Part shown: in pieces, positions 1 through 28,889 of the stretch | How the letters are laid out: each line of letters begins with the position of its first letter | Numbering within the stretch: the stretch's first letter is position 1 | From: Okeania sp. | GTDB lineage: Bacteria; Cyanobacteriota; Cyanobacteriia; Cyanobacteriales; Microcoleaceae | Assembly: GCF_035285525.1 (NCBI RefSeq) | Contig: NZ_JAYKGW010000110.1 | Coordinates: 1 to 28,889, forward strand | Direction of reading: 5' to 3' | DNA: 28,889 nt | Translations under genes and position numbers: made by a program | Notes under the pieces: model-generated | The model's database searches: none | Seen by the model: the letters and a program-made list of their open reading frames with translations, nothing else | Told to the model about the DNA's origin: nothing

Positions 1-60
1 AACAGTTGGCAAATAGGGAGATTTTTCGTCAATTTCTATAATTTTTATTTTTTCTGTCAT
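1..60 (-). CDS. 5' end (20 codons) of a gene running off the left edge; product not assignable
   Basis: Minus-strand ATG at 58-60 opens MTEKIKIIEIDEKSPYLPTV and is still open at position 1. The duplicated copy at 93-218 continues IEFGDANRKTLGFLPRKAF. This resembles N-termini of small GNAT-type acetyltransferases, but that is a remembered pattern, not a match. Confidence 0.4.
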   Translation of the reverse strand, partial: MTEKIKIIEIDEKSPYLPTV

Positions 61-92
61 TTTTTATCCTTTTTTAAATCACTTAAATCAAT

Positions 93-218
93 CTAATTAT
101 TAAAAGCTTTTCTAGGTAGAAAACCTAGAGTTTTTCTATTAGCATCACCAAACTCAATAACAGTTGGCAAATAGGGAGATTTTTCGTCAATTTCTGTAAT
201 TTTTATTTTTTCTGTCAT
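93..218 (-). pseudogene. Duplicated 5' fragment of the left-edge gene (41 codons, then TAG)
   Basis: Minus-strand ATG at 216-218 gives MTEKIKITEIDEKSPYLPTVIEFGDANRKTLGFLPRKAFNN, with the stop at 93-95. It differs from the copy at 1-60 by one residue in the first 20. It falls below the ORF-track size cutoff. Confidence 0.5.
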
Positions 219-483
219 TTTTTATCCTTTTTTAGATCGCTTAACAAGACTTATATATTCAATAGAATTAAAATCTCTATTAGCCATATTACTATTTATT
301 CAATAATTCTATACTTTAGATATTTTAGTTAATTGGTATGGCATTATAAACTAATCGTGGAAACAATTCAATAGTTTTAAAACAGAGTAATCTTAAATTG
401 TTAATACAATAAATAAAATCTAGGTTAAAATATAGTTATGAGCAAATTTAAACAAAGTGAATTTGAACAATAATTAAATAGCA

Positions 484-972
484 ATGAGTAAAACTTTATA
501 CTTATAAACAAGTGTTATTGGCTATTTAACTGCCAGACCAAGCCAAAATCTAATTGTTACTGCTAATATGGCAGTAACCAGAGAATGGTGGGACACTTGC
601 CAAAGCAATTTTGAAATATATTTCTCTGAAGTAGTAATCAATGAAACAGGGAGAGGGGAAGCATAAATGGCTCAAAAGAGAATAGAAATGATTAAAGATT
701 TTCCCGTACTATTTGCCAATGAAACTGTCACAGACTTGGCTGAACAGTTTCTCCAACAAACCAATCTTCCCCCTAAAGCTAGTAATGATACATTGCATAT
801 TGCTATAGCAACTGTTTATGGTTTAGAATATCTTTTAACATGGAATTGTCGTCATATTGCTAATGCTAATATTCAGAGAAAATTATCTGAAATTAGCACT
901 AACTTTGGCTATGAATTACCAATATTTTGTACACCTTATCAATTAGCACGAAAAAACTATGATGTTACCTGA
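484..972 (+). pseudogene. PIN-domain (VapC-like) toxin gene broken by two in-frame TAA codons
   Basis: A single frame reads MSKTLYL*TSVIGYLTARPSQNLIVTANMAVTREWWDTCQSNFEIYFSEVVINETGRGEA*MAQKRIE...DTLHIAIATVYGLEYLLTWNCRHIANANIQ. Stops are at 505-507 and 664-666. The pattern YL(D)TSV ... D.LHIA ... TWNC.HI matches a PIN family common in cyanobacteria. The first stop sits where the N-terminal catalytic Asp is expected. Only 667-972 appears in the ORF track. Confidence 0.65.
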
Positions 973-1156
973 TGAAATTTTAGAAGAAATTTACAAAATT
1001 CGAGAAGAACACGCCAAAGCTTTTAACTACGATCCAGAATTAATATTCGCTGACTGGTTAGAAAAACGAGAGGAATTTGAGCAAGAATGGAAAGGGAAAA
1101 TAATTAAAAATCCTTTGAAAAAAAGAAAAGAAAGTATTTCTGAAGGGCGGGTATAA
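959..1156 (+). CDS. Small charged protein, probable cognate partner (antitoxin-like) of the PIN gene
   Basis: This 65-aa ORF has an ATG that overlaps the PIN stop by 14 nt (ATGATGTTACCTGA). It is charged and helical-looking with a K/R-rich tail. Family assignment is not possible by eye. Confidence 0.5.
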   Translation: MMLPDEILEEIYKIREEHAKAFNYDPELIFADWLEKREEFEQEWKGKIIKNPLKKRKESISEGRV

Positions 1157-1168
1157 TTTTCAAATAGA

Positions 1169-1196
1169 GTAGGGGCGATTCGCGAATCGCCCCTAC
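1169..1196. repeat. 28-bp perfect palindrome GTAGGGGCGATTCG/CGAATCGCCCCTAC (small dispersed palindrome; possible terminator)
   Basis: Perfect inverted repeat 13 nt after the stop at 1156. A T-rich run begins ~8 nt after the stem. It has the GTAG...CTAC ends typical of small palindromic repeats also seen at ~5868-5895, 7112-7141, 9487-9514 and 16184-16211. Confidence 0.7.
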
Positions 1197-1285
1197 AGGG
1201 TTATTATTTTTTTAATGAGGTTTATTCTTCATTTATTCTACTGAAAAACTAACTGTTTAATAATAATTAAAATTTCACTTCAAGA

Positions 1286-2197
1286 ATGAGTAAGTTAATA
1301 GCTTTTGGATGGTATGGAGGAAAATTTAATCATCTTGATTGGTTACTACCACTGTTGCCAGAAACACAACATTACTGTGAACCTTTTGGTGGTTCGGCAG
1401 CAGTTTTATTGAATAGAAAACCCTCTGCTGTGGAAACCTATAACGATCTAGATGGAGAAGTTGTTAACTTTTTTAGAATGTTACGGGACTCTCAAGAAGA
1501 ACTAATTCAAAAGATCGCTCTTACTCCTTTTTCTAGAGAAGAATTTAAAATAGCGTTGACACCACCTACAGAAAAAATTTCTGATTTAGAACGTGCGCGT
1601 CGCTTTTTTGTCCGAGCCAGACAAGTCAGAACAGGATTAGCTCAAACTGCGAGTGTAGGACGTTGGGCACATTGTAAACTGACAACCAGAGCAGGAATGG
1701 CAGGTGCTGTTTCCCGTTGGTTAGGTAGTGTAGAAGGATTATCAGAAATTGTGCAAAGGTTACTGCGGGTGCAAATTGAAAATTCTCCAGCTATTGAGGT
1801 TATTAAACGTTTTGATAGTGAAGAAACACTTTTTTATTGCGATCCACCCTATCCCCACGACTCGCGGACCGATAAAAAAGCTTACGGATATGAAATGACC
1901 GATGACGAACACAGAAAATTAGCTGAAGTGCTGCATAGTGTTGAAGGTAAAGTTGCCATTTCTGGATATCATTGTCAATTGTTTGATACACTCTATCAAG
2001 ATTGGTATTGTATTAATGCTCCAGCAAAAAAAGCTCATTCGACTAATACTCGTAGTGACGGAAAAAAGCAAAACCGGGTTGAAGTTTTGTGGGTAAATTA
2101 TCAATTATCAGAACAGGAGATTAAATGTCAGAACCACAAGAAATCCTTGAAACCATCTATCGACGGGCAACAACTGACATTACCCGGTTTTTTATAG
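1286..2197 (+). CDS. N6-adenine DNA methyltransferase, Dam/D12 class
   Basis: 303 aa. It has N-terminal WYGGK and EPFGGSAAV (AdoMet motif I), then FYCDPPY (catalytic DPPY motif IV) downstream. The recognition sequence cannot be inferred. Confidence 0.9.
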   Translation: MSKLIAFGWYGGKFNHLDWLLPLLPETQHYCEPFGGSAAVLLNRKPSAVETYNDLDGEVVNFFRMLRDSQEELIQKIALTPFSREEFKIALTPPTEKISDLERARRFFVRARQVRTGLAQTASVGRWAHCKLTTRAGMAGAVSRWLGSVEGLSEIVQRLLRVQIENSPAIEVIKRFDSEETLFYCDPPYPHDSRTDKKAYGYEMTDDEHRKLAEVLHSVEGKVAISGYHCQLFDTLYQDWYCINAPAKKAHSTNTRSDGKKQNRVEVLWVNYQLSEQEIKCQNHKKSLKPSIDGQQLTLPGFL

Positions 2198-3261
2198 ATG
2201 ACAACGAAATGAGTCAACAAGTAGAATATATTGCCCGAAATCTCAAAAACCGTGCTGGAGTAAGATTATTGATGTCTTGCTTACTGGCAAAAATTCATAA
2301 ACCAGAACTAGATGTGAGAAAACCTTACACGGAGATAGGTAGTAATGATGCTTTTTCAGGACGTACTTATGATGAGCAATATATTACTCCTTTTATTAGT
2401 AAGTATAATTTGCCTTGTAATAATACAACAGCTTTTCTTACACCTGCTCTACGAAACCGTAACAATACTTTGACAAAAGACTTTAATCTTGTTGGCCGTC
2501 CACCACAACTTTATCGTGCTATTCTCAATTTATTGGATGATGTTTATAATAACCGTGTTTTACCTTTTGACCTTTTAACAGAAACTGTTCGTTGGTTGAT
2601 TATTCTGAGAAATGAAAGACAGCAACGCCTAGAATCATTGATTCAAACACTAAATACTACTAGAGATGATACACTGCTCTTGTCTTGTGAAGATATAGTT
2701 AATCTAATCGAAAAACATTTGAGTTTAAAAGGAACAAGTCGTCTTCCAGTCTTAATAGTAGCTGCTGCATATAAAGTAGCTGAAAAATACCTAAAAGAAA
2801 GGATACTTTCTCTTCATTCTCATAATGCTGCGGATATTCAAACAGGTGCATTAGGAGATGTAGAAATTACATTAATGGATAATGATGAGGTTGTAACTTG
2901 TTATGAAATAAAAAATAAATCTGTTACTAATAATGACATAGATAGAGCATTACAAAAATTATCTTTAGCTAATAAAAAAATAGATAACTATATCTTTATT
3001 ACTACTGAAAAAATTAATCCACAAGTTCAAGAATATGCCAGCTATTTATACTTAAATACTGGAGGAATAGAATTTGTTATTCTGGATTGTATTTCATTTA
3101 TTAGACATTTTCTCCATTTATTTTATAGGTTAAGAAATAATTTTTTAGAAGTGTATCAAGAACTAATTCTTGCAGAACCAGAAAGTTCAGTTAGTCAACC
3201 ATTGAAAGAAGCTTTTTTAGCAATGCGTCAAGCTGTTGAAGTTAGTATGGAGGATTCCTAA
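2125..3261 (+). CDS. Unclassified protein with PD-(D/E)XK-like motif; candidate restriction endonuclease partner of the Dam-class methyltransferase
   Basis: 378 aa. AGGAG at 2115-2119 lies 5 nt before ATG 2125. The ORF overlaps the methyltransferase 3' end by 73 nt in another frame. The C-terminal half contains ALGDVEITLMDNDEVVTCYEIKNK (D ... ExK spacing). I recognised no family. Confidence 0.6.
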   Translation: MSEPQEILETIYRRATTDITRFFIDDNEMSQQVEYIARNLKNRAGVRLLMSCLLAKIHKPELDVRKPYTEIGSNDAFSGRTYDEQYITPFISKYNLPCNNTTAFLTPALRNRNNTLTKDFNLVGRPPQLYRAILNLLDDVYNNRVLPFDLLTETVRWLIILRNERQQRLESLIQTLNTTRDDTLLLSCEDIVNLIEKHLSLKGTSRLPVLIVAAAYKVAEKYLKERILSLHSHNAADIQTGALGDVEITLMDNDEVVTCYEIKNKSVTNNDIDRALQKLSLANKKIDNYIFITTEKINPQVQEYASYLYLNTGGIEFVILDCISFIRHFLHLFYRLRNNFLEVYQELILAEPESSVSQPLKEAFLAMRQAVEVSMEDS

Positions 3262-3273
3262 TTTATACTATAG
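3205..3273. repeat. 69-bp direct repeat, copy 1 (last 19 codons and stop of ORF 2125-3261 plus 12 nt)
   Basis: aaagaagcttttttagcaatgcgtcaagctgttgaagttagtatggaggattcctaatttatactatag recurs at 6816-6876 + 6948-6955 with 2 mismatches. Confidence 0.9.
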
Positions 3274-3285
3274 CGCTTTCCAGTG

Positions 3286-4845
3286 TTATTGAGCAAAACT
3301 TTTGAAACTTGGTATAATCTCAATAATTTTATCTGCTGGAACATTACCAAGCTCTCTAGGCTCTAACTTATGTAAACCACCTCCATAAACTCGGCCTTCA
3401 CTTATCAATATATCTAACGAAATTTGATTCAAAATCTGCCAAACTTTCCTGAGTATATTCGGCTTTTTATTAAAAATATCCTCTAGCTCAAATTTCGGAT
3501 ACAAAATCAAATAAACATTTGTCGCTGTTGCCTGAGAATGATTCAAAATAAATCTAAATGGTGTTTTTTTGAGTCTATTTTGACGCCCCATATAAGTACA
3601 AACTAACGCTGATGATTTACGATATTCCTGTTGATACCATAATCGCCTATGTTTACACAAATAACGATTACTAATTCCCTTTTTTATTCCCATCTGAAGA
3701 TACTCCCAAAGTGAGGGATATTGAAATTGAATTTCATTCTTTGATATATCGCATGAAAGTAGAAATAACTGACGTTCTAAAATAGGATTACCTAAAGCAT
3801 CAGCTTCAATTTCATCAACTGAAAAATATCGCGGACTAGGTAAAATAGGAGTTAAAAATTCTGGAGGAAGTTTATATTTCGATATTTGTTCTGGCGTTAA
3901 AATAAAAAAATCATTTGCCCCAGTTGCTAAACCACGTTTGATTGTAAATAATTCTGATAATTTTACTCCCTGACGCTCGATATTTATCTTGCTATTTAAT
4001 TGAGAAATATTTGTCCATTTGTTAACATTTTTTAGTGCTTTAACAGATATAAATTGAGATTTATTGGGCTTAGTTAAGCTACCACTATATGTAAACTCAA
4101 CTTGATGATTATCTGATGGAATTTTATTTCTAAACCAAACTACTGAAGAAGATACAAGAACATTTTTAAACTGCATATCTTTGGGATCAAAGGAATGAAC
4201 TCGCAATAATGTTACTTGAGTTAATAAATAATCTCTAATTTGCTGTCCATAATTCACATCCATAAACCCACTAGGAATTAACCATGCAGCCAAACAATTT
4301 TTAGCCATCCAGCCATGAGATAGAAGTAGAAAATGACAATAAATTCCTGCTAATTTACTGAGCTTTATCCCAGTTATCTTTTTTGTTAAATTTTGCAATC
4401 TTAGCTTTTCATATTTAGTTAAATGATGATGTCTAATATAGGGAGGATTACAGATTATTAAATTAGCTTTAGCGGCATCAAATTCTGGTGGAATGCAAGT
4501 TGTAAAATCAGCAATATTTAATTTTAATCTTGTTTTATTCCAAAGCTGACTCGCTTCTTGACCACAGTGAGAATCTATTTCGTATCCAATAGCTTCATCA
4601 ATCTCTGATATAGGAAATAAGTTTAATAGGGCAGAATAAAAAGCACCTGTTCCAAAAGCAGGATCGAGAAAACGAATTTTGTCTTTAGGTAAAAACTTTA
4701 TACAATATTTAAGGATATCTTTTGCTAGTTCTGTTGGTGTAGCAAACTGACCAAGTTTATTTTTTTCAGCTTGAGTTTTAGCTGCATCAAGTTGGTTTTG
4801 TAATTTTATTCTGGCTAATTCTTGAGTTTGATTTACTATCATCAT
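3286..4845 (-). CDS. N6-adenine DNA methyltransferase, gamma-type (Eco57I/TaqI-like catalytic domain plus large C-terminal target-recognition region)
   Basis: 519 aa. FLDPAFGTGAF (motif I) is followed by LIICNPPYIRHH (NPPY motif IV). Its ATG (4843-4845) directly abuts the TAG stop (4846-4848) of the upstream nuclease gene. Confidence 0.9.
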   Translation of the reverse strand: MMIVNQTQELARIKLQNQLDAAKTQAEKNKLGQFATPTELAKDILKYCIKFLPKDKIRFLDPAFGTGAFYSALLNLFPISEIDEAIGYEIDSHCGQEASQLWNKTRLKLNIADFTTCIPPEFDAAKANLIICNPPYIRHHHLTKYEKLRLQNLTKKITGIKLSKLAGIYCHFLLLSHGWMAKNCLAAWLIPSGFMDVNYGQQIRDYLLTQVTLLRVHSFDPKDMQFKNVLVSSSVVWFRNKIPSDNHQVEFTYSGSLTKPNKSQFISVKALKNVNKWTNISQLNSKINIERQGVKLSELFTIKRGLATGANDFFILTPEQISKYKLPPEFLTPILPSPRYFSVDEIEADALGNPILERQLFLLSCDISKNEIQFQYPSLWEYLQMGIKKGISNRYLCKHRRLWYQQEYRKSSALVCTYMGRQNRLKKTPFRFILNHSQATATNVYLILYPKFELEDIFNKKPNILRKVWQILNQISLDILISEGRVYGGGLHKLEPRELGNVPADKIIEIIPSFKSFAQ

Positions 4846-5808
4846 CTACACTCCAAATAGTTCTAAATCATCTATGCGATGTTCCCAGATCCAGTCTATA
4901 CCTTCGGCAGCTTCATAGCCTAAATATCCACTATCAAAATAGCCACATAAAAATAAAATAAAATTGACACCTTTGCCGTAGGTATTTCTTAATTGATTAA
5001 TTTTAATAGCTTCTTCTTTCCGTCTTTTATTTGTATTTGTATAATCGCCTGCTGATTTCGCTTCAATTAATATTGGAAACTCACCAACTTGAGAATTAAA
5101 AGGCATAATAATAGTATCAATAGGAATATTAATCTGTTTGCTACCTTTAGGTTGTTTTACTGATATATTCATCCGAAATGAAAAACTGCCTGGATTGAGT
5201 CGATCAAATTGTAAACCACTGCCAGTTTCAATATAAGAATAACCCCTATTTTCTAACCAATTTTTTATAGTAGAAAGTTGCCTTTTTTCTTGAGCATTAC
5301 GAATAATAGGGTCAGCTATATTACCACATAAATGGTCAGCAACAATTGTCGCACCTCTACTAACTTCTATATCGGTTGGTTGTCTATCATTTTTGAGCCA
5401 AGGAAAGATATCTTTATCTAGCAATCTAATAATAATTAGACAAATTTTATCAAGCTCAGAATTAATTTGTTCTGGATTCATTCGTGGTGGTATTCTTAGT
5501 TTTTCTTCCATATTTTTAACAAGATTAGGTGGTACATCAGCAAGTCCAATGAGTCGGTCACGAGCAATAGGTGGTGCTGTTGCCATCCGTAATATAGGCA
5601 AAATAAATGGGTGTTGATACAGTATCTCCTGTGAGATATTTGTTAAATTAGCTGTCAACATTAATGTTGACTCAACCTTTTGAGTGGTACTAAGACGAGT
5701 TTCTTTGTATGTTATTGGGGCAAACTCAAGAAACCAATTATTGTAGAAATCTACTGACTGAGCAATATCTTTTTTCCACAGATGGGGTTTATCTGCATTT
5801 ACTGGCAT
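4846..5808 (-). CDS. Type II restriction endonuclease candidate (PD-(D/E)XK; pattern recalls the XamI family)
   Basis: Preferred start is ATG 5806-5808 (MPVNADKPHLWKKD, 320 aa). IPIDTIIMPFNSQVGEFPILIEAKSAGD gives D ... EAK. The stop abuts the methyltransferase start. The XamI-like call rests on remembered similarity (DKPHLW, LRMATAPPIARDRLIGLA) and on the usual pairing with Eco57I-type methyltransferases. Confidence 0.7.
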   Translation of the reverse strand: MPVNADKPHLWKKDIAQSVDFYNNWFLEFAPITYKETRLSTTQKVESTLMLTANLTNISQEILYQHPFILPILRMATAPPIARDRLIGLADVPPNLVKNMEEKLRIPPRMNPEQINSELDKICLIIIRLLDKDIFPWLKNDRQPTDIEVSRGATIVADHLCGNIADPIIRNAQEKRQLSTIKNWLENRGYSYIETGSGLQFDRLNPGSFSFRMNISVKQPKGSKQINIPIDTIIMPFNSQVGEFPILIEAKSAGDYTNTNKRRKEEAIKINQLRNTYGKGVNFILFLCGYFDSGYLGYEAAEGIDWIWEHRIDDLELFGV

Positions 5809-5991
5809 TACTAAAACTTTTAAGCTCCAAATAATAATTTTAATTACAAGCGGAATGGAAGTTGAAACAAAGTAGAGACGTTGCATACAACTTCCCTACA
5901 GATTTATCATTTTTAGGACTTACGCAAAGTCTAATAATTTGATTGTTTTATTCATATTTTTACCTTATAATAATTATAGCTATAAATTCAT

Positions 5992-6756
5992 TTAATCCCA
6001 TTCAATTTCTTTTCCATAAAGTATGGAATAATAAATTTCTGGTCTATTTTCAATATCTGAACTTATTCTTAAAGGATAACCATTTTCTATCTTCTCAAAA
6101 AAGAGAATAAACTCATTATCTTTTTGAAATAATTCTGCCTTGTAACCTTTTATTTTTACTTTTCCCTGCTTAAGTAAGTGAGCATCATTACTAGGTCTTT
6201 GTCGATCAACTTTGGGTTTTGGATACTTCTTTATCAGTTCTGAAGATGACCAATTATAGTAATTATTAAATGATAAGGGTATGTAATCATCAGCAGCATA
6301 TCTAAGTTCTGAGGAAGTTGAACGAGGATCGGAAGCTATTTTTACATACATTCCCATACTAACTAGACTTTCAACAACTGGTTTAAAATCTCGATCGCCA
6401 GCAATTAAAACTGCATTAGTCATATTATTACGAATCGTGTGATTCATCATATCTACTGTTAATAAAACATCGACTTCTTTTTGACGTTTATTGTTTGGAG
6501 AACCTACTAAACTTCCTAACTTAACGTGATATCCTTCCAGAGAACGGATTTGATTAAAATCATCTTTTTGTTTAGATTTACGAGCTTTAAAATCTTCATC
6601 TTTCTCATTTTTATTCTGAATTTCATCAAGGCAGTCATAATAGAAAACTTTTTTAGCTTTAAAATGTTTTTTGACTGCAGAAAAGTCAATATTTCTCAAC
6701 TCTACAACATCATTGTTGAACCATTTAGAAATAGCTTTTTTGTACTTGTCTCTCAA
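5992..6756 (-). CDS. NYN-domain (LabA/PIN-like) putative RNase with an uncharacterised ~100-aa C-terminal region; 5' end looks defective
   Basis: EVDVLLTVDMM and AVLIAGDRDFKPVVESL match NYN acidic motifs. The track ORF starts at TTG 6754-6756. The frame stays open up to 6813 and encodes EITYLFIDGGYL, the first NYN motif, upstream of any in-frame ATG/GTG/TTG. Confidence 0.7.
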   Translation of the reverse strand: MRDKYKKAISKWFNNDVVELRNIDFSAVKKHFKAKKVFYYDCLDEIQNKNEKDEDFKARKSKQKDDFNQIRSLEGYHVKLGSLVGSPNNKRQKEVDVLLTVDMMNHTIRNNMTNAVLIAGDRDFKPVVESLVSMGMYVKIASDPRSTSSELRYAADDYIPLSFNNYYNWSSSELIKKYPKPKVDRQRPSNDAHLLKQGKVKIKGYKAELFQKDNEFILFFEKIENGYPLRISSDIENRPEIYYSILYGKEIEWD

Positions 6757-6815
6757 ATAACCTCCATCAATAAATAAATACGTTATTTCTGGTGGTTCAT
6801 TACTTATTATTTGTC

Positions 6816-6955
6816 AAAGAAGCTTTTTTAGCAATGCGTCAAGCTGTTGAAGTTAGTACGGAGGATTCCTAAATTATCAGGACTTACACACGCATATCAA
6901 ATCATACATCAGTTGTAGGGTTTAACGGCCTTCTGCGTAAGTCCTGATACTATAG
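6816..6955. repeat. 69-bp direct repeat, copy 2, split by a 71-bp MITE (repeat parts 6816-6876 and 6948-6955)
   Basis: Same 69-mer as 3205-3273. Mismatches are t3248/c6859 and t3262/a6873. Confidence 0.9.
6877..6947. mobile_element. 71-bp MITE with terminal inverted repeats TCAGGACTTAC ... GTAAGTCCTGA
   Basis: It interrupts repeat copy 2 exactly where copy 1 is continuous (cctaa[t/a]tta^tactatag). The same termini occur at 7234-7335, and a solo end occurs at ~5918-5934. Confidence 0.8.
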
Positions 6956-7062
6956 AACTAATTGTTTAATAATAATTAAAGTCTAACTTAAAGAATGAGT
7001 AAATTAATAGCTTGTGGATGGTATAGAGGAAAATTTAATCATCTTGATTGGTTATTGCCACA
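6956..7062 (+). pseudogene. Remnant of the Dam-class methyltransferase 5' region (upstream 39 nt plus first 22 codons)
   Basis: About 90% identical to 1247-1353 (10 mismatches in 107 by my count). It reads MSKLIACGWYRGKFNHLDWLLP from ATG 6995, with WYGGK changed to WYRGK. It then diverges and stops at 7103-7105. Confidence 0.8.
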
Positions 7063-7111
7063 CTTTGTTGTAGTTTATATATTTGACTCTGAAAACTTTT
7101 TATAAAACTTT

Positions 7112-7150
7112 TGTAGAGACTTTCCCAAGAAAGTCTCTACATTTTCTTTT
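7112..7150. terminator. Intrinsic-terminator-like hairpin (12-bp perfect stem, 6-nt loop, T-run)
   Basis: tgtagagacttt cccaag aaagtctctaca is followed by ttttctttt on the plus strand. The minus strand also has a T-rich tract after the stem, so it could close the minus-strand serC-like operon as well. Confidence 0.6.
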
Positions 7151-7233
7151 CCAGATTATAATATTAAATCTGGTTCAAAAACATCACAATCAATAAACCA
7201 AAATAATGATTATGAACTAACTGAATCTATATT

Positions 7234-7335
7234 AGGACTTACCCACGCGAAACCCGGTTTCGCTGGATAAATCCTTGTTTTGAGCAATAGACATCTACGA
7301 GAAACCGGGTTTCTAGGTTCTCCTGCGTAAGTCCT
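7234..7335. mobile_element. ~100-bp MITE, AGGACTTAC ... GTAAGTCCT termini with internal GAAACCCGGTTTC / GAAACCGGGTTTC motifs
   Basis: The terminal inverted repeats match the 6877-6947 element. It lies 10 nt downstream of the serC-like stop. Confidence 0.7.
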
Positions 7336-7345
7336 GTATATAGAA

Positions 7346-8458
7346 TCAAGCAGATTTTTGATAGTTAGTTTTTTGAGCAAACTTGTCCATAAATTCGATT
7401 AGATGTTGAACTGCATCTAAAGTGACAGCATTATAAAGACTGACACGACATCCTCCCTTAGTACGATGTCCTGCTACACCAACAAGTCCAGATGCAAACG
7501 CTTCCTGAATAAACTCTTGTTCCAAGCTTCTTGTCGGCAATGTAAAAACTACATTCATCATCGATCGCGACTCAACTTCGACAGGACAATTAAATAAAGG
7601 TGTCGCATCAATAAAATCATAGAGAGCAGAAGATTTTTGCCAATTAATCTTCTCCATTGCTTCCACACCACCAATATCTTCCTCTATCCAGCGCAAAATA
7701 TGCCACATCATATAGATAGAAAAACAGGGAGGTGTATGATAGTTAGACTTGCGTTCGATATGGGTACGATAGTCTAAAAGTTCTGGTATATCGTCCGGAC
7801 TATTTGCCAAAATACTCTTTCGGATCACAACCGCAGTCACCCCTGAAAGTCCGACATTTTTCTGAGCGTGTGCATATATACAAGCACAGGGAGAAGGATC
7901 GATCGCCTTACTCAAAAAGTCAGAACTCATATCAGCAACTATGGGAATTGGAACTTCAGGGAAGTCCTTAAATTGAGTTCCGACAACAGTATTATTAGTG
8001 CAAAGATGTAAATATTTAGCACCAGAGCGTGTTTGAATACTGTCAGAGCTAGGCACATAAGTATGGTCGTGATCGCCTGATTCAGCAATAATCTTTAAAT
8101 CTCGACCCAAACTTTTAGCTGCTTTAATAGCTTTTTCCGCCCAATATCCGGTATCAATATAATCTATCTTATCTCCGGGATGAGATAAATTCATTGGGAC
8201 CATCAGAAATTGTAGCGAACCTCCCCCTTGAAGAAATATCACTTCAAAGTCATCGGGCAAATTCATCATTCTCTTAATTCGAGCAGCACTGTCATCAATA
8301 ATATGCTGAATCTCATCTGTGCGATGGCTTAATTCCATCACACTCATACCTGTATTATTGTAGTTAAACCATTCCGAGTGAACTCGCTCCAGCACAGGTA
8401 AAGGTAAGGCACCAGGACCTGCATAAAAATTGTCAACTCTATCTTTTCTATGTTTCAT
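7346..8458 (-). CDS. serC: Phosphoserine aminotransferase (SerC family, class V aminotransferase)
   Basis: 370 aa, colinear with E. coli SerC as I remember it. Shared segments are FYAGPGALP, VMELSHR, FLQGGGSLQF, IYAHAQKNVGLSGVTAVVIR (PLP lysine), RSMMNVVF and GHRTKGGCRVSLYNA. Confidence 0.9.
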   Translation of the reverse strand: MKHRKDRVDNFYAGPGALPLPVLERVHSEWFNYNNTGMSVMELSHRTDEIQHIIDDSAARIKRMMNLPDDFEVIFLQGGGSLQFLMVPMNLSHPGDKIDYIDTGYWAEKAIKAAKSLGRDLKIIAESGDHDHTYVPSSDSIQTRSGAKYLHLCTNNTVVGTQFKDFPEVPIPIVADMSSDFLSKAIDPSPCACIYAHAQKNVGLSGVTAVVIRKSILANSPDDIPELLDYRTHIERKSNYHTPPCFSIYMMWHILRWIEEDIGGVEAMEKINWQKSSALYDFIDATPLFNCPVEVESRSMMNVVFTLPTRSLEQEFIQEAFASGLVGVAGHRTKGGCRVSLYNAVTLDAVQHLIEFMDKFAQKTNYQKSA

Positions 8459-9447
8459 TGAGGTTTCTGTGCAGTAATTATATTTAGCTGTGTAGGTAAA
8501 AGAATTTGTTTGTGATTCTCAAAACCAACATTGGTCAACCAAGAAACAACTTCTTCACCCGTAAAATCTCCAGCTCGAGGACTGAAAGCAATTTTCACAT
8601 ACATATCCATCATCGTGTCTAAGAAATGCTTTTCCTTGTTTTCCCCTATCTGGGTAAAATCTTGCACAATAACCAGTCCTCCTGGTTGTAATACCTCAAA
8701 AGCACGAGCACAGATTTTACGGTTTTCCTCTTCATTAGTAACAACGAATACTCCCGAAATCAGAACGACATCATAATCTGTATCTAATTCTATAGTGTGA
8801 AAATTTCCCTCTTTGAGAATGACACGATCGCTCACCTTCTTTTCTTCTACTTGCTTTTGAGCCAACTCTAAAGGTTCTTTTGCATCCAAAAGGCAGACTT
8901 GAAGATTAGGATAAGCTTGGCAAAGTGGTATGCTATAACTACCCATACCACCGCCTACATCAAGTAATTTCTTTCGTCCTGTCAAATCTGTATTTTGAAT
9001 CAGATTGTTTATTTGACCAGACTCTGCACGGTTATGTTGTCCGTAGATATAGTCTCTCCAGTAAGTCGGAGCATCTACAAAACCATTCTCAAAGGGTAGT
9101 TCTGTTCGCCCTTCTATAATCAATTGGTCTAACTTTCCCCAAGTTGACCAATAATTTGTGATGTGTAGTGCCAAGTCACCCAGATAATCAACTTTACCTG
9201 GTATCAGACGATCTGATGTATCTTGAGTGTTTTTGTACTCATTCCCATTTTTTTCTAGGAAACCCAAAACTACACAAGCTTCTAAAAAAGCGCGGGTAAA
9301 TTTGGGGTCGCTATTGAAATATTTGATAATAAATTCATCGGAACAAGGTTGCTTTTCTTCCAGGAGTGAAAAGATTCCTAATTTTATTCCTGCCCTAAGA
9401 ACAGCAGTATTCCAAAATTGATAAATTGTCTCGTAAGCAATGCTCAT
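8455..9447 (-). CDS. Class I SAM-dependent methyltransferase, O-methyltransferase-like (N-terminal helical/dimerisation region)
   Basis: 330 aa. It has LLDVGGGMGSYS (GxGxG motif I), an acidic LLD after beta-2 and VLQPGGLVIVQD. Its stop overlaps the serC-like start by 4 nt (ATGA). Confidence 0.85.
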   Translation of the reverse strand: MSIAYETIYQFWNTAVLRAGIKLGIFSLLEEKQPCSDEFIIKYFNSDPKFTRAFLEACVVLGFLEKNGNEYKNTQDTSDRLIPGKVDYLGDLALHITNYWSTWGKLDQLIIEGRTELPFENGFVDAPTYWRDYIYGQHNRAESGQINNLIQNTDLTGRKKLLDVGGGMGSYSIPLCQAYPNLQVCLLDAKEPLELAQKQVEEKKVSDRVILKEGNFHTIELDTDYDVVLISGVFVVTNEEENRKICARAFEVLQPGGLVIVQDFTQIGENKEKHFLDTMMDMYVKIAFSPRAGDFTGEEVVSWLTNVGFENHKQILLPTQLNIITAQKPQ

Positions 9448-9801
9448 TATTTTCGTTACTTTATTAACGTCACACAGTAATATTTTGTAGAGACCCTGTA
9501 TTTAACATCTCTACTACTGCAACCAGATACTTGGCCACTATAAATTTAGAGGTAAAATTTAATAATGCCAAATTTCTAAAGATGGAAGTATACCCCTACT
9601 ATTAGTCTTAAACAAAAAGGTTTAATCCTCTTGCTGGAACCAACTTTATTTTTAGGACATTTCACATCATATAACGAATAAAAAATATAGGCAAATTAAA
9701 AATTTTTTGTATATAAAACACTATTAGTTTTCTAGACAATGGATGATACAAAGAAATAAGTCTAAAATTCTGAATATACTAACAAAAAAATCTAAAATCT
9801 A

Positions 9802-12729
9802 ATGGTTGAAGCAAAATCCTATAAAGACACTGTAAACCTGCCCCAAACCAACTTTAATATGAGGGCAAACTCAGTCACCCGCGAACCAGAACTCCAAAAG
9901 TTTTGGGCAGAATCACAAATCTATGAACGTCTCTCAGAAACTAACCCAGGGGAAATCTTCACCCTACATGATGGCCCACCTTATGCTAATGGCAACCTAC
10001 ATATTGGCCATGCCATGAATAAAATCCTCAAAGATATTATCAATCGCTATCAAATTCTCCAAGGGCGAAAAGTACGTTATGTTCCTGGTTGGGACTGCCA
10101 CGGTTTACCCATCGAATTAAAAGTTATTCAAAATCTGAAATCAGCAGAAAGGGCAAAACTCACACCTATCGAACTGCGTCGCAAAGCTAGAGATTTTGCT
10201 CTGGAAACTATAGACAAACAACGGGAGTCATTCAAACGTTATGGAGTTTGGGGAGACTGGGAAACTCCCTACATGACTCTTTCTCCAGAATATGAAGCTG
10301 CTCAAATTGGGGTTTTTGGCAAAATGGTTTTGGAAGGCTACATTTATCGTGGTCTCAAACCTGTACATTGGAGTCCGAGTTCTCAAACTGCTCTCGCGGA
10401 AGCAGAACTGGAATATCCTGAAGGGCACAAATCTCCCAGTATCTACGCTGCTTTTAAAATTACGAAACTAACGGAAGCAGTTGCAGAGTCTCTCACACCT
10501 TATCTGGAAAAACTCTGGGTTGCGATCTGGACGACGACACCTTGGACGATACCTGGTAACTTGGCAGTCAGCGTTAACCCCGACTTGGATTATGCTATTG
10601 TTGAACCTGATGCTGACTATCCGATGGGAAAAAACAAATTATTTATAGTTGCAGCGGAAGCAGTGGAACGTTTGTCGGCAACTCTCAATACAACGTTAAC
10701 TCCTGTAGCAACGGTCAAAGGTAAAGACTTAGAAAACTGCACTTACCAACATCCACTGTTTGAGCGGGAAAGTAAAATAGTTATTGGTGGCGACTACGTT
10801 ACTACTGACTCAGGTACAGGTTTAGTTCACACCGCTCCCGGTCACGGTCAGGAAGACTATATTGTAGGGCAACGTTATGGTTTACCAATTTTGTCACCTG
10901 TAGATGGCAATGGAAAATTTACTGCGGAAGCGGGAGAGTTTGCCGGGTTAAAGGTACTTGATGAAGGCAATGCTGCCATCATTGAAGCACTGCAAAATGT
11001 TCATTCTCTCTTGAAAGAGGAACCCTACGAACACAAATATCCTTACGATTGGCGTACCAAAAAACCGACTATTTTCCGAGCAACCGAACAATGGTTTGCT
11101 TCTGTGGAAGGTTTCCGGAATGAAGCACTTAAGGCGATCGCTAATGTTAACTGGATACCTGCTCAAGGAGAAAACCGGATTACTCCAATGGTAAGCGATC
11201 GCTCTGATTGGTGTATTTCTCGACAAAGAAGTTGGGGTGTTCCTATTCCTGTTTTTTATAACGAGGAAACTGGGGAACCTTTGATGACTGAGGAAACGAT
11301 CGCTCATGTGCAAAAAATTGTTGCGGAAAAAGGTTCTGATGCTTGGTGGGAAATGTCGGTAGCGGAACTTTTACCGGAAACCTATCGCCAAGATGCTGAT
11401 AAGTACCGCAAAGGTATGGATACAATGGATGTTTGGTTTGATTCTGGTTCATCTTGGGCAGCGGTTGCTCAACAACGGGAAGGTTTGAAATATCCGGTTG
11501 ATATATATTTGGAAGGTTCGGATCAACATCGCGGTTGGTTTCAGTCAAGTTTGTTGACGAGTATTGCGACTAATGGTGTTGCACCATATAAAACTGTTTT
11601 GACTCATGGTTTTGTGCTGGATGAAAACGGTCGCAAAATGAGTAAGTCTCTAGGAAATGTGGTAGATCCGGCAATAGTTATCGAAGGCGGTAAAAATCAA
11701 AAACAAGAACCTCCTTATGGTGCAGATATTTTGCGTTTGTGGGTTTCTTCGGTTGACTATTCTTCTGATGTTCCCCTGGGTAAAAATATTCTCAAGCAAA
11801 CAGCAGATATTTATCGCAAAATTAGAAACACGGCGCGATTTTTATTAGGAAATATCCATGATTTCGATCCAGAAAAAGATGCTGTTGCTTATGAAGAAAT
11901 GCCAGAGTTAGACCGTTATATGTTGCATCGAATGACAGAGGTATTTGCTGAAATCAAGGATGGTTTTGAAAAGTTTCAATATTTCCGCTTTTTTCAAACA
12001 ATTCAAAATTTCTGTGTGGTAGATTTATCTAATTTTTATTTAGATATTGCTAAAGACAGACTTTATATTAGTGCAACGGATGCTTTCAGACGTCGTAGTT
12101 GTCAAACAGTTTTAGCTGTCGCTGTGGAAAACTTGGCAAAAGCCATCGCTCCAATTTTACCTCATACAGCAGAAGATATTTGGCAAAATCTTCCGTATCC
12201 GACTCCCTACAAATCTGTATTTGAGTCTGGATGGATAAAATTAGACGAAAAATGGCATAATCCAGAATTAATTAACTTATGGGAAAAAGTACGAGAAATT
12301 CGCACTGAAGTCAACAAAGTATTAGAAAAAGCCAGAGCAGAAAAAGCTATTGGTGCGCCTCTAGAAGCAAAAGTATTATTGTTTATAAAAGATGCGGAAT
12401 TACGGGAAAAAATGTCAATTTTTAACCCTAAAGCAGAAACAGAAACCTTACCTGAAACAGCAAAAGATATTAAAGCAATGATGCCGGGAAATGGAGTAGA
12501 TGAATTACGTTATTTGTTTATTACTTCTCAAGTAGAAATATTAGAAAATCCAGAAACTTTAACTGATTTAGAATATAAATCTATATCAGATTCTTTAGGA
12601 ATAGGAGTAGTTAAAGCAGATGGTCATAAATGCGATCGCTGTTGGAATTATTCTACTCATATTGGTGTTTTCTCAGAAGACCCCACAATTTGTGAACGTT
12701 GTGTTATTGCTTTAGCAGGAGAATTTTAA
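9802..12729 (+). CDS. ileS: Isoleucine--tRNA ligase
   Basis: 975 aa. It has PYANGNLHIGHAMNK (HIGH), RKMSKSLGN (KMSKS), an editing-domain insertion and a C-terminal CDRCWNY ... CERC zinc finger. Confidence 0.97.
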   Translation: MVEAKSYKDTVNLPQTNFNMRANSVTREPELQKFWAESQIYERLSETNPGEIFTLHDGPPYANGNLHIGHAMNKILKDIINRYQILQGRKVRYVPGWDCHGLPIELKVIQNLKSAERAKLTPIELRRKARDFALETIDKQRESFKRYGVWGDWETPYMTLSPEYEAAQIGVFGKMVLEGYIYRGLKPVHWSPSSQTALAEAELEYPEGHKSPSIYAAFKITKLTEAVAESLTPYLEKLWVAIWTTTPWTIPGNLAVSVNPDLDYAIVEPDADYPMGKNKLFIVAAEAVERLSATLNTTLTPVATVKGKDLENCTYQHPLFERESKIVIGGDYVTTDSGTGLVHTAPGHGQEDYIVGQRYGLPILSPVDGNGKFTAEAGEFAGLKVLDEGNAAIIEALQNVHSLLKEEPYEHKYPYDWRTKKPTIFRATEQWFASVEGFRNEALKAIANVNWIPAQGENRITPMVSDRSDWCISRQRSWGVPIPVFYNEETGEPLMTEETIAHVQKIVAEKGSDAWWEMSVAELLPETYRQDADKYRKGMDTMDVWFDSGSSWAAVAQQREGLKYPVDIYLEGSDQHRGWFQSSLLTSIATNGVAPYKTVLTHGFVLDENGRKMSKSLGNVVDPAIVIEGGKNQKQEPPYGADILRLWVSSVDYSSDVPLGKNILKQTADIYRKIRNTARFLLGNIHDFDPEKDAVAYEEMPELDRYMLHRMTEVFAEIKDGFEKFQYFRFFQTIQNFCVVDLSNFYLDIAKDRLYISATDAFRRRSCQTVLAVAVENLAKAIAPILPHTAEDIWQNLPYPTPYKSVFESGWIKLDEKWHNPELINLWEKVREIRTEVNKVLEKARAEKAIGAPLEAKVLLFIKDAELREKMSIFNPKAETETLPETAKDIKAMMPGNGVDELRYLFITSQVEILENPETLTDLEYKSISDSLGIGVVKADGHKCDRCWNYSTHIGVFSEDPTICERCVIALAGEF

Positions 12730-12745
12730 CTGGAGAGCTAGAGCT

Positions 12746-12945
12746 AGACACGGATTCGGGCACGGATAAACGGATTAATTAATAGAGTTGTTGGGAACTC
12801 AGCCCAAAAAATCGCTAAAACCCTTATCAGTCAAGGTTGATAGTGATTTCAATTTTAAAGTCTTAAAAGCTTTATATAGTAAGCTTTTGAGCGTTTTAAT
12901 TTTTTATTTCCAAACAACTCTAATGATTTGGTAGCATCCGTGTCT
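12746..12945. repeat. 200-bp inverted-repeat element (MITE-like or structured RNA) just downstream of ileS
   Basis: Outer arms are agacacggat (12746-12755) and atccgtgtct (12936-12945). Inner arms are tagagttgttgggaa (12783-12797) and ttccaaacaactcta (12908-12922, 14/15). There is an internal hairpin aaaagctt...aagctttt. Confidence 0.55.
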
Positions 12946-12969
12946 GGTTCTTTTCAATTTTAGGAAACT

Positions 12970-13004
12970 AACTGATAACTGATAACTGATAACTGATAAC
13001 TGAT
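12970..13004. repeat. STRR-type heptamer array, AACTGAT x5
   Basis: Perfect tandem copies read directly. The same heptamer array occurs at 24801-24860. Confidence 0.95.
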
Positions 13005-13025
13005 CGGTAATAAACATCTCCAGAA

Positions 13026-13088
13026 AACAGGGAATAGGGAACAGGGAATAGGGAACAGAGAACAGGGAACAGGGAACAGGGAACAGGG
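13026..13088. repeat. STRR-type heptamer array, AACAGGG / AATAGGG x9
   Basis: Nine tandem heptamers with three variant units, read directly. Confidence 0.95.
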
Positions 13089-13371
13089 GGTAATAATTGA
13101 TAATTTATGGATAATAATTGATTCTATTTTTTATTTTTGGAGATGTCTAATAGTGTATTATATCATTTGTTTACCAAAAACAAAAAAATTAAAATAATTT
13201 CTAATAGTATCGTTTGTGTATAAAATCAAGGTGAAAATGGCAAAAAAGCTTGTGCCTTCAGCATAAGTGCCTTCTGCCTTCCTGCCACCAAAGTCTAATT
13301 ATTCAACCGGACATGATATAATTTCCCTAAAAATTGTCCACCCTACAAATTTTTTATCTGGAAGTTATTCT

Positions 13372-13977
13372 ATGTCTTACAGTCAGTTCAACACCATTAG
13401 CAGCGTTAAAACAGCTTTTAACTTAACAGTAGTTGAAGGCGATCGCTTTTTGCCAGAAGTTGAAGCGATCGCTCCTTCCCCTACCCTCTCTGACTATCTA
13501 CAAGAAACCTTACCCATTGTCGCCACATCTGGCAGTGAAAAAGCACGTTCGGAAGGTATTATTTACCCAGTGCTTTTAGAAGTAAGACGAGCGTTAGACC
13601 GTAAAGTTAGTCTCTTTTCTGGGGAAGAATTTAATGTCGATCAGTCAGTTGGTTTAAATGGGGTCTGTGATTTTTTGCTAACTCGCTCGAAGCAAGTTAT
13701 AGAAATTGAAGCACCAGCAGTTGTAGTGGTAGAAGCGAAGAAGACCGATATGAAAACAGGGTTTGGTCAATGTATGGCAGAGATGGTTGCTGCTCAACGG
13801 TTTAATGAAATGCAAAATTCTCCTATTCCTACAATCTATGGTAGTGTAAGTAATGGGATGCAATGGCAGTTTATGAAGTTAGTTGAATCATTTCTGACTA
13901 TAGATCTTAATGTCTATTCTTTGCCACCAGTAGATCGAATTTTAGGCGATCTCGTGTGGATGACTGGAGAAAATTAA
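13372..13977 (+). CDS. PD-(D/E)XK nuclease-fold protein (HsdR-N-terminal-like domain family common in cyanobacteria)
   Basis: Preferred start is ATG 13372 (MSYSQFNT, 201 aa) rather than the GTG at 13267. CDFLLTRSK ... VVVVEAKKTDMKTGFGQCMAEMVAAQ gives D ... EAK. It is a paralogue of 16331-16948. Confidence 0.7.
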   Translation: MSYSQFNTISSVKTAFNLTVVEGDRFLPEVEAIAPSPTLSDYLQETLPIVATSGSEKARSEGIIYPVLLEVRRALDRKVSLFSGEEFNVDQSVGLNGVCDFLLTRSKQVIEIEAPAVVVVEAKKTDMKTGFGQCMAEMVAAQRFNEMQNSPIPTIYGSVSNGMQWQFMKLVESFLTIDLNVYSLPPVDRILGDLVWMTGEN

Positions 13978-14290
13978 ACGGAAAATTTCTACGTCTTGCT
14001 CTTTTCAATTTTAGGGAAGCTCCAGAAATTTTTAGGATATCCTCCAGAAAAAAATTCGTTTTAGTCAATCCTCTTCTTTACAGAATTTTGGAACTCTATG
14101 AAATACAGAGTAAATGGTGAAAAAAAATGTAGTGGGAGCATCTTGCCGGCCACGGGTGTACCTGAATACAACGGGAAGCGCTGTATTAAGAAGAGATAAT
14201 TATTAATTGTTAATTATTAGTTATAAAAAACTTTCCTGTATACTATAACTATGTAAGATTATTATAATTTGTAATTATTAACTAACTATA

Positions 14291-15079
14291 ATGAAAGAAA
14301 TAATTAACGACATTTTAACTAACTTAAGTCAGATTAAACTACCAGCGCCATCATATTTTGATTCTCTAAAAACTTACACAGTTAAAAAAGTATCAGATGC
14401 CGATACCATTGATGTTATTGATAATGATTCTGATACAGAAATGACGATTCGTTTCGTTTATATTGATGCTCCAGAAACTTCCAAAGGATGGGGAGATTCA
14501 CAAGTAGAAAAAATGAACCGTAAATATGAAAATCCCCTTTATCGTAGTCAATTTGAATGGGGAGAAAAAGGCACAGAAAGACTCAAAGAATTAGTTGAAA
14601 AAAGTAATAATCAAGTTAAACTTAAAATTACTGGAGAAGAAAAAAGACCAGGGCGATCGCCTCGTTTTTTTGGAGAAGTTTATTTATTAGATGGTACTTT
14701 TGTGCAACACCTTTTAGTACAAGAAGGTTTAGCTCGAATTTATTATGATTATATTAGTGAATGCCCAAGAGAAAACGCAATTATGTTATTTTTAGCTGAA
14801 GCTGATGCTCAAATAAATCAACGAGGAATATGGCAAGAACTCCAATCAGAATTTATCGCACCTTGGTTATTTCGTTCACTAAAAAACAAACAAAAAAAGT
14901 TTCTCAAAAATATTAGTAAAGAATTAGAAGAAGCTGAAATAGAAAGTCAATTCGAGTCTAAATTACAGCAGCAAAATAAAATTTTATCAACTCTTTTTGT
15001 AGACCTAAAAAATGGTATAATTACTCAACCTGAATTTGAGGATAAATGCAAAAAAGAACTGAATAATTTATTTGTATAA
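14291..15079 (+). CDS. Staphylococcal-nuclease-fold (thermonuclease-like) protein with C-terminal coiled region and SHOCT-like tail
   Basis: 262 aa. It has VSDADTIDV, IRFVYIDAPET, GRSPRFFGEVY, LVQEGLARIY and RGIW in SNase order. The tail reads LKNGIITQPEFEDKCKKEL. There is no N-terminal hydrophobic signal. Confidence 0.8.
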   Translation: MKEIINDILTNLSQIKLPAPSYFDSLKTYTVKKVSDADTIDVIDNDSDTEMTIRFVYIDAPETSKGWGDSQVEKMNRKYENPLYRSQFEWGEKGTERLKELVEKSNNQVKLKITGEEKRPGRSPRFFGEVYLLDGTFVQHLLVQEGLARIYYDYISECPRENAIMLFLAEADAQINQRGIWQELQSEFIAPWLFRSLKNKQKKFLKNISKELEEAEIESQFESKLQQQNKILSTLFVDLKNGIITQPEFEDKCKKELNNLFV

Positions 15080-15150
15080 TAATTAGTTTTTCAGTGTAAC
15101 ACAGGCATCTTGCCTGTGATAGATAAATGTACTATAGCCTCAAGAATAGG

Positions 15151-15397
15151 TAGGGCTTGCTGAATAAATATAAAAAGATTTATAAAGCAAGTTTTCAGCC
15201 TTTTTATATCTGGAAAAAGTACCTGTTTTTTGGCTCTTCGTAGTCAAAAAGGAGTGTATTTTTGGCAAGAGTATGTCAGAAAATCAAGGGACGATTATTC
15301 TGACTACCTCTTCTATAATCCCCCTGAATTCTGGATTGCAGGATTGCTGGATTCTGACTTCTATTCTTAACCACTCATACTTTTTCAGCAAACCCTA
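15151..15397 (+). mobile_element. ~247-bp MITE, termini TAGGGCTTGCTGAA ... TTCAGCAAACCCTA
   Basis: It has terminal inverted repeats. Its interior is homologous in inverse orientation to 21250-21492 (for example gaaaatcaagggacgattattctgactacctcttctataat). Confidence 0.8.
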
Positions 15398-15432
15398 AGT
15401 ATAATAAATATATTCAAAATTGAGGTAATCTT

Positions 15433-16071
15433 ATGAACAACCTCCAAACCAAATTACCAATAGATGTCTGGCTAACAGCTACTTGGGATGAATACATTCA
15501 AACTGTTGAGAAACAAGAAAAAGCTAAATGTTATTATCACAATGGACAACTAAGAATTGAAATGGCTCCCCAAGGTTACGACCATTCTTACAATAACTTT
15601 TCTGTCGGAGCTGCTGTAGCTTTATTCAGTGGTATTAAAGCTATTCCTCTGGTAGGAGTTACTAACTGTTCTTTCCGAAAAATTGGTACAGCAGAAGTAC
15701 AACCAGACTTGGCATTCTACATTGGTGAAAATGCAGAAATTATCCCCCCGGATACAACTATTATCGACCTAAATATTTATCCACCTCCCGATTTAATAAT
15801 TGAAATTGCCAAAACATCTTTTTCTGATGATATTGGTAGTAAAAGAATGCTTTATGAAAAACTAAACTGTAGAGAATACTGGGTAGTAAATGTAGCTTAT
15901 GCTCAACTAATTGCTTTTGAAATTGTTTCTGGTGGGAGTAGAGCGATCGACAAATCACAAGTTTTACCCCCATTACCTTTTAGCTTACTTGAAGAAGCAT
16001 TGCGTCGGTGTCGAACAACAGGCCGGAGTCAGATATATGCTTGGTTAATTAGCCAAATTCAAAATATTTAA
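15433..16071 (+). CDS. Uma2 (DUF820) family PD-(D/E)XK endonuclease-like protein
   Basis: 212 aa with QPDLAFYIG, DLIIEIAKTS and EYWVVN, the usual Uma2 motif order. Confidence 0.85.
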   Translation: MNNLQTKLPIDVWLTATWDEYIQTVEKQEKAKCYYHNGQLRIEMAPQGYDHSYNNFSVGAAVALFSGIKAIPLVGVTNCSFRKIGTAEVQPDLAFYIGENAEIIPPDTTIIDLNIYPPPDLIIEIAKTSFSDDIGSKRMLYEKLNCREYWVVNVAYAQLIAFEIVSGGSRAIDKSQVLPPLPFSLLEEALRRCRTTGRSQIYAWLISQIQNI

Positions 16072-16089
16072 TGATTGAAAAATTATAGT

Positions 16090-16285
16090 GCTTTTTGCAA
16101 AGAAACCCGGTTTCTTGAAGAAACCGGGTTTCTGGTTCCCCTGCACAAGTTTTATATCTTCAAAAATTATATAAACTTTGTATCTAGAAACATTCCATAG
16201 AACATCTCTACATTTATTTTGCAGAAAAATCCGTGACTCACACGGAAGAAACCCGGTTTCTCTGAGAAACCCGGTTTCTGGAACC
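16090..16285. repeat. Composite repeat: GAAACCCGGTTTC hairpin units flanking a decayed GTAGAG...CTCTAC-type palindrome
   Basis: There is a 15-bp perfect hairpin at 16101-16133 (agaaacccggtttct tga agaaaccgggtttct) and a tandem pair at 16247-16279. A palindrome remnant lies at ~16184-16211. Track ORF 16045-16287 is a translation of these repeats. Confidence 0.75.
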
Positions 16286-16330
16286 AAAATCTTCTAGTAA
16301 TTTACCCAAATGAAAACTGCTGTAAAAATT

Positions 16331-16948
16331 TTAATTTCCTACTCCTTCCAAAATACCTACTAAAACTTCACCCAAATCTTTTATATCGTCTGGTATTTTA
16401 AATAAATTAATATCTTGTATAATTTGTTTTTCGGTTTTATTTAACTTACCAAAACGCCACACATCTCCCATTGTTACTGCACCGTATAAAATATTATTTT
16501 CTTCCACTTCAGCTAATGCAATTAACTCTACAGCTAACTGAGTAAAACCTCTAGTTAAATCGTCATTTTTGGCTTCAATAACTAATAAATCATTTTGATG
16601 ACGCAATAAATAATCCAAATTACCTTTTAACCAATCGTTAACTATCAAAGCATATTCAATTCTTAACTGACAATGACAAAAACGAACAATTTGTAACAAA
16701 ATTGGAGAGACTAAAATTTCTCTTCTAGCAGTTTCATTACTTAAATTTACAAAAGGTAAAGTATCCTCTATGTTTTGCTGTATTTCTCATAAAACTTCTA
16801 ATTTTTTTGTCGTCTTTGGTAAAGATAAACGAGATTTAACTAACGAATAATTTAACTCTGCTAAAATTTCATCAGCTTCATAAGGTAACTCAAAATAAGA
16901 CCGAAAAGTATAAGATTTATCCTCCTGTAATATTTTGATTTTAGTCAT
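16331..16948 (-). pseudogene. Paralogue of 13372-13977 (PD-(D/E)XK, HsdR-N-like) with one in-frame TGA
   Basis: From ATG 16946-16948 the frame reads MTKIKILQEDKSY...TTKKLEVL*EIQQNIEDTLPFVNLSNETARREILVSPILLQIVRF..., continuing into track ORF 16331-16699. The TGA is at 16787-16789. It is colinear with the 13372 protein on both sides of the stop. Confidence 0.7.
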
Positions 16949-17083
16949 TGCCAGACTCCATTAATATTAATTCTTATATATTGATATTTTGGGTGCATCT
17001 CAATTTTCCAATAAAGCCAAAAACTTACTACATTTTAGGGAAAAAGAAACAGGTAACAGGTAGAAGCTTCAGTAATAAATATC

Positions 17084-17184
17084 TTAGAACTTACGCAAAG
17101 AAACCCGGTTTCTCAGAGAAACCGGGTTTCTGGGTTTCTGGGTTCGCCAGCACTCGATAAACCCAGTTTCTGCGCGAACCCTAA
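17084..17184. repeat. MITE-like element of the ACTTACGCA / GAAACCCGGTTTC family abutting the dxs stop
   Basis: tagaacttacgcaaag + hairpin agaaacccggtttct cag agaaaccgggtttct (17100-17132) ... tgcgcgaaccctaa. The terminal repeats are imperfect. Track ORF 16948-17160 is a translation of it. Confidence 0.6.
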
Positions 17185-17190
17185 AAAATA

Positions 17191-19098
17191 TTAAACATTA
17201 ACAGTCGATAACTTCGGCTTCAAACTCTGCAAAATACGTTCCGCCATCTGAGAAGGAGTCAAACCCAAATCAACCTTAGACTCATCAGGTTTAGCATGAT
17301 CCACCAACTTATCAGGTACACCCAAACGTAACACAGGTACAAGCACATTATTATCCATCAATGCTTCCGTAACTGCTGAACCAAAACCACCCATCAGACA
17401 ACCTTCTTCCATAGTCACAACCTGACCAATACGTTCCGCCAAAGGTAGAATTAACTCTGTATCCAAAGGCTTGACAAAACGAGCATTTACCACAGTAGCA
17501 CTCACACCATGCTCGCCCAAAATTTCTGCTGTTTGCATAGCCGGATGTACCATAGCACCATAACCCAATATCAGCACATCATCACCATTCCGCAGAATTT
17601 CACCCTTACCAATAGGAATAGCTTCCCAACCTTCTTCCATCAGAGGTACACCATAACCATTACCACGAGGATAACGCATAGCGATCGCCCCATCCGTATA
17701 TTCAATACCAGTCACCAACATCCGTTGTAACTCACCCTCATCTTTAGGAGCCATCACTACCATATTTGGGATACAACGTAAATAAGCAATATCATACATT
17801 CCCTGATGAGTCGGACCATCTGCACCCACAATACCAGCGCGGTCTAAACAGAAGAAAACAGGCAACTTCTGAATACAGATATCATGGATAATTTGGTCAT
17901 AAGCTCGCTGCAAGAAAGTCGAGTAAATACCAACCACTGGCCGCATTCCCTCACAAGCTAAACCTGCTGCCAAAGTTACAGCGTGCTGTTCCGCAATACC
18001 AACATCTATATATTGTTTTGGCAATTTAGCATGAAGTTTATCTAAACCCGTACCAGTTGCCATCGCAGCAGTAATACCAATAATTTTGGGATTGTCTTCT
18101 GCAAGTTTCAGCAAAGTATGAGCAAAAACCTTGGAATACTTAGGAGGCTTCGGCTTATTTGCAGGAATAGCCTTACCAGTAGTCAAATTAAAGGGATTCT
18201 GAGCATGATAACCAACTTGGTCCTCTTCTGCAACTTTGTATCCTTTACCCTTAGTTGTGGACACATGAACTAACACTGGTCCATGAATCTTATGCGCTTG
18301 TTGGAAAGTTGTAATTAACTCTTCCAAATTATGTCCATCCACAGGACCCATGTAGGTAAAGCCCAACTCTTCAATTACAGCCCCGACTTTTGGTACTGCT
18401 AAACGTTTCATCCCTTCTTTAAGCCGTTCCATTTCTGGTGTAAAAGTTTCACCAACAAAAGGAATATGTTTAAACTGTTCCTCCAGATTATCTTGAAGAA
18501 ACTGCATCGGTGGAGATAAGCGCATTTTATTAAGATAACGAGAAATCGCACCCACGTTAGGAGAAATGGACATCTCATTATCATTCAGCACCACCAAGAT
18601 ATTAGTTTTGGGTAAGTGACCTGCATGGTTAATAGCTTCTAATGCCATACCACCAGTTAAAGCACCATCCCCAATAATAGAAACAACTTTGAAGTTCTCT
18701 CCTTTCATATCTCTAGCTAAAGCCATCCCCAAACCAGCAGAAATACTGGTAGAAGCATGACCAGCGCCAAAATGGTCGAACTTACTTTCACAACGTTTTA
18801 AATAACCTGCCACACCATTTTTTTGTCGCAAGGTATGAAAATTGTTATATCGACCTGTAATAAGTTTATGGGGATAAGCTTGGTGGCCTACATCCCAAAT
18901 AACTTTATCGCGATTAAGATCGAGAGTTTGGTAGAGACCCAATGTCAGCTCTACGACTCCTAACCCCGGACCTAGATGGCCTCCACTTGTGGCAACTGTT
19001 TCTAGATGTTTCTCTCGTATTTGTCTAGCAATTTCTTCTAGTTGATGAATTGAAAGACCGTGCAACTGGTTAGGATGAGTAATTTGGCTTAAATGCAT
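17191..19098 (-). CDS. dxs: 1-deoxy-D-xylulose-5-phosphate synthase
   Basis: 635 aa with [42 protein letters not shown] (TPP binding) and transketolase-like middle and C-terminal domains. Confidence 0.97.
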
Positions 19099-19572
19099 AT
19101 CTTAATTTACTCGGATTCTGGTGTAAATTTATAGTTGTAATTGGGGTATTTCTGATGGCGAACTTGGAACTTAATTGTCATTTTTTCCGGCCATGAGTTA
19201 GCCCATACAACTTTGTGAAACATTTGTTAATAAAAGTATTATTAACCTAATTAAATAAATATGCCCTTTCTCAGCAGTAATTATTAGTCTTTGTTAGCTT
19301 TTATTAACAAATTAACAACTTTGTAATTGGGTAAATCTCAATTAAGTGATAAGTAATTCTACTTAATAAGAGAAAAGACTCAAATACAAAGTTAATTTAC
19401 AGGTAAAGTTAAACCATAAAGCATCTTGATTTTTTAGGCTTTGCTAGATACATGAAACACCATCGCATCCAAGACTAATTAAGAACTAAATTCACAACCC
19501 AACTTTTTGTTTAATGCTCAGAATCAAATGCTCCTGATCCTAATGAAACTGACTGTAAATCCACAACTTAAT

Positions 19573-19784
19573 TAGGGTTTACTGAAAAAGTCTATTAGTT
19601 AAAAAAGGAAACAGTTTAGAGTATTTGCTACGGCCAAATTTTCTCATATTCAGGGTCTAAATATTACCATTTTGAGACGACAATAGCCAAAAAATAGGTA
19701 CTTTTACGGTTCCTGAGAAATCCGGACTTAAAAAGCCTAAAATCTTTATTTAATAGTGCTTTTCTATTTAATCAGCCAGCCTTA
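19573..19784 (-). mobile_element. ~210-bp MITE, same family as 15151-15397 (opposite orientation)
   Basis: It starts tagggtttactgaaaaag and ends atttaatcagccagcctta. The interior is partly divergent. Confidence 0.7.
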
Positions 19785-19835
19785 ATTAATATATTATTTA
19801 ATGGTTTTTACGACTGTTAAATAATATTTTATTTT

Positions 19836-20708
19836 CTATGCCTCTATTTCTAATTTTGACGAACTACTATCAGTATCGGAAGTAAATGATGGTATATGCA
19901 TATTCTTTATTTCCCATACTTTCATAAGTATGAGATATTCATAGAAAGCCTGCAAAGTACACCAAGCCAACCCGGCCTGGCCATCAAGAAATCCTCTCAG
20001 AAAAATATACATATAAATGAAGCGAACTATTGGTCTAAAAGGTAAGCGTAGAGAAAAGTCTTTGAGAGCCCGTCTTCTTTCTACTTCCGAATCACCAAAA
20101 AATAAGTTTTTCCAAGATACGCTTCCAGTTTCTAATTGTATAAGTGTTTCCGCAGCTTCATCTGTAGAATAACGATTGTGCTTTTCTATCCAACGAGAGA
20201 TACCTTTACTACAGGTATAATGGGGATAACTTTCTCCCAAAAAACTTGTGGGACCATCACAAACTTCTCGTTCCGTGTGACCATAGTCACTAAACCAAAC
20301 TTTATCTTTGCGAAATAGGCGCATTTGATAGCGGGGATATTGGGTGCTATTGCGAATCCAAGTTCCCAGAAATATCACCCGTTCTGCAACATAATATCCA
20401 ATATATTCTTGACTTTCGATTTTTTTGAGACATTCGTTGAATAATTCTGGGGTCATCCGTTCATCTGCTTCTAAGATATAAACCCACTCATATTTAGCCG
20501 GGACTTCCTCTAACATCCATGTTCGCTGTCGCCCATGACTTTCAAATTTGTGTTGGACTATTCTTACAGGGTAGGACTCAGCTATTTCTATAGTTCGATC
20601 ACTACTAAATGAATCCAGTATTATAATGTCATCTGACAACATTGCTGACTCTATACAATCAGCAATATCTATTTCTTCATTGTAAGTCAGTATGTAAATT
20701 GAGAACAT
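19836..20708 (-). CDS. Family 2 glycosyltransferase
   Basis: 290 aa with the N-terminal IYILTYNEE ... IIILDSFSSDRT ... ILEADERM pattern of GT-A/GT2 enzymes. Confidence 0.85.
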   Translation of the reverse strand: MFSIYILTYNEEIDIADCIESAMLSDDIIILDSFSSDRTIEIAESYPVRIVQHKFESHGRQRTWMLEEVPAKYEWVYILEADERMTPELFNECLKKIESQEYIGYYVAERVIFLGTWIRNSTQYPRYQMRLFRKDKVWFSDYGHTEREVCDGPTSFLGESYPHYTCSKGISRWIEKHNRYSTDEAAETLIQLETGSVSWKNLFFGDSEVERRRALKDFSLRLPFRPIVRFIYMYIFLRGFLDGQAGLAWCTLQAFYEYLILMKVWEIKNMHIPSFTSDTDSSSSKLEIEA

Positions 20709-20900
20709 TCGATGAATTTTAGTAACTTCTTTTTAATAAAATCAAATTAGTTAATGTCAAATCCGGCAGTATTGGTACAATCCAATACTGTAGTAGTTTG
20801 GTCACTAAACACCCCTAAAAATTTCTAATACTCACAGGAAAATCTCCCAATTCTAAAGTAAGCTAATTTGATAAAGTTAATTTAACTTAATTGAATTAAA

Positions 20901-21110
20901 TAAGGTTGGCTGATTAAATATAAAAGGATTGATAGATAAAGGTTTGATGAATTTTTAATTTATAAAAAGTATCAGTTTTTCAGTTGTAGCGACCTGAAAA
21001 AGTGAACATATTGTTATGAATATAGGTATAAAAAAATAGGCTATTTTCCTGATAGCCTACCTTATAACTCCCATTTATCCTTATTCATAATACTTTTTCA
21101 GGAAACCCTA
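20901..21110 (+). mobile_element. ~210-bp MITE copy (same family), followed by a 5' fragment at 21113-21162
   Basis: taaggttggctgattaaatataaaagg ... ctttttcaggaaaccctaa. The next copy begins 2 nt later and is truncated. Confidence 0.7.
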
Positions 21111-21249
21111 AATAAGGTTGGTTGATTAAATATAAAAGTATTGATATATAAAGGTTTTAGCCGACATTCCCCACATCTCCATATATCTTTAGATGTATAT
21201 TTACATTTTTAAAGAGACTTGTACGAAAAACCTTCATTATAGAACTAAA

Positions 21250-21492
21250 TAGGGCTTGCTTAAAAAGTATTATGGGTGAAGGTAGAAGACTGAAAGCTGA
21301 AGGAATGAGAATTATAGAAGAGCCAGTCAGAACAATCATCCCTTGATTTTCTTCCCCCATCTTGCCCAAAATGCGCTCATTTTTGATTTTTCGGGAACCG
21401 TACCATTACCACCTAAAAGCTGGTTTTCTTAGTACCTGAAAAAGCCAAAACCTTTATCTATAAAGACTTTGATATTTAATCAGCCAGCCCTA
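21250..21492 (-). mobile_element. ~243-bp MITE copy (same family), followed by a partial copy at ~21495-21590
   Basis: It is colinear with the reverse complement of 15151-15397 over its whole length. Track ORF 21157-21369 lies inside it. Confidence 0.8.
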
Positions 21493-21648
21493 TTTAGGGC
21501 TTACTGAAAAACCATGAAAACTTTGACGAATAAAGGTTTTAGCCTTTTTAGGCAAGGAAAAAGTACCTGGTTTTCAGATCAAATATGTATGTATGCTCCT
21601 CAAGTTAGCATTTTAGGCGCATACCATACATAGTTGAGCAAAAAATTA

Positions 21649-21705
21649 CTCCCCGACTCCCCGACTCCCGACTCCCGACTCCCGACTCCCGACTCCCAAC
21701 CCCCT
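21649..21705. repeat. STRR-type heptamer array (CCGACTC, ~7 copies, first two units 8 nt)
   Basis: ctccccgactccccgactcccgactcccgactcccgactcccgactccc read directly. It ends 13 nt from the stop of the 21718-22551 gene. Confidence 0.95.
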
Positions 21706-21717
21706 GAGATATTACTT

Positions 21718-22551
21718 CTATTTAACAGGATTTGGACGACGCCCTTTACTTTTAACAACTCCCATATTTTTTAACCCTGTCCAACCAATCATCATATAGC
21801 CTAATGCTAAAAGTAGACTGCTCAAACCTGTTCTCAGACTAGATTTAAAAGAATTTGTATTAGCTTGTTCTTCTAGTTCTTGCTTACGACTACGAATTCT
21901 AGTTAAAAGCTGATCTGGTAATTGTTCTGCTTGACGATTTAGAAATTCATCAATAGCTTGAGGATTATCTTTTGATTCTTCCAATAGAGTTTTTACTTGG
22001 CTAGGTAATTGTTGATTTTCTAATGCTTCATTTAACCTAGTTTCATCTTGTAGTAAACTGTTAAATTGACCTCTCAATTGACTTTGTCTTTGCTGTATTT
22101 GACTTCTAAACTCATCACTACCAACACGAGCTTCTAATTGTGTTTCTGCTTGGCTTGCCTGCTGATTGATACGTTCAATGGCCTCAGCCCTAGCTTGACT
22201 TGTGTTATTTAAGTGTACAGGAAATATTAGTATATACACCAATCCTAATAAGCTAGCTAGTAAAAGCGCCCAAAACCTCAAATCTAGAATCGAGGGTGTT
22301 GAAGTATCTTGAAGGCCAGAACTGCTTCTTACCCAATAACCTGTAAACAATAAGGCCATTCCTACCATAGGAATAATTCCTCGGTCAACTATTTGGCTTG
22401 CTATATTAATTTGCCATTCTCTGTTACCTATATTAAGAGGATATGACAGGACTACAAAATCAAGTATGGAGGATAAAATCATAACTACTCCTACTATTAT
22501 TAGACTCCTAGCAGCTAGGGAGGAATATTGACGAATATTTGTTGCTTTCAT
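21718..22551 (-). CDS. Membrane protein with central Q/E-rich coiled region; resembles the cyanobacterial HpsJ family
   Basis: 277 aa with hydrophobic segments at the N-terminus, middle and C-terminus. REWQINIASQIVDRGIIPMVGMALLFTGYW matches my memory of HpsJ-family proteins. The family name is tentative. Confidence 0.75.
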   Translation of the reverse strand: MKATNIRQYSSLAARSLIIVGVVMILSSILDFVVLSYPLNIGNREWQINIASQIVDRGIIPMVGMALLFTGYWVRSSSGLQDTSTPSILDLRFWALLLASLLGLVYILIFPVHLNNTSQARAEAIERINQQASQAETQLEARVGSDEFRSQIQQRQSQLRGQFNSLLQDETRLNEALENQQLPSQVKTLLEESKDNPQAIDEFLNRQAEQLPDQLLTRIRSRKQELEEQANTNSFKSSLRTGLSSLLLALGYMMIGWTGLKNMGVVKSKGRRPNPVK

Positions 22552-22916
22552 GGGATTTTGTTCAGTTATCAGTTATAGTTGACTGGACATAATGAGTCTT
22601 AAGTATTAAGGATTGGCTCTATTTTTGATGATGGAAATTTATTTTTCCTATCTCAAATCATAGTAGTCTGCTTTTACAAGCAGGGCAGAGCTTAACTATA
22701 GCTCATAATTTTTTTTTACCTAAAATTTCAGTTCTAGTCTGGAAATTTTTCCAACATAATTTTATTTTATCAAATGTTATACTTCTACTTAAAGTCACAA
22801 ACAAGTATAATACTTTTTATAAAAGATTAATTTAGATTAGATTTCAATCAATATGAAAAATATTATTCTAAGCATTTCCTTTGGAAATTATTCACAAACA
22901 GCAAACTCTATCTAAC

Positions 22917-23123
22917 TAAGCATTCAGCTATTATCTATCAGCTATCAGCAATAAGAATATATGCTTGAGGACAATATTTAAATGAAAATATACTTTGAAA
23001 CTGAATCTTGTAGCCAGATTTTTATAGCTAAATTAACAAAGCTTTGAATGCTCACTAAAAGCAATATATAATAGCTATTAGCGAAGCTTCTCTGAAAGAG
23101 GCTAGCTGACGGCTGAATGCTTA
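22917..23123. repeat. 207-bp element bounded by a perfect 12-bp inverted repeat (TAAGCATTCAGC / GCTGAATGCTTA)
   Basis: Arms lie at 22917-22928 and 23112-23123. The inner flanks carry tatcagctatcagc / gctagctgacg. A third partial arm lies at ~23235. Confidence 0.45.
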
Positions 23124-23303
23124 CTTACCTAAGGTATGAAAATGGCTTTAAATTAATATAAGCTTTAAAGTAGGTTTTGATAGTAAGATTTAATTTACCT
23201 CAAGTAATAAAGATTTTTTCTAAACTAAAATAAATAGCTGAATGTTGAATACTTACATATTATCTAACCTAATAAGGCAAAAACTAGGAGGATTAAATTA
23301 ACA

Positions 23304-24014
23304 GTGAAAGAAAATTTGGAAAATGACAAAAAGAAAAAAATATTAATAGTTGATGATGAAGATAGCTTGAGAACTGTACTAAGGCGACACCTGGAATTTC
23401 AAGGATATAAAGTAACAGATGCAAATTCTGCTATTGATGCATTATCAATACTAGAAAAAGAGAATCATGATTTAATTGTTTCGGATATAATGATGCCAGA
23501 AATGGATGGTCTAGAGTTTTGTCAACGTTTACGATCTAGTAATTTAGGTCAGTTAATACCTTTTATATTTTTGTCTAGTAAAGGAGAATTAGAAGATAGA
23601 ATTGTTGGTTTATCTATAGGAGCAGATGATTATATTAATAAACCTTTTGAAATGCGAGAGTTAGTCGCAAAAATTGAGGCTCAGTTAACTCGTTTTAATA
23701 GAATTTATTTAGAAATGAAGCGACTGATTGAAGAGTCTACCACACAAAAACAACCAGAAGTATCACGAGAACCACTACCTCTAACACCAGCAGAAGCAAG
23801 AGTTTTTTGGGAGGTTACTCAAGGGTTGACAAATAAGCAGATTAGCGATCGCTTATTTATTAGTCCGAGAACTGTACAAACTCATTTGAGTAAAATAATG
23901 AGAAAGTTAAAATTAGAAAATCGCTCCCAGTTAGTTCGTTATGCTTTTGAACGTGGATATAAACCACCTACTGAAGTAAATGTGAGTCAAGATGAAGCAC
24001 CAAAGCAAATATAA
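23304..24014 (+). CDS. Response regulator, receiver domain plus LuxR/GerE-type HTH (NarL/FixJ class)
   Basis: 236 aa. The receiver has ILIVDDE ... DLIVSDIMMPEMDG ... the lysine in YINKP. The C-terminus reads LTPAEARVFWEVTQGLTNKQISDRLFISPRTVQTHLSKIMRKL. The start is GTG, 12 nt after AGGAGG (23286-23291). Confidence 0.9.
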   Translation: MKENLENDKKKKILIVDDEDSLRTVLRRHLEFQGYKVTDANSAIDALSILEKENHDLIVSDIMMPEMDGLEFCQRLRSSNLGQLIPFIFLSSKGELEDRIVGLSIGADDYINKPFEMRELVAKIEAQLTRFNRIYLEMKRLIEESTTQKQPEVSREPLPLTPAEARVFWEVTQGLTNKQISDRLFISPRTVQTHLSKIMRKLKLENRSQLVRYAFERGYKPPTEVNVSQDEAPKQI

Positions 24015-24564
24015 TAAAGTGGACTCCCAAAAATTAATTTCTGGTCTCTATAATTTAACTGAATTAGAACGGCTAATTAATTCTCAACCTACTTCCTGGC
24101 GACCTTTAGTCTTTACAAATGGCTGCTTTGACTTACTTCATGCTGGTCATATCCGTTATTTATGGGCAGCTAAGTCTCTAGGGCGATCGCTTATAGTAGG
24201 ATTAAATAGTGATTGGTCAGTTCAAAGCATTAAGCCCCAAAAAGAGGGGTATCCTCAACGACCAATTATACCAGAAATTCAACGGGCTGAAGTTTTAGCT
24301 GCTGTCAAGCCAGTTGATGGAGTGGTGATTTTTAATGAAACTACTGCTATTAAGATAATAGAACGACTTAAACCTGATATTTATGTTAAGGGTGGTGATT
24401 ATTCTATTGAAACATTACCTGAAGCTCCAAAGGTTAAAAGTTATGGTGGTAAAATATCTTTAGTTCAAATAGAAGTTCCGGCTTCTACTACTACAATTAT
24501 TAATAGTATTTTAAACCATCCATCATTGAACAAAGAGTCAGCTAGACTCCAAGATTCTGAGTGA
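23992..24564 (+). CDS. Cytidylyltransferase-fold nucleotidyltransferase, RfaE domain II-like (D-beta-D-heptose-1-phosphate adenylyltransferase)
   Basis: 190 aa with VFTNGCFDLLHAGHIRYL (HxGH signature), LIVGLNSD and IYVKGGDY. It overlaps the regulator gene by 23 nt. Confidence 0.8.
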   Translation: MKHQSKYNKVDSQKLISGLYNLTELERLINSQPTSWRPLVFTNGCFDLLHAGHIRYLWAAKSLGRSLIVGLNSDWSVQSIKPQKEGYPQRPIIPEIQRAEVLAAVKPVDGVVIFNETTAIKIIERLKPDIYVKGGDYSIETLPEAPKVKSYGGKISLVQIEVPASTTTIINSILNHPSLNKESARLQDSE

Positions 24565-24800
24565 TAATTATGAATGGAATTATGATTTTTACAGGTTGCA
24601 AGTTCAACACCTACTCCTACTTAAATTACTTCTTGATAATTCTTTATCTATCTATTAAGTTCAAGTGTTGAAAACTACAATAATTTTGTGTAAAAATCAG
24701 GTCAATATTTTCCTTTTTCAAAGGGGATGAAAAAAATATCCGATTCAGTATTTCAAGACTAATCCTTTCCCAGGTGATGCTGTGTAAACAGCAGGAGATA

Positions 24801-24860
24801 CTGATAACTGATAACTGATAACTGATAACTGATAACTGATAACTGATAACTGATAACTGA
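24801..24860. repeat. STRR-type heptamer array, CTGATAA x8.5
   Basis: Perfect tandem copies that end 1 nt before the gun4 ATG. Track ORF 24644-24874 (QLSVISYQLSVIS) is its antisense translation. Confidence 0.95.
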
Positions 24861-24861
24861 A

Positions 24862-25584
24862 ATGACAGAACCACAAATTAATTCTACAAAAAACCCTTCA
24901 TTGAATATAGACGAGCTTCAATCTCAATTAGAATCTGGTTCTGAAAAAAAACAGTTACAGGTAATTCCTAATTTAGCAGAAACAGGAGATGAAGGCTTAG
25001 AAATTCTCATGGAATTTTTGCAAAATAAAAAATCAGATTCACCTACTATAGTTCAGGGAAAAATATATCAAGTTTTGCTTCAAGTTAAGTCATCTAAAAT
25101 TGATGAATTTATACAGAAAAATTTTCCTCTAGGAGTTGTACCAATCAAGTCAGAATATAATATTGATTATAATCATTTACAAATCAAATTAGCTCATCAA
25201 GATTTTTTAGAAGCTGACAAATTAACCATGCAAAAATTGTGTGAGTTAGCAGGAGAAGGATCCAGAAAAAGAAAGTGGCTTTATTTTTCAGAAGTAGATA
25301 ATATTCCCATTCCAGATATGCAAACTATTAATACTTTATGGTTAGTATATTCAGAAGGAAAATTTGGTTATTCTGTACAAAGAGAAATGTGGTTAGCAGT
25401 AGGTAAAAATTGGGATAAGTTACTACCAAAAATTGGCTGGAAAAATGGCAATAGTTGGAGTAGATATCCTAATGATTTTACTTGGAATTTAACTGCTCCA
25501 AAAGGTCATCTACCTCTTGCCAATTTACTTCGTGGAGTCCGAATGTTTACTTCTATATTATCTCATCCAGCTTGGTCTAAATAA
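24862..25584 (+). CDS. gun4: GUN4-domain protein (Mg-chelatase/porphyrin-binding regulator)
   Basis: 240 aa. The N-terminal helical part reads LESGSEKKQLQVIPNLAETGDEGLEILMEFL. The C-terminal part reads INTLWLVYSEGKFGYSVQREMWLAVGKNWDKL ... GWK, the GUN4 core. Confidence 0.9.
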   Translation: MTEPQINSTKNPSLNIDELQSQLESGSEKKQLQVIPNLAETGDEGLEILMEFLQNKKSDSPTIVQGKIYQVLLQVKSSKIDEFIQKNFPLGVVPIKSEYNIDYNHLQIKLAHQDFLEADKLTMQKLCELAGEGSRKRKWLYFSEVDNIPIPDMQTINTLWLVYSEGKFGYSVQREMWLAVGKNWDKLLPKIGWKNGNSWSRYPNDFTWNLTAPKGHLPLANLLRGVRMFTSILSHPAWSK

Positions 25585-25599
25585 GGTATTCTGAAAAAT

Positions 25600-25740
25600 C
25601 TTATGTAGATTTTATAGTAGTAGTTACAGGATTAAACATAAGAAGTAGAAATATTAACCTTAAAACTCTAGTAACACAGCCTTCTAGGCTGTCAAAATTC
25701 TACCTGAAAGATATGAAATATGCTGTATCCAATTATTTAA
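25600..25740 (+). repeat. Tandem element copy 1 (conserved core 25631-25740 with hairpin acagcc-ttcta-ggctgt)
   Basis: The 110-nt core is identical to copy 2 apart from a single 1-nt indel. The ~30 nt upstream are similar but diverged. Confidence 0.85.
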
Positions 25741-25831
25741 TATCATGTCGGTTGGTATCGGAGCGTGTAAAAACTGGAGAAATGTCTACCTTCTATAAGG
25801 TTTTTTTCTTTTCTTAAAGCTTCTTCCTTCT

Positions 25832-25982
25832 TCTTATGTAGGTTTGATAGCAGCTAATAGTTATAGCAAATTTTAAACATTAAGAAGTAGAAATATTAAC
25901 CTTAAAACTCTAGTAACACAGCCTTCTAGGCTGTCAAAATTCTACCTGAAAGATATGAAATATGCTGTATCCAATTATTTAA
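25832..25982 (+). repeat. Tandem element copy 2 (core 25872-25982)
   Basis: See copy 1. The offset is ~241 nt. Confidence 0.85.
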
Positions 25983-26139
25983 TTACATTTCTTGAATACT
26001 TTTTCTTTCGTCTACGTCCATTATTTTTGATGATATAAAAATTGTTTATTTGGTTCAATAAATCTTTGAATAATAGAATCTATAAATTTTGAAGAAAGCC
26101 AAAAATTTATCCCTTTTAGGGAAAAGGGAGTATCTCATT

Positions 26140-26186
26140 AATGGATAATGGATAATTACCTCTAGTTAAAATCTATCCATTATCCA
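26140..26186. repeat. Hairpin with a 14-bp perfect stem (ATGGATAATGGATA / TATCCATTATCCAT, 19-nt loop)
   Basis: Read directly. Each arm is itself a tandem TGGATAA-type heptamer pair. An adjacent 7-bp hairpin ccctttt-aggg-aaaaggg lies at 26110-26127. Confidence 0.8.
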
Positions 26187-26230
26187 TGTCTCTACTTCAG
26201 ATACAGGGGATTCTCAAGTTTATGTTGTAT

Positions 26231-26310
26231 AAATATTAATGATAAAAACTTTGTAACAAAGCCTTCTAAGCTGTCATAGCTATACCATACTAAGATCGAA
26301 TCCGCTGTAA
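26231..26310 (+). repeat. Diverged third copy of the 25.6-kb tandem element core
   Basis: aaatattaatgataaaaactttgtaacaaagccttctaagctgtcatagctatacc...gctgta is colinear with gaaatattaaccttaaaactctagtaacacagccttctaggctgtcaaaattctacc...gctgta. Confidence 0.6.
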
Positions 26311-26544
26311 AATTTGACAAAACTCTTGACACCTAACTCCTAGTCTGATAGTAAATTTTGACGTGGGGAATCTAGGTATCAAGGTTTTAGCCTTCTTTTG
26401 CTGTAAAAAAGTTCCCATATTTTTAGGATATAAGGTTTGAAAAACTTTAGTTTAAATCTGAAAAAAGTAAGCTGTTAAGCACTTAAACCTCATATTTAAA
26501 GACTACTTTTGACCTTATTATCTGCACATAGTACCATGAAGCCT

Positions 26545-27888
26545 TTATCCACTCAATGAAGGCAAGAAATTAACAATCTCAGGAAAAATAATAATCAAGA
26601 CCAAAACTAATAACTGAAGTAGGATGAACTGAATAGCTCCTCGGTATATTTGACCAGTAGTAACTTCCGATGGAGCTACACCCCGCAAATAAAAAAGGGC
26701 AAAACCAAAGGGAGGCGTTAAAAAAGATGCTTGAAGATTAGCGCCCAAAATTACACCATACCAGACCAAGTCAATACCAAGCTTTTGAGCAACAGGAACA
26801 AATAAAGGTACAACAATAAAAGCAATCTCAAAAAAGTCAATAAAAAAACCAAGAAAAAAAACAATCGCCATACTGACAACTAAAAAACCAGTTGTACCCC
26901 CAGGAAGATTAGCAAGTAAATCAAACATAAAGCGATCGCCTTCCACTCCCCGAAAAACCAAACTAAAAGCAGTTGACCCCAAAAGTATAAACATTACCAT
27001 AGTCGTTGTGCGGAGAGTCACATCACATACATTTCTTAAAGCAGTCCAACTAAACTTAGCATTACCCACAGCTAGAGCGATCGCCCCCACACACCCTACA
27101 GCACCTGCTTCAGTTGGTGTCGCAATACCAAAAAATATACTACCCAAAACCAATAAAATCAAAACTAATGGTGGAATCATTACTGTTAGCACCCTTAGCA
27201 GTAGATTTTTTCCTCCAATTTTTCTTATCTCTGGTGGTAAAGCAGGAGCTAAATCTGGTCTTATAAAAGAAACAATCAAAACATGAAGAGCAAAAGTTCC
27301 TGCCATTATTAAACCAGGCAAAACAGAACCAATAAACAAATCTCCAACAGAAATTCCCAGTTGGTCTGCCAATACAACCAAAACTACACTAGGAGGAATA
27401 ATCTGACCCAAAGTCCCCGATGCGACAATTACACCTGTAGCCAACTCTTTATTATATCCATAGCGCAACATAATAGGCAAAGAAATTAACCCCATGGCCA
27501 CCACCGTAGCAGCAACCACCCCAGTAGTAGCAGCCAAAAGAGCGCCCACAATCACAACCGCCAGAGCCAAACCACCTCTAACTCGCCCAAACAATATTCC
27601 CATCGTTTCTAGGAGTTGTTCCGCAATGCCAGATTTTTCCAACATTGCCCCCATAAAAATAAAGTAGGGTATGGCTAATAAAGTATAGTTGGCCATAATG
27701 CCAAAAATTCTTTGGGGCATTGCCGTCAGAAATATAGGGTCAAAAACTCCTAAACCAATACCTATTGCACCAAAGATTATTGCTACTCCACCTAAAGAAA
27801 AAGCTACAGGATAACCTAGAGAAAGTAACACCAATGCTCCGGCAAACATTAATGGCCCTAAAAATTCAGATTCAAAACTCAGACTCAT
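26545..27888 (-). CDS. dctM: TRAP transporter large permease subunit
   Basis: 447 aa, polytopic and very hydrophobic. It has DctM-like segments such as GIAEQLLETM and ASGTLGQIIPPS. Confidence 0.9.
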   Translation of the reverse strand: MSLSFESEFLGPLMFAGALVLLSLGYPVAFSLGGVAIIFGAIGIGLGVFDPIFLTAMPQRIFGIMANYTLLAIPYFIFMGAMLEKSGIAEQLLETMGILFGRVRGGLALAVVIVGALLAATTGVVAATVVAMGLISLPIMLRYGYNKELATGVIVASGTLGQIIPPSVVLVVLADQLGISVGDLFIGSVLPGLIMAGTFALHVLIVSFIRPDLAPALPPEIRKIGGKNLLLRVLTVMIPPLVLILLVLGSIFFGIATPTEAGAVGCVGAIALAVGNAKFSWTALRNVCDVTLRTTTMVMFILLGSTAFSLVFRGVEGDRFMFDLLANLPGGTTGFLVVSMAIVFFLGFFIDFFEIAFIVVPLFVPVAQKLGIDLVWYGVILGANLQASFLTPPFGFALFYLRGVAPSEVTTGQIYRGAIQFILLQLLVLVLIIIFPEIVNFLPSLSG

Positions 27889-27999
27889 CAGACTCTTAAA
27901 AAAAATATACTTAAAAACCGAACAATTATAATTCAGGAGTAACTTTGGCTCCCGACGTATTAATAATGTTTTTTTGAAAAAATCTGATTAGATTTGTGG

Positions 28000-28566
28000 T
28001 TAGTCCTTATCGAGAGATAATTTAGATTTACTTGTAAAGACCGCAAAATTCTTAATCGCTTCAGAAATTCCTTGCAAAAATAATAATACGAAGCTAATTA
28101 TAATCATTGTTTTAATTGGGTAACGGGGTAATCCACCAGGATCGGGAGAATTTTCAAGGATAGCCCACGAATTTAAAACAGCACCCCAAGAAACTATGAC
28201 CACAATAATACTGAAGGGAATCAAAAATAATAATGTACCAATTAGATTAGCTAAAGCCTTTCTTTTGGGACTCCACCGAGTATAAAAAATATCTACACGA
28301 ACGTGTTCATTATGTTTCAGAGCATAAGCACCACCCAAAAGAAAAACCAGGTCAAAGAGATACCACTGAATTTCAATAAAAGCATTAGAAGTTAAATTTT
28401 GGCCAATAGCTCTACCTAGATAGCGTCCAATTACATTCCAAAGACCAACTAGGACCATTAATATGACTAACCCATAAGTTAGACGTCCAATTGACTCATT
28501 TAAACGATCGATTATCCGGGACAAACGTAGGAGTATTTGCAATAGTCCCCCTCCTATAGCTTCCAA
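28000..28566 (-). CDS. dctQ: TRAP transporter small permease subunit
   Basis: 188 aa with four hydrophobic segments and NEHVRVDIFY, typical of DctQ. Only a TTG start (28564-28566) is available upstream of the conserved LLRLSRIIDRLNE region. Confidence 0.8.
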   Translation of the reverse strand: MEAIGGGLLQILLRLSRIIDRLNESIGRLTYGLVILMVLVGLWNVIGRYLGRAIGQNLTSNAFIEIQWYLFDLVFLLGGAYALKHNEHVRVDIFYTRWSPKRKALANLIGTLLFLIPFSIIVVIVSWGAVLNSWAILENSPDPGGLPRYPIKTMIIISFVLLFLQGISEAIKNFAVFTSKSKLSLDKD

Positions 28567-28816
28567 ATTAAGATTATGGACATTTAGTTAAGTCTAAATC
28601 AACATTTATCTCTAAATTAGAATAACCCGTGTAGCGCAATTATCTAAAAATCCAAATTTAAAAAAATAAAAAAAATGGTAGATTTTGGCAAAAATTTTAC
28701 TGCTGCCAAATTTTTTTGAAAAATTTTCAAGCCACGAAAAGCTTATAAATAGAAGACTTAAGCTAATTCACTACAACTAAAAAAAATAATTTTCCGGAAA
28801 ACTTTGAAAAAAGGGG

Positions 28817-28845
28817 TTGACATTCCAAGAAGGAGTTGCTAGATT
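28817..28845 (+). promoter_or_regulatory. Consensus sigma-70-type promoter pointing out of the window (TTGACA - 17 nt - TAGATT)
   Basis: -35 TTGACA lies at 28817-28822, followed by a 17-nt spacer and -10 TAGATT at 28840-28845. It is preceded by ~200 nt of phased A-tracts (UP-element-like). The downstream target lies outside the window. Confidence 0.5.
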
Positions 28846-28889
28846 AGTAAATGTGCCGGTGAGGGAGACGAAACAAACCTCGAATCTCA

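Follow-up and report, generated by a model that had tools for sequence, protein, structure and literature searches.

Several described processes resemble what is seen at the locus analysed here. Restriction-modification (R-M) units can insert with a long target duplication, as known from the work of Nobusato and Kobayashi on Helicobacter pylori, and criteria for recognising such events were given by Furuta, Abe and Kobayashi (2010, PMC2853133); in that study's H. influenzae cases the repeat and a host gene overlap at the 3' end of the gene. That study (PMC2853133) also describes R-M allelic substitution at a hotspot, where strains differ in their R-M content between the same flanking genes. 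Homology-facilitated illegitimate recombination (PMC3240628) combines a homologous anchor with one illegitimate joint. HEC-09, in which an NYN-fold gene lies in or beside a methylase-containing defence locus, differs in its N-terminal domain from the NYN gene treated below and showed no defence in tests (bioRxiv 10.1101/2024.01.29.577857).

The window, i.e. the whole stretch of 28,889 nucleotides studied in this work, is a chromosome segment of Okeania (Oscillatoriales; an earlier note on this DNA had placed its relatives among the Nostocales) at a hypervariable, strikingly recombinogenic R-M hotspot beside ileS. When it is compared with the criteria of PMC2853133, the restriction gene (RE_XamI, E = 7e-117) and the modification gene (Eco57I/N6_Mtase) are both found inside 3274-6815, the insert is 3,542 bp long (limit 20 kb) and contains three ORFs of at least 90 aa and no integrase, transposase or prophage genes, the direct duplication is 69 bp (more than 30 bp), and the repeat is single-copy at a collinear empty site in two contigs, L037 and L030. 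The event fits the known movement of R-M genes with long target duplication, of which the locus would be an ordinary new example, and it reveals no new system. The third gene of the insert, an NYN nuclease gene, is a truncated passenger rather than part of a new system.

Results

The insert and its boundaries

The features of the locus are listed in Table 1. The host unit consists of a Dam-like methyltransferase gene and a restriction endonuclease gene (R), which overlap by 73 nt; homologues of R at 65-93% identity carry the name 'restriction endonuclease, SacI family'. The 69-bp repeat with two mismatches reported in the earlier note was borne out by a repeat search of the window: 3205-3266 and 6816-6877 form a direct repeat, the first part of the right copy ending at 6877, and no comparable pair was found in 100 shuffles. 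The right copy is interrupted by a 70-nt inverted-repeat element (MITE), beyond which the last 7-8 nt of the 69-mer (tACTATAG, 3266-3273) are picked up again at 6948-6955, and over the whole 69-mer (3205-3273) the copies are identical at 67 of 69 positions. ORF and Pfam searches agreed with the note that only three co-oriented minus-strand genes lie between the copies, and the distance of 12 nt between the repeat and the methylase stop was also correct. The place of the insertion needed correction: it had been put inside another R-M unit, but the insertion point is 12 nt 3' of the stop codon of the SacI-family endonuclease gene, no gene is broken and the host R is intact. The duplicated 69 bp include the 3' end of this gene.

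Table 1. Positions of the features of the locus in the window
Feature	Position	Strand	Remarks
A, left copy of 114-bp direct repeat	1239..1352	+	upstream region and first 22 Dam codons
D12-class (Dam-like) N6-adenine DNA methyltransferase	1286..2197	+	Pfam MethyltransfD12 E = 2.8e-24; PADLOC MTase_II E = 8e-57
SacI-family restriction endonuclease (R)	2125..3261	+	378 aa, intact; Pfam RE_SacI above cutoff
B, left 69-bp copy	3205..3273		last 19 codons of R, TAA and 12 nt; MITE-free
Left junction	3274..3296		23 nt CGCTTTCCAGTGTTATTGAGCAA; supplies last 3 codons and stop of the methylase
Eco57I-type (gamma-class) N6-adenine DNA methyltransferase	3286..4845	-	Pfam Eco57I / N6_Mtase; PADLOC MTase_II E = 3e-127
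XamI-family type II restriction endonuclease	4846..5886	-	Pfam RE_XamI E = 7e-117, profile positions 2-256 of 256
Orphan MITE end	5913..5928		TTAGGACTTACGCAAA; right edge of two-gene R-M module; found in relatives too
DUF4926 stub	5929..5955	-	9 codons (MNKTIKLLD); compared with intact DUF4926 of L032 and L031
NYN (LabA-like, PIN-like fold) nuclease ORF	5992..6813	-	273 codons; Pfam NYN 64.9 bits, cutoff 24.2
B', right copy, first 62 nt	6816..6877		2 mismatches
MITE in B'	6878..6947		70 nt, inverted repeat; TIR CAGGACTTAC...GTAAGTCCTG
A', Dam 5'-end remnant	6948..7061	+	upstream region and 22 codons; first 8 nt finish B'
Bidirectional terminator-like hairpin	7112..7141		between serC and truncated NYN
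Second MITE, same family	7231..7336		absent from L037, L008 and L017
serC	7346-8458	-	right flank, common to empty site
O-methyltransferase	8455-9447	-	right flank, common to empty site
ileS	9802..12729	+	conserved anchor gene of the locus

A second pair of direct repeats, A and A' (1239-1352 and 6948-7061, 89% identical by repeat search and alignment), was overlooked in the first reading; it brackets the Dam/R unit. The start of A' is identical to L030 and L037 in 49 of 49 nt, and A' is native to the empty site. For the 23 nt of the left junction no counterpart was found in any relative compared; they could be either filler or flank of an unknown donor. No microhomology is visible at the junction of the NYN gene and B' (6815|6816).

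The window is a contig of a metagenome-assembled genome, and several haplotypes of the locus coexist in nature, which raises the question whether the repeated R 3' end led the assembly to join the sequences of two strains. We regard such an artefact as extremely improbable. A chimera mediated by a repeat would contain the repeat once and not on both sides of a block, the join between NYN and B' shares no k-mer with either parent, and L001 (SRR19514071), a Logan assembly made independently, agrees with the window at 100% identity over 3218-6845, spans both junctions and ends at the points where a linear repeat-flanked structure forces a break in a k=31 graph.

The empty site

L037 (Trichodesmium sp. 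MO_231.B1) represents the exact empty site, with one 69-mer and no cassette between flanks in the order Dam methylase, SacI-family endonuclease, 69-mer, serC, O-methyltransferase, ileS. It is collinear with window positions 1227-3266 (94.1%), 6813-7230 and 7346-12445 (90.6%), and the short contig L030 has the same R-B-MITE-A' junction. A single-copy 69-mer at a collinear empty site, which the earlier note had suggested looking for, supports the insertion reading, and its proposal that the three genes moved as one block, here of 3,542 bp, is supported by both contigs.

The MITE complicates this picture. Its orthologue in L037 and L030, 97 nt long, occupies the same site. Within the 69-bp target the right copy and the empty-site contigs have the MITE and the left copy does not, an asymmetry that cannot come from a simple duplication, in one step, of the empty site as it is today. 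An alternative is that no insertion took place in the lineage of the window, the repeat-flanked form being old and L037 and L030 being secondary deletions between the 69-bp copies. This would account for the MITE being in B' and the empty site and not in B, B and B' are no less divergent (2 differences) than B and L037 (also 2), and the cassette, at 5-10% difference from its relatives, is not necessarily recent. On the other side, B and B' have in common one base (the A in GTTAGT) which is missing from five other alleles, L037 and L030 among them, and changes specific to B' are absent from L037. We find this alternative rather unlikely, and it would still require an original insertion with duplication, thus it would change the timing of the event, not its nature.

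The XamI/Eco57I-type pair

The Eco57I-type methylase is the partner of the XamI enzyme. A full-length RE_XamI match is adjacent to an Eco57I-type N6A methylase in the order R-M, as in a XamI/SalI-type pair, and the methylase lies directly downstream of the XamI gene in 78 of 80 XamI loci from metagenomes. The true start of the XamI enzyme is probably near 5808, since its homologues are 320 aa long. Judged from its ORFs and full-length domains, the pair is intact and probably functional. The sequence GTCGAC does not occur in the 28.9 kb (2.8 sites expected), which is no more than a hint at GTCGAC recognition and m6A protection. Plasmid matches span query positions 47-2538 alone, that is the two R-M genes, and in L031 (Okeania SIO2C2) the pair stands alone between 904-bp direct repeats. 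What recurs as a module is the two-gene XamI/methylase pair.

The NYN gene

A structural model of the full-length NYN homologue P0002 (pLDDT 93) matches 2qip (E = 5e-8) and the NYN domain of MARF1. In the window a TGA (6816-6814) closes the NYN frame, and there is no ATG, GTG or TTG before TTG 6756, which is past the FIDGG catalytic motif; strand 1 and the first catalytic Asp are therefore not preceded by a start codon, and the gene is without a usable start. The ATG thought earlier to lie 15 nt from the repeat (6800-6798) belongs to another frame, which gives MNHQK*. By alignment the homologues are 279-283 aa long, 6-10 codons longer at the start, and begin MPIIPR/MPITAR-QIISN where the window reads TGA-QIISN, thus the gene has lost its start codon and first ~6 codons at the junction. 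It also lacks its native promoter, with a terminator-like hairpin upstream. We infer that the window NYN is non-functional. The ORF is otherwise intact and retains every family-invariant residue, so residual function from a non-canonical start would be possible.

The earlier note took NYN for a component of the mobile R-M unit, and on that reading NYN, XamI endonuclease and methylase would form a three-gene mobile defence or addiction system with NYN as an RNA-targeting second effector. In favour of this, all three genes lie side by side and in one orientation, both in the window and in about 6 related genomes, they moved together here, and NYN genes have a precedent in defence loci (HEC-09; bioRxiv 10.1101/2024.01.29.577857) and NYN has weak matches to the defence models PADLOC NYN (E = 2e-7) and HEC-09 (E = 8.5e-7). 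The distribution of NYN speaks against such a system. In 13 related Okeania/Dapis assemblies NYN resides next to ileS, and six of these lack an adjoining XamI pair: in L010, L032, L034, L035 and L118 NYN stands by ileS without the pair, and in L031 Dam, R and DUF4926 stand between pair and NYN. Its presence does not track the pair even within the lineage, and no co-occurrence was seen outside this one lineage, an outcome that the earlier note had named as speaking against its reading: NYN was found at none of the 80 metagenome XamI loci (55 of them with at least 1 kb upstream), the pair at none of 8 distant NYN loci, and the plasmid copies of the R-M pair are without NYN. The usual partner of NYN is a small DUF4926 gene, normally downstream, which is reduced to a 9-codon stub in the cassette. 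With a start-less, promoter-less NYN in addition, the three-gene reading is largely refuted, and we consider it highly improbable. The adjacency of NYN and the pair within the lineage is due to inheritance from the donor locus.

Donor haplotype and hotspot

Window positions 3288-6804 are collinear at 90-92% with L002, L004, L009, L011 and L012, in which the cassette abuts ileS. These five loci share with the window the MITE end and the DUF4926 stub of 9 codons, and the stub and half MITE in the cassette are scars of the donor locus. The exact donor was not found among the haplotypes compared. Strains that share the flanks carry either the Dam/SacI-family genes or the XamI/Eco57I-type genes, both sets, or none of them. 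In the H2 relatives the stretch from R codon 4 to DUF4926 codon 9 is replaced by the XamI pair. NYN stands by ileS in nearly all relatives, several genomes have a 303-aa NYN paralogue beyond the variable block, and at least four different long direct duplications (69, 114, 186 and 904 bp) arose between the two. It could be imagined that NYN (with DUF4926) is a resident 'gatekeeper' of the hotspot, which takes part in or selects for duplication-insertion, or stabilises the neighbouring R-M unit as a toxin-antitoxin or abortive-infection module, but we deem this very unlikely.

Discussion

We think it likely that a fragment of an allelic haplotype was inserted with a 69-bp duplication, delivering an R-M pair and a start-less NYN gene. 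The 3,542-bp fragment (3274-6815) would have been copied from an allelic haplotype of sister Okeania/Dapis genomes with the order Eco57I-type methylase, XamI endonuclease, MITE end, DUF4926 stub, NYN, ileS, and would have entered 12 nt past the SacI-family endonuclease stop, leaving the 69-bp target on both sides. The left break would lie just beyond the methylase stop and the right break inside NYN, at about codon 7; NYN would have been carried along only as the gene that came next at the donor locus. What fits this explanation less well is the MITE asymmetry, the lack of microhomology at NYN/B', the unmatched 23 nt, the missing exact donor, and the landing less than 3 kb from the allelic site, which would be a coincidence if both ends were illegitimate.

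Three routes could have led to the present structure. A MITE-less target may have been duplicated in situ and the MITE may have entered the right copy later, in which case the empty-site contigs would have lost the cassette by repeat-repeat recombination or gained the MITE allele by homologous exchange; this route is plausible, if somewhat short of an even chance. A two-allele event, in which R-B-cassette DNA of another strain entered a MITE-bearing recipient by homologous recombination in Dam/R and an illegitimate joint from NYN codon 7 to R nt -57, can be proposed tentatively. The third route, duplication in situ and a later, precise loss of the left copy's MITE, seems improbable. The base shared by B and B' speaks for duplication in situ or gene conversion rather than for an origin from two strains.

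The overlap of the repeat with the 3' end of its host gene has a counterpart in the H. influenzae cases of PMC2853133. Unlike in the described cases of long target duplication, the insert contains a truncated bystander gene and donor-locus scars, only one repeat copy has a MITE, the target is the tail of another R-M unit and the donor an allelic haplotype of the same locus. The differing R-M content between the same flanking genes is reminiscent of R-M allelic substitution (PMC2853133), although the window shows addition with duplication. Homology-facilitated illegitimate recombination (PMC3240628), with Dam/R as a plausible anchor and one illegitimate joint, could give the repeat, and the MITE asymmetry and the arrival by the allelic site would be accounted for as well; a joint without microhomology would be unusual there, and the donor was not observed. 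HEC-09 is similar in the neighbourhood of its NYN-fold gene, but the PADLOC match is weak and covers only about 75 residues (109-184), and the truncated NYN of the window is tied to ileS and DUF4926, not to R-M genes.

These results indicate that R-M insertion events can carry off and truncate an adjoining gene, and they call for caution, as gene adjacency in a repeat-bounded block is not proof of a new defence architecture. With its empty, substituted, doubly occupied and repeat-flanked (69-, 114-, 186- and 904-bp) forms, the locus is a natural haplotype series for studying the duplication.

The repeat-bounded block and its junctions

Apart from two mismatches (t3248/c6859, t3262/a6873), positions 3205-3266 of the window are repeated at 6816-6877. 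The left copy runs on to 3273, and its final 7-8 nt (tACTATAG) are picked up again at 6948-6955, beyond a 70-nt element, which is a MITE (a short inverted-repeat element) with the inverted ends CAGGACTTAC...GTAAGTCCTG. No comparable repeat pair was found in 100 dinucleotide-preserving shuffles of the window. The two copies enclose 3,542 bp with three minus-strand genes (table), as the earlier note had described. The Logan assembly of SRR19514071 (L001) spans both junctions: it is 100% identical to the window across 3218-6845, thus both junctions are real. Its ends coincide with the points at which the repeat must interrupt a k=31 graph. The possibility that L001 represents a circular element was rejected, a 3,611-bp circle at k=31 predicts 3,641 nt and 3,628 nt were seen, the span expected of a linear repeat-flanked copy.

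Features of the block and of the flanking unit
Feature	Position	Strand	Remark
D12 (Dam-like) methylase	1286-2197		flanking unit, overlaps SacI-family endonuclease gene
SacI-family endonuclease	2125-3261		flanking unit
Eco57I-type N6-adenine methylase	3286-4845	-	
XamI-family endonuclease, full-length	4846-5886	-	E = 7e-117
NYN-domain ORF	5992-6813	-	
Join of NYN ORF and right 69-mer	6815/6816		TTATTTGTCAAAGAAGC

When all fetched loci were searched for a donor, the left-junction string CGCTTTCCAGTGTT was found only in the window and in L001. At this junction 23 nt match nothing in any fetched locus, thus the exact donor is not among them. An Rfam scan of the window gave no match, and promoter-like matches around 5800-7400 were not above chance. 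The SacI-family protein of the window had no hit in an exact look-up, although the window's own record belongs to its cluster.

The earlier note missed a second direct repeat: 1239-1352, comprising the Dam upstream region and 22 codons, is repeated at 6948-7061 with 89% identity, so that the right 69-mer continues straight into a Dam 5' remnant.

Haplotypes of the locus and the empty site

Related loci (about 30, from Okeania, Dapis and Trichodesmium) were collected by a genome scan with an NYN alignment and by exact-protein look-ups; the contig itself is from Okeania, not from Nostocales as had been assumed. Both ileS and the cassette show about 90-92% nucleotide identity between the window and these relatives, among which the locus occurs as many haplotypes. 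In H1 (L032-L035, L118) Dam, the SacI-family gene, DUF4926 with NYN, and ileS follow each other, and the XamI pair (XamI and its methylase) is absent. In H2 (L002, L004, L009, L011, L012) Dam is followed by a cut 10 nt into the SacI-family gene, then by 27 nt, the methylase, XamI, a MITE end, a 9-codon DUF4926 stub, NYN and ileS; here the XamI pair has taken the place of the stretch from the SacI-family gene through DUF4926. In H3 (L031, Okeania SIO2C2) the XamI pair stands alone between two 904-bp Dam 5' copies (92.4% identical), and then come Dam, the SacI-family gene, DUF4926, NYN and ileS.

The empty site that the earlier note had called for was found in H6 (L037, Trichodesmium sp. MO_231.B1). 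Here Dam and the SacI-family gene are followed by one 69-mer, the MITE, the Dam remnant, serC, an O-methyltransferase gene and ileS, with no methylase, XamI or NYN. The contig is collinear with window 1227-3266 (94.1%) and with 6813-7230 and 7346-12445 (90.6%), and a short contig (L030) has the same junction of SacI-family gene, 69-mer, MITE and remnant. The window is H6 with the 3,542-bp block and another 69-mer added. A first reading of the relatives, in which the cassette lies beside ileS and the Dam remnant on the other side, had taken the cassette as original to its place and 6805-9731 as the inserted segment. It was dropped because in L037 serC, the O-methyltransferase gene and ileS are contiguous with the SacI-family gene, the 69-mer and the Dam remnant, and there is no cassette.

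Some further features of the region were observed. At 667-1156 the window has two short ORFs of 101 and 65 aa that are conserved but match no family and that usually lie directly upstream of Dam; in L031 they are on the other side of ileS (20142-20831), which shows that the region has rearranged freely. The ileS gene of the window (9802-12729) encodes 975 aa vs. about 1,151 aa with a CAAD domain in all relatives, about 0.5 kb of the relatives' sequence being missing in frame near 12432-12445. Downstream of ileS a staphylococcal-nuclease-like ORF (14291-15079) and an ORF of the Uma2 family (putative restriction endonuclease, 15433-16071) are further nuclease genes close to the hotspot.

Origin of the block and state of the NYN gene

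Across 3288-6804 the window follows the H2 loci collinearly, and two idiosyncratic H2 scars are found in the block: at 5913-5928 an orphan MITE end, and at 5929-5955 the DUF4926 stub MNKTIKLLD. The block is thus a copy of an H2-type locus, where NYN is merely the next gene before ileS.

The N-termini of NYN homologues read MPIIPR-QIISNEPPE or MPITAR-QIISNQPP, that of the window reads TGA-QIISNEPPE, a comparison that puts the right break of the block inside the NYN gene. The frame is shut by the TGA at 6816-6814, and the first canonical start is a TTG at 6756, past the catalytic FIDGG motif; the ATG 15 nt from the repeat, named in the earlier note as the nearest ATG of the NYN gene, is out of frame and encodes only MNHQK before a stop. 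For a full-length homologue the high-confidence model (pLDDT 93) shows the NYN fold, with matches to 2qip and the NYN domain of MARF1. In this model strand 1 and the first catalytic Asp are predicted at residues 17-22, upstream of the sole canonical start remaining in the window. The C-terminal ~75 residues of the protein, which are beta-rich, remained unmatched in a whole-chain Foldseek search. The native NYN promoter is absent, and a terminator-like hairpin (7112-7141) stands between the ORF and serC transcription. The NYN copy of the window is probably not expressed as a functional protein, with the caveat that no other part of the ORF is damaged and every invariant residue is retained.

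Relation of NYN to the R-M system

The NYN gene is not part of the R-M system. It adjoins ileS in 13 assemblies, in six of which (L010, L031, L032, L034, L035, L118) no XamI pair adjoins it, and its usual partner is DUF4926. The proposal that NYN, XamI and the methylase form a three-gene architecture is not supported. In metagenomic XamI loci an Eco57I-type methylase lies directly downstream of XamI in 78 of 80, and NYN was found in none of the 80 (by tblastn with 15 queries and by an HMM with which all positive controls were detected); in 55 of them the sequence extends 1 kb or more upstream of XamI. Conversely, eight distant NYN loci (Acidobacteriota, Planctomycetota) have housekeeping genes as neighbours and lack XamI and Eco57I-type genes. 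Plasmid matches (Planktothrix, Fischerella, Chroococcidiopsis, Psychrobacter and others) span just the two R-M genes. As a type II unit the XamI/Eco57I-type pair is both common and widely distributed.

HEC-09, an NYN gene that lies within defence loci, has been described and showed no defence in tests (bioRxiv 10.1101/2024.01.29.577857). With PADLOC the NYN of the window had weak and partial matches only, to NYN and HEC-09, and neither DUF4926 nor the SacI-family enzyme had any.

Beside ileS, NYN is joined by the small DUF4926 gene in a conserved module of two genes (L032 747-1846, L031 11198-12300, L118 1218-2347), in which DUF4926 is called either with a 10-nt overlap with NYN or with a start about 36 nt downstream. 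Such an arrangement is reminiscent of a toxin-antitoxin pair. Across the variable R-M block from the ileS-proximal NYN, at a distance of 4-13 kb, there is a second NYN gene in the same orientation, a paralogue of 303 aa (about 51-53% identical; L002 13868-14779, L011 14190-15077, L013-L018 at 10001), which in some strains lies beside serC. We consider it very unlikely that NYN/DUF4926 acts as a functional guardian of the hotspot.

Other repeats, MITEs and motif counts

The Dam/SacI-family unit is bracketed by direct Dam 5' copies, the downstream one beginning directly past the stop of the SacI-family gene, and the same bracketing is present in L037 (9114-9228 and 11237-11386). It looks like the relic of a tandem duplication or of an earlier duplication-insertion. 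The downstream copy of the window is nearer to the Dam 5' region of other strains (96.5% to L011) than to the window's own upstream copy. In L036 (Okeania sp. SIO3C4) the 3' end of the SacI-family gene is present as a direct repeat of 186 bp (10962-11147 and 11898-12083, 90.3% identical), which encloses a DUF4926 fragment and a CowN-family gene and whose second copy borders directly on the sequence upstream of ileS; here a further insert bounded by long repeats occupies the same spot. The 904-bp repeats of L031 are repeats of the Dam gene (5513-6408 and 9108-10011), the left Dam copy being disrupted. At the left contig end, window 1-86 and 159-244 form an 86-nt direct repeat (97% identical), copies of which also lie near the Dam upstream region in L009, L015, L031 and L036. 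The density of repeat-flanked insertions at one locus, with 69-, 114-, 186- and 904-bp repeats flanking different inserts in different strains, is mildly notable.

The MITE family has the ends (C/T)AGGACTTAC...GTAAGTCCTG in the window. Besides the orphan end bordering the XamI module there are two copies, the one in the repeat (6878-6947), which has an internal deletion of about 27 nt relative to L037 and L030, and one downstream of serC (7231-7336), which is absent from L037, L008 and L017 and is thus recent. The window has 11 occurrences of the cyanobacterial HIP1 octamer GCGATCGC vs. 0.08 expected, with none in the first 11.1 kb (R-M block, serC, O-methyltransferase gene). GATC is rarer than expected (52 vs. 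93), and GTCGAC and GAGCTC are absent from the window (2.8 expected each).

Mechanism of insertion

Furuta, Abe and Kobayashi gave criteria for "insertion with long target duplication" (PMC2853133), and the window agrees descriptively with every one of them: R and M in the insert, a length of <20 kb, no mobility genes, and a repeat of >30 bp that is single-copy at a collinear empty site. Taken as a whole, the best explanation, that the block was inserted with a 69-bp duplication, carrying NYN as a passenger, is quite likely correct. A simple one-step duplication does not fit the MITE asymmetry: in L037, in L030 and in the right copy of the window the 69-bp target is interrupted by a clearly orthologous MITE, while the left copy lacks it yet has 7 nt from beyond the MITE site.

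Three routes could lead to this pattern: in situ duplication of a MITE-less target, an event involving two alleles, or in situ duplication followed by loss of the MITE from the left copy. The two 69-mers have one base in common that five other alleles lack, which speaks for in situ duplication; if a MITE-less target was duplicated, its empty site would read TTTATACTATAGAACTAATTG directly past the stop of the SacI-family gene. The other long repeats at the locus are just 89-92% identical, i.e. they show allele-level divergence, and this counts for an origin from two strains. In such an event a homologous anchor would account for the landing of the block within 3 kb of its allelic site, and the donor would carry TATAGCGCTTTCCAGTG and an intact NYN 5' end beside ileS. 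No microhomology was found at the 6815/6816 joint, which counts against homology-facilitated illegitimate recombination.

Finding the join TTATTTGTCAAAGAAGC at other loci would favour a discrete mobile trio. Insertion of this kind has already been published, a cyanobacterium included (PMC2853133), and the event in the window is a further case of it, in which, and this is mildly notable, a neighbouring gene was carried along and decapitated.
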